64,000 nt of DNA from an uncultured beta proteobacterium (lineage in GTDB: Bacteria; Pseudomonadota; Gammaproteobacteria; Burkholderiales; SG8-39): the NCBI GenBank assembly GCA_903899705.1, contig CAIUKQ010000192.1:103-64102 (forward strand), written 5' to 3'. A program made the position numbers and the translations under genes. Positions 1 to 64,000 of the stretch are shown one piece after another; within the stretch, counting starts at the first letter, position 1, and every line of letters starts with the position of its first letter. The notes beneath the pieces are model-generated. The model was given only the letters and a program-made list of their open reading frames with translations, did no database searches and was not told where the DNA came from.

Positions 1-513
1 AACGAGATCCTGCGCACCCGTCCGGATCTTTTGGAGCCCCTGTATCGCGGTTTTCACTACGCCATTCCCGAAGTCCGTTTCAGCGCGAAGCCCATTACCG
101 ACGGCATGATTCCGGTGTTCTGCAACGTCGATGGCAAGGTCAGCTGCAACTACGCCTCCAGTTTCATGCGCGCTGCGGCCGAGTAGATGAAGGTGCCGCT
201 GCCCGATGGTTTATCGGAAGGGCTTGATTATTTTGATGAAACTGCAGATCGTGAGGACTTCGCCCTGCGTTTCATGCTGGAGCCGGGCGAGATCATGCTG
301 TGGCACAACTTCATTTGTCTGCACTCACGCACCGAATTCAAAAACTCGGCCACGCAAAAGCGCCTGTTGCTGCGGCTGTGGATGGATGTGCCGGAGGGCC
401 GCCCCGTCGACCCGGCGGTGCACGAGCGCGCCGCGGCTTACAAACGCAGCTACGCCGAGAAAAAAGCCGGTTTGAAGAATAACGAAAGCATTAAAAACAA
501 GGAGCTTCAATGA
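1..513 (+). pseudogene. TauD/TfdA-family Fe(II)/2-oxoglutarate dioxygenase, 5'-truncated by the window edge and interrupted by an in-frame TAG at 184-186
   Basis: Frame 1 reads ...CNYASSFMRAAAE-TAG-MKVPLPDGLSEGLDYFDE...EPGEIMLWHNFICLHSRTEF...KRLLLRLWM. Both sides of the stop look like one continuous TauD-like C-terminal half with the distal His motif (LHSR). Confidence 0.6.
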
Positions 514-1475
514 CACGAGTGGTATTTCTGGGTCGCCTCGCCAAAGAGGATGTAACCAAGCGTCTCCAATCGATCAGCGATGTTGATCTGTTCGTCAGTG
601 AGGACATGGATGAAATCCTGCGTGAACTGCCTGGCGCGGAAGTGTTCGTCACGGCGGATGTGCGCGGAGATGATTCCAAACGCCTCGCCGATGTGATGCA
701 TGCGAAGGACTGCAAAGTGCGCTGGGTGCAATGCCTGTCGGCGGGGTATGAGGGCCTGGTTCGTCACGGTTTTCCGAAACATATTCCGCTCACGACCCAG
801 GGTGGGGCGGTGTCGCCGGCTGTGGCCGAGCATGCCTTTGCGCTGATGCTGGGCCTTTTGCGTCGCGTGCCCGAATCGGTGTTGGCAAAGACTCGGGGCG
901 AATGGGATCGAAGTTTTTCCACCACCACCAGCGCGCTTGAAGGTCGAACCCTGGTGCTGATCGGCTTCGGCAATATCGGAAAGGAAGTCGCCAAACGCGC
1001 GCGGGCTTTTGACATGCAGGTGATCGGTGTCACGCGTTCTGGCAAGGCTGATGCGTTGGCCGATGAAATGCACAAGCTGGACAAGCTGCACGAGGTGCTC
1101 GCGCGTGCCGATGTCATCGTTGTGACAGCGCCGCAGAATGCCGACAACCATCACATGATCGGCGCGACGGAACTGGCGGTGTGCAAAAAGGAGGCCATCC
1201 TGGTGAATGTGTCGCGCGGTGGGCTGGTCGATCCGGCCGCGCTGCAGAATGCGTTGGAGAAGGGGATCATCGCGGCCGCGGGGCTTGATGTCACGGAGCC
1301 TGAACCCCTTCCCGAAGGACATGCGATGTGGAAGTGCCCCAATCTTCTGATCACGCCGCACATCGCGGGGGGCGGCAGCAAGCGAAGCCGCGGCCGCATT
1401 CTCAATGTGGTTTCCGAGAATTTCGAGTTGTATCGTGCCGGCAAGTCGCTGAAGAACCAGGTCAACGCGGCATGA
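510..1475 (+). CDS. D-isomer-specific 2-hydroxyacid dehydrogenase (NAD-binding)
   Basis: 321-aa ORF with a GFGNIGKEVAKRA Rossmann motif and a C-terminal ITPHIAGG catalytic-His region. The ATG overlaps the upstream stop (ATGA). Confidence 0.85.
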   Translation: MTRVVFLGRLAKEDVTKRLQSISDVDLFVSEDMDEILRELPGAEVFVTADVRGDDSKRLADVMHAKDCKVRWVQCLSAGYEGLVRHGFPKHIPLTTQGGAVSPAVAEHAFALMLGLLRRVPESVLAKTRGEWDRSFSTTTSALEGRTLVLIGFGNIGKEVAKRARAFDMQVIGVTRSGKADALADEMHKLDKLHEVLARADVIVVTAPQNADNHHMIGATELAVCKKEAILVNVSRGGLVDPAALQNALEKGIIAAAGLDVTEPEPLPEGHAMWKCPNLLITPHIAGGGSKRSRGRILNVVSENFELYRAGKSLKNQVNAA

Positions 1476-2662
1476 AAATCGTCAGGTTCGAGGACTTTTC
1501 CACCTATGGCGGCTGGGAAAACTTTTCGTTTTTGAAAGTCACCACCGACGAGGGCGTCATCGGCTGGGCGGAATTCAACGAAGCCCGCGGCCGCAAGGGA
1601 CTGACCGGCCTGATTCACAGCCTGGGCGAAGGGCTGATCGGCGAGGATCCCCGCAATATCGCGCGCATCGACGCCGTGCTGTATGCGCAGACTCGCTCGA
1701 CCACGGGCGGCCTGCAATCACATGCCATGGCTGCCGTCATCAATGCGTGCCTGGACATCAAGGCCAAGTCACTTGGGGTGCCGGTCTACGAATTGCTGGG
1801 CGGTGCGATTCGCGACCGCCTGCCGGTGTACTGGTCGCATTGCGGATTTTTCCGTGCGCGCTACGCCAACCTGTTCGACGGCAAGGTGATCCCGAGCCAG
1901 GCGGTGCGCACGCTGGATGACATCCGGCAGGTTGGCCGTGAAGTGCGCGAGCGCGGCTTCAAGGCCCTGAAGACCAACCTCGTGATTTTCGATGCCAAGG
2001 GCGCGCGTCCCTACAGCCCGGGATTCGGGCGAGGCGCCGGAGCGCCGGAGCTGAACATCTCCGATGAAATCACCGATGCGTTTGTTGCGCAACTCTCGGC
2101 ATTCCGGGACGGGGCCGGACCGGGCGTGCGCATGATGGTGGACCTCAACTTCAACTACAAGCCCGAGGGGTTGCGGCGGCTTGCCCGGGCGGCCGAGCCC
2201 TTCAACCTCATCTGGCTGGAGATGGATCTGTATGAACCGCGTGCGCTGGCCGGCGTGCGCGAGTCGACCTCCACGCCGATTGCATCGCTGGAGGCCATCT
2301 TCGGCCGGCGCAGCCTGAGACCTTATCTGGACAATCATGCCGTGGATGTCGCCATCATTGACGTCCAGTGGAACGGCATGGTGGAGGCGATGCGCATGGC
2401 CTCGATGGCCGATTCCTACGAGGTGAACGTGGCCTCGCATTGTTCCAGCGGCCCTTTGTCGACGCTCATCAGTTCACACTTCTGTTGCGCCATCCCGAAT
2501 TTCCGCATCATGGAAGTGGATGTTGACGAAGTGCCGTGGCGATCCCAGTTGCTCACCAAGCCCTACAAAATCGAAAATGGCGAGTTCCACATACCTGTAG
2601 GTCCGGGTTGGGGGGCGGACATCAACGAAGAGGTGGTCCGGGCTCACCCCGCCAAGGATTGA
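1472..2662 (+). CDS. Enolase-superfamily enzyme (mandelate racemase/muconate lactonizing family, dehydratase-like)
   Basis: Starts MKIVRFEDFSTYGGWENFSFLKVTTDEGVIGWAEFNE, with ...LDIKAKSLGVPVYELLGG typical of the MR/MLE N-terminal domain. ORF-track ORF 1328..2662 was trimmed to the ATG at 1472, which overlaps the upstream TGA (ATGA). Confidence 0.8.
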   Translation: MKIVRFEDFSTYGGWENFSFLKVTTDEGVIGWAEFNEARGRKGLTGLIHSLGEGLIGEDPRNIARIDAVLYAQTRSTTGGLQSHAMAAVINACLDIKAKSLGVPVYELLGGAIRDRLPVYWSHCGFFRARYANLFDGKVIPSQAVRTLDDIRQVGREVRERGFKALKTNLVIFDAKGARPYSPGFGRGAGAPELNISDEITDAFVAQLSAFRDGAGPGVRMMVDLNFNYKPEGLRRLARAAEPFNLIWLEMDLYEPRALAGVRESTSTPIASLEAIFGRRSLRPYLDNHAVDVAIIDVQWNGMVEAMRMASMADSYEVNVASHCSSGPLSTLISSHFCCAIPNFRIMEVDVDEVPWRSQLLTKPYKIENGEFHIPVGPGWGADINEEVVRAHPAKD

Positions 2663-2676
2663 TTTCATAAAATCTG

Positions 2677-3645
2677 ATGAAAAACAATAACTTATTGTAT
2701 TTTCTCGGTGCGTGGTCGGTGGTTCTTTCGGTATCTCCGGTGCTCGCGCAAAGCTATCCCGAGAAGCCCATACGCGTGATCATTCCGTTTGCCGCGGGAG
2801 CGGGGTCCGACATTACCGCGCGCCTTGTCGCCAATGACATGCAGCAGCGCCTCGGCACGACGCTGGTGGTGGACAACCGTCCCGGTGCCAACGGCATGCT
2901 TGCCGCGGAAACCGTGGCGCGCGCCGCACCCGACGGCTATACCTTGTTCTTCACCACGGTATCGACGCAGGCGGCGAATCCCAGTTTGTACAAGAAGTTG
3001 CCCTATGACCCGATCCGGGACTTCACGCCCGTCGGCAGAATTTCCCTCAGCCAGCATGTGCTGGTGGTGCATCCCTCGGTAAAGGCTGCGAGCGTGCAGG
3101 ATCTGGTTCTGCTTGCGAAAGCGCAACCGGGCAAGCTCTCCTATGCGACGTCGAATGCCGGGTCGCTCGTGTCCGCAGAATGGCTGAAGGCCATGGCTCA
3201 GGTGGACATCGTTGGCGTACCCTACAACAGCAACCCGACCGCGCTCACTGATCTTATAGCGGGGAGAACACAGGTGATGTTCCCGGACCAGAATTCGGCG
3301 ACGCCCCACATCAATGCCGGGAAGTTGCGGGTACTTGCGGTGACAGGATTATCCCGGTTGACGACGTTCCCCGAGGTGCCCACCATGGAGGAGGCCGGAT
3401 TCAAGGGTTTCACCATCAATGTCTGGAGTGGCGTGTATGGCCCTGCGAACATGCCGCAATCAATTGTTCAGCGATTGAGTGCGGCGCTTGATGCAAGCCT
3501 CAGGAATCCGGCGACACTGGAGAAATTCGCGACAGCGGGGAGCGTGCCGTCACCGCTCAGCCCGGAGCAGTTTGCACAGTTCGCGCGTTCGGAGCTGGAA
3601 GTGTGGAAGCGGGCCATCGCCGCTGCAAGAATCGAGTTGCAATGA
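2677..3645 (+). CDS. Bug-family (TctC-like) tripartite tricarboxylate transporter substrate-binding protein
   Basis: Signal peptide followed by AQSYPEKPIRVIIPFAAGAGSDITAR, and an LSYATSNAGS motif. About 320 aa, as is typical for Bug proteins. Confidence 0.9.
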   Translation: MKNNNLLYFLGAWSVVLSVSPVLAQSYPEKPIRVIIPFAAGAGSDITARLVANDMQQRLGTTLVVDNRPGANGMLAAETVARAAPDGYTLFFTTVSTQAANPSLYKKLPYDPIRDFTPVGRISLSQHVLVVHPSVKAASVQDLVLLAKAQPGKLSYATSNAGSLVSAEWLKAMAQVDIVGVPYNSNPTALTDLIAGRTQVMFPDQNSATPHINAGKLRVLAVTGLSRLTTFPEVPTMEEAGFKGFTINVWSGVYGPANMPQSIVQRLSAALDASLRNPATLEKFATAGSVPSPLSPEQFAQFARSELEVWKRAIAAARIELQ

Positions 3646-3673
3646 TCACGCGTCGTTATGAGGTACATGCCGG

Positions 3674-4672
3674 ATGAATCCAATGCCCGTATTCAAGGTC
3701 ATCGCGCTGGCGGCGGCGCTGTTGTCGCCCCTAAGCCTTTCCGCGCAGGAACGTCTGCGCCAGGCAACCATCATTGTCGGATCGCCCGCCGGCGGGGCCA
3801 CCGACAAACTCGCGCGCATGTATGCCGATGCCCTTAAGCAGCGCTTCGCCAATACGGTGATCGTCGAGAACCGGCCCGGTGCCGGCGGCATTCTCGCTTA
3901 TGAGTATGTGAAAAACAGTCCGCAGAAGGACGGGAGCATCACCTTCCTGTCGCCCGCCTATCCACTGACCATATCCCCGCACGTGGTGCGCAACCTGCCG
4001 TATGACACGCTGAAGGATTTCATGCCGGTGGGCATTGCCGCGCGCTCGACCATGACCTACGCCGTGGGTCCGGCGGTACCCGCGAACATCCGGACCATGG
4101 AGGCTTATCTGCAGTGGTGCCGCGACAATCCCAAGCAGGCGTTGTACGCCGCGCAGACGGGTTCCAGCCAGCACCTGCTGGGATCGATTCTGGCGCTGAC
4201 ATCCAAAGTCAGGCTGGAGAATGTTTCTTACAAAGGCGATGCGCCCGCCATGCAGGATCTGCTGGGAGGTCATATCCCGGCCGTGGTGCTTCCCATCGCC
4301 AGCGCGATTCCCATGCACAAGGCCGGCCAGATTCGCGTGCTGGCGGTCGCGTCTGCCAAACCGTCCCGCTACCTTCCCGATATTCAGACTTTCCAGGACA
4401 TGGATTACAAGGACATTCTTTTTCAGGACTGGCTGGGCGTGTTCGCGCCGGCGGGCACGTCGCCCGAGGCGGTGCGGCAGATGAATCTCGCCATGGCGGA
4501 TGCCGCGCGATCCGAGCAGGGGCAGGCGGCCCTCACCAATCTGGGATTTACGCCGGAAATCGTGACGCCGGAGGTGTTCGCAGAACTCGTTCGCGCGGAT
4601 TACCGGCGTTACGGCGTTCTGGTCGAGCGAACGCGCTTTCGGGAAACCTTCGAAAAATCATCGGGACAATGA
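3674..4672 (+). CDS. Bug-family (TctC-like) substrate-binding protein
   Basis: Signal peptide followed by ATIIVGSPAGGATDKLAR...VENRPGAGG and a Bug-like C-terminal half. Confidence 0.85.
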   Translation: MNPMPVFKVIALAAALLSPLSLSAQERLRQATIIVGSPAGGATDKLARMYADALKQRFANTVIVENRPGAGGILAYEYVKNSPQKDGSITFLSPAYPLTISPHVVRNLPYDTLKDFMPVGIAARSTMTYAVGPAVPANIRTMEAYLQWCRDNPKQALYAAQTGSSQHLLGSILALTSKVRLENVSYKGDAPAMQDLLGGHIPAVVLPIASAIPMHKAGQIRVLAVASAKPSRYLPDIQTFQDMDYKDILFQDWLGVFAPAGTSPEAVRQMNLAMADAARSEQGQAALTNLGFTPEIVTPEVFAELVRADYRRYGVLVERTRFRETFEKSSGQ

Positions 4673-5526
4673 ACATGCAGACAGCCAAGGCCATGCGCAG
4701 TCAATCTCCGGACCAGCCTGATGTGCGCGTCCGGCGCATCACCACCCATGTTGGCGCGGAAATCCAGAACGTGGACATTTCACAGCCGCTGTCGCCTGAA
4801 AACGCGCGCAGGGTGCGACAGGCGCTGGTTGAGCATGGCGTGATTTTCTTTCGTGACCAGAACCTGAATTCACCCCAATACGAAGCCTTCGCCCGGCAAT
4901 TCGGCGAAGCGCTTCGGCCCAAGAGCAATTTCATTCCGGAACTTGCGGGCTCCGAGGTGATTGCCGAGGTGCGCAAGGACGAAGGCCAGGAAAAGAACAT
5001 CGGCGGTGGCTGGCATACCGACCAGGTATTTCGCGCGGCCCCCAGTTGGGGAACCATGCTGTTATGTCGCGAGATTCCCGAGCACGGCGGCGATACGCTG
5101 TTCCTGTCCATGTCCGAAGCCTATGAACGACTGTCCGTTGGGTTGAAGAAAACCCTGGAGACGCTGCGCGGGGTTCACTGGAATGCGGCAGTGCAGGCAC
5201 GCATGCAAAGCGGCAAAGCCCCGGATCCTGCGGTGACACACCCGGTGGTGATTCGCCATCCTGAAACCGGCAGGAAGATTCTTTACGTCAGCCCCAGCTA
5301 CACCACGCACTTCGAGGGCTGGACCGAGGCCGAAAGCCGGCCGCTTTTGCAATATCTTTTCCGGCACGCGGAAAATCCGGAATGGACCTGCCGCTTTCGA
5401 TGGGAAAAAGGTTCGATCGCCTTCTGGGACAACTACCAGACCTGGCATTTCGCGGTGAATGACTACGACGCCGGTGAGCGGGTGATGCATCGCATTGTCG
5501 TCAACGGCCCGCCATTCGAGCGATAG
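4669..5526 (+). CDS. Taurine dioxygenase-like Fe(II)/2-oxoglutarate dioxygenase (TauD/TfdA family)
   Basis: Contains WHTDQVF (HxD), GGDTLFLSM and IAFWDNYQTWHFAVNDY motifs. ORF 4114..5526 was trimmed to the ATG at 4669, which overlaps the Bug gene stop (ATGA). Confidence 0.85.
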   Translation: MNMQTAKAMRSQSPDQPDVRVRRITTHVGAEIQNVDISQPLSPENARRVRQALVEHGVIFFRDQNLNSPQYEAFARQFGEALRPKSNFIPELAGSEVIAEVRKDEGQEKNIGGGWHTDQVFRAAPSWGTMLLCREIPEHGGDTLFLSMSEAYERLSVGLKKTLETLRGVHWNAAVQARMQSGKAPDPAVTHPVVIRHPETGRKILYVSPSYTTHFEGWTEAESRPLLQYLFRHAENPEWTCRFRWEKGSIAFWDNYQTWHFAVNDYDAGERVMHRIVVNGPPFER

Positions 5527-5735
5527 CCTTGTCCCTGCGGCAAATCGTTTTTGACGCGGCCGGCATGCTGACGGAATTTTTTGAATGGGGATGGATTCTA
5601 AAATCGCGACATGAAACGGGAGGGGCCGGCCCCGGATGATTGCGAAAAGGCGGGATATTTGCCTTCTGATCGTCCTCAAGTTTCTCGATGCCACCGGAAT
5701 AATGCGAATGAGCCCACTCCATCAAGGAGATTCGC

Positions 5736-8549
5736 ATGAGTGCACTTCCAGTTTCCCTCGCCTATGACGCAGACCACACCTCTGGGGATGGCAAGCCGCC
5801 CACATTGGCCGCGATCAAGGACGCCATGGCCCGGATGGAGGCGGAGAGTCGGGCCTCGGTGACGCTGGAGGCGCGCACCGTGGTGGAGACGCGCGCACGC
5901 GCCGTTGCGGAGACCCGGGCGCGGACCGAGCAGGAGGCCCTGCGCATGGCGGAGCAGCGCATGGCGGCTGAAACGCGGACCGAAGCTCTGGCGTGCGAAC
6001 GTCTGGCCATGGAGCAGAGCGCGCTGACCGATGCCCAGGCCCGCGGCAATGCCGAGGCCGAACGCTTCAACGAGGCCAGGCTGCGCGCTGAGGCCGAGGC
6101 GGAAGCCGCCAAGCTCGCCGTTGCGCGCCTTCAGGCTGAGCAGGACGCACGCTGCGCCGCGCAGGCCAAGGTCCGCGATGAAGCGCAGGCAACCGGCCGC
6201 AGCCGGGCCCTGGCCGAAGAGCAGGAGCGACTGCGCATTGAAATGCTGGCGCTGGTTGAGGAGCGTGAACACGAACTGGCAACCGCACGCGAAAAAAGCG
6301 AATCGCGCGCGGAGACCACCCGAAAGACCATCGAAACGACGCGCCTGCGCGCACGCTTGGAAGAAGCCGCGGTGCTGGAAGGTCTGGAGCGATTGGCGTC
6401 CGAAACCCGAGCCCGCGAAGAAGCGGAAACACTGCTGCGCCGGGAACAGCAGTTGCGCCAGGCAGCCGAAAACCGGGCGCGTGCCGATCGTGAGCTGGCC
6501 GAGGTCGTGGAAACCGCCGCACGCGAGGAAACCACCGCGGAAGAGCGCGCCAAGGCGCGCGTGAATCTGGAGCAAAAAGCGCATGCGGCGCTGCGCCGGC
6601 GCATCGACCTTGAGGGGGAACTGGAGCGCGCGGCGCTGGAACGCATTACCGACGAGGAGCGCGCAGCAGCAACTTCGGAGCAGCGCCTGGAGGCCGAACA
6701 ATCCCTGCAGCAGCAGATCGATGCCCGCTACGCGGCCGAGCGCCATGCTCTGGAGCTTGCCGAGCAACGCATTCGCACCGAGGCAGATTCGGCGCGACTG
6801 GCGCGTATCCGGGCCGACGCCGAAATTGCCGCGCACGAGGCGGCAGAAAGGCGCAAGGATGTGGAAAACGAATTGCTGCGGGAGTGTGAGCGGCGCCGCG
6901 AGATGGATGAACTCGCCCGCCAGTCGGTGTCGGCGCGCCTGACGGCGGAACAAGAAGCCGCGGAGCAGGCCCAGGCGCAAAGTGTCGCCGAAGAGCGACT
7001 TGCTGCGGCCGCCCGGGCCATCACCGTAACCAAGGCGGCACAGTCCGAAGCCATCCATCAGAGAGCGGAAAAGGAAGAGCAGGCCGAGCGCGAAGCGGCT
7101 TTGCGCGTGCAACTGGAGCAGGCGGCACTGGCGGCGGCCGAAGAGCGACGCTCCCGGGAGGCGGCCGCATTGCGCGAAACCGAAATCCGGATGGCCAGGG
7201 ATGAGGAAGCCAGTCGCGCAGCCGAGCAAACCCGCATTGCCCAGGAACAGGCGGGCGCAGCGGCCAGGGAGAACCGGCTCGCCGAAGAAAATGCCGCGAT
7301 CCAAGCCAGGGCGCTTGAGGAAGTGTCCCGGGAACAGGCGCTCGCGGCGCGCAAGCGCGAAGCGAAGGACGCTGAACTGGCGGCAGCGGCAATGGCGCGC
7401 CGCGACGCGGAAACCGTCGCGATGCAGCAGGCCGAAGCAAAATTGCTGGCGGAACGCGCAGCCGAGGCGGCAGTGCACGCACGCAGCGAGGAAGAAAGGC
7501 GCGCCGAACGCCTTGCAAAGATGCGTGAAGCTGCAGAACGCCGCTCGCATGCCTTGCTGGTCGAAGCCGCGGCCGCCGATGCCCAATGCCTGATGGCCAC
7601 CCGAAAACGCTCGTTGGTGGCGCGCCGGGAGGGGCTTGTTGCGGCTGAGCGCGAGCGCGAGGAACTGAAGGCGGCAAAGGCGGCCCAGACGCGCCTGGAA
7701 GCCGATGTCCGATTGATCGCCCAGGCCAAGATCCGCGTGCATGTCGAGAGCACCGAAGCCGAGCGTGCGCGGCAATTGGCGGAATCACAAAGGGACGCGA
7801 CGGCCGCTATGGCCAAGCAGGCGGCCGAGGAGAAGATCCGGATCGCCGCGTATGTCGCGGTGCAGGCTGCGGCGGAACAGCGCGCCAGGGCTGAAAGCGA
7901 GGCAGTGGCTGCGGCGCGGGAACGGATCGCGGCGGAACGCGCCATGCGCGAGGCCGGGGTGCAGCGCAGGTCCGCGCACGCTGAGGCGATGCAGATTGCG
8001 CTGAAATGCAAGGAATCGGAGGAACAACTGGTCGCACTGAACGGCGAACGGATCCGTGCTGATGAACAACACCTGGAATTGACGGCCAGACTGGCGGAAG
8101 AACAGCAAAACCTGATCGAGGCCGCGAATGGGCGCGCGCGGACGGCATCTGATGCGGTCGATGCGCTGTCCGAAAGAATAGAAGCAGAGCGCGAAGCTGC
8201 GCTTTCCGAAAAGCAGCGCCTTGCCGCGGAACGGGAACTCGCAAAGCGCGAACGTCAGATTGCGGACTTGAACATTGAATCCGGCCTTCGGGCCGGCGAG
8301 CGGACGAAATCTCTGGCCGCACGACTGCGCCGCAGCATCATGCGCCCGCTTATGGCCTTTGCTGCCGGCGGATGCATGGCGGTCACCATTCTGGGATTTC
8401 TCTGGGCAGTTGAATTGGCCGGGACGCAGGGCAACAGTGCGCAGGGGGTGCTCCGCACTGCCGAGGCCGTCGCGCCGCTGGTTGCTGGACTGCATTCGGG
8501 AGTCGATTCACTTTCGCTGAACCTGTCCCAGGGTCTGGCGGAAAACTAG
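5736..8549 (+). CDS. 937-aa Ala/Glu/Arg-rich coiled-coil protein with one C-terminal transmembrane segment (tail-anchored); function unknown
   Basis: AAGGAG lies 6 nt upstream of the ATG. About 865 aa of A/E/R/Q-dominated sequence follow, then the hydrophobic segment IMRPLMAFAAGGCMAVTILGFLWAVELAG (nt 8337-8423) and a 41-aa tail. Long antisense ORFs here are compositional artefacts. Confidence 0.7.
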   Translation: MSALPVSLAYDADHTSGDGKPPTLAAIKDAMARMEAESRASVTLEARTVVETRARAVAETRARTEQEALRMAEQRMAAETRTEALACERLAMEQSALTDAQARGNAEAERFNEARLRAEAEAEAAKLAVARLQAEQDARCAAQAKVRDEAQATGRSRALAEEQERLRIEMLALVEEREHELATAREKSESRAETTRKTIETTRLRARLEEAAVLEGLERLASETRAREEAETLLRREQQLRQAAENRARADRELAEVVETAAREETTAEERAKARVNLEQKAHAALRRRIDLEGELERAALERITDEERAAATSEQRLEAEQSLQQQIDARYAAERHALELAEQRIRTEADSARLARIRADAEIAAHEAAERRKDVENELLRECERRREMDELARQSVSARLTAEQEAAEQAQAQSVAEERLAAAARAITVTKAAQSEAIHQRAEKEEQAEREAALRVQLEQAALAAAEERRSREAAALRETEIRMARDEEASRAAEQTRIAQEQAGAAARENRLAEENAAIQARALEEVSREQALAARKREAKDAELAAAAMARRDAETVAMQQAEAKLLAERAAEAAVHARSEEERRAERLAKMREAAERRSHALLVEAAAADAQCLMATRKRSLVARREGLVAAEREREELKAAKAAQTRLEADVRLIAQAKIRVHVESTEAERARQLAESQRDATAAMAKQAAEEKIRIAAYVAVQAAAEQRARAESEAVAAARERIAAERAMREAGVQRRSAHAEAMQIALKCKESEEQLVALNGERIRADEQHLELTARLAEEQQNLIEAANGRARTASDAVDALSERIEAEREAALSEKQRLAAERELAKRERQIADLNIESGLRAGERTKSLAARLRRSIMRPLMAFAAGGCMAVTILGFLWAVELAGTQGNSAQGVLRTAEAVAPLVAGLHSGVDSLSLNLSQGLAEN

Positions 8550-8711
8550 GGAAAGTTCATCCCGGCTGGGTTCGACAATAACCCGACCCAGGTAAGCCGC
8601 AAATCCTTAATCCGAACCGAAACTTGATGGGAATAGGACAGATTCCTGTCATATTGGGACGATTGCGAGCTCTGGTAGAGCGTTTCAGGCCTCAAACCGC
8701 GCAATAGGCGC

Positions 8712-8740
8712 TTGACACTGTTATTGTGCAGCGCAATAAT
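8712..8740 (+). promoter_or_regulatory. Candidate sigma70 promoter of phaC with an embedded palindromic operator
   Basis: TTGACA (8712-8717), a 17-bp spacer, then AATAAT (8735-8740). The spacer and -10 carry the inverted repeat TTATTGtgcagcgCAATAA (8721-8739). A further GCGCAATA half-site sits at 8699-8706. Confidence 0.5.
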
Positions 8741-8796
8741 TATCTCGGTAATGATGCCTGAGGCCATATTGATTAACCCTAATCTCCGGAACCACC

Positions 8797-10536
8797 ATGT
8801 CCGATAGCAGCCCCGCGGGTTTTGATGTTCTGGTCAAGGCCGGGCAGGCAGCGTTTCAACAGTTTCTCAATGCCTGGGCGGCACAGTCGGCCGGTGCCGG
8901 TGTCGTGCCTGAGGCTTCCCAGCAGGGCCATGGCCCAGACGCCAAGCTCGCAGCACTTCAATCCGACTATTACCAGAAGCACCTAGCTCTGTGGCAGTCA
9001 TTCCTTGCCGGAGGTGGTGAACAGGGGGTGCCTGCGCAGGCGCAACCGAGCAAGGGCGATAGACGGTTTTCAGGATCGGAGTGGGCCGCAAGCCCTTATT
9101 TTGATTACATCCGCAAGTCCTACCTGCTGAATGCGACCTACCTGACCGAGATGACGCATTCGTTGCCCTTCGATGGCAAGAGCAAGGATCGCCTTGAATT
9201 CGCAACACGCCAATTCATCGACGCCATGAGCCCTGCGAATTTCGCGGCGACCAACCCCGAGGTGCTGAAACTGGCACTCGAATCCAATGGCGAGAGTTTT
9301 ACCCAGGGAATTCATAACCTTATCGAGGACATATCGAAGGGCCGGGTCTCCACCACGCGGGAATCGGAGTTCGAGGTGGGCCGCAATCTGGCCATCACCG
9401 AAGGCAAGGTTGTATTCGAGAACGAACTGATACAACTGATCCAGTACGCGCCGACTACTGCCGAGGTGTACAAACGGCCGCTGGTGATGGTGCCGCCCAG
9501 CATCAACAAGTACTACATCATGGACATGACGCCCGAGTCGTCATTGGTCCGCTTTGCCGTCGATCAGGGGCATACGGTATTTATGATTTCCTGGCGCAAT
9601 ATCACCGGCGAACAGGGGCAGATGACTTGGGATGATTATCTTCGCCTGGGGGTGATGGATGCCATCGATGCTGCGGCTGATATTTCGCGCTCGGACAAAG
9701 TCAATGTGCTGGGATTCTGTGTTGGAGGCACCATTCTCGCCTCGGCGCTTGCGGTACTCGCAGCCGAAGGCGACGACAGGATTTCGAGCCTCACGCTGCT
9801 TGCCACTATGCTGGATTTTTCAGATCCCGGCGAACTGGGCATATTCATCGACGAGCAGAATGTCGCTGCCCGCGAGGCATCGATCGGTTCCGGTGGCGTG
9901 CTTCCAGGCAAAGACCTGTCCGTCGCATTTTCATCTCTGCGAGCCAACGACATGGTCTGGTCCTATGTCGTCAACAATTATCTGAAGGGCAAGCAGCCGG
10001 ACGCCTTCGACCTGCTGTACTGGAACGGTGACTCGGCCAATCTGCCCGGACCGATGTATTGCTATTACCTGCGCAATACCTACCTCGAGAACAATCTCCG
10101 CGTTCCCGGCAAGCTTTCGATGCTGGGTCAGAAGGTCGATCTGGGCTCCATCAAGGTGCCTGCGTACGTTCTGGCGACGCGAGAAGACCATATCGTTCCC
10201 TGGAAAACGGCCTACCTCTCGCGCGATCTTCTGGGCGGGCAGAGCCGTTTTGTACTGGGTGCAAGCGGGCATATTGCCGGGGTTATCAACCCGGCCTCCA
10301 AGAACCGCCGCAGCCATTGGGTAAGCGACAGGAAAGTCGCTGGAAAACCCGTGAAGGATCCGGAAAGCTGGCTTCAGACCGCGACAGAGATTCCCGGAAC
10401 TTGGTGGATAGACTGGGCGCAATGGCTCCCCAAGTTTGGCGGTGCGAAAATCAAGGCGAAAAAAGCGTTAGGCAACAAATCCTACCCACCCATAGAACCT
10501 GCACCCGGCCGTTACGTAAAACAGAACATCGCATAA
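8797..10536 (+). CDS. phaC: Class I poly(3-hydroxyalkanoate) synthase
   Basis: 579 aa with the lipase-box-like GFCVGGT (active-site Cys). Immediately followed by thiolase and reductase genes. Confidence 0.95.
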   Translation: MSDSSPAGFDVLVKAGQAAFQQFLNAWAAQSAGAGVVPEASQQGHGPDAKLAALQSDYYQKHLALWQSFLAGGGEQGVPAQAQPSKGDRRFSGSEWAASPYFDYIRKSYLLNATYLTEMTHSLPFDGKSKDRLEFATRQFIDAMSPANFAATNPEVLKLALESNGESFTQGIHNLIEDISKGRVSTTRESEFEVGRNLAITEGKVVFENELIQLIQYAPTTAEVYKRPLVMVPPSINKYYIMDMTPESSLVRFAVDQGHTVFMISWRNITGEQGQMTWDDYLRLGVMDAIDAAADISRSDKVNVLGFCVGGTILASALAVLAAEGDDRISSLTLLATMLDFSDPGELGIFIDEQNVAAREASIGSGGVLPGKDLSVAFSSLRANDMVWSYVVNNYLKGKQPDAFDLLYWNGDSANLPGPMYCYYLRNTYLENNLRVPGKLSMLGQKVDLGSIKVPAYVLATREDHIVPWKTAYLSRDLLGGQSRFVLGASGHIAGVINPASKNRRSHWVSDRKVAGKPVKDPESWLQTATEIPGTWWIDWAQWLPKFGGAKIKAKKALGNKSYPPIEPAPGRYVKQNIA

Positions 10537-10570
10537 GCGAGGCTGGCCTGCAGAAATTTAGGAGACCCTC

Positions 10571-11749
10571 ATGACGGATGTTGTAATCGTTGCCGCCGGT
10601 CGCACCGCGATCGGCAAATTCAGCGGTACCCTTGCGAAAATTTCCGGTGCCGATCTGGGCGCCCATGTCATCAAGGGTGTGCTCGCGCGGGCCGGCATGG
10701 CGCCTGACCAGGTTTCTGAAGTATTCATGGGCCAGGTGCTCACCGCGGGCATCGGCATGAATGGTGCCCGGCAGGCGTCGTTGCGCGCCGGGGTGTCGGA
10801 CAAGGTGCCGGCGATGACCATCAACATGGTTTGCGGATCCGGGCTGCGCGCAACACACCTGGCAGCCCAGGCCATCAAGGCGGGCGACTCGGAGATTGTC
10901 GTTGCCGGCGGACAGGAAAGCATGAGTCTTTCGCCCCATGTCATGCTGGGTTCGCGCGACGGCTTTCGCATGGGCGATGCGAAACTCATTGATTCGATGA
11001 TCAACGACGGTCTGTGGGACATCTTCAACAACTACCACATGGGTATCACGGCGGAAAACGTCGCGAAAGAGTTCAATATTTCCCGCCAGGAACAGGACGA
11101 ATTTGCCGCAGCTTCCCAGCAAAAGGCCGAAGCCGCACAGAAGGCGGGTCGGTTCAAGGACGAGATCCTCGGCATCGATATCCCCCAGCGAAAGGGCGAT
11201 CCGCTGAAATTCGACACGGATGAATACCCCAAGCACGGCACCACCGTGGAATCGCTTGCCGCCCTGCGGCCTGCCTTCGACAAGGCCGGCACCGTGACCG
11301 CGGGAAATGCGTCGGGTATCAATGATGGCGCCGCCGCCGTGGTGATGATGTCCGCCAAAAAAGCGCAGGAACTGGGTTTAAAGCCGCTGGCAAGGATCAA
11401 GGCTTACGCCACTGCGGGCGTGGACCCCAAGATCATGGGCATGGGGCCTGTGCCGGCATCCCAGCTTTGCCTGTCAAAGGCCGGATGGAAGGCGAGCGAC
11501 CTGGACCTGATGGAAATCAACGAGGCGTTCGCGGCGCAGGCCCTGGCTGTCAACAAGCAGATGGGTTGGGATACGAGCCGCATCAATGTGAACGGTGGCG
11601 CCATTGCCCTGGGGCACCCCATCGGCGCGTCGGGCTGCCGCGTGCTGGTGACCCTGTTGCACGAGATGATTCGCCGCGACGCGAAGAAAGGCCTTGCCTC
11701 GCTGTGCATCGGTGGCGGCATGGGCGTGGCACTTGCGGTTGAAAGATAG
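10571..11749 (+). CDS. phaA: Acetyl-CoA acetyltransferase (beta-ketothiolase)
   Basis: 392 aa with [10 protein letters not shown] (active Cys), the [21 protein letters not shown] and CIGGGMG thiolase signatures. Confidence 0.95.
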
Positions 11750-11802
11750 TAAGTATTTGATTTTTATGTATTTATAATAAAAATTCACAGAGAGACAGGC
11801 AT

Positions 11803-12609
11803 ATGGACATGGCAGTGGGAAAAGACATCCAGGCTCGCGAAGGGCAATCCCCTTTATCCAACAAGAATGCGCGCCAACTCACCGCCCTGGTAACCGGCGG
11901 AATGGGTGGCATCGGCAGTGCGATCTGTTCGCGGTTGGGGAAAAGCGGTATCCGGATTGTTGCGGGCTGCCTTCCCGGCTATGCCAAAAAAGACGAGTGG
12001 CTGGCGCAGATGAAGGAACAGGGTGTGATGGCGCACGCGGCCGAAGGGATGGTCGATGATTACCAAGCCTGTGTTCGCATGGTTGGCACCATCCGCGAGG
12101 AAGTGGGCGAGATCGATATCCTGGTCAATAATGCCGGCATCACCCGCGACGGTTTTCTCAAGAAAATGACGCCAGAAGACTGGTATGCCGTCATCAACAC
12201 AAACATGAACAGCGTGTTTAACGTCACGCGTCAGGTGATCGAAGGCATGTCAACGCGGGGCTGGGGCCGGGTGATCAACATTTCCTCGGTGAACGCCATC
12301 AAGGGCCAGTTCGGGCAAACCAATTATTCGGCCGCCAAGGCAGGCATGCACGGTTTCACCAAGGCACTGGCCCAGGAAGTGGTTCGCAAGGGAGTCACTG
12401 TCAACACCATTTCCCCCGGCTATGTCGAGACCGACATGACCCGCGCAATCAAGCCCGAAATCCTGCAATCCATCATCGAGCAGATTCCCATGGGACGCAT
12501 GGCTCGACCCGAGGAAATTGCCGGCCTGATCGCCTACCTGATCTCTGACGACGCAGCCTACATAACCGGCGCCAACATGTCGATCAATGGTGGCCTGCAC
12601 ATGATGTAG
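11803..12609 (+). CDS. Acetoacetyl-CoA reductase paralog (SDR) with a ~22-aa N-terminal extension
   Basis: Contains TALVTGGMGGIGSAI, NNAGITRD and YSAAKAGMHGFTKALA (YxxxK). It is preceded by an unusually AT-rich spacer. Confidence 0.85.
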   Translation: MDMAVGKDIQAREGQSPLSNKNARQLTALVTGGMGGIGSAICSRLGKSGIRIVAGCLPGYAKKDEWLAQMKEQGVMAHAAEGMVDDYQACVRMVGTIREEVGEIDILVNNAGITRDGFLKKMTPEDWYAVINTNMNSVFNVTRQVIEGMSTRGWGRVINISSVNAIKGQFGQTNYSAAKAGMHGFTKALAQEVVRKGVTVNTISPGYVETDMTRAIKPEILQSIIEQIPMGRMARPEEIAGLIAYLISDDAAYITGANMSINGGLHMM

Positions 12610-12741
12610 GTCGGCCCGGAGCACCGACCGGCCGGGTATACAATTTCCGGCGGACAGGGTATTTCGGAAATTTGTCAGACGGGCCACATCGGAAATCGGG
12701 TTGGCGAGTCTTTTTATGGTCATGCAACATTCGGGGGGAGT

Positions 12742-13485
12742 ATGGCAAAGCGAGTGGCATTGATTACCGGCGGGATGGGCGGACTGGGCGAGACCATAAG
12801 CACCAAGATGGCGGATGCCGGCTACAAAGTGGTGGTCACCTATTCGCCTTCCAACAAGACCTCCAATGAGTGGCTCGCGCAAATGAAAAGCCGGGGGTAC
12901 GAGTTCAGCGCCTATCCCTGCGATGTCGGTGATTTCGATTCCTGCAAGGCCTGCGTGGAAAAGGTGTCCCGGGAGGTCGGTCTGGTCGACATACTGGTGA
13001 ACAACGCCGGCATCACCCGTGACGTGACGTTCAAGAAAATGACCAAATCCGACTGGGATGCGGTGATGCACACCAATCTGGATTCGGTGTTCAACATGTC
13101 CAAACAGGTGTGCGATTCCATGGTGGAACGCAATTGGGGGCGCATTATCAACGTGTCCTCGGTGAACGGCTCCAAGGGTGCCTTCGGGCAGACGAATTAC
13201 GCGGCTGCAAAAGCAGGCATGCACGGTTTCACCAAGTCCTTGGCGCTGGAAGTCGCGCGCAAATGCGTCACGGTCAACACCATATCGCCGGGCTATATCG
13301 GCACCAAGATGGTGACGGCGATCCCAAAGGAAATTCTCGATACCAAGATCATTCCGCAGATTCCGGTGGGTCGGCTCGGCCAACCTGAAGAGGTGGCGGG
13401 CCTGATCATTTACCTGTGCTCCGAAGAGGCTGCTTTCGTGAATGGTGCCAATATCGCCATCAACGGTGGCCAGCACATGCAATAG
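12742..13485 (+). CDS. phaB: Acetoacetyl-CoA reductase
   Basis: 247 aa starting MAKRVALITGGMGGLG, with NNAGITRD and YAAAKAGMHGFTKSLA. A GGGGGGAG SD lies upstream. Confidence 0.9.
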   Translation: MAKRVALITGGMGGLGETISTKMADAGYKVVVTYSPSNKTSNEWLAQMKSRGYEFSAYPCDVGDFDSCKACVEKVSREVGLVDILVNNAGITRDVTFKKMTKSDWDAVMHTNLDSVFNMSKQVCDSMVERNWGRIINVSSVNGSKGAFGQTNYAAAKAGMHGFTKSLALEVARKCVTVNTISPGYIGTKMVTAIPKEILDTKIIPQIPVGRLGQPEEVAGLIIYLCSEEAAFVNGANIAINGGQHMQ

Positions 13486-13627
13486 GGGCAATCCAGACCG
13501 GTGACCTTGGTGGCGGGCGCTGCTGTTGCAATGCAGCATGACAGTGCCTAACCGATGGGGCCACAATGACTCTGTTGTTCACTGCGACGCAACAACAGAC
13601 AAAAAAAGCAACCGCGCGCACTAACCC

Positions 13628-14254
13628 ATGTCACAGCAGGGAATCCAAATGGCTGATCCGGTGCGTCTCATCAAGAAGTATCCCAATCGCAGGCTCTATG
13701 ACACCCAGACGAGCGCCTACATCACGCTTGCGGATGTGAAAGAACTGGTCCTCAAGAACGAGAATTTCCAGGTTGTCGACGCCAAGACCGGTGAAAACCT
13801 CACGAGGTCCATTCTGCTGCAGATCATCCTTGAAGAGGAATCCAGCGGCAGCCCGATGTTTACCTCCGACGTGCTGACGCAATTCATCCGTTTCTACGGC
13901 AATGCGATGCAGGGCATGATGGGATCCTATCTGGAGCGAAACATTCAGCTCTTCAGCGAACTGCAGAAGAAAATGCAGGAGCAGTCGCAGTCGCTCTATG
14001 GCGGCAACAAGGCCAGCCAGGATTTGTGGAACCAGTTCATGGCATTTCAGGGACCTGCGATGCAAAGCCTGGTTTCTTCGTATATGGACCAGAGCCGCAG
14101 CATGTTCCTGCAGATGCAGGAAAAGGTGCAGAACCAGACGCGCAACATGTTCACCGGATTCGGATTCCCCGGATATCAGGCCACGGGCGAAGAGGGAACA
14201 TCGTCGGCGAATGAGGCGGCAGGCAAATCGCCCGAAGGCGAGAGGAAATCCTGA
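13628..14254 (+). CDS. phaR: PHA synthesis repressor PhaR
   Basis: Carries the hallmark N-terminus [28 protein letters not shown]. There is an alternative ATG at 13649. Confidence 0.9.
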
Positions 14255-14322
14255 AAACCGCTGCTCCCGCAAAGACCCGGGCAAAATCTGCATCCCCAAG
14301 AAAGCCACCCACGGTTGGATTC

Positions 14323-15636
14323 GTGTCGCTGGGTTGCCCCAAGGCCCTGGTTGATTCCGAGCGCATCCTCACGCAGTTGCGTACCGAGGGCTATCTGACG
14401 GCGGGTAATTACCGCGATGCCGAGCTTGTGATCGTCAACACCTGCGGATTCATCGACAGCGCGGTCGAGGAGTCCCTCGATGCCATTGGTGAGGCGCTGG
14501 CCGAAAACGGCAGGGTCATCGTCACCGGTTGCCTGGGCGCCAAAGGGGATGTGGTCCGGGCGGCGCACCCGAAAGTGCTCGCGGTAACCGGTCCGCATGC
14601 CCTCGATGAGGTGATGACGGCCGTGCATCGCCATCTGCCGCAGCCGCTGGAAGACTCCGCCAATCCCTTCCTGAGCCTCGTGCCCCCGCAAGGCATCAAG
14701 CTCACGCCGCGCCACTACGCCTATCTGAAAATTTCCGAAGGCTGCAATCACCGCTGCACCTTCTGCATCATTCCCTCCATGCGTGGCGACCTTGTGTCCC
14801 GTCCGATTGGGGAGGTGATGGGAGAGGCGGAGTCCCTGCTGAAGGCCGGTGTCAAGGAATTGCTGGTGATATCACAGGACACCAGCGCCTACGGCGTGGA
14901 CGTGAAATACCGCACTGGATTCTGGAATGGAAGACCGCTGAAAACGCGCATGACCGAGCTTTGCGTCGCACTGGGCGAGTTGTGTGCCCGCTATGACAAT
15001 GCCTGGGTGCGACTGCACTATGTCTATCCGTATCCGCATGTGGACGAGGTCATTCCGCTGATGGCCGAAGGCCGCATCCTGCCGTACCTCGACGTTCCCT
15101 TTCAGCACGCAAGCCCGCGGATTCTCAAGCTGATGAAGAGGCCGGCCAGCGCCGAGAACAATCTTGAGCGCATTCGCGCGTGGCGGAAAATTTGTCCCGA
15201 CCTGACGGTCCGCTCGACCTTCATCGCGGGCTTTCCCGGCGAGACCGACGCCGAATTCGAGGAACTGATGCAGTTCATCGAGGCGGCGGAACTGGACCGC
15301 GTCGGTTGCTTCGCCTACTCACCGGTTGAAGGCGCGAAGGCCAACGATCTGCCCGACCCGGTGCCTGAGGAAGTTCGCGAGGAACGCCGCGGGCGCCTGA
15401 TGATGCTGCAGGAAAAGATCAGCGCCCGCCGTCTGAAGGCAAAAGTCGGTGCAAGCCTGAAAGTATTGATTGACGAAATTTCGGAAGAGGGCGCGATCGC
15501 CCGGTCCGCCGCCGATGCGCCCGAAATCGACGGGCGAGTCATCATTGCGAAACCCGGAGAGTTGAAGCCCGGAGACTGGGCGCAGTTGAAGATTACCCGC
15601 GCCGGCAAGCATGATCTGTGGGGCCGGCTGATCTAG
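14323..15636 (+). CDS. rimO: Ribosomal protein S12 methylthiotransferase
   Basis: Near-collinear with E. coli RimO: [23 protein letters not shown], the radical-SAM motif [25 protein letters not shown], and a TRAM domain at the C-terminus. The start is uncertain because the conserved VGF residues lie upstream of the GTG at 14323. Confidence 0.9.
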
Positions 15637-15672
15637 ATCGCCGGCATCAATCGACAAACCAGGAGAACCCCC

Positions 15673-16857
15673 ATGGCCAATCGCGAAGTAGTGATTGTCA
15701 GCGCGGTGCGTACCGCGATCGGTGCATACGGTGCATCATTGAAGGACGTACCGCCCACGCAGCTTGGCGCCATTTGCGTCAGGGATTCGCTGGCGCGGGC
15801 AAAGGTCGATCCAGCCTCGGTGGGGCACGTGGTATTCGGCAGCGTGGTGTTCGGCGAAGCACGCGACATGTATCTGTCGCGCGTTGCGGCGATCGACGGC
15901 GGCCTGCCGGTCAGCACGCCGTGCCTCACGGTCAACCGGCTTTGCGGCAGCGGCCTGCAGGCGGTGGTGTCCGCGGCCCAGCACATCCTGCTGGGCGATT
16001 GCGACGTCGCCCTGGCCGGTGGCGCGGAGAGCATGAGTCGCGCGGCCTACATCATGCCGGCGGCGCGCTGGGGACAGCGCATGGGCGATGCGCAGGTGGT
16101 GGATGCCATGACAGCCGCTCTTCACGACCCGTTCGGCCATGGCCACATGGGCATTACGGCTGAGAACATTGCCGCGAAATACGGCATCACGCGCGAGGAA
16201 CAGGATGCCTATTCGCTGGAGAGCCATCGGCGCGCGTCGGCGGCACTGGCCGCCGGCCATTTCAAGTCGCAAATCGTTCCCGTGGAAATCAAATCGCGAA
16301 AGGGAACGGTGGCCTTCGATACTGATGAACATGTGCGCCGCGACCTGACGATCGAAGATTTGCAGAAGCTGAAAACCGTGTTCAAGAAGGATGGAACGGT
16401 AACCGCGGGCAATGCCTCGGGCATCAACGATGCGGCTGCTGCGGTGGTGCTAATGGAGGCGGGCGAAGCGAAAAAACTGGGTGCAAAACCCATGGCACGA
16501 CTGGTGGCCTATTCCCACGCGGGAGTGGAGCCGCAATTGATGGGCCTTGGTCCCATACCTGCCGTGCAGCGCCTTTTCAAGATCTCGGGCTTGAAGCCCG
16601 CCGACATGGACGTGATCGAATCCAACGAAGCGTTCGCGGTGCAGGCCATGGCCGTGACTCGCGACCTGGGGCTTGATCCGGCAAAGGTCAATGTCAACGG
16701 TGGTGCGGTGGCGCTGGGTCATCCGATCGGGGCGACGGGGGCCATACTGACTGTCAAGGCGATCTACGAACTTCACCGCATCCAGAAGAAGTATGCGCTG
16801 GTCACCATGTGCATCGGTGGCGGTCAGGGCATCGCGGCGATTTTCGAGAGACTTTGA
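15673..16857 (+). CDS. Second acetyl-CoA acetyltransferase / beta-ketothiolase (BktB-like)
   Basis: 394 aa with [31 protein letters not shown] and CIGGGQG. Confidence 0.9.
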   Translation: MANREVVIVSAVRTAIGAYGASLKDVPPTQLGAICVRDSLARAKVDPASVGHVVFGSVVFGEARDMYLSRVAAIDGGLPVSTPCLTVNRLCGSGLQAVVSAAQHILLGDCDVALAGGAESMSRAAYIMPAARWGQRMGDAQVVDAMTAALHDPFGHGHMGITAENIAAKYGITREEQDAYSLESHRRASAALAAGHFKSQIVPVEIKSRKGTVAFDTDEHVRRDLTIEDLQKLKTVFKKDGTVTAGNASGINDAAAAVVLMEAGEAKKLGAKPMARLVAYSHAGVEPQLMGLGPIPAVQRLFKISGLKPADMDVIESNEAFAVQAMAVTRDLGLDPAKVNVNGGAVALGHPIGATGAILTVKAIYELHRIQKKYALVTMCIGGGQGIAAIFERL

Positions 16858-16866
16858 TCTTTGCGG

Positions 16867-17469
16867 TTATTGCTGCCGGATGAAAATCTCGATTCCACGC
16901 AGCAACATCTCCACCGCAATCGCCGTCAGCACCAGTCCCATCATTCGTTCCACCGCCATGAGGGCGCGCTCGCCCAGTGCGCGCGCAATGCGTTCCGCGA
17001 ATACCAGCGCCAGCGCGCTCAGCGCCATGGCCAGGCTGATCGCGATGATCCATTCGGTGATCCGTTCCGGTGCCCGCGAGGCGAGCAGCACCACGGTGGC
17101 GATGGCGGTGGGTCCGGCCAGCGAAGGTATTGCCAGCGGGACGATGAAGGGTTCCCCCTCTGGCAATGGGCCCATGGGGCCTTCCGGCGAGCGGAAAACC
17201 ATGCGAAGCGCAATGACAAACAGGATCACGCCGCCCGCGATGTTGAGTGAGCGGTCGGAAATGCCAATCAGTTGCAAGGCGCGTTCGCCGAAGAACACGA
17301 AAAACAGCAGTACGCTGTAGGCGATCAGGCATTCCCGCAGGACCACGCGGGTTCTCCGCTGCGGTTTCACCGATTTGAGCAGCGTCGAGAACAGCGGGAT
17401 GTTGCCGATCGGGTCGGTGACCAGCAGCAGAACGACCACTGCAGAAGCAAATGTGATGTCCAGCATCAT
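16867..17469 (-). CDS. MarC-family (UPF0056) integral membrane protein
   Basis: 200-aa polytopic protein with the N-terminal LVTDPIGNIPLF motif. Confidence 0.8.
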   Translation of the reverse strand: MMLDITFASAVVVLLLVTDPIGNIPLFSTLLKSVKPQRRTRVVLRECLIAYSVLLFFVFFGERALQLIGISDRSLNIAGGVILFVIALRMVFRSPEGPMGPLPEGEPFIVPLAIPSLAGPTAIATVVLLASRAPERITEWIIAISLAMALSALALVFAERIARALGERALMAVERMMGLVLTAIAVEMLLRGIEIFIRQQ

Positions 17470-17532
17470 TGCGGTCCAGCGAAAACCCGGTGAAGCCGCG
17501 CCACGCGGCGCGGTCTCAGGTCAGCGTGCGGA

Positions 17533-19362
17533 TTATTCGTAACCCGGCGCCACATGCACGTCGATCACGCAGACTTTGCCTTCGCGAACGTGCTTCAGGC
17601 CCTGCTCGATGGCCGGTTGCAGATCCTTGACGTCGATGATGGGCCCGATGCCGATGGCACCCTGCGCGCGTCCCATGGCGGCCAGGTCCACATCCGGGCC
17701 GATGATGCGCTGACCAATCCACTTGTTCTCGACCGGTCGGGCACGCGTCTTGGCCACGTTGGACTGGTGTACTTCGTCGTTGTAGTAGCCGCGGTTGTTG
17801 GAAATGATCATGAGGCAGGGCATGTCATAGCGGACCGCAGTCCAGATGGCGGTGACGCCCATGAGGAAATCGCCGTCGCCCAGCACGGCCGCAACAATGC
17901 GGCTGGTGCCCTTTAGTGCGAGTGCGGCTCCCGCCGTAGTTCCCGGCCCCGCGCCCAGTCCGCCGCCGCCGTCGCCGCCGAGGTAATCCAGCGGATGACG
18001 GAAATGGCGGTAGCGCGAGTTCCATCCGATCGGATGCCGCGCAAGGCAGACCTCCAAGCCCTCGGTGGCCTTGTTGAAGGCCTGCGCGATGTCATAGATC
18101 GCTATCTCTTTGGTTTCAGGGCGCTTGATGGGCGCTTCCTTTGGAGCCGGCGCCGCTTCCGGACGCGCCTTCACCAGATCCAGCAACATGGCGACAGCGA
18201 CATCGGGTTCGCACAGCAGCGCCACATCCGCCGGCGGAAGTATCTGGTATTCCATGGTCGTTGCGCGGTGGCTGTAGACATCGCAGGATGCATTGATGAC
18301 CATTGCGGAAACGGTCGCCTGACCGGTGGCCTGCTTGAACAGGCCACCCAGATCCACCCAATCAAGGGAAAGGATCACGTCGGCCTCCTTGATCAGCTGG
18401 ATTGCAGCCGCGCTCGGGCGCATCGGCACCGGCGCGGCCGGATGCAGGCGGTGATCGGTGGGGAAGGAAGCGCCGACGCGCGGGTCGGTGAGCACATAGG
18501 CGTTGAGTTTTTCGGCAAAGGCGACGCGGCGATTCCAGTCTTCAATGGAAAGCGACGTGCGGCCGGCGAGAATCAGCGGCCGTTTCGCGTTTGACAACAG
18601 GGCGGCGGCTTCCCGCAACGCATCGGCCGAGGGTGCGGCGGGGGCCGGCGGCGCGTAGCGTTTGACATCGGGCAGGGGAGGCAATGCGCCCAGTTTCTGC
18701 TCCTGCAAGCCGACATCCAGGTTGATGTAGACGGGGCCTTGTGGGGCGGTCTGCGCGATCTGCGAGGCTCGCAGCAGCGCTTCATACGCGGCGGGCACCG
18801 AGCTGGGCTGGTTGTCCCATTTGACGTAATCGCGCACCAGCGCGCCCTGGTCGGCGCAGGTGTGTATCCATTCGATCCAGGGGCGGCGCTGATCCGCATC
18901 CATCGGTCCGGTGGCGCCGAGCATCAGGATGGGCACGCGCGCGCACCATGCATTGAATATGGCCATGCTGGCGTGCAGCAGGCCCACGTTGCTGTGCAGG
19001 GCAACCGCCATCATTTTCCCCGATGCCTTGGCAAAGCCGTGCGCGATGGCGACCGCGCTTTCTTCGTGCAGGCACACCATCATCTTGGGGTTTGCGTTGC
19101 CCAGGTAATTCACCAGGCTGTCGTGAAATCCCTTGTAGCTCGCGCCCGGGTTGAGTGTGATGTAGGGAATGTCCAGCGCCTTGAGCATTGCGGCTATGGC
19201 GTCGCTGCCCCAGGTTTCAGTCGGTGTGCCTTCGTGTGTGGGCAGTTCAAGCGCGAGTTCGCGCGGCAGGTCGTTCTTGGCGTTCATGGGTTTCCCGTTC
19301 GGCTGTGAGTGGTTGGGCGGGGCGGCGGCGGGGGACTCTGCTTGCTGAGTCTGCTGCGCCAT
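17533..19362 (-). CDS. Thiamine-diphosphate-dependent enzyme (acetolactate synthase-like family)
   Basis: Has a ThDP motif (LGDGDFLMG...ISNNRGYYN) and an N-terminal Pyr domain (GSDAIAAMLKALDIPYITLNPGAS). The start is uncertain, with an alternative M at codon 26. Confidence 0.8.
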   Translation of the reverse strand: MAQQTQQAESPAAAPPNHSQPNGKPMNAKNDLPRELALELPTHEGTPTETWGSDAIAAMLKALDIPYITLNPGASYKGFHDSLVNYLGNANPKMMVCLHEESAVAIAHGFAKASGKMMAVALHSNVGLLHASMAIFNAWCARVPILMLGATGPMDADQRRPWIEWIHTCADQGALVRDYVKWDNQPSSVPAAYEALLRASQIAQTAPQGPVYINLDVGLQEQKLGALPPLPDVKRYAPPAPAAPSADALREAAALLSNAKRPLILAGRTSLSIEDWNRRVAFAEKLNAYVLTDPRVGASFPTDHRLHPAAPVPMRPSAAAIQLIKEADVILSLDWVDLGGLFKQATGQATVSAMVINASCDVYSHRATTMEYQILPPADVALLCEPDVAVAMLLDLVKARPEAAPAPKEAPIKRPETKEIAIYDIAQAFNKATEGLEVCLARHPIGWNSRYRHFRHPLDYLGGDGGGGLGAGPGTTAGAALALKGTSRIVAAVLGDGDFLMGVTAIWTAVRYDMPCLMIISNNRGYYNDEVHQSNVAKTRARPVENKWIGQRIIGPDVDLAAMGRAQGAIGIGPIIDVKDLQPAIEQGLKHVREGKVCVIDVHVAPGYE

Positions 19363-19543
19363 CGTGCCCGGGCAGTATAGTCATTCATCCGGTGCTTCGC
19401 AGGGCTGATGGGTTCATGCCCGCAAGGACAGAGTCCGCGGGGAAAATCCGGAAAATTCCGGGTTCGGATATGATCCGGCGTATTGCAAATCCCGCATGTG
19501 GAACTCCGCGTGCGATTCGATTGATCCTCCCTGAGAGCAAAAC

Positions 19544-20086
19544 GTGGCCCATGAAATAAAACCCGTGCGCCGGCTTGTCACCGGCGTTGACGAGCAAGGC
19601 AAATCCTTTTTCACCGACGATTCAGCCCCGACATCGGTGCGATCGGTTCCCGAACGTCCGGGGTACTACGCGCACGAAGTCTGGATATCCACTTCCGCGC
19701 CGGCGAAAATCAATGAAGGCGACATGACCGGACTTGTGAAGACCGTGGCCCCGGGCAACGGAGGCGCCATTCTGCGCGTCATCGACTTCCCGCCCGAGTC
19801 GAAAGATCCCGCCGAGCGCGAGCGCGGCATGCGGGCGACTTTCGCCAAGCTCTACAAGGATGCGGATCACAAGCCCGAGAACTCGCCGCATCCGGGCATG
19901 CATGAAACCGAAACTCTCGATTACGCAATCGTGCTGTCGGGTGAGATCGTAGCCGTCATGGACAAGGAGGAGCGCCTCATGAAGACCGGCGACATCCTCA
20001 TCCAGCGAGGCACCAATCACGCCTGGGCCAACCGGTCCGATGCCCCGTGTCGCATCTGCTTTGTACTGATCGACGGCAAACGCTGA
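19544..20086 (+). CDS. Cupin-domain protein, tandem paralog 1 of 3
   Basis: 180 aa. The C-terminal ~65 aa, HPGMHETETLDYAIVLSGEI...GDILIQRGTNHAWANRS, are shared with the next two ORFs. Confidence 0.75.
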   Translation: MAHEIKPVRRLVTGVDEQGKSFFTDDSAPTSVRSVPERPGYYAHEVWISTSAPAKINEGDMTGLVKTVAPGNGGAILRVIDFPPESKDPAERERGMRATFAKLYKDADHKPENSPHPGMHETETLDYAIVLSGEIVAVMDKEERLMKTGDILIQRGTNHAWANRSDAPCRICFVLIDGKR

Positions 20087-20163
20087 TCCGGACTTTTAGA
20101 CCCCAAGCACTGCAGCCGGTTTTCGATCGGCAATCATTTCACTGAAACAGAAGGAGCAAGACC

Positions 20164-20721
20164 ATGGCAAACCAGCTGCCGGCGCCGCGCCGCGTCATCA
20201 CCGGATTTGATGCATCCGGGCAATCTATTCTCGAATCCGACACGATTTCAGAAGCCCATGTGAATCCACTGCGGCCGGCCATGCGTTCGTACAATGTATG
20301 GGGTACCAGCGCCATTCCCTGCGCCATGCGTGAACCGGACCAGAGCGGAACGGTGGACGGCATCATGCCGCCGAAGAACGGGTCGGTGCTGCATATTGTC
20401 GACTATCCGCCTGAACCTGCCGATCCTGCGGAGCGTGAAAAGTACCTTCGGGAAATGCGTGAGCGCGTCAAAAAGGTCGAGCGCGCCCCCGAACCCGGCG
20501 TGAAGCGCTACCCCGACGGTCCGCATCCGGGCATGCACGAAACCGACACGATCGATTACGCGATCGTCATGTCCGGCGAAATCTGGGCCATCATGGACAA
20601 AGGCGAAACCCTTCTCAAGACCGGCGATATCCTGATGCAACGGGGCACCAGCCACGGCTGGAGCAATCGCTCCGGGGAATATTGCCGCGTGGCTTTTGTT
20701 TTGGTCGAAGCAAAGCGGTAA
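20164..20721 (+). CDS. Cupin-domain protein, tandem paralog 2 of 3
   Basis: 185 aa with HPGMHETDTIDYAIVMSGEI...GDILMQRGTSHGWSNRS. AAGGAG SD upstream. Confidence 0.75.
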   Translation: MANQLPAPRRVITGFDASGQSILESDTISEAHVNPLRPAMRSYNVWGTSAIPCAMREPDQSGTVDGIMPPKNGSVLHIVDYPPEPADPAEREKYLREMRERVKKVERAPEPGVKRYPDGPHPGMHETDTIDYAIVMSGEIWAIMDKGETLLKTGDILMQRGTSHGWSNRSGEYCRVAFVLVEAKR

Positions 20722-20820
20722 GCGGCGTGAGACCGTGCACAATCCCCAGCCGATGCCGCACGGTTCAACGCTTCAAAAAGCGGCAGCACGCAAAGTAGTC
20801 AACGCGTCGAGGAGACAATT

Positions 20821-21354
20821 GTGATCAAGGAACTGCCACCGGTTCGCCGGATCGTCTGTGAGATCAACAAGGAGGGCAAATCCGTCATCACCGAGGACGG
20901 GCCGCCTAAGCACAACCGCACTGCACCCGACCGCCCCGGATTTCGCGTGAACAATCTGTGGGCGACATTTGGCATGCCGGCGCCCGTGGGCGACCCGGAT
21001 CGAAGCACGGAAATCAAAGGCATCCTCCCGCCCAAAGGCGGCACCATCGTCAAGGTGATCGACATGCCGCCGGAACCGAAGGACAAGGCCGAACGTGACC
21101 GTGTCGCACCGTCGGTACATGAAGAGCCGGGACTGCGCCGCCGTCCGGAAAGCGGCCATCCAGGTTTTCACGAAACCGACACTATCGACTATGCGGTGGT
21201 CCTCAAGGGTGAGGTCTACGCCATGGTCGACGGTGGCGAAACCCTGATGAAGGAGGGTGACATCCTGATCCACCGGGCGACCAATCACGCCTGGTCGAAT
21301 CGATCGGATTCCGTTTGCAGGGTGCTTTTCGTACTTGTTGATGCCCGAAACTAG
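20821..21354 (+). CDS. Cupin-domain protein, tandem paralog 3 of 3
   Basis: 177 aa with a GTG start and GAGGAG SD. Contains HPGFHETDTIDYAVVLKGEV...GDILIHRATNHAWSNRS. Confidence 0.7.
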   Translation: MIKELPPVRRIVCEINKEGKSVITEDGPPKHNRTAPDRPGFRVNNLWATFGMPAPVGDPDRSTEIKGILPPKGGTIVKVIDMPPEPKDKAERDRVAPSVHEEPGLRRRPESGHPGFHETDTIDYAVVLKGEVYAMVDGGETLMKEGDILIHRATNHAWSNRSDSVCRVLFVLVDARN

Positions 21355-21442
21355 TGCGCCATGGAGTTTCTATCCGGCTGATATAATTACGCATCCGACG
21401 TACGTATGAGTCGGCTAAGCACTTAAATAATCGAGGAAAATA

Positions 21443-21688
21443 ATGAATAAATGGCTAGTGGTCGCCGCTTCTGCGGCATTTGCTTTGTCTGCATGTGGCA
21501 AGGAAGAACCCAAACCCGTTCCCGCACCGGTTCAGGCCGCTCCGGCTCCGGCTCCCGCACCCGCTGCAGCGCCTGCTGATGCACCTGCGGATCCCGCAAA
21601 GGACGCAGCAAAGGATGCACCGAAAGACGCGCCCAAGGACGCCCCGAAAGATGCGCCCAAGGACGCCCCCAAGGACGCAAAGAAATAA
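21443..21688 (+). CDS. Small lipoprotein with an (AP)n tract and KDAP tandem repeats
   Basis: Lipobox in MNKWLVVAASAAFALSAC-G. It is followed by an APAPAPAPA tract and about seven K-D-A-[PA] units. GAGGA SD upstream and an intrinsic terminator downstream. Confidence 0.7.
   Translation: MNKWLVVAASAAFALSACGKEEPKPVPAPVQAAPAPAPAPAAAPADAPADPAKDAAKDAPKDAPKDAPKDAPKDAPKDAKK
21599..21682 (+). repeat. In-frame 12-nt tandem repeat (AAR GAY GCN CCN) encoding KDAA/KDAP units
   Basis: AAGGACGCAGCA AAGGATGCACCG AAAGACGCGCCC AAGGACGCCCCG AAAGATGCGCCC AAGGACGCCCCC AAGGACGCA. The units differ mainly at synonymous positions. Confidence 0.85.
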
Positions 21689-21740
21689 TTAGTATGGAAC
21701 GCTGGTTGCCTGACTTCGGTTTGGCAACCATGGAACTGGA

Positions 21741-21768
21741 AAGCCGGCGCTTGCGCCGGTTTTTTTTG
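21741..21768 (+). terminator. Rho-independent terminator after the lipoprotein gene
   Basis: CCGGC-gcttgc-GCCGG stem-loop (21744-21759) followed by eight T residues (21760-21767). Confidence 0.75.
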
Positions 21769-21795
21769 GGGTGAACCCAACGGCTGAATAGGCGG

Positions 21796-23199
21796 TCAGC
21801 CGGCGCGCGCAATGCCTTCGGCAGAAAGCAGTCCCAGTACGAAAGCTTTTGAAAGGCCGCCCATGTAGGCCATCTGGCTGCCGCCTTCAAGCCCGGCGAC
21901 AGTGGAGCCGGCAGCAAACAAACCTGGTATGTGACTGCCCTCCGGACGCAGGGCACGACAATCCGTATCGATGGCGATGCCGCCCATGGTTGCGGTTATT
22001 CCGCTGCAGATCGGAATGGCATAAAACGGTGGTGTCGAAACGGGCATCGCGGCCATTGGTTTCATGGTTCGTCGGGGTGTGAGAGATTCCGCGGTGCCAT
22101 CGGCGATGGCACCGTTCAGTTCGTTGACTGTCGCCTGCAGGCCGCTTGCCGAAATGCCGGCATTTGCGGCGAGCGTTGTGAGGTCGCTGGCCTGATGCAG
22201 CGTCGCACCGGATTTCAAAATCATCGGATTTCCCGCAGCAGGGCCTTTCCGTGCAACAGTGTTCCATACGACATCGTCGAAAATCAGGGTCGCCCCCAGC
22301 GGATCCTCCGTCTGCGCGAGCAGATTCGCGAGCACGATGCCGCCACGTCCTTCGTCGGCCACTCGCTTTCCATCCGGGGTCACCACCAGCCCCACCTGGG
22401 TTATCGGATCAATCATGGGAAAGGGCCACAGCATCCGGTGGCCCGGCCGGGTGACCGCATCTCGGTGCACGGGGTGGCCGTAAAAGGCGCCAAAGCCGTG
22501 TAATTTCGCGCCGGCTTCCTCGGCCATGCGCATACCGTCACCCATGGCGGTATGAGATGCGCGAATGAGCAGGCTGTCCGCCCTCGGCGTGATGTACTTG
22601 CGGACCATGTCGCGGTTCGAACTGAAGCCGCCGTCGGCAATGATCACCGCTCTTGCTTCTATGCGCTCCAGCTTGCCTTCAATCAGGGCATCCACGCCGA
22701 CGCAGGTGCCGTTCGTCATGGCAAGCGCCTGCACGGCGGCGCCACGCATGAATGAGCTGCCGCGCTTCCTGAGGTTGGCCTCCAGTGTACGCAGCAAAAA
22801 ATCCGCCCCGCGCCCCTCCCAATCAAGTCCCTGATTAAAACGCCGCGGCGGCGCGAGCATGATGCTCTTGCCCGTGGGCGCATTGACCATGATGTATTTG
22901 CCGCCTTCGGCGACCAGCCATTCGATGGCGCGCCGGGAATTTTCTGCGAACGCGCGCGCAAGCCCCGGCGCAGCCTCGCCCTCGGTGCCTTTTTCGATGA
23001 TGCGCAGCAACTGCCCACCCGGCAGTCGCATGTCCTGAAAAAGTATGTGTGCGATGCCTGTGGTGTAGCGCGAATTGCACAGATAACGTTCACCGGATTC
23101 TTTTTCCAGTACCACCGCGCGAAGTCCCAGCTGCGCGCAACGGTTGGCGGCGATCAGGCCGGCAAATCCTCCGCCAATGGCCACAACATCAAATTGCAT
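21796..23199 (-). CDS. FAD-dependent oxidoreductase (fumarate reductase/succinate dehydrogenase flavoprotein-like fold)
   Basis: N-terminal dinucleotide fold MQFDVVAIGGGFAGLIAANRCAQLG...VLEKE and a C-terminal GLFAAGSTVAGLEGG motif. Confidence 0.75.
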   Translation of the reverse strand: MQFDVVAIGGGFAGLIAANRCAQLGLRAVVLEKESGERYLCNSRYTTGIAHILFQDMRLPGGQLLRIIEKGTEGEAAPGLARAFAENSRRAIEWLVAEGGKYIMVNAPTGKSIMLAPPRRFNQGLDWEGRGADFLLRTLEANLRKRGSSFMRGAAVQALAMTNGTCVGVDALIEGKLERIEARAVIIADGGFSSNRDMVRKYITPRADSLLIRASHTAMGDGMRMAEEAGAKLHGFGAFYGHPVHRDAVTRPGHRMLWPFPMIDPITQVGLVVTPDGKRVADEGRGGIVLANLLAQTEDPLGATLIFDDVVWNTVARKGPAAGNPMILKSGATLHQASDLTTLAANAGISASGLQATVNELNGAIADGTAESLTPRRTMKPMAAMPVSTPPFYAIPICSGITATMGGIAIDTDCRALRPEGSHIPGLFAAGSTVAGLEGGSQMAYMGGLSKAFVLGLLSAEGIARAG

Positions 23200-23220
23200 C
23201 CTGTTGCGTTTCGCCGGTGC

Positions 23221-24159
23221 TCAGTCGGCCAGATTGGCGAACAGGGGCGTGCTCAGGTAGCGTTCGCCAAAGGAAGGAATGATGACGACGATCAATTTGT
23301 CCTTGTTTTCCGTGCGCCTGGCAACTTCGAGAGCAGCCCACACTGCCGCCCCGGAAGAAATGCCCACCAGCAAGCCTTCCTCGCGGGCCATGCGCCGGGC
23401 GATATCCATGGCGTCATCGTTCTTGACGCGTACGATTTCGTCATAGATTTTGGTATTCAGTATTTTGGGAACAAAGCCGGCGCCTATGCCCTGAATCGGA
23501 TGCGGGCCGGCGTCACCGCCGGAGAGCACCGGTGACGCGTCGGGTTCCACCGCCACGCATTTGAAGGAGGGTTTGCGCGATTTCAGGATTTCGCCGACAC
23601 CCGTGATGGTGCCACCGGTGCCTATTCCCGAAACGAGGTAATCAACTGTTCCATCGGTATCGCGCCATATCTCTTCCGCCGTGGTGCGGCGATGGACTTC
23701 GGGATTGGCGGGATTCTCGAACTGCTGTGGTATGAAGTAGCGCGCATCAGCCTTTGCCATTTCCTCGGCCTTGCGGATTGCGCCGGGCATGCGCTCCGAT
23801 CCCGGGGTAAGCACCAGTTCGGCCCCATACGCCCGCAAGAGCATGCGGCGTTCCTTGCTCATGGTGTCGGGCATGACCAGGGTGCACTTGTAGCCGCGTG
23901 CGGCGCACACCATCGCGAGTCCTATGCCGGTATTTCCGCTGGTGGGTTCCAGGATGATGGTATCGGCCTTGATTTTTCCGGCCTTTTCGGCGGCTTCAAT
24001 CATGGACAGGCCGATGCGGTCCTTGACGCTGTGGGCGGGGTTCTGGAATTCGAGCTTTGCGGCAATTTGGGCCACGCAACCCTGTGTCAGCCGGTTCAGA
24101 CGAACCAAGGGAGTGTTGCCAATCAGATCAGTGACGCTGGGGGCGATCTTCACGTTCAT
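23221..24159 (-). CDS. cysK: Cysteine synthase A (O-acetylserine sulfhydrylase)
   Basis: Contains [22 protein letters not shown] (PLP lysine), [10 protein letters not shown] and GIGAGFVP. Confidence 0.9.
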
Positions 24160-24540
24160 TTCCTTTCAAAAAAAATTTGCTGAATCTTCGCAAGTTACCG
24201 CAGTGCGCCTATGTATCCGCAGAATCTCACCCTTGTCCAGATCCTCCAATCATCGGCTTGCATCGCCATTGTCGATCAATACCGTGTTTGGGGTATCCGC
24301 CTGCTCATGGAATATCGCAGACTGGCGCCGTGTTCATCGTCCTGAGCTTTCGTCTGACTGCGCGAACTTTGCTGCGACGCACAACCTATTCATTGTTCGG
24401 GCGGCATCCGCTGAAAAAAGCGGGCTTTAACGGGGGCTGACCTGACAACAAGCTCGCCAATCATACTAACTCCAAGTATTTAATGAATAAATCCTTTATC
24501 CTTAAGGGTTGGCAAAAAAACATTTTTCTATGGGAAAGCA

Positions 24541-25743
24541 ATGGGAATTCTGACAATAAAACGACTGGTTTTTTTGGTTCTGATCCTTGCTCTCGGGGCG
24601 GGCTATTACATATACCAAAACGGATTTAATCTCGATGGGAAGGAGTCAGCCGTTGCCGGTAGGGAAGGCGGCAAAGGGGGCGCTGGAAAAGGCGGGGCAG
24701 GCAAGGGCGGCGCCGGCAAGGGTGGAGCCGGCGCGGCTGTGCCAATCACTGCAGCGCTTGTCGAGCAGCGGAGCATGCCGGTCAAGCTCGACGCCATTGG
24801 CAACGTTGAAGCCTTTACCTCGGTTGCCATCAAGGTTCGCGTGGACGGCCAGATTACCGAAGTCAATTTCAAGGAAGGCCAGGAGGTCAAGCAGGGGGAC
24901 ATTCTCTTCAAGATCGATCCGGGTCCTTATACCGCCGCGCTGAAACAGGCGGAAGGCACAGCAGCCCGCGACCGGGCCACCTACGAGCGCGCGCGCCAGC
25001 AGGATGCGCGGAACAAGGAGCTGCTGGAACAGAAATTCATATCAGCGGATGGCTATGCGCAGTTTCAGACCAACGCGCAGACCGCCGAGGCCGTGGCTGC
25101 CGCCAGCCAGGCTGCAGTGGACAATGCGCGGGTGCAATTCGAGTACACGACCATACGTTCACCGATCACCGGTTATGCGGGCAAGATTCTTTTGCAGCGC
25201 GGAAATATTGCCCGTGCCGCAGATCCCAGTCCGATAGCGAATGTCAATCAGGTGCATCCAATCTATGTGACGTTTGCGGTACCCGAGCAGCGACTGGCCG
25301 AGATACGCAAGCGTATGGGATCTGCACTGCTGGCGGTGGAAGCCACCCCGAGCGACGCGATTGATGGAAAACGCGCTGTCGGCAAACTGGTGTTCATTGA
25401 CAACGCGGTGGACCTGTCTACCGGCACTATCAAATTGAAGGCCCAGTTCGAAAATCTGGACAATGCTTTGTGGCCGGGACAGTTCGCGCAGGTGAGCATG
25501 CGATTGTTCGACCAGGCCGACGCGCTGGTTATTCCGGCCAAAGCGGTGCAAACCGGGCCCAATGGCCAGTTTGTTTTCGTGGTGAAAGAGGACAGTTCCG
25601 TCGAAGTGCGTCCGGTGACGATCACCCGCACCGATGGCGACCTGTCCATCGTTGCCACCGGCCTTAAGAAGGACGAGCAGGTTGTCACCCAGGGCCAGTT
25701 GCGCCTTGCCAGTGGCACCAAGGTCACCATCAGCAAATCCTGA
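24541..25743 (+). CDS. RND efflux membrane-fusion (periplasmic adaptor) protein
   Basis: N-terminal TM anchor, a lipoyl/hairpin region (IKVRVDGQITEVNFKEGQEVKQGDILFKIDP) and a coiled-coil hairpin. Followed by an RND permease gene. Confidence 0.85.
   Translation: MGILTIKRLVFLVLILALGAGYYIYQNGFNLDGKESAVAGREGGKGGAGKGGAGKGGAGKGGAGAAVPITAALVEQRSMPVKLDAIGNVEAFTSVAIKVRVDGQITEVNFKEGQEVKQGDILFKIDPGPYTAALKQAEGTAARDRATYERARQQDARNKELLEQKFISADGYAQFQTNAQTAEAVAAASQAAVDNARVQFEYTTIRSPITGYAGKILLQRGNIARAADPSPIANVNQVHPIYVTFAVPEQRLAEIRKRMGSALLAVEATPSDAIDGKRAVGKLVFIDNAVDLSTGTIKLKAQFENLDNALWPGQFAQVSMRLFDQADALVIPAKAVQTGPNGQFVFVVKEDSSVEVRPVTITRTDGDLSIVATGLKKDEQVVTQGQLRLASGTKVTISKS
24667..24732 (+). repeat. In-frame 15-nt tandem repeat encoding (GGKGGA/GKGGA)x4 in the adaptor linker
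   Basis: Peptide GGKGGAGKGGAGKGGAGKGGAG. The DNA units use different synonymous codons (aaa/aag, ggg/ggc/gga/ggt, gct/gca/gcc). Confidence 0.85.
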
Positions 25744-25790
25744 CCGGCGTAATCACAGCGCCGCAAGCCCAATCCTTTCCGGAGACAGAA

Positions 25791-28700
25791 ATGAATAATC
25801 TGGCCGAACCGTTTGTCCGCCGCCCGGTCATGACCACGCTGGTCATGGCCGCGTTTCTCATCTTCGGAATTGTCGGGTTCAGGCTGATGCCGGTTAACTC
25901 GTTGCCGAGCATCGACTTTCCCACCATTCAGGTCACGGCGGAACTTGCGGGAGCCAGCCCTGAGACCATGGCAGCCGCCGTCGCAACCACGCTGGAAAAG
26001 CAGTTTTCCACGATTGCGGGCATCGACTCGATGACCTCGCAGAGCGGGCAGGGGACCACGCAGATCACTATCCAGTTTTCACTGGATCGAAGCATCGATG
26101 CCGCGGCCCAGGATGTGAACTCCGCCATTGCTGCGGTTGCGCGGCAATTGCCGCCGGCCATGACTTCGCCTCCGTCCTTCCGAAAGGTGAACCCCGCCGA
26201 CGCACCGGTGTATTTCCTCGCGTTGACCTCGGATACGCTTCCCCTTTCGACCGTCAATGAATATGCCGAGACTTTTCTCGCGCAACGAATCGCAACCATC
26301 AGCGGCGTCGCGCAGGTGCAGGTGTTCGGCCAGCAGAAATATGCGGTCCGCGTGCAACTCGATCCCAAGGCGCTGGCGTCCCGCGGCGTGGGTATCAACG
26401 AAGTCCAGCTGGCCGTTTCCCAGGCGAATCAGAACCTCGCGACCGGAACACTCTATGGCAAAGACCGTTTGTTTGCGATCCAGGCCACGGGACAATTGTT
26501 CAACGCTGCCGCTTTCGATCCGGTCATCGTAGCCTACCGAAACGGGGCGCCGGTGCGGCTCAGGGAAGTGGGCAAGGCCGTGGACGGCGTGCAGAACAAC
26601 AAGGTTGCCGCATGGTTCAAGGATAAGCGCGGCGTGATTCTTGCCATTCAACGCCAGCCGGGGACCAACACCATCGAACTGGTCAACAAGATCAAGGATC
26701 TGCTTCCGACCTTTCGCTCTGAAGTGCCCGTTGGCATAAATCTGGATGTGCTCTATGACCGTTCGATCACCATCCGTGATTCGGTGCAGGACGTCGAAGA
26801 GACGATGATCATCGCGCTGGTGCTGGTGGTGGGCGTCATATTCTTCTTCCTGCGGAATGTTTGGGCCACCATCATTCCAGCCTGCTCGCTGCCGATCGCC
26901 ATCGTGGGGTCTTTCGCATTCATGTATGCCGGGGGATACAGTATCAACATGCTGTCGCTGATGGCATTGACATTGGCGGTCGGTTTTGTGGTGGACGACG
27001 CCATCGTCATGCTTGAAAACATCACGCGACACGTGGAAATGGGCAAGTCGCCGATGCAGGCGACACTCGATGGATCCAAGGAAGTGACATTCACGATTCT
27101 TTCGATGACGCTGTCGCTGGTCGCGGTTTTCATCCCGGTGCTGTTCATGGGGGGGGTGCTGGGCAAACTGCTGAAGGAATTTGCGGTCACTATTATCATT
27201 GCGGTGCTCATTTCAGGATTTGTTTCGCAGACGCTGACGCCGATGCTTTGCAGCAAGGTGTTGAAACCCCACGATCCCAATGCGAAACATGGATGGCTGT
27301 TTAATCTTGTGGAGAACGGCTTCAATGCGACCAAAAATGCCTACGGCAGCAGCCTCGCATGGGTCATACGGCATTCGAGGATGACCATGGTGGTATTTTT
27401 TGCCATCATTGCAGTGACAGCCTATCTGTTCGACAAGGCGCCCAAGGGCTTTCTGCCAAATGACGACAGTGGGCAGATCGTGATTCTGACCGAGGCGGCC
27501 CAGGACATCTCCTTTGACGCCATGATGGAGCGCCAGCGCGCCGTGATGGATATCGTCTCGAAGGACAAAAACGTTGGCGGATTCATGAGCTTTATCGGTG
27601 CCGGCAACGGCAATGCCTCCATGAACAACGGTCGCATTGTGGTTGCGCTGAAACCCCGTGAGGAACGTTTGCCTGCCGACGATGTGGTTCGGCAGCTGCG
27701 TCCCAAATTCGCGGGCATCGTCGGCATGTCTGTGTTTGTTCAGAATCTGCCGCCTATAAGAATCGGTGCACGTATCACCAAGAGTGAGTTCCTCTACTCG
27801 GTGCAAGGTTCAAGTCTGGCGGAGCTCAATGAATGGGTGCCCAAGATCGAGGCGAAGATGAAGTCCCTGCCGCAGGTTGAAAACGTCAGCACCGACCTGC
27901 AGATTGCCCGGCCGCAGGTGACCGTGGAGATCGACCGCGAAAAAGCTTCGTCCCTGAACATGACGGTGCAGCAGATTGAGGTGGCCCTTAACAACTCCTT
28001 CAGTGCGGTCAACATCTCCAACATCTATACCGCCACCAACCAGTACTTCGTGATTCTCGAGTTGGCCCCGGAATATCAGCGGGATCCATCTGCCTTGTCC
28101 CAGATCTATGTCCGTTCTACCTCGGGAATCGTGATTCCGCTGAGTTCGGTGGCCAAGCTGAGCTATGGAGTGGGTCCGCTTTCCGTCAGTCACCAGGGAC
28201 AGCTTCCCGCGGTCAACATCTCGTTTGACCTTCGCGGCGTTTCGCTGTCCGAGGGCATTGCCATCATTCGCTCCGCGGTCGAGGAAATCAGAACGCCGGC
28301 CACGTTGACCGGCAGCTTTCAGGGGACGGCACAGGCCTTCGAAAAATCCCTCGCAGGTATGGGCGTATTGCTGCTGCTCGCCATCATCGTCATCTACCTC
28401 GTGCTGGGTGTGCTCTACGAGAGCTTCATCCACCCGATCACGATTCTCTCGGGCCTGCCGACCGCCGCGCTCGGCGCAGTGCTTACCCTGATGATTTTTG
28501 GACGTGAGCTCGACATGTACGGCTTTGTCGGCATCATCATGCTGATCGGAATCGTCAAGAAGAATGCGATCATGATGATCGACTTCGCGATTGAATCCGG
28601 GCGCAATGAGGGCAAAGGGGCCGCGGAGGCCATTCATGAGGCCTGCCTGATCCGCTTTCGACCCATCATGATGACGACCTTCGCTGCGTTGATGGGCACA

Positions 28701-28925
28701 ATACCTATTGCTTTGGCCCTGGGTGCCAGCGGAGAGGCGCGTCGGCCGTTGGGCCTTTGCGTAATCGGCGGGTTGCTGGTGTCACAGTTTCTGACCCTGT
28801 ACCTCACGCCGGTGGTCTATATCTACTTCGAAAATTTCCAGCTCTGGATGAACGGCCGTAAGGCAGCTCCCAATGTGGTGCACGACCATGTGCCGCAATT
28901 GGGTGCCGACGCAACGTCTGATTAA
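25791..28925 (+). CDS. RND efflux permease (HAE1 family, AcrB/MdtB/MdtC-like)
   Basis: 1044 aa starting FVRRPVMTTLVMAAFLIFG...LPSIDFPTIQV, with a 12-TM architecture and two large periplasmic loops. GGAGA SD upstream. Confidence 0.9.
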   Translation: MNNLAEPFVRRPVMTTLVMAAFLIFGIVGFRLMPVNSLPSIDFPTIQVTAELAGASPETMAAAVATTLEKQFSTIAGIDSMTSQSGQGTTQITIQFSLDRSIDAAAQDVNSAIAAVARQLPPAMTSPPSFRKVNPADAPVYFLALTSDTLPLSTVNEYAETFLAQRIATISGVAQVQVFGQQKYAVRVQLDPKALASRGVGINEVQLAVSQANQNLATGTLYGKDRLFAIQATGQLFNAAAFDPVIVAYRNGAPVRLREVGKAVDGVQNNKVAAWFKDKRGVILAIQRQPGTNTIELVNKIKDLLPTFRSEVPVGINLDVLYDRSITIRDSVQDVEETMIIALVLVVGVIFFFLRNVWATIIPACSLPIAIVGSFAFMYAGGYSINMLSLMALTLAVGFVVDDAIVMLENITRHVEMGKSPMQATLDGSKEVTFTILSMTLSLVAVFIPVLFMGGVLGKLLKEFAVTIIIAVLISGFVSQTLTPMLCSKVLKPHDPNAKHGWLFNLVENGFNATKNAYGSSLAWVIRHSRMTMVVFFAIIAVTAYLFDKAPKGFLPNDDSGQIVILTEAAQDISFDAMMERQRAVMDIVSKDKNVGGFMSFIGAGNGNASMNNGRIVVALKPREERLPADDVVRQLRPKFAGIVGMSVFVQNLPPIRIGARITKSEFLYSVQGSSLAELNEWVPKIEAKMKSLPQVENVSTDLQIARPQVTVEIDREKASSLNMTVQQIEVALNNSFSAVNISNIYTATNQYFVILELAPEYQRDPSALSQIYVRSTSGIVIPLSSVAKLSYGVGPLSVSHQGQLPAVNISFDLRGVSLSEGIAIIRSAVEEIRTPATLTGSFQGTAQAFEKSLAGMGVLLLLAIIVIYLVLGVLYESFIHPITILSGLPTAALGAVLTLMIFGRELDMYGFVGIIMLIGIVKKNAIMMIDFAIESGRNEGKGAAEAIHEACLIRFRPIMMTTFAALMGTIPIALALGASGEARRPLGLCVIGGLLVSQFLTLYLTPVVYIYFENFQLWMNGRKAAPNVVHDHVPQLGADATSD

Positions 28926-30613
28926 TGCAGTTTGATTACATCATCGTAGGAGGCGGTTCGGCGGGCTGCGTGCTCGCCAATCGGCTCTCCGCAAAGACGG
29001 GCAACAAGGTCCTGCTGCTGGAGTCTGGCGTGGATACCCCCCCTGAGGCGGTCCCCGCGGACATTCTGGATACCTTTCCCAAGGCCGCGCTGATTCCGCT
29101 ATACAAGTGGATGAAGTTGTTCGCACACACCAATTCGCTCAAGACAGAACTTGGCAGGCGGCTTGCACCCATCCTCTATGACCAGGCTCGGGTGATGGGT
29201 GGGGGATCCAGTGTCAATCATCAGGCGGCCAATCGCGGCGCACCCGAAGACTATGACGAGTGGCGAAATCTGGGTGCGGAAGGGTGGGGATGGTCGGATG
29301 TATTGCCCTATTTCAGAAAGCTCGAGAACGATGCCGATTTTGACGGCCCGCTGCATGGCAAGAATGGTCCGCTACCCATTCAGCGAATGCCGCGAAAGGA
29401 CTGGTGCGGGTTTTCGGAGGGGGTTGCCCAAGCCGCGGAAGCGCTGGGGTTGCCCTACATCGCCGACCAGAACGGTGAATGGAAGGACGGCTGGTTTCCC
29501 GCCACCTTGAACAACGAGCCCGGCCACCGCGTTTCGGCGGCCATGGCCTACCTGGATGCAGCCACGCGCAAGCGGCCCAACCTTCGCATCATTGCGCAGG
29601 CCCATGTTCAGACAATCCTGATGGAGGGCGTACGTGCCGTCGGCGTGAAAATTGAAAGGCAGGGCAGGATCGAGGAATTCCGTGCCGGCGAAGTAATCCT
29701 TTCTGCCGGCGCGATCCATTCACCGGCTATGCTTATGCGCGCCGGAATCGGGCCCGGCGCGCATCTGGCCGAAATGGGAATTCCCGTCATTTCGGATCTG
29801 CCCGGGCTCGGTTCCAATCTTCGCGACCATCCGGGCATTCCGCTGCTGGCCTATGTCGTTCCCGGGGCGCGTGTACCGATGAGCGAGCGGCCTCTGCAGA
29901 TATCGCTGAGGTTTTCATCCGGGGTCGAGGGTTGCCCCCCCGGAGACATGTTTTCTGCCGTGTTTTGCCGCAGCGGTTGGCACCCCGTTGGCTGGCGCCT
30001 GGGCGGCATCATGACCTGGGTTAACAAATCCTATTCGACCGGTCGTGTGAGCCTGAAAACGACCGATTGGCGTGACGAACCTAAAATGGAACTCAATCTG
30101 TGCGAGGACCCGCGGGATACCCGGCGGTTGATGGCAGGGGTGAGGTTCGCGGCGTCCTTGTATGACAAGGAGCCGCTCGCCAGGGTCGCGCAGCATCCGT
30201 TTCCCGCCGCTTTTACCCCGCGCATGAGAGCTGCCATGGCGGTCAACACCAAGAATGCGGTGGTCATGACGGCGCTGGGTTGGCTGCTCGATGGCCCGAA
30301 ACCATTGCGCGAAACGCTGCTCACCAAAGCCATCACCATGGGTACCGATCTGAAAGCCTTGTTGGCGGAAGATGCGACCCTCGAGAAATTCGTGCGATCC
30401 ACCACCAACGGCATCAAGCATCTGTCATGCACGTGCCGGATGGGACGCGCGGATGATCCGATGGCCGTTACGGATACTGCGGGACGCGTCCGGGGTGTTG
30501 AAAACCTGCGGGTGGTGGATGCATCGAATATGCCATCATTACCGCGGGCAAATACCAACCTTGCGGTGCTGATGCTCGCTGAGAAAATATCGGATCAGAT
30601 ACTGGCGGCCTGA
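28925..30613 (+). CDS. GMC-family FAD oxidoreductase (choline dehydrogenase-like)
   Basis: Starts MQFDYIIVGGGSAGCVLANRLS, with GGGSSVNHQ and the C-terminal GMC signature RVVDASNMPSLPRANTN. The ATG shares one nucleotide with the RND stop (TAATG). Confidence 0.9.
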   Translation: MQFDYIIVGGGSAGCVLANRLSAKTGNKVLLLESGVDTPPEAVPADILDTFPKAALIPLYKWMKLFAHTNSLKTELGRRLAPILYDQARVMGGGSSVNHQAANRGAPEDYDEWRNLGAEGWGWSDVLPYFRKLENDADFDGPLHGKNGPLPIQRMPRKDWCGFSEGVAQAAEALGLPYIADQNGEWKDGWFPATLNNEPGHRVSAAMAYLDAATRKRPNLRIIAQAHVQTILMEGVRAVGVKIERQGRIEEFRAGEVILSAGAIHSPAMLMRAGIGPGAHLAEMGIPVISDLPGLGSNLRDHPGIPLLAYVVPGARVPMSERPLQISLRFSSGVEGCPPGDMFSAVFCRSGWHPVGWRLGGIMTWVNKSYSTGRVSLKTTDWRDEPKMELNLCEDPRDTRRLMAGVRFAASLYDKEPLARVAQHPFPAAFTPRMRAAMAVNTKNAVVMTALGWLLDGPKPLRETLLTKAITMGTDLKALLAEDATLEKFVRSTTNGIKHLSCTCRMGRADDPMAVTDTAGRVRGVENLRVVDASNMPSLPRANTNLAVLMLAEKISDQILAA

Positions 30614-30693
30614 AGCAGCCACCTTCCGTGATTCTTCCTGTTTATTTGGCGCCGGAGATATTCCGGGCTTCAGTGAATTGAAGGAGCAGGACT

Positions 30694-30709
30694 CCGCAGA
30701 ATTCTGCGG
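30694..30709. terminator. Perfect 16-bp palindrome between convergent genes (terminator-like, no U-tract)
   Basis: CCGCAGAATTCTGCGG lies 1 nt beyond the stop of the minus-strand Bug gene and 80 nt beyond the GMC stop. Confidence 0.35.
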
Positions 30710-30710
30710 C

Positions 30711-31688
30711 CTACTCGATCGGCTGAATATTCGCCGCCTTGACGATCTTTCCGGTCAATTCGATCTGTGAGCGGATCATCACTGCAAATTCCGCGGGCGT
30801 GTTGCCGATCACTTCGAATCCGGTTTCGATCAGTTTGGCCTTGGTCGAAGGCATTTGCAGCGCCTTCACGATATCGCCACCGAGGCGGGCAAGTATTGCC
30901 GGCGGAAGATTGGGTGGTCCGAACAAGCCTGTCCATGAGGGAGGCGGCTGGAATCCCGGAGCCGCTTCGGACAAGGCCGGCACATTGGGCAGCGCTTCAT
31001 AGCGGGTGGTGCCGACCCTTGCCAGTGCGATCACCTTGCCTGATTTCAGATGGGGGCCGATGGACCCCAATATCGAATACGCGATGGGAATCTGGTTCGA
31101 GAGCAGGCCCTGCACGGCTTCGACGCCGGTCTTGTAGGGAATATGAAGCAGGTCTGCACCGGTGATCATTCGCACCTGTTCCTGCGAAAGATGGTGCGTG
31201 GTGCCGAACCCCGACGTGCCATAGCTCAATTTACCGGGATAGGCCTTGCCGTAGTCGATCATTTCCTTCAGGGTTTTTACCGGCGAAGTCTGGCTGGCGA
31301 GGATCAGGGTTACCGTTTCTCCGACCGCTGACAGCGGTGTGAGGTCCTTCAACACATCGATAGGCGCGCCGCCCTTGGCAAGGAAGCGGCGGCTGATGAG
31401 TCCGTTCGGTGTCAGGGCGCCGATCACATAGCCTTCCGGCGGGGCTTTGGAAACCTGATCGGCGGCAAGCACGCCGCTTGCACCCGGACGGTTCTCGATG
31501 ATGACGGGTTGTCCGAGCACCTCTCCCATGGGGCCCTGTATTGCCCGAAGTACCAGATCACCGCCGCTGCCGGCGCCGAATTCGGCAATCATGCGTATTG
31601 GCTTGGCCGGATAAGACTGTGCCAGCGTTGCCGATGGCGCAGCGCAGGCAAGGCAGGCTGCAGTAGCCAGAAGTTTCTGAAAAATCAT
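30711..31688 (-). CDS. Bug-family (TctC-like) substrate-binding protein
   Basis: MIFQKLLATAACLACAAPSATLAQSYPAKPIRMIAEFGAGSGGD. ORF 30711..31838 was trimmed to the ATG at 31688. Confidence 0.85.
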   Translation of the reverse strand: MIFQKLLATAACLACAAPSATLAQSYPAKPIRMIAEFGAGSGGDLVLRAIQGPMGEVLGQPVIIENRPGASGVLAADQVSKAPPEGYVIGALTPNGLISRRFLAKGGAPIDVLKDLTPLSAVGETVTLILASQTSPVKTLKEMIDYGKAYPGKLSYGTSGFGTTHHLSQEQVRMITGADLLHIPYKTGVEAVQGLLSNQIPIAYSILGSIGPHLKSGKVIALARVGTTRYEALPNVPALSEAAPGFQPPPSWTGLFGPPNLPPAILARLGGDIVKALQMPSTKAKLIETGFEVIGNTPAEFAVMIRSQIELTGKIVKAANIQPIE

Positions 31689-31731
31689 GCAAGGCCACTC
31701 CTGTAAATACAGTTGAAGATTGTAGGGGCAT

Positions 31732-32520
31732 TCAATGGGGTTGGGCGATAAGGTTGCGAATTTGGGCAACTGCACTATCAACCTTGAACTGCAGGAATTG
31801 CTGTCCGAATTCCACGCTCGCCCGGCGCGGGTCCCCATCGACCCCGTTCGCGGGGGTGTTTGCGGATATTTTGTCTTGCCGGATCCAGCGACCGTCGGTG
31901 TCGATCGCCATCAGCTCGGAGGTATCGGACAGACCGGCATGCTGGCCCGGTGAGAGATTCTGCCTGGCGAGAAATTCCGTGACGAGCTCGAAGGATTTCA
32001 CGTAAGCGTCGGGAACGTAAAGCACCCGAATGCCCTGAGCACGCCACTGCGTAGTCAGGTCCGACGCAACACGCGCGAGTGCCTCCTGTCCGCCGCCGTG
32101 ATCACCTATCAGCGCAATATTCCTGAATCCGGCGGCAGCGGCGCTTTGTGCGAATTCACGCGCGACGGCGGCAAAGGTCGATTCCGAAACGCTGACACTG
32201 CCGGGAAAACGCATGTGATCGGTTTTCGCTACAGCGTCTCCAGTCGGTGCGAACGGCAATACCGGATAGACCAGTGCATTCCCCAGGTTCGACGCAATCC
32301 TCTGCGCAACATACCGTGCGATGAAATTGTGTTTGCCCAAAGCCATGTGCGGGCCGTTCTGCTCCGTGCTACCGGCGTAAATGATGGCGGTGACGGTGCC
32401 GGTTGCAACCGCATCGCGCACCTCGGTCCAGGTGAGATCCTCGAGGAACACTGAACGAGTTTGTGCATAGGCTGTATTGGATAAAAATACGATTAAAATC
32501 AATAAGATAAATGATTTCAT
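31732..32520 (-). CDS. Creatininase-family amidohydrolase with a predicted Sec signal peptide
   Basis: Contains GSTEQNGPHMALGKH and IGDHGGG motifs. N-terminus is MKSFILLILIVFLSNTAYA-Q. The ORF was trimmed from the TTG at 32544 to the ATG at 32520. Confidence 0.7.
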   Translation of the reverse strand: MKSFILLILIVFLSNTAYAQTRSVFLEDLTWTEVRDAVATGTVTAIIYAGSTEQNGPHMALGKHNFIARYVAQRIASNLGNALVYPVLPFAPTGDAVAKTDHMRFPGSVSVSESTFAAVAREFAQSAAAAGFRNIALIGDHGGGQEALARVASDLTTQWRAQGIRVLYVPDAYVKSFELVTEFLARQNLSPGQHAGLSDTSELMAIDTDGRWIRQDKISANTPANGVDGDPRRASVEFGQQFLQFKVDSAVAQIRNLIAQPH

Positions 32521-32540
32521 AGGGTGTCTGAAAAGGGCCA

Positions 32541-33641
32541 TCAATGGGATGCCGCGGGCTTTTTCAACCGCGGGAAGAGCCGTAGCGCATTGTCCCTGTC
32601 GATCGCCTTCCAGTCACGCTCGGACAGATGGCAGCGCTTGAGGCCCTGAATGATTTCCTTTGGAATGCGATAAGGGAAATCGGTTCCAAACAATATGTGC
32701 GACAAGGGCGTCAGTTCGCGCAGGCACAGCATGGCGCCGGGATGTTCGATTTGGGCGACTTCGTAATAGAAGCGTTTCAGTTCGTGCAGCACGCCCTTGG
32801 GTACGCTGCCTGCCATTCGCGGCTGGGCGAATAGACGGGTGAAGCGCTCCAGGAGATAGGGCATGGTGCCGCCGCCGTGTGAAAAGATGAACCGGATATC
32901 GGGGCAGCGTTCGGCCGTTCCGGTCAAGAGCAGGCTGATGATGGTGCGCGTGGTATCGGTGCCGTATTCAATGACGGAGTCCATGACTCCGGGCAGGAGG
33001 TTTTCGCAAAAGCTAGGCGCGGTGGGGTGCGTGTAGATTACCGCCTTGCGGCGATTGAGTTCGTCCATCACCGGGGCAAAAGCGGCATCGCCGAGCCAGC
33101 TGTCGCCGATGTTGGTGAGCAGGCCGATTCCATCGGCACCCAGAACGTCCATTGAATATTCGACTTCCGCGAGCGCCGCGTCGACATCGGGCAGCGGAAT
33201 GGCGGCAAAAAAGCCGAAGCGCCCGGGATAGTCACGTGCCATTTGCGCGGCGTATTCATTGCCGTCGCGGGAGCGCCTGATCGCGTTTTCGAGTTCGTCG
33301 CCCCACCAGACGCCGGGGGAAGAAATGGAAGTGATGGCGGTTGCAATGCCGTTCGCGTCCATGTGCTCTATGGATCGGGCGGGATTCCATCCCTGACGGT
33401 TGGGATGCGTGCTGCCTTCGAATGCCGCCAGTTCCGCGGTGTAGCGCGGGGAAGCGTGATGGTGATGCACATCGATGCGGCCCGGATTGACGGATGAAGC
33501 GGATTTTTTGCTTCCGGATTTAGGCACGGTTGCGTCGGCATTTTTAGTGCCGGACCGCACGCCGGCAAAATTCATCTCCGCGCATGGAAATCCTGAAAGA
33601 CAACAGCCCGCCTGCGGATGTATCGGAACCGGATTGTTCAC
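32541..33641 (-). CDS. Amidohydrolase-2 family protein (ACMSD/LigW-like metal-dependent hydrolase or decarboxylase)
   Basis: Has an IDVHHHH metal motif, FSHGGG and FGTDFPY. The ~55 aa upstream of the first His motif make the start uncertain. Confidence 0.75.
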   Translation of the reverse strand: MNNPVPIHPQAGCCLSGFPCAEMNFAGVRSGTKNADATVPKSGSKKSASSVNPGRIDVHHHHASPRYTAELAAFEGSTHPNRQGWNPARSIEHMDANGIATAITSISSPGVWWGDELENAIRRSRDGNEYAAQMARDYPGRFGFFAAIPLPDVDAALAEVEYSMDVLGADGIGLLTNIGDSWLGDAAFAPVMDELNRRKAVIYTHPTAPSFCENLLPGVMDSVIEYGTDTTRTIISLLLTGTAERCPDIRFIFSHGGGTMPYLLERFTRLFAQPRMAGSVPKGVLHELKRFYYEVAQIEHPGAMLCLRELTPLSHILFGTDFPYRIPKEIIQGLKRCHLSERDWKAIDRDNALRLFPRLKKPAASH

Positions 33642-33680
33642 GGGATGTCCGGCTGCGAATTGCCCGCGTTGCTCCGCACT

Positions 33681-34661
33681 TTATTCATCCTTGATCCCGG
33701 TGAGTTTCACCAGATCGTCGTAGGTTTTGCGATCGCTTTTTAGAAACTCCGCAAAGGACTCCGGAGTGCCCGGTTCGTCTGCAAGGTATCCCAGCGCCGT
33801 GAGTGCCTTGTCCGTGTAATTGTGGTCGGCCAGCAAGGCGTTGACTTCCTTGTTGAGGCGCAGGATGACGTCCCGCGGCGTTCCTGCCGGCGCGAATAGT
33901 CCCACCCACAACGGTGTTTCAAGATCAAATCCCGTGTTGCTCTCTTTCAGCGTGGGGATTTGCGCGAGGAACGGAGAGCGTTTGGTGCCTGTTGCGGCCA
34001 GTGCTTTCAATTTGCCGGCCTTCACCAGAGGTGCGGTCTGGCCCTGTCCGAAGACCGTAACCTGGACTTCACCCGCAATGCCCGCATTCAGCGCCTGTGG
34101 CGCTGTTTTGTACGGGACAGCATAAAAGGAGATATTTCGCGCGCGTTTCAACCACTCGATGTACATATTGGATGCACTGGTGGGTCCCCAGGTGCCAAAC
34201 GTAATCGAATCCGGCTTGGCGCGTGCCAGATCCAGCAGTTCGCGCAGGGAATTCACCGTCATGGTGGGATGCACCATCAGGAAACTGTCGAGAAACCCGA
34301 GCCGGCTGATGGGTGCGAAATCGCGTTCGGGATTGTACGGAAGGTCCTTGCGCAGAAAGGGAAAGAGCGAGATTTGCGCAGACCCGGTAAAGATGATCGT
34401 GTGGCCGTCCGGGGTGGCGCGCGCCGCAGCCTGCGCGCCGACAATGCCGCCCGCAGCAGGACGGTTGTCGACGACGACCGCCTGACCGAGAGACTGTGAA
34501 AGCGCTTGAGCCAGCGGCCGCGCCGCGGCATCGAATGCGCCACCCGGGGCGTTGGGAAGGATCATCGTCACGGCCTTGCGCGGATAAGGCTGTGAAGCCG
34601 CGGATCCAATGAACAGGCACCCCAGCGCGCCTGCAACGCACAATCGAAGGGGCTTGGTCAT
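33681..34661 (-). CDS. Bug-family (TctC-like) substrate-binding protein
   Basis: Signal peptide followed by SQPYPRKAVTMILPNAPGGAFDAAAR...VDNRPAAGG. Confidence 0.85.
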   Translation of the reverse strand: MTKPLRLCVAGALGCLFIGSAASQPYPRKAVTMILPNAPGGAFDAAARPLAQALSQSLGQAVVVDNRPAAGGIVGAQAAARATPDGHTIIFTGSAQISLFPFLRKDLPYNPERDFAPISRLGFLDSFLMVHPTMTVNSLRELLDLARAKPDSITFGTWGPTSASNMYIEWLKRARNISFYAVPYKTAPQALNAGIAGEVQVTVFGQGQTAPLVKAGKLKALAATGTKRSPFLAQIPTLKESNTGFDLETPLWVGLFAPAGTPRDVILRLNKEVNALLADHNYTDKALTALGYLADEPGTPESFAEFLKSDRKTYDDLVKLTGIKDE

Positions 34662-34674
34662 TCTCGTCTCCCGG

Positions 34675-35763
34675 TTATTGCGTCTTCATTCGCTCGGCCG
34701 CCTGCGTCGACACGCCGGCCCGGCCCGTGCGACGCGACTGCTCAAGCAATGCCTGCACATAGGTGTCGGCGCGCACCTTTTCGTAGCGCGCCGGACGCGA
34801 GGCGCTCTGGCAGGTATCCAGACATTCGACCTCGAAGTCGGCTCGCGGAAAGACAAAAAAAGGCACTGAGATTCGCGCGCCCTTGTTGTAATTGACCGCC
34901 CGGTGCAGGTTGGATGTATAGAGATCGTTGGTCCAGCGCGCAAAGAGGTCGCCTATGTTGACGACGAATGCGCCATCGATGGGCGGCCCCGCGATCCATT
35001 CGCCCGCGGCATTTCTTATCTCGAGTCCGCCCAGCTTGTCCTGCCACAACAGAGTCAGGGTGCCGTAATCGGTGTGCGGAGAAATTCCCCATTGCGTCCG
35101 ACCCATTTTTGCCGGGTCGGTGGCGGGATAGTAGTTGTAGACCAGATTGCAACCGAGGAAATGGTGGGAGTCCTCGAAGTAATTTTCGGGAAGCTCAAGA
35201 CTCAGGGCGAAGCCCTGAAGCAGTTGGTGCGTGAGTTGCTGGCGCTTGAGAAGGTGGGGCTGGATGAATTTTTTGAAGCCGGGAAGCAGTTTTTCATCCG
35301 GCCATCGGGTGCGGCCGGCCGAATGACGGCCTTCTTCCGGTTCTGCTTCCATGACTTCACGACTCATGGAGAACACTTCGCGCGTATCGACGGCCGTGTC
35401 GTAGCCCGCGTTGGTGCCGCCGCTGGGAATGAAACCCAGTCCCCGCGACTCCGTTGTCTTCTGAAGTTTCAGTCGTTCTTCCAGTGGTAACGCCCAGAAG
35501 CGGTGACCCCAGGCAACGGACTCATCCAGTTCTGCTTCCGGGATGTCGTGACCCGTAAGGTAGAAGAATCCGATGTTGACGCAGGCGTCGCGTATCTCAC
35601 GCCCCAGTCGCCGGCGGGCCTCAAGATCCTGTCCACGTGTGATGGGCGACAGGTCGATAACGGGCAGGTTCTTCAGCGGTACGCGCTTCACCTCGCCCCC
35701 CTGGCCCGTGTTATCAAAATCAAGAAATCTTTCTATCCCGCCTTCCAGCGTAATGCCTGCCAT
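34675..35763 (-). CDS. 2OG-Fe(II) oxygenase (isopenicillin N synthase/ACC oxidase-like)
   Basis: Contains PVIDLS...FFYLTGHDIP, SPHTDYGTLTLLWQD (HxD) and LHRAVN. ORF 34675..35970 was trimmed to the ATG at 35763, which has a GAGGAGGAG SD. Confidence 0.8.
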   Translation of the reverse strand: MAGITLEGGIERFLDFDNTGQGGEVKRVPLKNLPVIDLSPITRGQDLEARRRLGREIRDACVNIGFFYLTGHDIPEAELDESVAWGHRFWALPLEERLKLQKTTESRGLGFIPSGGTNAGYDTAVDTREVFSMSREVMEAEPEEGRHSAGRTRWPDEKLLPGFKKFIQPHLLKRQQLTHQLLQGFALSLELPENYFEDSHHFLGCNLVYNYYPATDPAKMGRTQWGISPHTDYGTLTLLWQDKLGGLEIRNAAGEWIAGPPIDGAFVVNIGDLFARWTNDLYTSNLHRAVNYNKGARISVPFFVFPRADFEVECLDTCQSASRPARYEKVRADTYVQALLEQSRRTGRAGVSTQAAERMKTQ

Positions 35764-35882
35764 GGTCAATACTCCTCCTCGTCGCTGGGATGTACTGCGA
35801 TCCGCCGGCAGAATGTGTTGTTTCCGCCCTTCTGGAAATGTACCATTCCCGCCTTCTAATGACACTAACTGGAGAAGACCCA

Positions 35883-36665
35883 ATGATCTGGTGCCGTTTT
35901 CAGCACGCCGGCCGCACGAGCTACGGAATCGTCGAAGGTGACATGGTGGTCCCGGTTGAGGGAAGCCCATTCGGTGAGCACCGTCGCACCGCTGAAAAAC
36001 TGGCGCTTTCTTCGGTCAAGCTTCTGGTGCCCGTGATTCCCGGCACGTTTTACTGCGCGGGCGTCAACTACAGCGATCACGTGACCAAGATGGCAAAAAA
36101 GCGCGGTGAAGAACCTAAACTGCCGACACGCGCTGAAATCGGCTATCGCGCCAATAACGCGCTGCTTGAGCATGAGGGCAATATTGTCAAACCGAAAGAT
36201 TCGGGCGAACTGTTCCAGTATGAGGGGGAACTGGTGGCCGTATTCGGCAAGACGGGCAAGCATATTCCCAGGGAGAAAGCGCTTGATTACGTATTGGGTT
36301 GGACCATCGGCAACGACGTCAGCGAGCGCACCTGGCAACGCGGCGACAGGACGTTCTGGCGCGGCAAGAACGCAGACACCTTCAAACCCATGGGGCCGTG
36401 GATTGTCACAGGCCTGCATCCGCGGGATATGCGCACCATCATCCGGTTAAACGGCAAAGAGGTGGAGAGCTTCAATACCGGCGATATGATTTTTGATGCG
36501 GAGACATTCATCAGTGAGACCAGCCGCTATTGCACCATTCAGGCGGGCGACGTGATGTGGCTGGGGACCGATGGCGCGCCGCAGAACATGAAGGTGGGTG
36601 ACACGATAGAAGTCGAGATTACGGGCATCGGCGTGCTGCGCAACTACATCGTCGCTGAAGCCTGA
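35883..36665 (+). CDS. Fumarylacetoacetate hydrolase (FAH) family protein
   Basis: Contains GVNYSDHV, YEGELVAVFGK, GWTIGNDVSER and KNADTFKPMGPW. ORF 35790..36665 was trimmed to the ATG at 35883. Confidence 0.85.
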   Translation: MIWCRFQHAGRTSYGIVEGDMVVPVEGSPFGEHRRTAEKLALSSVKLLVPVIPGTFYCAGVNYSDHVTKMAKKRGEEPKLPTRAEIGYRANNALLEHEGNIVKPKDSGELFQYEGELVAVFGKTGKHIPREKALDYVLGWTIGNDVSERTWQRGDRTFWRGKNADTFKPMGPWIVTGLHPRDMRTIIRLNGKEVESFNTGDMIFDAETFISETSRYCTIQAGDVMWLGTDGAPQNMKVGDTIEVEITGIGVLRNYIVAEA

Positions 36666-36682
36666 CGGGCCGGGATGTGCGG

Positions 36683-37645
36683 ATGAAGAGCTGCGCCGGC
36701 GCAATTCTTTTCTCGGTGGCGAGTATTGCCTTTGGCGGCGCCTGGGCGCAGCAATATCCGTTCAAGCCGATACGCCACCTCATTGCCATATCCGGAGGCG
36801 GGGAAACAACGGCCCGCATGATCGCCGATCAGGCCGCGTTGATCCTGGGCGTGCCGATTGTGGCGGAATCGCAAAGCGGGGCAGGCGGTGCCGTCGCGGT
36901 GGTGAACACCCTGCGCTCCGCACCGGACGGATACACCATCCTTTACGCGACGGCGCAGAACATCGTGTTGCGTCCGTTTCTTGTCAAGAACAATCCTTAC
37001 GATCCGCTGCGGGACCTGACGCCCCTTGCGCAAGTCGGTGAGACAACGTACGCGCTGGCGGGTAGCTTGCAATTCCCGGCGTCAACGCTGGGAGAAGTCA
37101 TCGAATTCGCCAAACGAAATCCCGGGCGAGTGTCGTATGCGAGCACCGGGGTTGGCACCACGGGGCACCTTGCCGGTGTGCTGATCGGGCAACTGGCGGG
37201 CGTACAGTTGCTTCATGTTCCCTACAAGGGCGGAACGCAGTCAATGCCCGATCTGATCGGTGGGCGGGTGTTGCTTTCGTTCACCACCATGAGCAGTTTC
37301 ACCCCCATGGTTGAGTCTGGAAAAATCCGCATCATTGCTGTTGGACAGGAGAAGCGCTATGAACGCCTGCCAAAAGTTCAAACAATTGCCGAGGTGCTTC
37401 CGGGTTTTGAAATACCACCGGGATGGTTCGGATTTTTCGGACCTGCCGGCATGCCGCCGGCCGTTGTGAAGCGGCTCTCGGATGCGCTGATCCGGGGTGC
37501 GAGAGTGCCGGAAGTGGTCAGGAAGCTCGAAGATGTTGGTGTTGCCATCGTCACAAAAGATTCGGATCAGTATGCCCAATTCATCCGGCAGAACATTGCG
37601 TTGGCGGCGCGTGTGATGAAAACGGCTGGAATTGAGCCGGAGTAA
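36683..37645 (+). CDS. Bug-family (TctC-like) substrate-binding protein
   Basis: MKSCAGAILFSVASIAFGGAWAQQYPFKPIRHLI... and VSYASTGVGT. The ORF track starts at the GTG at 36677; the ATG at 36683 was preferred. Confidence 0.85.
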   Translation: MKSCAGAILFSVASIAFGGAWAQQYPFKPIRHLIAISGGGETTARMIADQAALILGVPIVAESQSGAGGAVAVVNTLRSAPDGYTILYATAQNIVLRPFLVKNNPYDPLRDLTPLAQVGETTYALAGSLQFPASTLGEVIEFAKRNPGRVSYASTGVGTTGHLAGVLIGQLAGVQLLHVPYKGGTQSMPDLIGGRVLLSFTTMSSFTPMVESGKIRIIAVGQEKRYERLPKVQTIAEVLPGFEIPPGWFGFFGPAGMPPAVVKRLSDALIRGARVPEVVRKLEDVGVAIVTKDSDQYAQFIRQNIALAARVMKTAGIEPE

Positions 37646-37754
37646 GGCGTTGCATCCGCTGTCATTCAGCGCGGTTTCGCGCTTGAGTTAGGGTGGTAAA
37701 GCGGGTACCTTGTCCACGGGGGCGGTAACGATCAATTGACCGGGAGGCGTCTGG

Positions 37755-38642
37755 ATGAAAGTTGTACGCAAGGAAGAACTCAAAGCGATTGGTGCGGAAA
37801 GAAAGCGCGTGCGTCCGGGTTCGCTCGAGGTGATTCGCCTGATGACGGGAACACCGGGCACGCCGGGGAATTTCTACTACACGCTTGGCAGCACCGAGTC
37901 CGACTACCACACGCCGCGCCATCGCCATAATTTCGAACAGATAAGGGTCCAGCTTCGCGGCGAATTTGATTATGAGCGCGACGGCAAAATGACCGAAGGC
38001 ATGGTTGGATACTTCCCGGAAGGCACTTTCTACGGGCCTTCAAGATCGGGCGATGGGAGCGTCATCCTGCTCCTGCAGTTTGGCGGGGCGAGCGGAAGCG
38101 GCTACATGTCGCATGACGAATACGCCGAGGGCCTGGCTTCCTTGAGCCAACGCGGAAGTTTTCACGATGGCATATACACCTGGCACGATGCCAGTGGCAA
38201 AAAGCACAACAAGGATGGATATGAAGCTGTTTGGGAAGAATCCCGGCAGTGCGAATTGAAATATCCCAAGTCGCGTTATGAAAAACCGGTCTTCATGCAT
38301 CCGGAGAATTTTTCCTGGAAGACCCTGGCTGGGCAGCCGGGCGTCTCGTACAAACGCCTGGGCACGTTCAGCGAGCGCGAGGTCAGGGTCGGATTGGTGC
38401 GGCTGGATGCAGCAACAAGCACGAACCGGCTGCCGGGGGCGACGCTCTACTACGTGCTACGCGGTAAAGGTCTCACAGCGGAAGAGGGGTGGCATGCCGA
38501 ATCGGCATTTCATATTGACCGGGGCGAAAGCGTGGAAGTCCTCGCCGATCAGGAGACAGAATTGTTTTATATCGGTTTGCCGGACCTGGAAGGGCTGGAG
38601 GTGCCCACGCACCGGCATCAGGTGGTTGCGGCGACCGCCTAG
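37755..38642 (+). CDS. Cupin-fold protein (possible bicupin), function unknown
   Basis: 295 aa with an HRHNFEQ (HxHxxxE) cupin metal motif. Confidence 0.55.
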   Translation: MKVVRKEELKAIGAERKRVRPGSLEVIRLMTGTPGTPGNFYYTLGSTESDYHTPRHRHNFEQIRVQLRGEFDYERDGKMTEGMVGYFPEGTFYGPSRSGDGSVILLLQFGGASGSGYMSHDEYAEGLASLSQRGSFHDGIYTWHDASGKKHNKDGYEAVWEESRQCELKYPKSRYEKPVFMHPENFSWKTLAGQPGVSYKRLGTFSEREVRVGLVRLDAATSTNRLPGATLYYVLRGKGLTAEEGWHAESAFHIDRGESVEVLADQETELFYIGLPDLEGLEVPTHRHQVVAATA

Positions 38643-38673
38643 GAAGGCGAGGCCGCCACAAGCCTGATTTTGC

Positions 38674-38919
38674 TCAGCTTCCGGGTTTTCTACCCGGGGT
38701 CTTCGGCGGAATGGTGCCGGCGATACGGCAAAGAAAGCCTTCCACGGGTTTTCCGTTGGGGAACTGCGTCACACTACAACGGGAAATCTCACCGCGGGCA
38801 GAAAGATCGGAAAGGGACAATCGGACCTTTTTCAACGGGATCCCGGTGGCCGCGGCAATTTCGTGGTCAAGCTGCTGGCCGTTTTTCTTGAGGTGTAGCA
38901 GGATCGGGGCGTCATACAT
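38674..38919 (-). CDS. Small (81 aa) winged-helix-like DNA-binding protein, function unknown
   Basis: ILLHLKKNGQQLDHEIAAATGIPLKKVRLSLSDLSARGEISR fits a helix-turn-helix plus wing pattern. The tail is basic (PPKTPGRKPGS). It lies next to the tRNA 3' end. Confidence 0.5.
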   Translation of the reverse strand: MYDAPILLHLKKNGQQLDHEIAAATGIPLKKVRLSLSDLSARGEISRCSVTQFPNGKPVEGFLCRIAGTIPPKTPGRKPGS

Positions 38920-39047
38920 GTCACATACTCCTGGCTAAGAGAGACGTAGTACCGGCGACGGGACAAAAATCGCCGAAATCGATGCCAAAAAGATCAAAAA
39001 TGACCGCCCGCCTCAAATGACCTATTCACATAAGTCATTGAATTTAT

Positions 39048-39123
39048 TGGCTCCCCGACCAGGGCTCGAACCTGGGACCTGCGGATTAACAGTCCGTCGC
39101 TCTACCAGCTGAGCTATCGGGGA
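39048..39123 (-). tRNA. tRNA-Asn (anticodon GUU), CCA encoded
   Basis: The reverse complement is TCCCCGATAGCTCAGCTGGTAGAGCGACGGACTGTTAATCCGCAGGTCCCAGGTTCGAGCCCTGGTCGGGGAGCCA. It folds into a cloverleaf with a 7-bp acceptor stem, anticodon loop CTGTTAA and T-loop TTCGAGC. Confidence 0.95.
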
Positions 39124-39295
39124 ATTGGGTTGCAGGCAATCCGCTATAAAGGCCAAGGTGGCCATTAACGCGAGCCCAAGAGTGTAGCTAAACGCACTCT
39201 GAAGGTCAATCCGGAGATGCCCGGAAAGGTCAGAAATTCAATTGGATGCGGAATATTGGGGAAACATTTCTTCAAGCCGGCCGGGGGTCCAAAGC

Positions 39296-40513
39296 TCACC
39301 GGATGACATTGGCAACCGCGTCGACTACGTAGTCGATGTTTTTCGAATTGAGCGCCGCAACACAAATCCTGCCGGTGTCGATGGCATATACGGAGTACTT
39401 TTCCCGCAGCTGGTCGACTTGCGGTTTTGTCAGCCCCGAGTAGGAAAACATGCCGCGCTGCTTCACGACAAAGCTGAAATCGGAGCCGGGCACGCGGGCA
39501 TTGAGTTTTTCCGCGAACTGGGTGCGCATTTCGCGAATGCGATCGCGCATTCCGCCCAATTCGGTGTGCCAAAGCGCCCGGAGTTCCGTGGAGCTCAATA
39601 CCGCGGCGACGGTTTTCGAGCCGTGTGTGGGCGGGTTCGAGTAATTGGTGCGCACCACACGTTTAAGCTGGGACAAGGCACGCGCAGCCTCATCCGTGCT
39701 TTCGGCGACGATGGAAAGGGCACCCACCCGTTCACCGTACAAGGACATGGATTTTGAAAAAGAGCTGGAGACGAATACCGGGCCGCCCGCCTCGGTGAAT
39801 AGCCGGACGCCGAGGTTGTCCTCCTCGATGCCGTCGGCAAAGCCCTGATAGGCCATGTCCAGAAAAGGCATCAGGCCCCTGGAACGGACAGCTTCGATGA
39901 CTTCCTTCCACTGCGACGGGGCAATATCGGCCCCGGTGGGGTTGTGGCAGCACACATGCAGCACCACGATCGACCCCGTTGGCAGGGAGCGCAGGGATTC
40001 GATCATGGCCTTGAAATTCAAGCCATGGCTTGCCGCATCGTAGTAAGGGTAGCTGTTGACAACGAAGCCAGCCCCCTCAAACAACGCCTTGTGGTTTTCC
40101 CAGCTTGGGTCGCTGATCCAGACTTGGGCACGGGGTGCAATAAGCCGTAGAAAGTCAGCGCCAATCTTGAGACCACCGGTTCCGCCCAGTGCCTGTACGG
40201 TGACAATGCGCTTTTCCCTGATGGCGGCGCAATCGGCGCCAAACACGAGCGATTGCACGGAGGCGTCATAGGCGGCCAGGCCGTCGATGGGAAGGTAGGC
40301 GCGGGGCGCCGCTGTTTCCACAAGCTGGCGCTCGGCACGGCGCACGCATTCCAGCACCGGCACGTTGCCGTTGTCGTCGTAATAGATACCGACGCCTAGA
40401 TTGACTTTTTTGGGATTGGTATCGTTGTTATAGGTTTCGGTGACACCCAGAATGGGGTCTTTCGGGGCCATTGGGACGGCGGCTAGCGGGGAAGGGGTAT
40501 GAGATGCGTTCAT
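39296..40513 (-). CDS. Aspartate/aromatic-amino-acid aminotransferase (class I, AspC/TyrB type)
   Basis: 405 aa with KVNLGVGIYYDDNG, LGGTGGL and SFSKSMSLYGERVGA (PLP lysine). Confidence 0.9.
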   Translation of the reverse strand: MNASHTPSPLAAVPMAPKDPILGVTETYNNDTNPKKVNLGVGIYYDDNGNVPVLECVRRAERQLVETAAPRAYLPIDGLAAYDASVQSLVFGADCAAIREKRIVTVQALGGTGGLKIGADFLRLIAPRAQVWISDPSWENHKALFEGAGFVVNSYPYYDAASHGLNFKAMIESLRSLPTGSIVVLHVCCHNPTGADIAPSQWKEVIEAVRSRGLMPFLDMAYQGFADGIEEDNLGVRLFTEAGGPVFVSSSFSKSMSLYGERVGALSIVAESTDEAARALSQLKRVVRTNYSNPPTHGSKTVAAVLSSTELRALWHTELGGMRDRIREMRTQFAEKLNARVPGSDFSFVVKQRGMFSYSGLTKPQVDQLREKYSVYAIDTGRICVAALNSKNIDYVVDAVANVIR

Positions 40514-40524
40514 GGTGTTAGGAT

Positions 40525-42594
40525 GTGAGGTTTGTTGCAGTGCACATTGTACCCGTGCCCATCACTTTCCCCAATAGCCCATACAAACTCAATCAGAATT
40601 TCAAACCGGCCGGTGATCAACCCCAGGCCATTGAAAAACTGATCGAGGGGATCAATGACGGCCTTTCGTATCAGACGCTGCTTGGCGTCACGGGGTCGGG
40701 CAAGACTTTCACCATGGCCAACGTGATCGCCCGTCTGGGGCGACCGGCGATGGTTCTCGCACCGAACAAGACCCTTGCCGCGCAACTGTATGGTGAGTTT
40801 CGCGAATTCTTCCCGGACAACGCGGTCGAGTATTTCGTCTCCTACTACGATTATTACCAGCCTGAGGCCTATGTTCCGTCCCGCGACCTGTTCATCGAGA
40901 AGGACTCGTCGATCAACGAACATATCGAGCAGATGAGGCTGTCGGCGACCAAATCCCTGCTCGAGCGTGAGGATTCAATCATCGTTGCCACCGTGTCGTG
41001 CATTTACGGCATTGGCGATCCGGTCGATTACCACGGCATGATCCTGCACCTGCGCGAAAAGGAAAAATATTCGCAGCGGGACATCATTGCCCGCCTGACT
41101 GCCATGCAATACGACCGCAATGACATGGATTTCCGCCGCGGCACGTTCCGGGTCCGTGGAGACGTCATCGATGTGTTTCCGGCGGAGAATTCCGAGATTG
41201 CGTTGCGGCTGGAATTGTTTGACGACGAGGTGGAGAGCCTCACCCTGTTCGATCCGCTGACCGGACATGCCCACCAGCGCGTGCCGCGTTTTACGGTTTA
41301 CCCTTCCTCCCACTATGTCACGCCGCGCGAAACCACCCTTCGCGCCATCGAAGCGATAAAAATCGAGTTGGCCGAACGCATCAAGTTTTTCCAGGATGCG
41401 GGGCAGTTCGTGGAGGCGCAGCGCATCGAGCAGCGTACTCGCTTCGATTTGGAAATGATGGTGGAACTGGGTTTCTGCAAAGGTATTGAAAATTATTCCC
41501 GACACATGTCGGGCCGGAAGCCGGGGGAGCCACCTCCGACGCTTATCGACTATCTGCCGGCCAATGGGCTGATGATCATCGATGAAAGCCACGTCACCAT
41601 CGGCCAGCTTGGCGGCATGTACAAGGGGGATCGTTCGCGCAAGGAGAACCTGGTGAATTTCGGTTTCCGCCTGCCGTCCGCGCTCGACAATCGGCCGCTG
41701 CGTTTCGAAGAGTTCGAGAAGGTGATGCGTCAGACCATATTCACGTCGGCGACACCGGCCAATTACGAGCAGCAGCACTCGGGGCAGGTCGTGGAGCAAC
41801 TCGTCAGGCCAACAGGCCTGATTGATCCGGTGCTGGAGGTACGTCCCGCCTCCACCCAGGTTGATGACCTCATGTCTGAAATCACGCTTCGCGTTGCCAA
41901 AAAGGAGCGGGTGCTGGTAACCACGCTGACCAAACGAATGGCGGAGGAACTGACGGACTACCTGGGCGAGCACGGCACCAAGGTGCGCTATCTGCACTCG
42001 GAAGTCGATACCGTGGAACGGGTCGAGATCATTCGTGATCTGCGCCTCGGGGTGTTCGATGTCCTGGTCGGAATCAACCTGCTTCGCGAGGGCCTGGACC
42101 TTCCCGAAGTGTCACTGGTGGCCATCCTGGATGCCGACAAGGAAGGTTTTCTGCGATCCGAACGGTCGTTGATCCAGTCCATAGGCCGTGCCGCCCGTCA
42201 CATCAACGGCAAAGCGATCCTGTATGCCGATCGAATGACCGATTCGATGAAGAAGGCGATTGGCGAAACCGACCGCCGCCGCAGCCGACAGGTGGAATTC
42301 AACACGAAGCATGACATCACGCCGAAGGGAATCATCAAGCAGGTTCGCGACATGATTGACGGCGTCTACGACCCGCAGCAGGCGCAGTTGGAATTGCGCG
42401 CTGCGCAGGACCAGGCACGCTACGACACCATGTCGGAAAAGGACATGGCGCGTGAAATCCGCAATCTCGAGAAACAGATGCTGGAGCATGCGCGAAACCT
42501 GGAATTTGAAAAGGCGGCGCAGGCGCGCGACCGATTGTCTGCTTTGAGAAAGAGTTTCTTCGGGGCATCCCCGGAGGACGAAATTCCCCGATAG
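40525..42594 (+). CDS. uvrB: Excinuclease ABC subunit B
   Basis: Collinear with E. coli UvrB: [28 protein letters not shown], and a C-terminal UVR domain ([11 protein letters not shown]). The start is uncertain, with in-frame GTGs at 40525, 40540 and 40555. Confidence 0.95.
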
Positions 42595-42606
42595 CCGCCA
42601 GAATGA

Positions 42607-42630
42607 CAAAGGGGCCGAGAGGCCCCTTTG
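42607..42630. terminator. Bidirectional stem-loop between convergent uvrB and a secreted-protein gene
   Basis: CAAAGGGGCC-gaga-GGCCCCTTTG. The A-run and T-run flanks give U-tracts on both strands. Confidence 0.7.
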
Positions 42631-42651
42631 TTCTGAGGGAACTACCTGGCG

Positions 42652-43248
42652 TTATTGCGTGGGTTTTATGCCGTTGGTGCTGACCTGGACGCGGGCAGCC
42701 GTGAATTTTCCGTCTGCGTCAACGCGGGCGGCAACGAAAATGGTCTCGCCGACTTTGATGTCATTGCGGCTGCCGGGGACCGCCTGTGACATCGGTGTTC
42801 CCGCGGGTACCAGCACTTTCACCATGCCACTCTTGTAATTCAGCGTCAGTTCCGATCCTCCGGCAGACTGTGCCTGGCCTTCCAGCAGGGCATTGTTCAT
42901 CGTCGAACCCGGTTGAAGATCGAATGGGCTCAGGCCCAAAGCGGCCGTCGGAGGAATGGGCCTAACGTCGATGGCAATGATCTCTCCATCCGCCCGTTTG
43001 ACTGTGGTGACACCCAGTGGCATTCCGGGTTTGATGTCTGCAAGGGTGAATGCCTTGGTGCCCGCCACCGGGACGTTCTCCGGAAGCTCGATATTGACTG
43101 CGCCGCCTTCTCGGGAATTGACGGAAAGGATCTTGCCGTCGAACCCGGTGACGGTACCGCGAATATTGACGTTTTTCTGTTGGGCCATTGCGCTGCTGCC
43201 GGCAATGGCAAACAGACCCGCAATCAGGCCCAGGCCAAGTTTACCCAT
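42652..43248 (-). CDS. Secreted protein with an internal two-fold repeat, function unknown
   Basis: Signal peptide MGKLGLGLIAGLFAIAGSSAMA-QQ. Two related halves end in DIKPGMPLGVTTVKRADGEIIAIDVR and DIKVGETIFVAARVDADGKFTAARVQV. The ORF was trimmed to the ATG at 43248. Confidence 0.6.
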   Translation of the reverse strand: MGKLGLGLIAGLFAIAGSSAMAQQKNVNIRGTVTGFDGKILSVNSREGGAVNIELPENVPVAGTKAFTLADIKPGMPLGVTTVKRADGEIIAIDVRPIPPTAALGLSPFDLQPGSTMNNALLEGQAQSAGGSELTLNYKSGMVKVLVPAGTPMSQAVPGSRNDIKVGETIFVAARVDADGKFTAARVQVSTNGIKPTQ

Positions 43249-43276
43249 TGAATTGCCCCTTGAATGTTTATCGAGT

Positions 43277-43300
43277 GAATGGCGCCCGTGGGCGCCATTC
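43277..43300 (-). terminator. Strong hairpin downstream of rne (terminator-like, no clear U-tract)
   Basis: GAATGGCGCC-cgtg-GGCGCCATTC, a perfect 10-bp stem. A second hairpin, TTCCGGT-gctt-ACCGGAA, lies at 43341-43358. Confidence 0.35.
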
Positions 43301-43407
43301 ATGCAGCTAACAGTCTATCTGGCAATTCCATTCCCTGAATTTCCGGTGCTTACCGGAATATTCGCCTGCATGGCAGGTGATGCAGATGTCAGGGAATGGA
43401 CCCGCTA

Positions 43408-46140
43408 TCAGGCGGGTGGGTGTGTCGTTCCGCTGGCCCCGGTTTCCACCTGCTGCAGGGGTTCACTGAAGGACGATGGCGGCGGGCGGCGTTCGCGCTT
43501 CGCGGGCACGAATTCAGGTTCCGCAACGATTTCGGCCCGGACACGGGTTTCCACCAGTTGCAGGCCGCTTGCATGCAGGACCTGACCGAGATCGATTTTT
43601 TCAACGCTCGGGGCACGTACTGCTTCTGCTGCTACGGGCGCAGCCACCAACTGACGCTCCGTGGGCGCGGCTTGCTCGGCGACTGTCGCTTCCACCCGGG
43701 GTGCAGCAACCTGCACGGCCTCGGATGCGGGCGCGACATGCTCGGCCACAGGTGCCATGGCTTCGTCAATGGATACAGGCGGCGGCAAATTGAGGGCACC
43801 CTGGTTTGAGTCCTCGGCGTTTGCATTGCGCTCCATCGGCGGGCGGCCATCGCGATTGCGGTTGCGGCCTCCACGCCGACGACCACCGCGTTCTCCCCTC
43901 TCACCGTCGGCACGCGGCTGGTGCTGTTCAGCGACCTGTGCAGCGTCACCTGGTTGCTCGGCGGCTGCAAGCGCCTGGCCATGTTCGACCTGACGCTGGC
44001 GTTCGGCGTCGGGCGTGTCAGCGTGTCGTGGCTCTCCATCGCGACGGCGCCCATTGCGTCCGTCTCGACGGCCTTCATTGCGACCTTCCTGACGACCGTC
44101 CTGCCTTGGCGCACCCTGTGAGTCGTCAGGTCGTGGACCGCGTTCCGGCCGGTCTTCACGCGGTTTGTCGCCCTGGCGCGGTGCGTTGCGATCCGCGCGC
44201 TCCGGACGATCTCCGCGAGGTTGACCCTGACGATTGCGCTCACCAGTTCGTGGTCCACCGCGATCCTGGCGTTCGCCGCCACGGCCGCGCTGCTGGCCGC
44301 GACCGCGTCCGTCACCCGCATCGCGATCCCTGTGACCTTCGTGTTTGGACGCATTCGTCCCGGCAGGTTCTGCTCGCGAGGCTGTGGTCGGTGCAGGGGC
44401 CTTGAACCACCCGAGGATGCGACCAATGATCCCGGATCCATCGTTGCCGGCAGGCGTGGTTGCCGGAGCGGGGGCGGGAACTGCTTTTTCGACATGCGCG
44501 GGCGCAGGCTGTTCGGGCGTAACATTCTGCACGGCGGCCTGAGGCTTGGCCGGTTTGGCTTCCTGAGAGGGGAGGACGTGTTCCGCGTCCGGTGGCACAT
44601 CAACCATGTTGTAGGACGCCGGCTGTATGCCCTCCTGGTTGAGGTCGTCATGGCGCAGACGCGTGATGGTGTAGTTGGGAGTTTCCAGGTGGATGTTCGG
44701 GATCAGGATCACGTTGACCTTGAGCCGGGATTCCACTGCCGCGATATCGATCCGTTTCTCGTTCAGGAGGAACGTCGCAACGTCCACAGGAACCTGGACG
44801 TGGATCGCGGCGCTGTTCTCCTTCATCGCCTCTTCCTGGATGATGCGAAGAACGTGCAATGCCGTGGATTCCGTTCCGCGGATGAATCCGGTGCCGCTGC
44901 AGCGCGGGCATGGCTGGTGCGCGCTCTCGCCGAGAGACGGTCGCAGGCGCTGTCGCGACAGTTCCATCAATCCGAAGCGGGAAATCTTTCCCAGTTGAAC
45001 GCGGGCGCGGTCATAACGCATTGATTCGCGCAGGCAGTTTTCAACCTCGCGCTGGTTGCGCTGGTTTTCCATGTCGATGAAATCGATCACGATCAGGCCG
45101 CCCAGGTCGCGCAGGCGCAACTGCCGGGCTGCCTCTTCGGCGGCTTCCATATTGGTACGAAACGCAGTCTCCTCGATGTCGCCGCCGCGAGTCGCCCTGG
45201 CAGAGTTGACATCGATGGCGACCAGCGCCTCGGTGTGGTCAATCACCACGGCGCCGCCGGATGGCAGCGACACCTGGCGCGAATAGGCGGTCTCGATCTG
45301 GTGTTCGATCTGGAAGCGCGAGAACAACGGGACGTTGTCCTGATAATGCTTGACCAGTTGGACCTTGTTCGGCATCACGGCCGACATGAAGGCGACGGCC
45401 TGTTCGTAAATATCCTCGGTGTCAATGAGGATCTCGCCGATTTCCTCGTGGAAATAATCTCGGATGGCGCGAACCACGAGGTTCGATTCCAGGTAGATGA
45501 GGTAGGGCGCGGGATTCTGTATTTTTCCTGATTCATCGCGCTGGGTCTGGGCGGCGCCTTCGATGGCTTCCCAGACCTTGAGCAGGTAGTTCAGGTCCCA
45601 CTGCAGTTCTTCCTGGGCCCGGCCGATACCGGCGGTGCGGGCAATGATGCTCATGCCCTGGGGAAATTCCAGCTTATCCATGGTTTCGCGAAGTTCGTGC
45701 CGGTCTTCGCCTTCCACGCGGCGCGATACGCCACCACCACGGGGGTTGTTGGGCATCAAGACGAGATAACGGCCAGCCAGGCTGATGAAAGTGGTCAGCG
45801 CGGCGCCCTTGTTGCCTCGCTCATCCTTTTCGACCTGAACGATCAGTTCCTGGCCTTCGTGTATGGCATCCTGGATGCGGGCACGGCCGACATCCACACC
45901 CGGTTTGAAATAGGCGCGGGCAATTTCCTTGAAAGGAAGAAATCCGTGGCGGTCGGTGCCGTATTCGATGAACGCAGCTTCGAGACTGGGTTCGACCCGA
46001 GTTACGATACCTTTGTATATATTGCTTTTTTTCTGTTCTTTACCAGCCGATTCAATGTCGAGGTCCAGTAGTTTCTGTCCATCAACAATGGCAACCCGGA
46101 GTTCTTCGGCCTGGGTTGCATTGAATAACATGCGCTTCAT
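43408..46140 (-). CDS. rne: Ribonuclease E
   Basis: The N-terminus [30 protein letters not shown] matches E. coli Rne. A catalytic N-terminal half is followed by an Arg/Gly/Asp/Pro-rich scaffold half. ORF 43408..46173 was trimmed to the ATG at 46140. Confidence 0.95.
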
Positions 46141-46468
46141 TGTTTTTTTCTCCCGCGCGCGCGGGCAGCACAAGTCTCAGCTTTTTTGGGGCTTGCTACA
46201 TCGTATTTGAATTTTTCATGGACGATGGGTTCTGACTTGTCAGGAAGCTCTGGTTTTGCCGGAGCCTAAAATTCTGCCTATTACTTGTCGGCGCGCTTGT
46301 ATCATCGAGACGTCGGGTCAGCAATAAATCTGACCCACCCGTTGCCGGCCTAAGCCTCGGTTTTCCACAATGACAGATTTATGAATCGTGGTGTGGAACC
46401 TGACCAGGGCAGTGACGTACCATTGAACATACAACGGGTCGCCAAACCGCCCGAAAAGTGCGGGCAAC
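46141..46468 (-). promoter_or_regulatory. Long structured rne 5' leader and the divergent rne/rluC promoter region
   Basis: 328-bp, comparatively AT-rich gap. The GC palindrome CCCGCGCGCGCGGG (46152-46165) overlaps the GGGAGA SD of rne. A further hairpin, GGGTCAG-N8-CTGACCC, lies at 46315-46336. Confidence 0.5.
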
Positions 46469-47437
46469 GTGAAGATTATAAGCAAAATGAAGGATTTAAG
46501 CAAAGTATCGGCCATCCTCGTGGATGCCGACTCGGACCAGCAGCGCATCGACAATTTCCTGATGCGCAACTGCAAGGGGGTGCCTCGAAGCCACATCTAC
46601 CGGATATTGCGCACCGGCGAGGTTCGGGTGAACAGCCGCCGTGTTGACGCGACCTATCGGGTGCAGATCGGGGACCGGGTGCGCGTCCCGCCGATTCGAA
46701 CGGCGGAGCGAGCGGTCAGCGCCCCCGCACCGGCATTGACTCTGCCCATTCTTTACGAAGATGCGCAGTTTCTGGCTGTCGACAAGCCCAGCGGCATCGC
46801 GGTGCACGGTGGAAGCGGCATTTCTTTCGGGGTAATTGAACGGTTGCGCGCGAGTCGGCCGGAATTGAGCTTCCTGGAACTGGTTCACCGATTGGATCGG
46901 GAGACATCCGGCGTCCTGCTTCTTGCCAAGAAACGGTCCGCGCTCACGGCTCTCCATGCATTGCTTCGGGAAGGCAGGACCCGGAAGTTCTACCTCGCGC
47001 TCGTCACGGGCAAGTGGCGTGATGCCAAGCGAACCGTCGATTTGCCGCTGCACAAGTACATCAACGGCGCCGGAGAGCGGCGGGTCAGCGTGGAAAGCGA
47101 AGGAAAACAATCTATTACCATCTTTCGGTTGGACCGGATCATCGGAACTTACTCTCTGCTATCCGCGGAATTGCGCACCGGGCGGACCCATCAGATACGC
47201 GTGCACCTTTCCCATCTCGGGTTTCCCATCGCAGGTGACGATAAATACGGCGATTTTGAATGGAATCGAGACCTCGCAAAGCGGGGCCTGAAGCGAATGT
47301 TTCTGCATGCTGCGAGTCTGAGTTTCGAGCATCCCGTGCTCGGGACGACCCTGACCATTGAATCCCCATTGCCGGAGGCCCTCTCGACATTTGTCGGCCG
47401 GGTGGAATCCGAATCGGAACAACATGCGACGCTATGA
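46469..47437 (+). CDS. rluC: 23S rRNA pseudouridine synthase C (RluA family)
   Basis: Has an S4 domain (QRIDNFLMRNCKGVPRSHIYRILRTGEVRVN) and the catalytic HRLDRETSGVLL motif. It is divergent from rne, as in E. coli. GTG start, with an alternative ATG 6 codons downstream. Confidence 0.9.
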   Translation: MKIISKMKDLSKVSAILVDADSDQQRIDNFLMRNCKGVPRSHIYRILRTGEVRVNSRRVDATYRVQIGDRVRVPPIRTAERAVSAPAPALTLPILYEDAQFLAVDKPSGIAVHGGSGISFGVIERLRASRPELSFLELVHRLDRETSGVLLLAKKRSALTALHALLREGRTRKFYLALVTGKWRDAKRTVDLPLHKYINGAGERRVSVESEGKQSITIFRLDRIIGTYSLLSAELRTGRTHQIRVHLSHLGFPIAGDDKYGDFEWNRDLAKRGLKRMFLHAASLSFEHPVLGTTLTIESPLPEALSTFVGRVESESEQHATL

Positions 47438-48071
47438 TCTTCTGGTATTTGACTGGGATGGGACGCTGTCTGATTCGACGGGCGCGATTGTCGTCTGCCT
47501 CCAGCAGGCTTGCGCCGACCTTGAGTTGCCGATACCGGAGGCCGACAGGGCAAGGCATGTCATCGGACTTGGACTCGAAGATGCCCTGGCGTTCATCGCA
47601 CCGGGATTGGCGCGTGCGGATTACGGCAAACTTGCGGAACGGTATCGGATTCATTTTCTTCGGCAATCTACCGGCTTGTACGCCGGCACCGAGGCACTGC
47701 TCGATGATCTTCTCTTACGGGGGTACCGGCTCGCCATAGCAACCGGCAAAAGCAGCCGCGGCCTTGAACGCTCCCTGTCCGAACTAGGCATCGGGCGATT
47801 CTTTTCCGGCTGGCGATGTGCGGACCAGTGCGCCCCCAAGCCCGCGCCGGACATGCTGACCGATTTGATCGACGAGTTTGACGTGAGTGCCCAGAACACG
47901 CTGATGATCGGTGACACGTCTCATGACCTGCAAATGGCCGCAAGTGCCGAAGTGGCCGCCGTGGCGATTTGCCATGGCGCGCACCGGCGAGAAACACTGG
48001 AGGCGATGCGCCCGCTGGCCTGCGTTGCGGACACGGGAGAGCTGTCGCAGTGGCTGAAACTAAACGCCTGA
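47424..48071 (+). CDS. HAD-superfamily phosphatase (phosphoglycolate phosphatase-like)
   Basis: MRRYDLLVFDWDGTLSDS (motif I DxDGT) and IGDTSHDLQMA (motif IV). It overlaps the rluC 3' end by 14 nt. Confidence 0.8.
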   Translation: MRRYDLLVFDWDGTLSDSTGAIVVCLQQACADLELPIPEADRARHVIGLGLEDALAFIAPGLARADYGKLAERYRIHFLRQSTGLYAGTEALLDDLLLRGYRLAIATGKSSRGLERSLSELGIGRFFSGWRCADQCAPKPAPDMLTDLIDEFDVSAQNTLMIGDTSHDLQMAASAEVAAVAICHGAHRRETLEAMRPLACVADTGELSQWLKLNA

Positions 48072-48391
48072 TCTGCCGGGGCGACGAACTGGCGGAATGC
48101 GGCGATGGCGTGCGTTTCGTTGTCGATCATCAGGGACGATCCGAACCCGCATTTGTCATCCGGTACGGGGGTGAAGTCCGGGCCTATATCAATCGCTGCA
48201 TGCATATTCCCTATGAACTTGATTGGCATCCGGGCAAGTTTTTCGATAGTGAGGGACTGGTTTTGATATGCTCGGTTCATGGTGCCAGCTACGATCCTGC
48301 GACAGGGCAATGCGTGGGCGGCCCCTGCTATCAAGGTCTTACCAATCTGACGGTCGAGGAAATTGCCGGCTTGGTGTACCTCGCCGAATGA
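48050..48391 (+). CDS. Rieske [2Fe-2S] domain protein
   Basis: CMHIPYEL...CSVHGASY (CxH...CxxH). The ORF track starts at 47969 inside the HAD gene; the GTG at 48050 was preferred, but the start is uncertain. Confidence 0.65.
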   Translation: MAETKRLICRGDELAECGDGVRFVVDHQGRSEPAFVIRYGGEVRAYINRCMHIPYELDWHPGKFFDSEGLVLICSVHGASYDPATGQCVGGPCYQGLTNLTVEEIAGLVYLAE

Positions 48392-48411
48392 AGAACTACT
48401 GAGGAAAGAAC

Positions 48412-49359
48412 ATGGCAGAGAACGGCGAGAGCTGGGAACGCGGCGTCATTGAAAAGCTGGCGACCGAAGCACTGAAGGAGCAGAGGCGCTCGCGGCGATG
48501 GGGGATATTGTTCAAGGTCCTCACGTTTGCCTATATCACGGTCGTTCTTGTTATGGCGTCGGGCTGGCGAGTGGATGGCGAATCTCTATCCGGGGAGAAG
48601 CACACGGCATTGGTGGATATTGCCGGCGTTATCGCCGCCGGGGGGGATGCGAGCGCGGAGCGAGTAATGTCCTCGTTGCAGGCTGCATTCAAGGACAAGA
48701 ACACCCAGGGCGTGATTCTCAGAATCAATTCGCCGGGTGGCAGTCCGGTGCAGGCCGGCATCATTTACGACGAGATACGCCGTTTGCGGGTCGCTCATCC
48801 GGACATTCCCATGTATGCGGTGGTCGAGGATATTTGCGCCTCCGGCGGGTATTACATTGCCGCTGCTGCCGATCGAATCTATGTGGACAAGGCCAGTATC
48901 GTCGGATCGATCGGCGTGATCATGGATGGTTGGGGGTTCACCGGCGCAATGCAGAAAGTGGGAGTGGAGCGCAGGGTGTTGGCAGCCGGAGAGAACAAGG
49001 CGTTCCTGGACCCATTTTCACCCGTCGACGAAAACCACAAGAAGTATGCGCAGGCCCTGCTTGCGGACATTCACGCCCAGTTCATCGACGTCGTTCGAAA
49101 GGGTCGTGGCAACCGCCTCAAGGAAACCCCGGACATGTTCTCCGGATTAATCTGGACCGGGGCCTCCAGTGTCGAGAACGGGCTGGCCGACGGCCTTGGC
49201 AGCATGGAATGGGTTGCCCGTGAGGTCATAAAAGCCGAGCAAATTGTTGATTATTCGGAGAAGCAGAATATTGCCGAGCGGTTTGCAAAAAGGTTTGGCG
49301 CGACCATGGCCGAATCCCTCTCACGCATTCTGGTTTCCGGCAATTTTTCGCTCCGCTAG
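48412..49359 (+). CDS. sppA: Signal peptide peptidase SppA, 36K type (S49 peptidase)
   Basis: N-terminal TM segment, then ILRINSPGGSPVQA, ASGGYYIAAAAD and IVGSIGV. Confidence 0.85.
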   Translation: MAENGESWERGVIEKLATEALKEQRRSRRWGILFKVLTFAYITVVLVMASGWRVDGESLSGEKHTALVDIAGVIAAGGDASAERVMSSLQAAFKDKNTQGVILRINSPGGSPVQAGIIYDEIRRLRVAHPDIPMYAVVEDICASGGYYIAAAADRIYVDKASIVGSIGVIMDGWGFTGAMQKVGVERRVLAAGENKAFLDPFSPVDENHKKYAQALLADIHAQFIDVVRKGRGNRLKETPDMFSGLIWTGASSVENGLADGLGSMEWVAREVIKAEQIVDYSEKQNIAERFAKRFGATMAESLSRILVSGNFSLR

Positions 49360-50058
49360 CATCAGAAACACACAGGGTTTCCCCTCCAGGTCGACCGGAA
49401 TCTTTCTCCAGGATTCGACGGGCAGCGTGGAAATTGCCTCTGTGGTCAGGGTCAGATCGCGTGCGAGGCAGATCAGTGTCGAGGCGCCGCAGGCTTGCAG
49501 CATCGCGGCAAGCAGTGCGCGATTCCGATAGGGCGTCTCGATAAAAATCTGCGTTTCACGTTCGATCCGCGAGCGTTCCTCGAATTTCCGGATGGCCCGG
49601 CTGCGCTCCGGTTCCTTGATCGGAAGATATCCGTGAAAGGAAAATCGCTGCGTTTCCAGGCCCGAGGCCATCAGCGCAAGGGTGACCGAGGAAGGGCCGG
49701 TCAGGGGGGCTACGCGCAAATTGGCGTCGTGCGCCAACCGGATCAGGGTCGCCCCCGGATCCGCCAGCGCGGGGCAACCGGCTTCGGAAAGGATTCCCGC
49801 ATCCTCTCCGCCCTGCATCCGGCTGATCATAAGAGCCAGTTCTTCGGGTGGCGTGGCATTGGTCAGGCGTTCGATGCGCAACTGCTGCATCGGCCCTGGA
49901 TGTGCGGTAAGTTTCAGGAACGCCCGCGCGGATTTGGGTTCTTCGACCAGGAAAAAGCGCAACTGGCGGATGCGTGCCAATACGGTCTCGGGTATCACAT
50001 CGGAAACATTGTCTCCGCCCAAACAATTGGGGAGGAGCCAAAGTGTTCCCGCGGGCAC
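49321..50058 (-). CDS. SAM-dependent methyltransferase of the tetrapyrrole-methylase fold (RsmI-like paralog)
   Basis: SEAGCPALADPGATLIRLA...PLTGPSSVTLALMASG...FHGYLP. The GTG start shares 1 nt with the yceF stop (TAGTG). Confidence 0.7.
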   Translation of the reverse strand: MPAGTLWLLPNCLGGDNVSDVIPETVLARIRQLRFFLVEEPKSARAFLKLTAHPGPMQQLRIERLTNATPPEELALMISRMQGGEDAGILSEAGCPALADPGATLIRLAHDANLRVAPLTGPSSVTLALMASGLETQRFSFHGYLPIKEPERSRAIRKFEERSRIERETQIFIETPYRNRALLAAMLQACGASTLICLARDLTLTTEAISTLPVESWRKIPVDLEGKPCVFLMLAERKIAGNQNA

Positions 50059-50633
50059 TATGGCACCTCCAGTCCGTGCTCCAGGAGAAGGTCCACGAGC
50101 GCAATTAACGGCAGTCCCACCAGTGCGTTGGGGTCATCACCGCCAAGCCTTTTGATCAAGGCAATGCCCAACCCCTCCGACTTAGCGCTGCCGGCGCAGT
50201 CATAGGGCTTTTCCTTTTGCAGATATCGTTCAATCGTCTCGGGCGACAGGGTCCGGAAGGTCACGTTGTTGACCACGGTTCGGAGCAGGGTGCGCTGGGT
50301 TGCGGTCGAATGAACGCACAAGGCCGTGTGGAAGACGGCCTCGCGGCCGGAAAGCAGGGTCAACTGGCGCACGGCGTTTTCATGCGTTCCCGGCTTTCCA
50401 AGGATTTCATCGCCGCAGACGGCGACCTGATCCGACCCGATGATTAGCGCATCGGTATAATCCTCTGCAACTTTTAGGGCTTTTGCTCGCGCCAGCCGCA
50501 CTGCAAGAGCTTCAGGCAGTTCACCTTCAAGCGGGCTTTCGTCAACGTCCGGGGCGGCGACACCAAACGGAATTCCGAACCGGGAAAGAAGTTCTTTGCG
50601 ATACCGGGATGTGGATGCGAGGATGATTTTCAC
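50058..50633 (-). CDS. yceF: Maf-like nucleoside triphosphate pyrophosphatase, YceF subfamily
   Basis: MKIILASTSRYRKELL...IIGSDQV...CAGSAKSEGLGIALI...DPNALVGLPLIAL. It is divergent from yceD-rpmF-plsX, as in E. coli. Confidence 0.9.
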   Translation of the reverse strand: MKIILASTSRYRKELLSRFGIPFGVAAPDVDESPLEGELPEALAVRLARAKALKVAEDYTDALIIGSDQVAVCGDEILGKPGTHENAVRQLTLLSGREAVFHTALCVHSTATQRTLLRTVVNNVTFRTLSPETIERYLQKEKPYDCAGSAKSEGLGIALIKRLGGDDPNALVGLPLIALVDLLLEHGLEVP

Positions 50634-50740
50634 GATATGAAACCGGACGCCGATGCAGGTGCGTAAAACAGCGGTAACACCCTGAACAGCTTGGAATTTA
50701 TTTTGACATCAGAAGCCCGACATACTATCATGCGCGCCCT

Positions 50741-51226
50741 ATGTTGCTAGCAGGCGCGATCGATGGCCTCCAGTTTGCCCACGATGGCAGGGAGTTGCGC
50801 GGGACCATCGGTCTGGCCGATCTTTCGCGTCTCGCAGAGATGTCCTGCAAAACTTCTGGAATGGGTTACTTCCTCCGGGGTTGTCTGAATCCGGCTGGAA
50901 AGCCGAGTATCGAAGTCAGGGTTGAGGGAAGCTTGGAACTGGTTTGCCAGCGTTGTCTGGAACCGTTTGATTTTGTTGTAAATGTTGATGTAATGCTGGA
51001 ACTCTGCAATGACATCGGTGGGATTGCACTGGCAGAGGATGAGATTGACCGGGTACTTGCTGAGTCCGAGATGAGCGTCGCGCGCCTTGTGGAGGACGAA
51101 ATAATTCTTGTCCTTCCGCAGGTGCCCAGACACGAGAAGTGTGGTGTTGAAGAACTGGTTGCGCAGCAGCAAAGGGTTTCCCCCTTCGGTGTGCTGGCAG
51201 CGTTGAAAAAGCGCGACGGCGATTAA
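50741..51226 (+). CDS. yceD: YceD (DUF177) 23S rRNA accumulation protein
   Basis: 161 aa with the CQRCLEPF zinc-ribbon-like motif. It sits directly upstream of rpmF. Confidence 0.8.
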   Translation: MLLAGAIDGLQFAHDGRELRGTIGLADLSRLAEMSCKTSGMGYFLRGCLNPAGKPSIEVRVEGSLELVCQRCLEPFDFVVNVDVMLELCNDIGGIALAEDEIDRVLAESEMSVARLVEDEIILVLPQVPRHEKCGVEELVAQQQRVSPFGVLAALKKRDGD

Positions 51227-51267
51227 GTCGTCTGCATCTATAAGTAGAGAATCGAAGGAGCACGACC

Positions 51268-51447
51268 ATGGCTGTACAGCAGAACAAGAAGTCACCCTCA
51301 AAACGTGGGATGCACCGCTCACACGATTTTCTGATCGCGCCCCCCTTGGCCGTCGAACCGACGACCGGTGAAGTGCATCTGCGCCATCACGTCAGTCCCA
51401 CAGGCTATTACCGCGGCAAAAAAGTGGCCAAAGGCAGGGGCGACTAG
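51268..51447 (+). CDS. rpmF: 50S ribosomal protein L32
   Basis: [22 protein letters not shown]... (59 aa, below the ORF-track cutoff). GAAGGAG SD upstream. Confidence 0.95.
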
Positions 51448-51521
51448 GGCAGGTCACCAGGCAGGGTTTCGTTCCAGAATGCCCTGCGTCTTAATGGGAA
51501 TACCGATTTTCGAGGCGGCCC

Positions 51522-52532
51522 ATGGCCTTCACCATCGCGATTGACTGCATGGGCGGCGACCACGGTCCGCATGTCACGGTTCCCGCGGCCCTCGATTTTC
51601 TCGACATGTACGGTGACACCGACATCGTGCTTGTGGGGTTGCGCGATCGCATTGACGCGGAACTCCGGCGTGCCGGCAACCGGCATGCAACCCGGATACG
51701 CGTCCACCACGCGCCGGAAATCGTTTCGATGGACGAATCTCCATTGATCGCTTTGCGCGGCAAAAAGGAATCATCCATCCGGCTCGCCGCCGAACTGGTC
51801 AAGAGCGGTGAGGCCCAGGCTCTGGTCAGTGCGGGCAATACCGGCGCGCTGATGGCAATCTCCCGCTATGTGCTGAAGACATTGCCGGGCATCGACCGCC
51901 CCGCAATAATTTCTGTCCTCCCCTCGAAGACCGGCGGCACCTATGTCCTGGACCTCGGGGCCAACGTCGACAGCACCGCCGAACATCTGCTGCAATTTGC
52001 GATCATGGGTTCTGTCCTCGTTTCTGCCGTCGAGCACAAGGAAAAGCCGACGGTGGGCCTCCTCAACATCGGCGAAGAAGACATCAAGGGCACCGAAGTG
52101 GTCAAGAAGACCGCCGGGTTGCTGCGCGCCAGCGGACTGAACTTCATCGGCAATGTCGAGGGCGATGATATTTTCAAGGGCAGATGCGATGTGGTTGTCT
52201 GTGACGGGTTCGTCGGCAACGTCGCATTGAAATCAGCGGAGGGACTCGCCCAGATGCTTGGAACGTTTCTCAAGGAAGAGTTGAGCCGGAGCATTCTCCG
52301 GAAGGCCATTGCGCTGGTGGCGGCGCCCGTGCTCATGGCGTTCAAGCGGCGCGTTGACCATCGAACCTACAATGGCGCGACACTTGTCGGATTGAATGGC
52401 GTAGTTGTCAAAAGCCATGGGTCCGCGGACCAGTTCAGCTATCGCCGCGCCATCGAACGGGCGCGCGAGGAGGTGGAGAATGACGTCATTCCGCGATTGA
52501 CCCGCAGCCTCGCAAGTCTGGAAGCCGCATGA
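51522..52532 (+). CDS. plsX: Phosphate acyltransferase PlsX
   Basis: Starts [24 protein letters not shown], with [13 protein letters not shown]. Confidence 0.95.
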
Positions 52533-53488
52533 TCTGGTCGCGAATCGCCGGTACCGGCAGTTATCTGCCGGAGCGGGTTGTCACCAATGCCGATCTTGCG
52601 CGGACCATGGACACTTCGGACGAATGGATCCGCGGACGCACCGGCATCGGGCAGCGCCACATTGCAGGCGAGTCACAGGGCAGCAGCGACCTCGCGCTGA
52701 AGGCTTGCGAGGCCGCGCTTCTGGCGGCAAACGTGCCGGCACAGGACATTGACCTGATCATTTTTGCAACCTCGACACCCGACCAGATCTTTCCCAGCAG
52801 CGCCTGCCTGCTGCAAAGCAAGCTGGGAATCAGGGGGGGGGCGGCATTTGACATTCAGGCGGTTTGCAGTGGTTTCGTCTACGCATTGAGCATCGCAGAC
52901 AAGTTCATTCGCAGCGGCCAGAACAAGTGCGCGCTGGTTGTTGGCGCAGAAGTGTTTTCACGGATTCTCGACTGGAACGACCGCTCAACGGCGGTCCTTT
53001 TCGGCGATGGAGCCGGCGCCGTCGTGTTGAAGGCGGATTCGACGCCGGGAATTCTTGGCAGCGTGTTGAGGGCGGATGGATCTCAGGCCGGAATGCTGTC
53101 CGTGCCCGGAACGGTTTGCGGCGGAAAGGTCAGGGGCACACCTTTCGTGCAAATGGACGGGCAGGGTGTCTTCAAGTTCGCGGTCAGGGTGCTGGATGAG
53201 GTGGCGCGCGAGACGCTTGCGCAATGCGGCATGAGCATTGGGGATGTCGACTGGCTGGTTCCGCATCAGGCCAATGTGCGCATTCTCGACGCGACGGCGA
53301 AGCGGTTGGGCATTCCCGCGGAGCGCGTGGTGGTCACGGTTGATCGCCACGCGAACACGTCTGCCGCATCAATTCCACTTGCGCTCGATTGCGCCGTCAG
53401 GGATGGGCGAATCAAGCGCGGACACAAGGTTCTTCTGGAAGGCGTCGGCGGAGGCTTTACATGGGGCGCCGTACTGCTTGAGTACTGA
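52529..53488 (+). CDS. fabH: 3-oxoacyl-ACP synthase III
   Basis: [10 protein letters not shown] (active Cys), VPHQANVRI and GGGFTWGA. The ATGA overlaps the plsX stop. Confidence 0.95.
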
Positions 53489-53515
53489 TTCGCATACGGG
53501 TAAAAGGGAGCACGG

Positions 53516-54445
53516 GTGAAACTGGCGATGGTATTTCCAGGGCAGGGCTCACAGTCCGTGGGCATGATGAATGCGTATGGCGATCTCCCGGAGATTCGCC
53601 ATACGATCGCCGAAGCATCGGATATCCTCGGGGAAAACATCGGCAAGCTGATTGCGGAGGGACCGGCCGGGGAATTGAACCGGACCGTCAACACCCAACC
53701 CGTCATGGTCACGGCCGATGTGGCGGTTTATCGGGCATGGCGTGCACTGGGCGGGGAAGCCCCTTGCATGGTTGCCGGCCACAGTCTGGGTGAATATGCA
53801 GCGCTGGTTGTTGCCGGTGCGCTGTCCTTCGCCGATTGTCTTCCCCTTGTGCGATTACGGGCGATTGCAATGCAGGAGGCGGTGCCCGAAGGCGTCGGGG
53901 CGATGGCTGCAATCCTTGGGCTCGATGATGACGCGGTGATGGCGGCCTGTCTTGAGGCTTCGCAGGGTGAGGTGGTCGAGGCCGTCAATTTCAATGCGCC
54001 GGCGCAGGTGGTTATTGCCGGACACGCCGCCGCAGTAAAGAGGGGCATGGATGCCGCGAAAAGCCGAGGTGCCAAACGCGCGCTGCAGTTGCCGGTGAGC
54101 GCGCCGTTCCATTCATCGCTGATGGCGCCGGCAGCCCTGCGCCTGAAGCAGGCATTGGCACAGATCGCGATCGAGGCACCGTCAATTCCGGTCATACACA
54201 ATCTGAACGCGATGACCTGCACGCAACCGGACAAGATCCGCGAATTTCTTTTTGGCCAGGCAGATCATCCGGTCAGATGGACGCAATGCATCATGGCGAT
54301 GGCCGCCTGCGGGGTGACGCATGTCTACGAGTGCGGACCCGGAAAGGTTCTTTCACCGCTTACAAAAAGGATTTGCGCGGACCTTCAGTCACTAGCCCTG
54401 ACGGATCGCGACGCCATAAGCCAGGGGTTGCAGGCCAATGTTTAG
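53516..54445 (+). CDS. fabD: Malonyl-CoA-ACP transacylase
   Basis: VFPGQGSQSVGM, GHSLGEYAALV and LPVSAPFHS. GTG start. Confidence 0.95.
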   Translation: MKLAMVFPGQGSQSVGMMNAYGDLPEIRHTIAEASDILGENIGKLIAEGPAGELNRTVNTQPVMVTADVAVYRAWRALGGEAPCMVAGHSLGEYAALVVAGALSFADCLPLVRLRAIAMQEAVPEGVGAMAAILGLDDDAVMAACLEASQGEVVEAVNFNAPAQVVIAGHAAAVKRGMDAAKSRGAKRALQLPVSAPFHSSLMAPAALRLKQALAQIAIEAPSIPVIHNLNAMTCTQPDKIREFLFGQADHPVRWTQCIMAMAACGVTHVYECGPGKVLSPLTKRICADLQSLALTDRDAISQGLQANV

Positions 54446-55193
54446 CGACAAATTGCTGGAAAATCAGGTTGCGCTGGTCACCGGTGCGAGTCGCGGCATC
54501 GGCAGGGCCGTTGCAGGCGCCCTCGGCGCCCTTGGCGCAACCGTCATTGGCACGGGAACCACACAGACCGGTGCTTTGACAGTGGATGAATATCTTTCGG
54601 CGCAATCCGCCCGCGGGCGTGGCGCAGTCCTTGATGTCAATGATGACGCAGCGATTGCGGCGCTTATCGAGGGCATTGAAAAGGAATTCGGGCCTGTCTC
54701 GATACTTGTCAACAATGCAGGCATCACGCAGGACAACCTGGCCATTCGCATGAAAGAGGCGGAATGGGACGCGGTCATAGATACTGATTTGAAATCCGTT
54801 TTCCGGCTGTCCAAGGCAGTATTGCGCGGGATGATGAAAGCCCGCGCGGGTCGGATCATCAATATCACTTCAGTGGTTGGCGAGACAGGCAACCCCGGCC
54901 AGGTTAATTACGCGGCGGCCAAAGCGGGAGTTGCAGGGTTCACGCGCTCGCTTGCGCGAGAGATCGGCAGTCGCGGCATAACAGTCAATTGCATCGCGCC
55001 CGGATTCATTGAAACCGACATGACGAACTCGATGACGGATGTGCAACGGGCGGCAATGCTGGGCCAGATTCCGCTTGCGCGGCTGGGCACCGCCGCGGAA
55101 GTTGCGGGCGCGGTTTGTTATCTTGCTTCGCCGTCCGCAGCCTACATTACCGGTACCACAATCCATGTCAACGGCGGCATGTTCATGAGTTGA
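54438..55193 (+). CDS. fabG: 3-oxoacyl-ACP reductase
   Basis: [17 protein letters not shown] and [16 protein letters not shown]. It overlaps the fabD 3' end by 8 nt. Confidence 0.95.
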
Positions 55194-55282
55194 TTGGCGA
55201 TCATTGGGATCGACCGGATCTGATACAATTCGCGCCTCAAAAACCGGGGTGCCGGCGCTCTACAGGGGAGAAAGAGTTCAAA

Positions 55283-55525
55283 ATGGAAAATATTGAGCAA
55301 CGCGTCAAGAAGATAGTTGCCGAGCAGCTTGGTGTCAACGAGACCGAGATCAAGATTGAATCGTCATTTGTCGATGATCTGGGTGCGGATTCCCTCGATA
55401 CAGTCGAGCTGGTGATGGCCCTTGAGGAGGAATTTGAAACCGAAATTCCCGATGAAGATGCGGAAAAGATCACCACGGTTCGCCAGGCGATTGACTACGT
55501 TTCTTCGCACTCCAAGGCTGCTTAA
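55283..55525 (+). CDS. acpP: Acyl carrier protein
   Basis: [18 protein letters not shown]...[20 protein letters not shown] (phosphopantetheine Ser). ORF 55115..55525 was trimmed to the ATG at 55283. Confidence 0.95.
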
Positions 55526-55552
55526 GCCCCCGTTCAATCGTCTGGGCCACAT

Positions 55553-56791
55553 TTGAGCCGCCGTAGAGTCGTTGTCACCGGCCTGGGAATCATCTCACCG
55601 GTTGGCAATACAGTTTCGGACTCCTGGACAGCGATCCTGTCAGGGCAATCGGGCATCGGCCCGATAACCCGCTTTGATGCCAGCGCCTACAGTTCCCGCA
55701 TCGCCGGTGAGGTCAAGAATTTTGCCGTCGAAAAATATCTTTCGGGCAAGGAAGCAAGGCGCTTCGATACCTTCATCCATTACGGCCTCGCGGCGGGCAT
55801 CGATGCCATCAAGGATTCCGGCATTGCCCTGGACACGGAAGATCTGACCCAGATCGGTGTCTGCATCGGATCCGGAATCGGCGGATTGCCGCTGATAGAG
55901 GAAACGCATTCCGCGCTTCTGGACGGTGGGCCGCGGAAGATTTCGCCGTTCTTCGTGCCTGGCACGATCATCAACCTGATCTCGGGCCAGTTGTCGATCA
56001 TGTACGGACTCAAAGGCCCGAATTTTGCGGTTGTCACTGCCTGCACCACGGCAAACCACTGCATAGGCGAGGCGGGACGCCTGATTGAATACGGCGATGC
56101 CGACATCATGATCGCCGGCGGCGCCGAATCCACCATTTCCCCCTTGGGTGTGGGTGGTTTTTGTGCGGCAAGGGCGCTGTCGGTGCGAAACGACGACCCC
56201 GAGCACGCCAGCCGCCCCTGGGACAAGGAGCGTGACGGCTTCGTACTTGGTGAGGGGGCGGGAGTCCTTGTCCTGGAGGAATTCGAGCACGCGAAAAAGC
56301 GCGGCGCGAGAATTTATTGCGAACTGGCCGGATACGGCATGAGCGCCGACGCACACCATATCACCGCACCCAGCGAAGATGGCGAAGGTGCGGCACGGTG
56401 CATGGCGAACGCGATGCGCAACGCCGGTTTGAATGCGGAGCAGGTGGACTACATCAACGCACACGGCACCTCGACCCCTCTGGGCGACATTGCGGAAACC
56501 ATTGCAGTCAAACGCGCGTTTGGCACGCGTGCGGGCAAGATTGCCATCAGTTCTACCAAGTCCATGACAGGACACCTGCTAGGTGCGGCCGGCGGAATTG
56601 AAGCGGTATTTTCCGCTTTGGCGGTCAAGGAACAGATTGCGCCGCCGACTGCAAACCTGACAACTCCCGACCCGGCATGCGATCTGGACTATGTTCCCAA
56701 TGCCCCGCGGCCGATGGCTATTCGAGCCGCGCTGTCCAATTCCTTCGGATTCGGCGGCACCAACGGGTCATTGCTTTTCACACGGATTTGA
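55553..56791 (+). CDS. fabF: 3-oxoacyl-ACP synthase II
   Basis: [20 protein letters not shown] (active Cys), [11 protein letters not shown] and [15 protein letters not shown] start. Confidence 0.95.
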
Positions 56792-57207
56792 CCCCTGTTT
56801 GCCGGCTGGCGCTGAAACCGTCGCCACGCCAGGCCTTCGCAATGGCGGCCATGCATGCCCTGGCCGCGCTGGCGGCGACTGTCGGTCTTGAAGGTCCTGC
56901 CATGGTCCTGGTGTTGATTGGCGTGGCGCTATCGGCATACCGGAGTGTCGCCAATCCCATGCTCTGGCTTGAAAGCGCGGTTGCCGGCTTTGAAATCATG
57001 CCTGACGGCACTGGACAGTGGTCCGACTGCCGGGGAGGGTGGCATTCGGCGAGCCGCATCAGGGTCACCTGGTGCGGAGACCTGTTGATTGTCATTGGAT
57101 TCTGGCGGCAGGGGGCCTCTTGGCGCTGGCTGCTTCTGACGCCGGACGCCGCTTCGCCGGATGGTCTTCGTGCCCTGCGGGTATGGGCCCGCTGGAGGCC
57201 GGATTGA
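56788..57207 (+). CDS. Small two-TM membrane protein resembling YgfX/CptA (DUF1434-like)
   Basis: Two hydrophobic helices ([17 protein letters not shown] and [15 protein letters not shown]) are followed by ...[13 protein letters not shown]...[25 protein letters not shown]. This layout is like E. coli YgfX recalled from memory. The start is uncertain: TTG at 56788 overlapping the fabF stop, or ATG at 56842. Confidence 0.4.
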
Positions 57208-57308
57208 AAAGCTCAAATGCCACCGGTATGGAAGCGGCACCCCGGCTGCGGGCACAAGGGTGCCTGAGGAAACAAAGGGGATTCCCGTTGGAAGCCAAAG
57301 CAATATTT

Positions 57309-57335
57309 GAACTATTCGTTTGCACGGCTGTCTTT
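57309..57335 (+). promoter_or_regulatory. Candidate sigmaE/AlgU-type autoregulated promoter of rpoE
   Basis: GAACTA (57309-57314), a 16-nt spacer, then TCTTT (57331-57335), about 90 nt upstream of the rpoE ATG. Compare the consensus GAACTT-N16-TCTGA/TCAAA. Confidence 0.35.
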
Positions 57336-57425
57336 ACGCTAAGAAATACCGGGTTGTGAGCCACGCTATACTGCCAGTGCCGTTTTCAGAGGCGACAGCT
57401 CAAATAGAACGCTTGGGATTGCGCA

Positions 57426-58025
57426 ATGAATGACCGTGAGCTGGACCAGCAGCTCGTGGAGCGGGCGCAGCGTGGAGACAAACATGCATTTGAACTGCTC
57501 GTATCCAAATACCAGCGCAAGCTTGTGCGGCTGCTGTCAAGGTACATGCGTGACCAGGGCGAGGTTGAGGATGTGGCGCAAGAGGCATTCATCAAGGCCT
57601 ACAGGGCCCTGGGGAGCTTTCGTGGGGACAGTGCTTTTTACACATGGCTTTACCGGATAGGCATCAATACAGCGAAGAATTTCCTGATTTCTTCGGGGCG
57701 GCGCGCACCAACCTCAACGGAGCACGATGCCGAAGAGGCGGAGACCTTTGACGAAGGCGATCAGTTGAGGGACATCAATACGCCGGAGAGCCTATTGATG
57801 TCCAAGGAAATCGCCGCGACGGTCAATGCTGCGATTGAAGGCTTGCCGGAGGAAATGCGAACCGCGATCATGCTGCGGGAGATTGACGGATTGAGCTACG
57901 AGGAAATCGCCGTGATCATGGGTTGCCCGATCGGGACGGTCAGGTCGAGAATTTTCCGTGCGCGGGAGGACATTGCGGTAAAGCTGCGGCCCGTGTTGGA
58001 CAAAAGCAAGGACCAGAGGTGGTAG
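57426..58025 (+). CDS. rpoE: ECF sigma factor sigma-E (RpoE/AlgU)
   Basis: DQQLVERAQRGDKHAFELLVSKYQRKL, FYTWLYRIGINTAKN and LSYEEIAVIMGCPIGTVRSRIFRARE. Confidence 0.95.
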   Translation: MNDRELDQQLVERAQRGDKHAFELLVSKYQRKLVRLLSRYMRDQGEVEDVAQEAFIKAYRALGSFRGDSAFYTWLYRIGINTAKNFLISSGRRAPTSTEHDAEEAETFDEGDQLRDINTPESLLMSKEIAATVNAAIEGLPEEMRTAIMLREIDGLSYEEIAVIMGCPIGTVRSRIFRAREDIAVKLRPVLDKSKDQRW

Positions 58026-58030
58026 CCCCT

Positions 58031-58531
58031 ATGAACGAAGAATTGTCCTCGATGGTGGATGGCGAACTGGACGAAGCCGGACTGGCCTCGCAGTTGTCGA
58101 TACTCCGTGAAAGCGCCGAGGCGCGCGCAGCTTGGGACACTTGCCATCTCATTGGAGACACTCTTCGCGGCCATGTTGCGCCCGATATCTGCTCCCGGGT
58201 ATCGGCGCGACTTGCCGCCGAACCGACCCAATTGGTCCCCGTGATCAGGGCTGCAAAGGTGAAAGCTGTCGGTGCGTGGGCCATGTCGCTGGCTGCAGGC
58301 GCGGCAGCCGTGGCGCTGGTCGTGTGGACGGTGCTCCCCGGCATACGCGGAGACCTTCAGGTCGCTCAAAATTCGCCCGTTCCGCAGCAGGTACCTGCTC
58401 CCCCGTCGCCGGCTGCGAACCCGGTCGCCGATTATCTGCTCGCCCATCAGAGGTATTCAACGACCAACGCGATGCAGGGTGTGGCGCCGTACGTGCGCAC
58501 CGTGGCCGACGAGAGCGAGTCGCAACGATGA
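58031..58531 (+). CDS. rseA: Anti-sigma-E factor RseA/MucA
   Basis: MNEELSSMVDGELDE...W..YHLIGD-like N-terminal domain with a central TM segment. ORF 57923..58531 was trimmed to the ATG at 58031. Confidence 0.85.
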   Translation: MNEELSSMVDGELDEAGLASQLSILRESAEARAAWDTCHLIGDTLRGHVAPDICSRVSARLAAEPTQLVPVIRAAKVKAVGAWAMSLAAGAAAVALVVWTVLPGIRGDLQVAQNSPVPQQVPAPPSPAANPVADYLLAHQRYSTTNAMQGVAPYVRTVADESESQR

Positions 58532-59511
58532 GAGTCCGGTCGAGGGCCATAGCCGCAGCCGTGTTCTGCCTTTCCCTTGTCGTTTTGCAGGAATCCGCCA
58601 TCGCCGATACGCAGGCTGATGCCGTGTCCCTTCTCAACCGCGTATATGCGGCAACCCAGCGGTTTTCCTATACGGGAACCTTCATCTACCAGCATGACAA
58701 CCAGGCGGAGACGTCTCGCATCACAAGGATCGTCGACGGACCGGTGATACGCGAGAAGCTCGAGACCCTGGATGGCCAGCCCCGCGAAATTGTGCGCAGC
58801 GGGGATGAGGTCGTCTGCTACCTCCCCGCACAGTCCACGGTCAGAATGGACAAATATTCCGCGCAGCAGGGCTTTCCCGCCGTGCTGCCCGCCCAGGTAA
58901 AGGAGTTGCTGGAGAATTACGAGATCCGGCGCGCCGGGATGGAGCGTGTCGCGGGATTTGACTGCAATGTTCTCCTGCTCGAAGCAAAGGACAACATGCG
59001 CTATGGGCACAAGTTGTGGTTGGATTCCCAGACGGGCATGCTCGTCAAGGCGAAAACCTTCGTTGGTCGCAATGAAGTCATGGAGCAATTCGCATTCAGC
59101 CAGTTGCAGATTGGCGGGAATATCGATCGTGAACTTGTTCGCTCCCGCTTCGCGGGCAAGACCGGTTCCTGGCGGGTGGAGGATGCGGCGACTGCCAGCG
59201 CCGATCTCGCGCAGGCCGGGTGGATTCTGCGAGCGAGGCCGCCCGGTTTTCGGAAGATCATGGAAATGACCCGTACCCTGGGTGGCAGCGTCGGCGTCGG
59301 CCATATGGTCCTGTCCGACGGATTGGCCGTGATCTCGGTGTTCATGGAACATACCTCGCAGCGTCCGGCCATTCCGGAATTGACCCGGCAGGGCGCGATC
59401 AATGTGTTTGTCAGGCAACTTGGCAGCCACCGGATTACAGTTGTCGGCGAGGCGCCGGTAGAGAGTGTCCGTTATGTCGCCCAGGCGGTGGAATATCGAA
59501 TTCCGCGATGA
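58528..59511 (+). CDS. rseB: Sigma-E regulatory protein RseB/MucB
   Basis: Signal peptide followed by LLNRVYAATQRFSYTGTFIYQHDNQAETSRI. The ATGA overlaps the rseA stop. ORF 58132..59511 was trimmed. Confidence 0.9.
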   Translation: MRVRSRAIAAAVFCLSLVVLQESAIADTQADAVSLLNRVYAATQRFSYTGTFIYQHDNQAETSRITRIVDGPVIREKLETLDGQPREIVRSGDEVVCYLPAQSTVRMDKYSAQQGFPAVLPAQVKELLENYEIRRAGMERVAGFDCNVLLLEAKDNMRYGHKLWLDSQTGMLVKAKTFVGRNEVMEQFAFSQLQIGGNIDRELVRSRFAGKTGSWRVEDAATASADLAQAGWILRARPPGFRKIMEMTRTLGGSVGVGHMVLSDGLAVISVFMEHTSQRPAIPELTRQGAINVFVRQLGSHRITVVGEAPVESVRYVAQAVEYRIPR

Positions 59512-59582
59512 CCCAGGCGGGCCTTCTTGTCTCCACGCAGGGGAGGCGACCGGGGAATGAATTGAATCAACGAAAGGGGAAA

Positions 59583-61028
59583 ATGTTTAATATATTCAAT
59601 ATCTTGCTTATTGCCGTGATGGTGATGGCACCGGGTCTTGCGTCGGCCCAGGTCCGGGATCTTCCCGATTTCACGGTCCTGGTTGAAAGGCAGGGGGCGT
59701 CGGTGGTGAATATCAGCACGACGAGCGAGCGCCGGGAAACCGCCGGCACCCCGCAGATTCCCGGCCTGAACGAGAACGATCCTCTTAATGATTTTTTCCG
59801 TCGCTTCGTGCCGCGCCAGCCGGAGCCGGGGCAAGGTCAGGGGCAGGGGCCACGGCAGTTCGAAAGCCGCTCCCTGGGTTCCGGTTTTTTCATCAGCGGC
59901 GATGGGTACATCTTGACCAACGCGCACGTCGTCAACAATGCAGATGAAATCAACGTGAAGCTCAATGACAAGCGTGAATTCAAGGCCAGGGTCATTGGTG
60001 TCGATGCGCGCACCGATGTCGCGTTGCTGAAAATCGACGCCACCGGTCTTTCAGCCGTTAAATTCGGCGATGCCAACAAATTGAAAGTCGGCGAGTGGGT
60101 CCTGGCGATTGGGTCACCATTTGGCTTCGACAACACGGTTACCGCCGGTATCGTCTCCGCCAAGGGGCGCAACCTTCCCCAGGAGAATTTCGTACCCTTC
60201 ATCCAGACCGATGTTGCGATCAATCCCGGAAATTCAGGCGGACCGCTGTTCAACATGCGCGGGGAAGTCATTGGCATCAATTCCCAGATTTACAGCCGCA
60301 CCGGAACATTCATGGGCCTGTCCTTTGCCATTCCGATCGATGTGGCCATGGACATTCAGAGCCAGCTGAGGACTGCGGGTCGGGTGCAGCGCGGGCGCAT
60401 CGGCGTGGTTATTCAGGAGGTTTCGCGGGAATTGGCGGAATCCTTCGGGTTGTCCAAGCCTTCCGGCGCGCTCGTCAACGGCATTGAAAAGGGCGGCCCC
60501 GCGGAAAAGGCCGGAATCGAATCGGGGGACATCATTACCAAATTCAATGGCAAGCCCGTGGAGAATTCCAGCGATCTTCCAAGAATCGTGGGCGGAACGC
60601 GTCCCGGCGTCAACGCACCCATGGAAGTCTTCAGGAAGGGCGCCACGAAGGAGGTTACCGTTGTTGTCGGCGAGTTGCCCGAGGACCGGGTTGCGAGCAG
60701 GGTTCCGTCCCGGGGACGTCCCCCAGAGCAGACCGCCAATCGGCTTGGGCTCGTTGTCAGTGATCTGACCGCCGAACAGCGCCGGGACATAAAAGTCAAT
60801 GGGGGCGTGCTCGTTGACGAAGTCCGCCAGACGGCCCGGGGCGACGTCAGGAACGGTGATGTCATCACCGCGGTCACAACGCGCGGCCAAACCACGGATA
60901 TCAGTTCCGCCGATCAACTGAACAAGCTTCTGGCCCAGATAGACCGCAATTCAATCCTGACACTGCATGTGCGCAGGGGGGAGAGCAATCTTTTTGTGAC
61001 CATACGCGGTGAGACCCCCCGAGGGTGA
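59583..61028 (+). CDS. degP: Periplasmic serine endoprotease DegP/MucD (HtrA family)
   Basis: Signal peptide, the catalytic triad context (TNAHVV, DVALLKI, GNSGGPLFN) and two PDZ domains. ORF 59220..61028 was trimmed to the ATG at 59583. Confidence 0.9.
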   Translation: MFNIFNILLIAVMVMAPGLASAQVRDLPDFTVLVERQGASVVNISTTSERRETAGTPQIPGLNENDPLNDFFRRFVPRQPEPGQGQGQGPRQFESRSLGSGFFISGDGYILTNAHVVNNADEINVKLNDKREFKARVIGVDARTDVALLKIDATGLSAVKFGDANKLKVGEWVLAIGSPFGFDNTVTAGIVSAKGRNLPQENFVPFIQTDVAINPGNSGGPLFNMRGEVIGINSQIYSRTGTFMGLSFAIPIDVAMDIQSQLRTAGRVQRGRIGVVIQEVSRELAESFGLSKPSGALVNGIEKGGPAEKAGIESGDIITKFNGKPVENSSDLPRIVGGTRPGVNAPMEVFRKGATKEVTVVVGELPEDRVASRVPSRGRPPEQTANRLGLVVSDLTAEQRRDIKVNGGVLVDEVRQTARGDVRNGDVITAVTTRGQTTDISSADQLNKLLAQIDRNSILTLHVRRGESNLFVTIRGETPRG

Positions 61029-61354
61029 GCGGAACGGAGCGGGCGAAGCTGGAGTCTTCCGCGGATATTTTCGGTGAGGTGACGGGCGGCGCAGCCGGGC
61101 CGCTCGTTCTCGTCTTGTACAGCCGCGAGTATTGCCATCTGTGTCACGACATGCACGCACAGGTCGAAGCCCTGCAGAGGGATCACGCGTTCGAGTTACG
61201 AATCGTTGACGTTGACACCGACCCCGCCCTGGAAGAGCGCTTTGGCGAACTTGTGCCTGTCCTGATGCATGGCGCGCTCGAGCTGGCACGATACCGGCTG
61301 GATGCGTCGTCGCTTGATGTCTATTTGCGTGCCAGAGGTGCTGCCGGAGGTTGA
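61025..61354 (+). CDS. Glutaredoxin-like protein (DUF836/thioredoxin fold)
   Basis: LVLYSREYCHLCHDM (CxxC) and ...ERFGELVPVL. The GTGA overlaps the degP stop. There is an alternative GTG at 61079. Confidence 0.65.
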   Translation: MSGTERAKLESSADIFGEVTGGAAGPLVLVLYSREYCHLCHDMHAQVEALQRDHAFELRIVDVDTDPALEERFGELVPVLMHGALELARYRLDASSLDVYLRARGAAGG

Positions 61355-61430
61355 CACTGGCCCAAAGCGCTATCAGGGGGACGGTCACAGGTGGAAAACC
61401 GTTAAAATTCAACTTCCAACCGATGCAAAG

Positions 61431-61455
61431 GGTGCCCGCGAGGCACCTTTTTTTT
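61431..61455 (+). terminator. Intrinsic-terminator-like hairpin abutting the lepA start codon
   Basis: GGTGCC-cgcga-GGCACC followed by T8 (61448-61455). The lepA ATG is at 61457. Confidence 0.6.
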
Positions 61456-61456
61456 G

Positions 61457-63250
61457 ATGCAAAATATACGTAATTTCTCGATCATCGCCCACATCGATCA
61501 CGGTAAATCGACGCTTGCCGACCGCTTTATCCAGCGTTGCGGCGGCCTTGCCGATCGTGAAATGGCGAGCCAGGTACTGGACTCGATGGATATCGAGCGG
61601 GAGCGTGGCATCACCATCAAGGCGCAGACTGCCGCACTGAAATATCTGGCCAAAGATGGAAAGACCTACCAACTCAACCTCATTGATACACCCGGGCATG
61701 TGGATTTTTCCTACGAGGTGAGCCGCTCCCTGTCGGCCTGCGAAGGGGCCTTGCTGGTGGTTGATGCCACGCAGGGTGTCGAAGCGCAGACGGTTGCGAA
61801 TTGCTACACCGCGATTGAACAGGGCGTCGAGGTTATTCCCGTTCTCAACAAGATTGACCTGCCGTCGGCGGACTGTGATGCAGCGATCGAGCAGATTGAA
61901 GATGTCATCGGAATCCCGGCGCAGGATGCGATAAGGGCGAGCGCCAAGACCGGCGTGGGAATCGATGACATTCTGGAGGCGGTCGTATCAAGGATCCCGG
62001 CGCCGCGGGGAAATCCTGACGCACCCCTGAAGGCACTGGTCATCGATTCGTGGTTTGACAACTACGTCGGTGTCGTGATGCTGGTACGCGTTGTGGATGG
62101 TGTCCTGCGTACCAAGGAAAAACTGCTGTTCATGGCCACGGGGTCGGTGCATCTGTGCGAACAGGTGGGCGTGTTCACCCCGAAATCCCAGTCGCGCACC
62201 GAATTGAGCGCGGGCGAAGTGGGATTTGTGATTTCGGGCGTGAAGGATCTTCACGACGCCAAGGTCGGGGACACCATCACCACCTCAGACAAACCCTCCA
62301 CGGAGGCCCTGCCGGGATTCAAGGAAATCAAGCCGCAGGTGTTCGCGGGGCTGTATCCGATCGAGACGAACCAGTATGAAGGCCTGCGCGAGGCGCTGAC
62401 CAAGCTGAAACTGAATGACGCGTCGCTGCACTTCGAGCCGGAAGTGTCGCAGGCATTGGGGTTCGGGTTTCGCTGCGGATTTCTCGGCCTCCTGCATATG
62501 GACATCGTTCAGGAGCGCCTCGAGCGCGAGTATTCGATGGACCTGATCACCACCGCGCCGACGGTTGTCTACGAAGTGCTGATGCGCGATGGCACCATTC
62601 TCATGGTGGAGAATCCGGCAAAAATGCCCGACCCCTCGAAAATCGAGGAGATTCGCGAACCCATCATCACCGCAACGATCTTCGTGCCGCAGGAATACCT
62701 GGGCACGATCATCACCCTGTGCACGCAGAAGCGCGGCGTGCAGAAGAACCTGCAATATGTCGGGCGGCAGGTCATGCTCACCTATGAAATGCCCCTGAGC
62801 GAAGTCGTGATGGACTTTTTTGACAGGCTCAAGTCGGCCAGTCGCGGTTATGCGTCACTCGACTACGAATTCAAGGAATACCGCGCCGCGGATGTCGTCA
62901 AGCTCGATGTGCTGATCAATGGCGACCGGGTCGATGCCCTCTCCCTGATGATTCACCGTGACAACGCCATATACCGCGGCCGCGAACTCGCGGCAAAGAT
63001 GCGCGAATTGATACCCCGGCAAATGTACGATGTCGCGGTTCAGGCGGCGATCGGAGCCCATATCCTGGCGCGTGAGTCCATCAAGGCGCTGCGCAAGAAC
63101 GTCCTTGCAAAATGCTACGGCGGGGACATCAGCAGAAAACGAAAACTCCTGGAGAAGCAGAAGGCCGGCAAGAAGCGCATGAAGCAGGTCGGTACGGTCG
63201 AAATCCCGCAGGAAGCGTTTCTGGCGATTCTGCAGGTCGGGAGCAAGTAA
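61457..63250 (+). CDS. lepA: Elongation factor 4 (LepA)
   Basis: Starts [23 protein letters not shown], with DTPGHVDF and NKID. The ORF track begins at the TTG at 61454. Confidence 0.95.
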
Positions 63251-63290
63251 TGAGCGGCGATTCGACAGGGCCATTGCAACGGGAATTTAA

Positions 63291-64000
63291 ATGAATTTTG
63301 CACTGATACTCTTCTGCCTGACGGTATTCACCGGACTGGTCGCCCTGGCTGACTGGCTCTGGTTCCGCAAACACCGTGCCGCCGGTGCTGCGGAACCCTG
63401 GTGGATCGAATATCCCAAGAGTTTTTTTCCGGTCATCCTCCTCGTGTTTGTGCTTCGCTCGTTTCTGGTTGAGCCGTTCAAGATTCCTTCGGGTTCGATG
63501 ATCCCGACACTGGCGATCGGCGATTTCATCCTGGTCAACAAATTCGATTACGGGATCCGGTTGCCGGTCATCAACAAGAAGATCATCAATGTGGGAGATC
63601 CCAAGCGGGGGGACGTCATGGTCTTCCGGTACCCCGACGATCCTTCCCTGGATTACATCAAGCGCGTTGTCGGGCTGCCTGGCGACCAGATCAGCTACCA
63701 GAACAAGCGCCTGAGCATCAACGGGGTCGAAGTGCCCGAGGAGGCCTTGCCTGATTTCCTGCACCGTGAACGAATTCACTATTCGCGGCAATTCAGGGAA
63801 AAGCTCGGTTCGGTGGAGCATATGATACTGAACGACGATGACGGCCCGGATTCGATTCCGCCCATGGTGCAGTACCCGTTTCGCGAGAATTGTCTCTACA
63901 ATAGCCGGGGCGTGGTGTGTACAGTGCCGGCCAGGCATTACTTCATGATGGGCGACAACCGGGACAGTTCGGCGGACAGCAGGGTCTGGGGATTTGTCCC
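63291..64000 (+). CDS. lepB: Signal peptidase I, 3'-truncated by the window edge
   Basis: Starts MNFALILFCLTVFTGLVA..., with IPSGSMIPTL (catalytic Ser), YIKRVVGLPGD (catalytic Lys) and GDNRDSSADSR. The frame stays open to position 64000. Confidence 0.9.
   Translation, partial: MNFALILFCLTVFTGLVALADWLWFRKHRAAGAAEPWWIEYPKSFFPVILLVFVLRSFLVEPFKIPSGSMIPTLAIGDFILVNKFDYGIRLPVINKKIINVGDPKRGDVMVFRYPDDPSLDYIKRVVGLPGDQISYQNKRLSINGVEVPEEALPDFLHRERIHYSRQFREKLGSVEHMILNDDDGPDSIPPMVQYPFRENCLYNSRGVVCTVPARHYFMMGDNRDSSADSRVWGFV

Follow-up and report, generated by a model that had tools for sequence, protein, structure and literature searches.

What is encoded directly upstream of a PHA synthase gene, and does the position of such a gene tell anything about its function? 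The question is raised by a stretch of 64,000 nucleotides of DNA from an uncultured Burkholderiales bacterium (the window), in which a 937-aa protein dominated by Ala, Glu and Arg precedes phaC. The original prediction had seen in it a membrane-anchored cytoplasmic filament, tether or ruler and had speculated about a role in tethering granules, membrane or nucleoid.

The 937-aa gene is real and conserved. Its reading frame, stop codon included, extends from 5736 to 8549 on the plus strand (ATG at 5736, stop at 8547-8549), and frame and Shine-Dalgarno sequence are found as originally described. The identical protein is also called on a 53.9-kb ENA contig. Four related assemblies of uncultured Burkholderiales have the gene upstream of phaC, at 48-95% identity: that of the window, L081 (95.6% identical in nucleotides), L086 (65% in amino acids) and L004 (48% in amino acids). 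Compared with L081, 13, 11 and 28 differences fall on codon positions 1, 2 and 3, respectively. The changed codons comprise 24 synonymous and 25 non-synonymous ones, compared to 14 and 6 in phaC, and the dN/dS of the gene (roughly 0.35 against L081) is higher than that of phaC. The window retains the frame for 2.8 kb and L086 for 2.3 kb, and it is also intact in the available parts of L004 and L081. A 4-nt deletion splits the L086 gene; the gene could be dispensable there, or the deletion could be an assembly error. The L004 rod, like that of L086 (Table 1), misses a stretch, here somewhere between about residues 415 and 560, and rod length thus varies among close relatives. The claim that the gene lacks exact DNA repeats was borne out: TRF found nothing meaningful, and direct repeats are imperfect and not longer than 27 nt.

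Table 1. Features of the rod gene, its product and the adjoining phaC region (positions in the window)
Feature	Position	Strand	Basis or remark
Shine-Dalgarno sequence AAGGAG	5721..5726	+	6 nt spacing to the ATG of the ORF at 5736
N-terminal head peptide, residues 1-23	5736..5804	+	predicted disordered, pLDDT 33-35
Alpha-helical rod (predicted), residues 23-866	5802..8333	+	~60 degenerate 14-residue repeats; AF2 helices
Family-defining rod start, residues 24-74 (LAAIKDAMARMEAESRA...ETRARAVAETRA)	5805..5957	+	profile matches
Best-conserved part of the rod, residues 201-400	6336..6935	+	84-96% identity to L086, vs 65% overall
Residues 502-577 (76 residues), missing in the L086 ortholog	7239..7466	+	ortholog alignment
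Single hydrophobic helix, residues 868-896, core 874-892	8337..8423	+	Kyte-Doolittle; ortholog alignment
41-aa C-terminal tail, predicted periplasmic	8424..8546	+	conserved G[LIV]H[SV]G; alternating, strand-like LSLNLS
Sigma-70-like phaC promoter TTGACA-17-AATAAT	8712..8740	+	sequence match; context, outside the rod protein
phaC, class I PHA synthase	8797..10536	+	starts 247 bp downstream of the rod gene, same strand

The hydrophobic helix near the C-terminus and the tail behind it are both found as predicted. The 19-residue Kyte-Doolittle mean peaks within this helix at 1.93 (residues 874-892), and the protein contains no other hydrophobic helix; in the L086 ortholog the value is only 1.45. 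The 15 residues preceding the helix carry a net charge of +4, the tail one of -3. RLRRSIMRP is located just before the helix, which itself contains the conserved AFA[AS]G[GS]C with small-xxx-small spacing and an invariant Cys880. This motif and those of the tail are conserved across five sequences. An N-terminal signal peptide or hydrophobic segment is absent from the 937-aa protein. Because of this absence, the near-all-helix AF2 model (24-850), the positive-inside charge pattern and the short conserved tail, the protein is predicted to be an N-in, tail-anchored cytoplasmic rod, which supports the architecture proposed originally. The C-terminal end probably anchors the rod in the inner membrane.

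The composition of the protein is simple: A accounts for 24.5%, E for 16.3%, R for 14.0%, L for 9.2% and Q for 5.9%. Proline occurs at residues 5, 21, 22, 871 and 914 only, which leaves residues 23-870 Pro-free, and residues 23-866 contain 11 Gly and 3 aromatic residues (F111, Y332 and Y706). The counts confirm the A/E/R/Q-rich stretch, poor in Gly and aromatics, that had been described. The AF2 model, a single-sequence one of low confidence (pLDDT 61, pTM 0.25) in which the C-terminal 90 residues are unfolded, places helices at residues 24-263, 268-429, 437-628 and 636-850. Residues 201-250, as judged by eye, seem richer in Leu than the remaining rod (LEGLERL, ETLLRREQQL).

A periodicity of 14 residues had been overlooked in the original prediction; the rod is a repeat protein. 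In the window protein, charges are autocorrelated at lag 14 with a value of 0.28, which exceeds shuffles by about 8 SD, and the residue identity at this lag is 0.229 versus 0.139 expected. The consensus of the repeat has A at positions 3, 4 and 10, R at position 7, E/D at position 11 and A/L at position 14; R occupies position 7 in 70% of the repeats, E/D position 11 in 73%. A cyclic 14-mer profile fits the rod with 429 bits and only 3 register shifts. When register jumps are penalised more leniently, the score is 434 bits, versus 273 ± 15 for shuffled rods in the same fit. A period-2 signal of Ala and charge was rejected as a separate feature, being the 7th harmonic of the 14-residue repeat. 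The 14-mer corresponds to two heptads, in which position a is taken by R alternating with A/L and position d by A. The hydrophobic heptad signal is weak (power ~6 at period 3.5; L, I, V, M and F make up only ~18%) and does not suffice to establish a stable coiled coil.

That the protein fits no named family holds. Pfam, NCBIfam, PHROGs, PADLOC, PDB sequences and Foldseek against the PDB did not yield any; with the AF2 model, Foldseek retrieved generic helical hairpins only (E > 0.8), and tblastn against plasmids gave nothing. The absence of a catalytic or nucleotide-binding motif, noticed before, is mirrored by the lack of a match to any such family in all libraries. A role as phage tape-measure protein or in defence was rejected, as PHROGs and PADLOC gave no match. 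A HMMER scan of 1.84 billion representatives returned six hits and no more, each a short fragment belonging to the same clade or family, a metagenome scan with C-terminal patterns no relatives, and a word-indexed sequence collection does not contain the exact sequence. In the literature, nothing relevant was found on tail-anchored bacterial coiled coils, PHB-granule coiled-coil proteins or 14-residue repeats.

The models of TolA, FimV and SMC, i.e., of the families that had been named as the ones to contradict the original view, gave no match either. The composition of the window protein appears to resemble that of the helical domain II of TolA; domain II, too, is a long Ala-, Glu- and basic-rich helix attached to the inner membrane. 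TolA, however, has an N-terminal membrane anchor, crosses the periplasm and carries a globular domain III at its other end. All of these are absent from the window protein, which has its sole hydrophobic helix at residues 874-892 and no Pfam or NCBIfam match to TolA. Likewise, Pfam and NCBIfam gave no match to FimV/HubP, which is characterised by a periplasmic LysM domain, a central TM helix and a C-terminal FimV motif. SMC- or MukB-like proteins carry the halves of a Walker A/B ATPase head at their two termini and a hinge; here SMC_N, AAA and hinge matches are missing and both termini are short peptides. Phasins (PhaP, Phasin_2) are small amphipathic proteins that coat granules, whereas the window protein has 937 residues, a TM helix and no Pfam match to them. 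GlyGly-CTERM and PEP-CTERM proteins, which have an N-terminal signal peptide and, at the extreme C-terminus, a motif, a TM segment and a basic cluster, differ as well: no NCBIfam model matched, a signal peptide is lacking, and behind the TM helix comes an acidic tail of 41 residues.

Some known proteins are similar in layout. ElaB, YqjD and YgaM of E. coli (DUF883) have a helical N-terminal part in the cytoplasm and one TM helix at the extreme C-terminal end, yet they comprise only ~100 residues, while the window protein has a rod of 845 residues, a predicted periplasmic tail of 41 residues and no DUF883 match. Crescentin, FilP/Scy, PodJ and TipN are long helical rods that act as scaffolds or landmarks; PodJ crosses the membrane with one TM helix, its coiled coil lying in the cytoplasm and its end in the periplasm. 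Sequence similarity to these proteins was not found, and the window protein differs from them by its 14-residue R/E unit, its Ala-rich core and the lack of a periplasmic domain beyond 41 residues.

By its sequence, the window protein belongs to a widespread unnamed family of Burkholderiales, which comprises at least 145 metagenome loci and members in Massilia and Paucibacter. An HMM made from 64 metagenome relatives, with the window clade excluded, matches residues 24-74 with 35.5 bits, and 0 of 1000 shuffles were reported. Among 11546 ORFs, the start-of-rod HMM matches only in the window clade and in L084/L085. The corresponding motif, A[IM][AN]R[VM]EAE[AST] followed by RA..E repeats at 25-100 residues from the N-terminus, is present in the window protein. 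The 14-mer profile trained on the window protein scores 22 other members (20 of classes A and B, plus L004 and L086) 7-21 SD over their own shuffles, and all 22 show a lag-14 autocorrelation of 0.12-0.29.

Two classes can be distinguished. The larger one, class A, has 750-840 residues and no TM helix; a profile search found it in Massilia horti, M. arenosa and Paucibacter, where it is annotated as 'hypothetical protein'. Membrane anchoring is therefore not family-wide. Class B proteins, known from metagenomes, have 1170-2000 residues, and 13 of them comprise rod, C-terminal TM helix and a tail of 28-69 residues. With both classes the window protein shares the rod-start motif (AI+xAxARxEAExxA...), the 14-residue repeat with its R-E spacing of four residues, and a variable, acidic head peptide that contains a short motif of alternating hydrophobic character. 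In the window this motif is the hydrophobic/acidic SLAYDAD; its recurrence in relatives as SLAYNAD, LTLAYDAS, SLTVAYSADDEF and LSMGAYALD was judged by eye and is unscored. With class B it further shares the TM helix followed by a short tail whose alternating motif is strand-like, though in layout alone. A common origin of the two anchors finds no support, since the class B C-terminal HMM scores 7 bits on the window protein, no better than block shuffles. The window clade has an anchor and tail sequence of its own: the W..RAE.VLAE.P motif preceding the TM helix in class B is absent, as is the class B C-terminal region to which the LQMSYALS-type motif of the tail belongs. The window protein is also shorter than class B proteins and has different neighbours. 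In class A, the conserved C-terminal LTREVLGRFK was considered as an amphipathic membrane anchor, which is not supported; its hydrophobic moment ranks 14th to 195th of ~800 sequence windows.

Of the proposed link to phaC, the co-orientation and the distance of about 250 bp stand, while conserved synteny does not extend beyond one narrow clade (window, L081, L086 and L004). In L001 and L002, the next-closest phaC loci with PhaC 74% and 71% identical, clpB is found upstream of phaC instead. The DNA fetched around 79 phaC loci other than L004 (up to 10 kb on each side) contains no family member, and none of 82 loci of the wider rod family has PhaC, PhaA, PhaB or PhaR within 10 kb. The position of the rod gene beside phaC is a lineage-specific gene order and not functional evidence; the PHB link is positional only. 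This absence of synteny was what the original prediction had named as an argument against PHB-granule tethering, and it largely undoes that proposal. We thus consider it quite unlikely that the rod, coupled to pha, links granules or PhaC to the inner membrane or spaces the granules. The idea draws on the co-oriented phaCAB-phaR genes (phaC is followed by phaA, an SDR, phaB, phaR, rimO and bktB), on the lack of a detectable terminator between rod gene and phaC, on an adjacency that all four assemblies of the clade share even where protein identity falls to 48% and, anecdotally, on an exopolyphosphatase, a storage-granule enzyme, downstream in three class B relatives. Apart from the distribution of the loci, it has to cope with a strong promoter owned by phaC, with the lack of a phasin-family Pfam match (E ≤ 0.01) and with the distribution of GCAMMAAWTMMD, which we take to be the PhaR box: it matches four times in the window, never near the rod gene or the phaC promoter.

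What else, then, could the protein do? We regard it as a membrane-anchored structural protein and not as an enzyme, in which a helical rod with head, TM helix and tail serves as spacer or tether, and we would put the chances of this reading at about even. With no signal peptide and with the charges distributed around the helix as they are, the rod would reside in the cytoplasm, the C-terminal helix in the inner membrane and the tail in the periplasm. Within the repeat, Arg alternates with Ala/Leu at one core position, Ala occupies the other, and Glu is placed four residues after each Arg. This core and the Arg-Glu spacing suggest an Ala-rich helix stabilised by salt bridges, which is likely to form a weak pair with a second helix. 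A dimer would agree with the small-xxx-small motif and the invariant Cys of the membrane helix. At 0.15 nm per residue, the ~845 residues of the rod would span ~125 nm when fully stretched, and four predicted helix breaks would let the rod fold back. Anchor and tail would hold the rod to the envelope by one end, and the conserved N-terminal motif and the conserved segment 201-400 may bind partners. Topology, oligomeric state, extended shape and tether function are what we infer from these features.

The rod could instead be a monomeric single alpha-helix, an ER/K-like spacer that does not form a coiled coil. Its richness in Ala, Glu and Arg and its weak heptad signal agree with this idea, and so does the twofold enrichment of R(i)→E(i+4) pairs (68 vs 31 expected). 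The opposite orientation is hardly enriched, however (35 E→R pairs vs 31 expected), and charged residues make up only ~39% of the rod; in described ER/K helices their share is far above that value. The seam of Ala/Leu in heptad register and the dimerisation-type motif in the membrane helix also disagree, and the monomeric spacer appears unlikely to us. We judge similarly a cytoskeleton-like scaffold of the envelope or of cell shape, the periplasmic tail of which would couple to peptidoglycan-remodelling proteins. The conserved, strand-like tail of the window protein is in line with it, as are the neighbours of class B: in 6 of 13 loci the two genes directly downstream encode a TPR protein with an NTF2-like domain (Cds6_C) and a YkuD L,D-transpeptidase with Cds6_C, and in 9 of 13 a sensor-kinase pair is found upstream. 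Yet homologs of these neighbours are absent from the 64-kb window, the remaining class B loci have other neighbours, class A lacks the TM helix, and the window tail has no detectable homology to class B tails.

Two further readings were already disfavoured. A protein of the TolA, FimV or adhesin type that spans the periplasm or is secreted would account for the TolA-like composition. It is very improbable in view of the missing N-terminal hydrophobic or signal segment, the positive charges on the N-terminal side of the sole hydrophobic helix and the lack of any TolA, LysM, FimV or autotransporter domain match. Hardly credible at all is a non-functional ORF, be it a chance product of GC-rich DNA or a decaying pseudogene. 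The frameshift in L086 and a dN/dS above that of phaC might be quoted in its favour, as might the long ORFs that are open on both strands; the antisense ones follow from the GCN/GAR/CGN codon content. The frame, however, is held in all orthologs as far as available, the Shine-Dalgarno sequence is good, substitutions are skewed to the third codon position, the motifs at both termini are conserved at 48-65% identity, and relatives occur at no fewer than 145 loci.

If the membrane-anchored spacer or tether is taken one step further, the golgins come to mind. Giantin and golgin-84, for instance, have a long helical rod, a C-terminal TM anchor, a short lumenal tail and, at the N-terminus, a short conserved capture motif. 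The analogy is a functional one only: a sequence relationship does not exist, and domain of life, membrane and insertion pathway differ. By this analogy, rods made of 14-residue repeats might form a new class of golgin-like bacterial tethers for organelles or cargo, with PHB granules or PhaC as cargo in the present case, which we consider a long shot. If true, the rod would be fixed to the envelope at one end and, with its conserved N-terminal peptide, catch a cytoplasmic structure at a distance of up to ~100 nm, and such a cargo would explain why the gene has retained its position beside phaC in this lineage.

For the pha field, the message is mainly one of caution: the gene upstream of phaC is here not a conserved component of the pha cluster. 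Bacteria use long helical rod proteins to organise their shape, their polarity and the positioning of organelles; most of these proteins are lineage-specific and missed by domain databases. What is defined here is a sizeable family of this kind without a Pfam or NCBIfam entry. The N-terminal motif and the R/E 14-mer repeat together give it a simple, testable signature, and there are two anchoring modes. As cultured hosts exist, deletion and localisation work is feasible.

The rod protein, i.e., the product of the ORF upstream of phaC, is made chiefly of alanine (24.5%), glutamate (16.3%), arginine (14.0%), leucine (9.2%) and glutamine (5.9%). Proline occurs at residues 5, 21, 22, 871 and 914 only, and between residues 23 and 866, the rod proper, there are just three aromatic residues. 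The sole hydrophobic segment comprises residues 874–892 (Kyte-Doolittle 19-residue mean 1.93). Tandem DNA repeats were not found in the gene; dispersed ones do not exceed 27 nt and are imperfect. The ORF, its Shine-Dalgarno sequence, the composition, the single hydrophobic helix, the tail and the repeat-free DNA had all been described in the original prediction, and every item was confirmed. Long antisense ORFs opposite the gene are by-products of its GCN/GAR/CGN codon content. A 699-aa antisense ORF overlapping the gene and a 73-aa ORF in the spacer before phaC, predicted by a gene caller on the ENA contig, look like by-products of base composition. The remainder of the window is ordinary chromosomal DNA (with genes for RNase E, UvrB and FabF, rpoE-mucB-degQ-lepA and an RND pump).

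The rod conceals a repeat. Its charge autocorrelation has a peak at lag 14 (0.28; shuffles 0.00 ± 0.035) and further ones at 28, 42 and 56, and residues 14 positions apart are identical at a rate of 0.229 versus 0.139 expected. The striking period-2 signal arises as a harmonic of the 14-residue repeat. With register jumps heavily penalised, a cyclic 14-state profile accommodates residues 23–866 as about 60 repeats, with 429 bits and only three register shifts (191, 689, 851); a lighter jump penalty yields 434 bits versus 273 ± 15 for shuffled rods. The consensus has A at positions 3 (36%), 4 (59%) and 10 (43%), R at 7 (70%), E/D at 11 (73%) and A/L at 14 (73%). Read as heptads, one core position alternates between R and A/L, with Ala at the other. 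R(i) to E(i+4) pairs are in twofold excess (68 versus 31 expected), because the repeat sets a Glu four residues past each Arg. Because large hydrophobic residues amount to only ~18% and hydrophobicity gives just a weak signal at period 3.5, a coiled coil of the classical leucine-zipper type cannot be taken as established. AF2, run on the single sequence (pLDDT 61), models helices at 24–263, 268–429, 437–628 and 636–850 and leaves both ends unmodelled.

Searches of Pfam, NCBIfam, PHROGs, PADLOC, PDB sequences, Foldseek/PDB and plasmids gave zero named-family matches, which bears out the statement that no named family could be assigned. Scanning 1.84 billion representative proteins yielded six fragments only, each matching the N- or C-terminal end. 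A profile from the N-terminal fragments led to “hypothetical proteins”, all of them partial, in Massilia horti, M. arenosa and a Paucibacter MAG. In metagenomes, the motif A[IM][AN]R[VM]EAE[AST] led to at least 145 confirmed loci. The 80 fetched sort into two classes, A and B. In about 60 class A loci an APH-family kinase gene, 70–81% identical to that of Massilia, lies directly upstream. An HMM built from metagenome sequences only matches the window protein at the rod start (residues 24–74, 35.5 bits), and no match was reported for 1000 shuffles of it. With a 14-mer profile trained on the window only, 20 class A/B rods, as well as the orthologs in L004 and L086, score 7–21 SD over their own shuffles; all share the lag-14 and R-to-E(i+4) signature. 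For the anchor and tail of the window protein, homology to those of class B could not be detected (7 bits, not above block shuffles). From these comparisons we conclude that the window protein is a divergent member of an unnamed 14-residue-repeat rod family, with a C-terminal anchor of its own.

Coordinates and properties of the features discussed
Feature	Location	Strand	Remarks
Rod ORF	window, ATG 5736, stop 8547-8549	+	937 aa
Shine-Dalgarno AAGGAG	6 nt before ATG of rod gene	+	
Antisense ORF	window 5676-7775	-	699 aa
Spacer ORF	window 8546-8767	-	73 aa
phaC promoter-like site	window 8712-8740	+	TTGACA-17-AATAAT
phaC	starts 247 bp downstream of rod gene	+	class I synthase, TIGR01838, 701 bits
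SDR	window 11803-12609		268 aa
PhaB-like reductase	window 12742-13485		247 aa
clpB	L001 2176-4815; L002 10-2526		immediately upstream of phaC
Class A			~750-840 aa; no TM helix; end ...LTREVLGRFK...
Class B (13 loci)			1170-2000 aa; C-terminal TM helix, KD19 1.5-2.4; 28-69 aa tail with LQMSYALS-like motifs
Class B neighbourhood	L113 2262-9625, 13685-16173		equivalents in L124, L131, L133, L134, L158
Class A gene, M. horti	L088 10001-10236		runs past contig end
Class A gene, M. arenosa	L089 10001-10225		runs past contig end
P0003	L082 547-1098		183 aa
P0007	L084 471-905		144 aa, complete

In both Massilia draft genomes the contig ends within the class A gene. Family genes may tend to break short-read assemblies and so be under-counted in databases. 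The N-terminal module of the family can sit on a short protein, since P0007 (51 bits with the family HMM) has the head and start-of-rod motif without the long rod; its gene adjoins that of a Methyltransf_4 (TrmB-type) methyltransferase.

The ends of the rod protein are conserved. The head motif SLAYDAD reads SLAYNAD, LTLAYDAS or LSVAHDAA in relatives. Across five sequences, the membrane helix has the motif AFA[AS]G[GS]C, in which small residues are spaced small-xxx-small and the Cys is invariant; the tail has G[LIV]H[SV]G along with a strand motif that alternates in the manner of LSLNLS. P0003, on a 1.1-kb contig, is 63% identical to the last 100 residues (TM helix and tail); its N-terminal part, judged by eye, resembles the Jag/KhpB type. 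Either an assembly chimera or a genuine fusion could account for it.

A non-functional ORF is hardly credible. The metagenome contig L081 is 95.6% identical to the window over 2041 gap-free nt, the differences inside the ORF being distributed 13/11/28 over codon positions 1/2/3. Changed codons are 24 synonymous and 25 non-synonymous (rough dN/dS ~0.35), versus 14 and 6 in phaC; synonymous changes are most numerous in the annotated frame, one antisense frame being near (23 versus 24). The L004 ortholog, truncated by the contig end, keeps the frame at 48% identity across the last 480 residues. So does that of L086 (GCA_009693475.1) at 65%, once a 4-nt deletion near codon 73 (L086 10210–10215, aligning to window 5915–5918) is repaired, which otherwise yields ORFs of 93 and 770 aa. 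This split is identical in three assemblies (ENA, NCBI, Logan), possibly all from one read set; the L086 gene is either a true pseudogene or has been misassembled. Identity to L086 peaks at residues 201–400 (84–96%). Rod length varies, since L086 lacks a 76-residue block (502–577).

The original prediction had speculated about a tether for PHB granules, and had taken missing synteny with pha genes as an argument against it. Throughout the window clade, in four assemblies (window, L081, L086, L004), the rod gene adjoins phaC. In the window, phaC is followed by phaA, SDR, phaB, phaR, rimO and bktB. The two tandem short-chain dehydrogenase genes lie between phaA and phaR; the L086 counterpart of the first is split into ORFs of 70 and 199 aa. 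Of 80 phaC loci, L004 alone has a rod relative or any A/E/R/Q-rich ORF; the family HMM found no match in the other 79, and none of 82 family loci has a PhaC, PhaA, PhaB or PhaR homolog within 10 kb. By these counts, conserved pha synteny is therefore confined to one narrow clade. Rearrangement has taken place upstream of phaC, as clpB stands there in the next-closest loci, L001 and L002 (PhaC 74% and 71% identical), versus an ABC transporter, TauD, 2-hydroxyacid dehydrogenase, MR/MLE, two TctC, TauD and the rod gene in the window clade. phaC itself has a strong promoter of its own. The 12-nt motif GCAMMAAWTMMD, which we take to be the PhaR box, has four matches in the window versus 0.8 expected (10472, 22794, 33500, 39640), one within phaC, none near the rod gene or in a pha promoter region. 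The PHB angle is weak: a granule tether is quite unlikely, and a PHB link could hold only as a function particular to this lineage. A scaffold for the envelope or cell shape, coupled to peptidoglycan enzymes, is improbable too, if somewhat less so. Downstream of class B genes, a TPR/NTF2-like protein and a YkuD L,D-transpeptidase are found in 6 of 13 loci and, instead of these, an exopolyphosphatase (Ppx/GppA) in 3, L140, L148 and L149; upstream, 9 of 13 have a giant protein of Ser/Thr-kinase-AAA-GAF-His-kinase architecture together with a hybrid kinase/receiver. The neighbourhood is conserved between L113 and its equivalents: upstream, a Ser/Thr-kinase-AAA_16-GAF-His-kinase protein of 1749 aa and a hybrid kinase/receiver with DUF3369, and downstream, a TPR+Cds6_C protein and a YkuD+Cds6_C L,D-transpeptidase. 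The window has no homologs of these class B neighbours.

The model with the best support is that of an inner-membrane protein anchored by its tail. Its helical rod, rich in Ala and salt-bridged, would point into the cytoplasm and, if fully extended, reach ~125 nm (845 residues × 0.15 nm). Rods would probably pair via the motif in the membrane helix and via segment 201–400, which is conserved and seemingly richer in Leu; the conserved head peptide would be free for partner binding, and the tail held in the periplasm. A monomeric single alpha-helix spacer, in line with the Arg-Glu spacing, is conceivable but not probable. A TolA-like periplasmic protein is very improbable; the 15 residues before the hydrophobic segment carry a charge of +4, the 41-aa tail one of −3. 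Helicity, the repeats, the lone hydrophobic helix and kinship with the family are shown; topology, oligomeric state, extension and tethering are inferred. The tail-anchored arrangement would follow the logic of a spacer or tether. Its nearest functional analogy, though unrelated, are the eukaryotic tail-anchored golgins.

Long bacterial helical rods and tail-anchored proteins are, as a general kind, already known. Neither Pfam nor NCBIfam contains the present family, its 14-residue R/E repeat or its two anchoring classes, and our literature search turned up no description of them. The family is solid and well defined, and it has cultured hosts.
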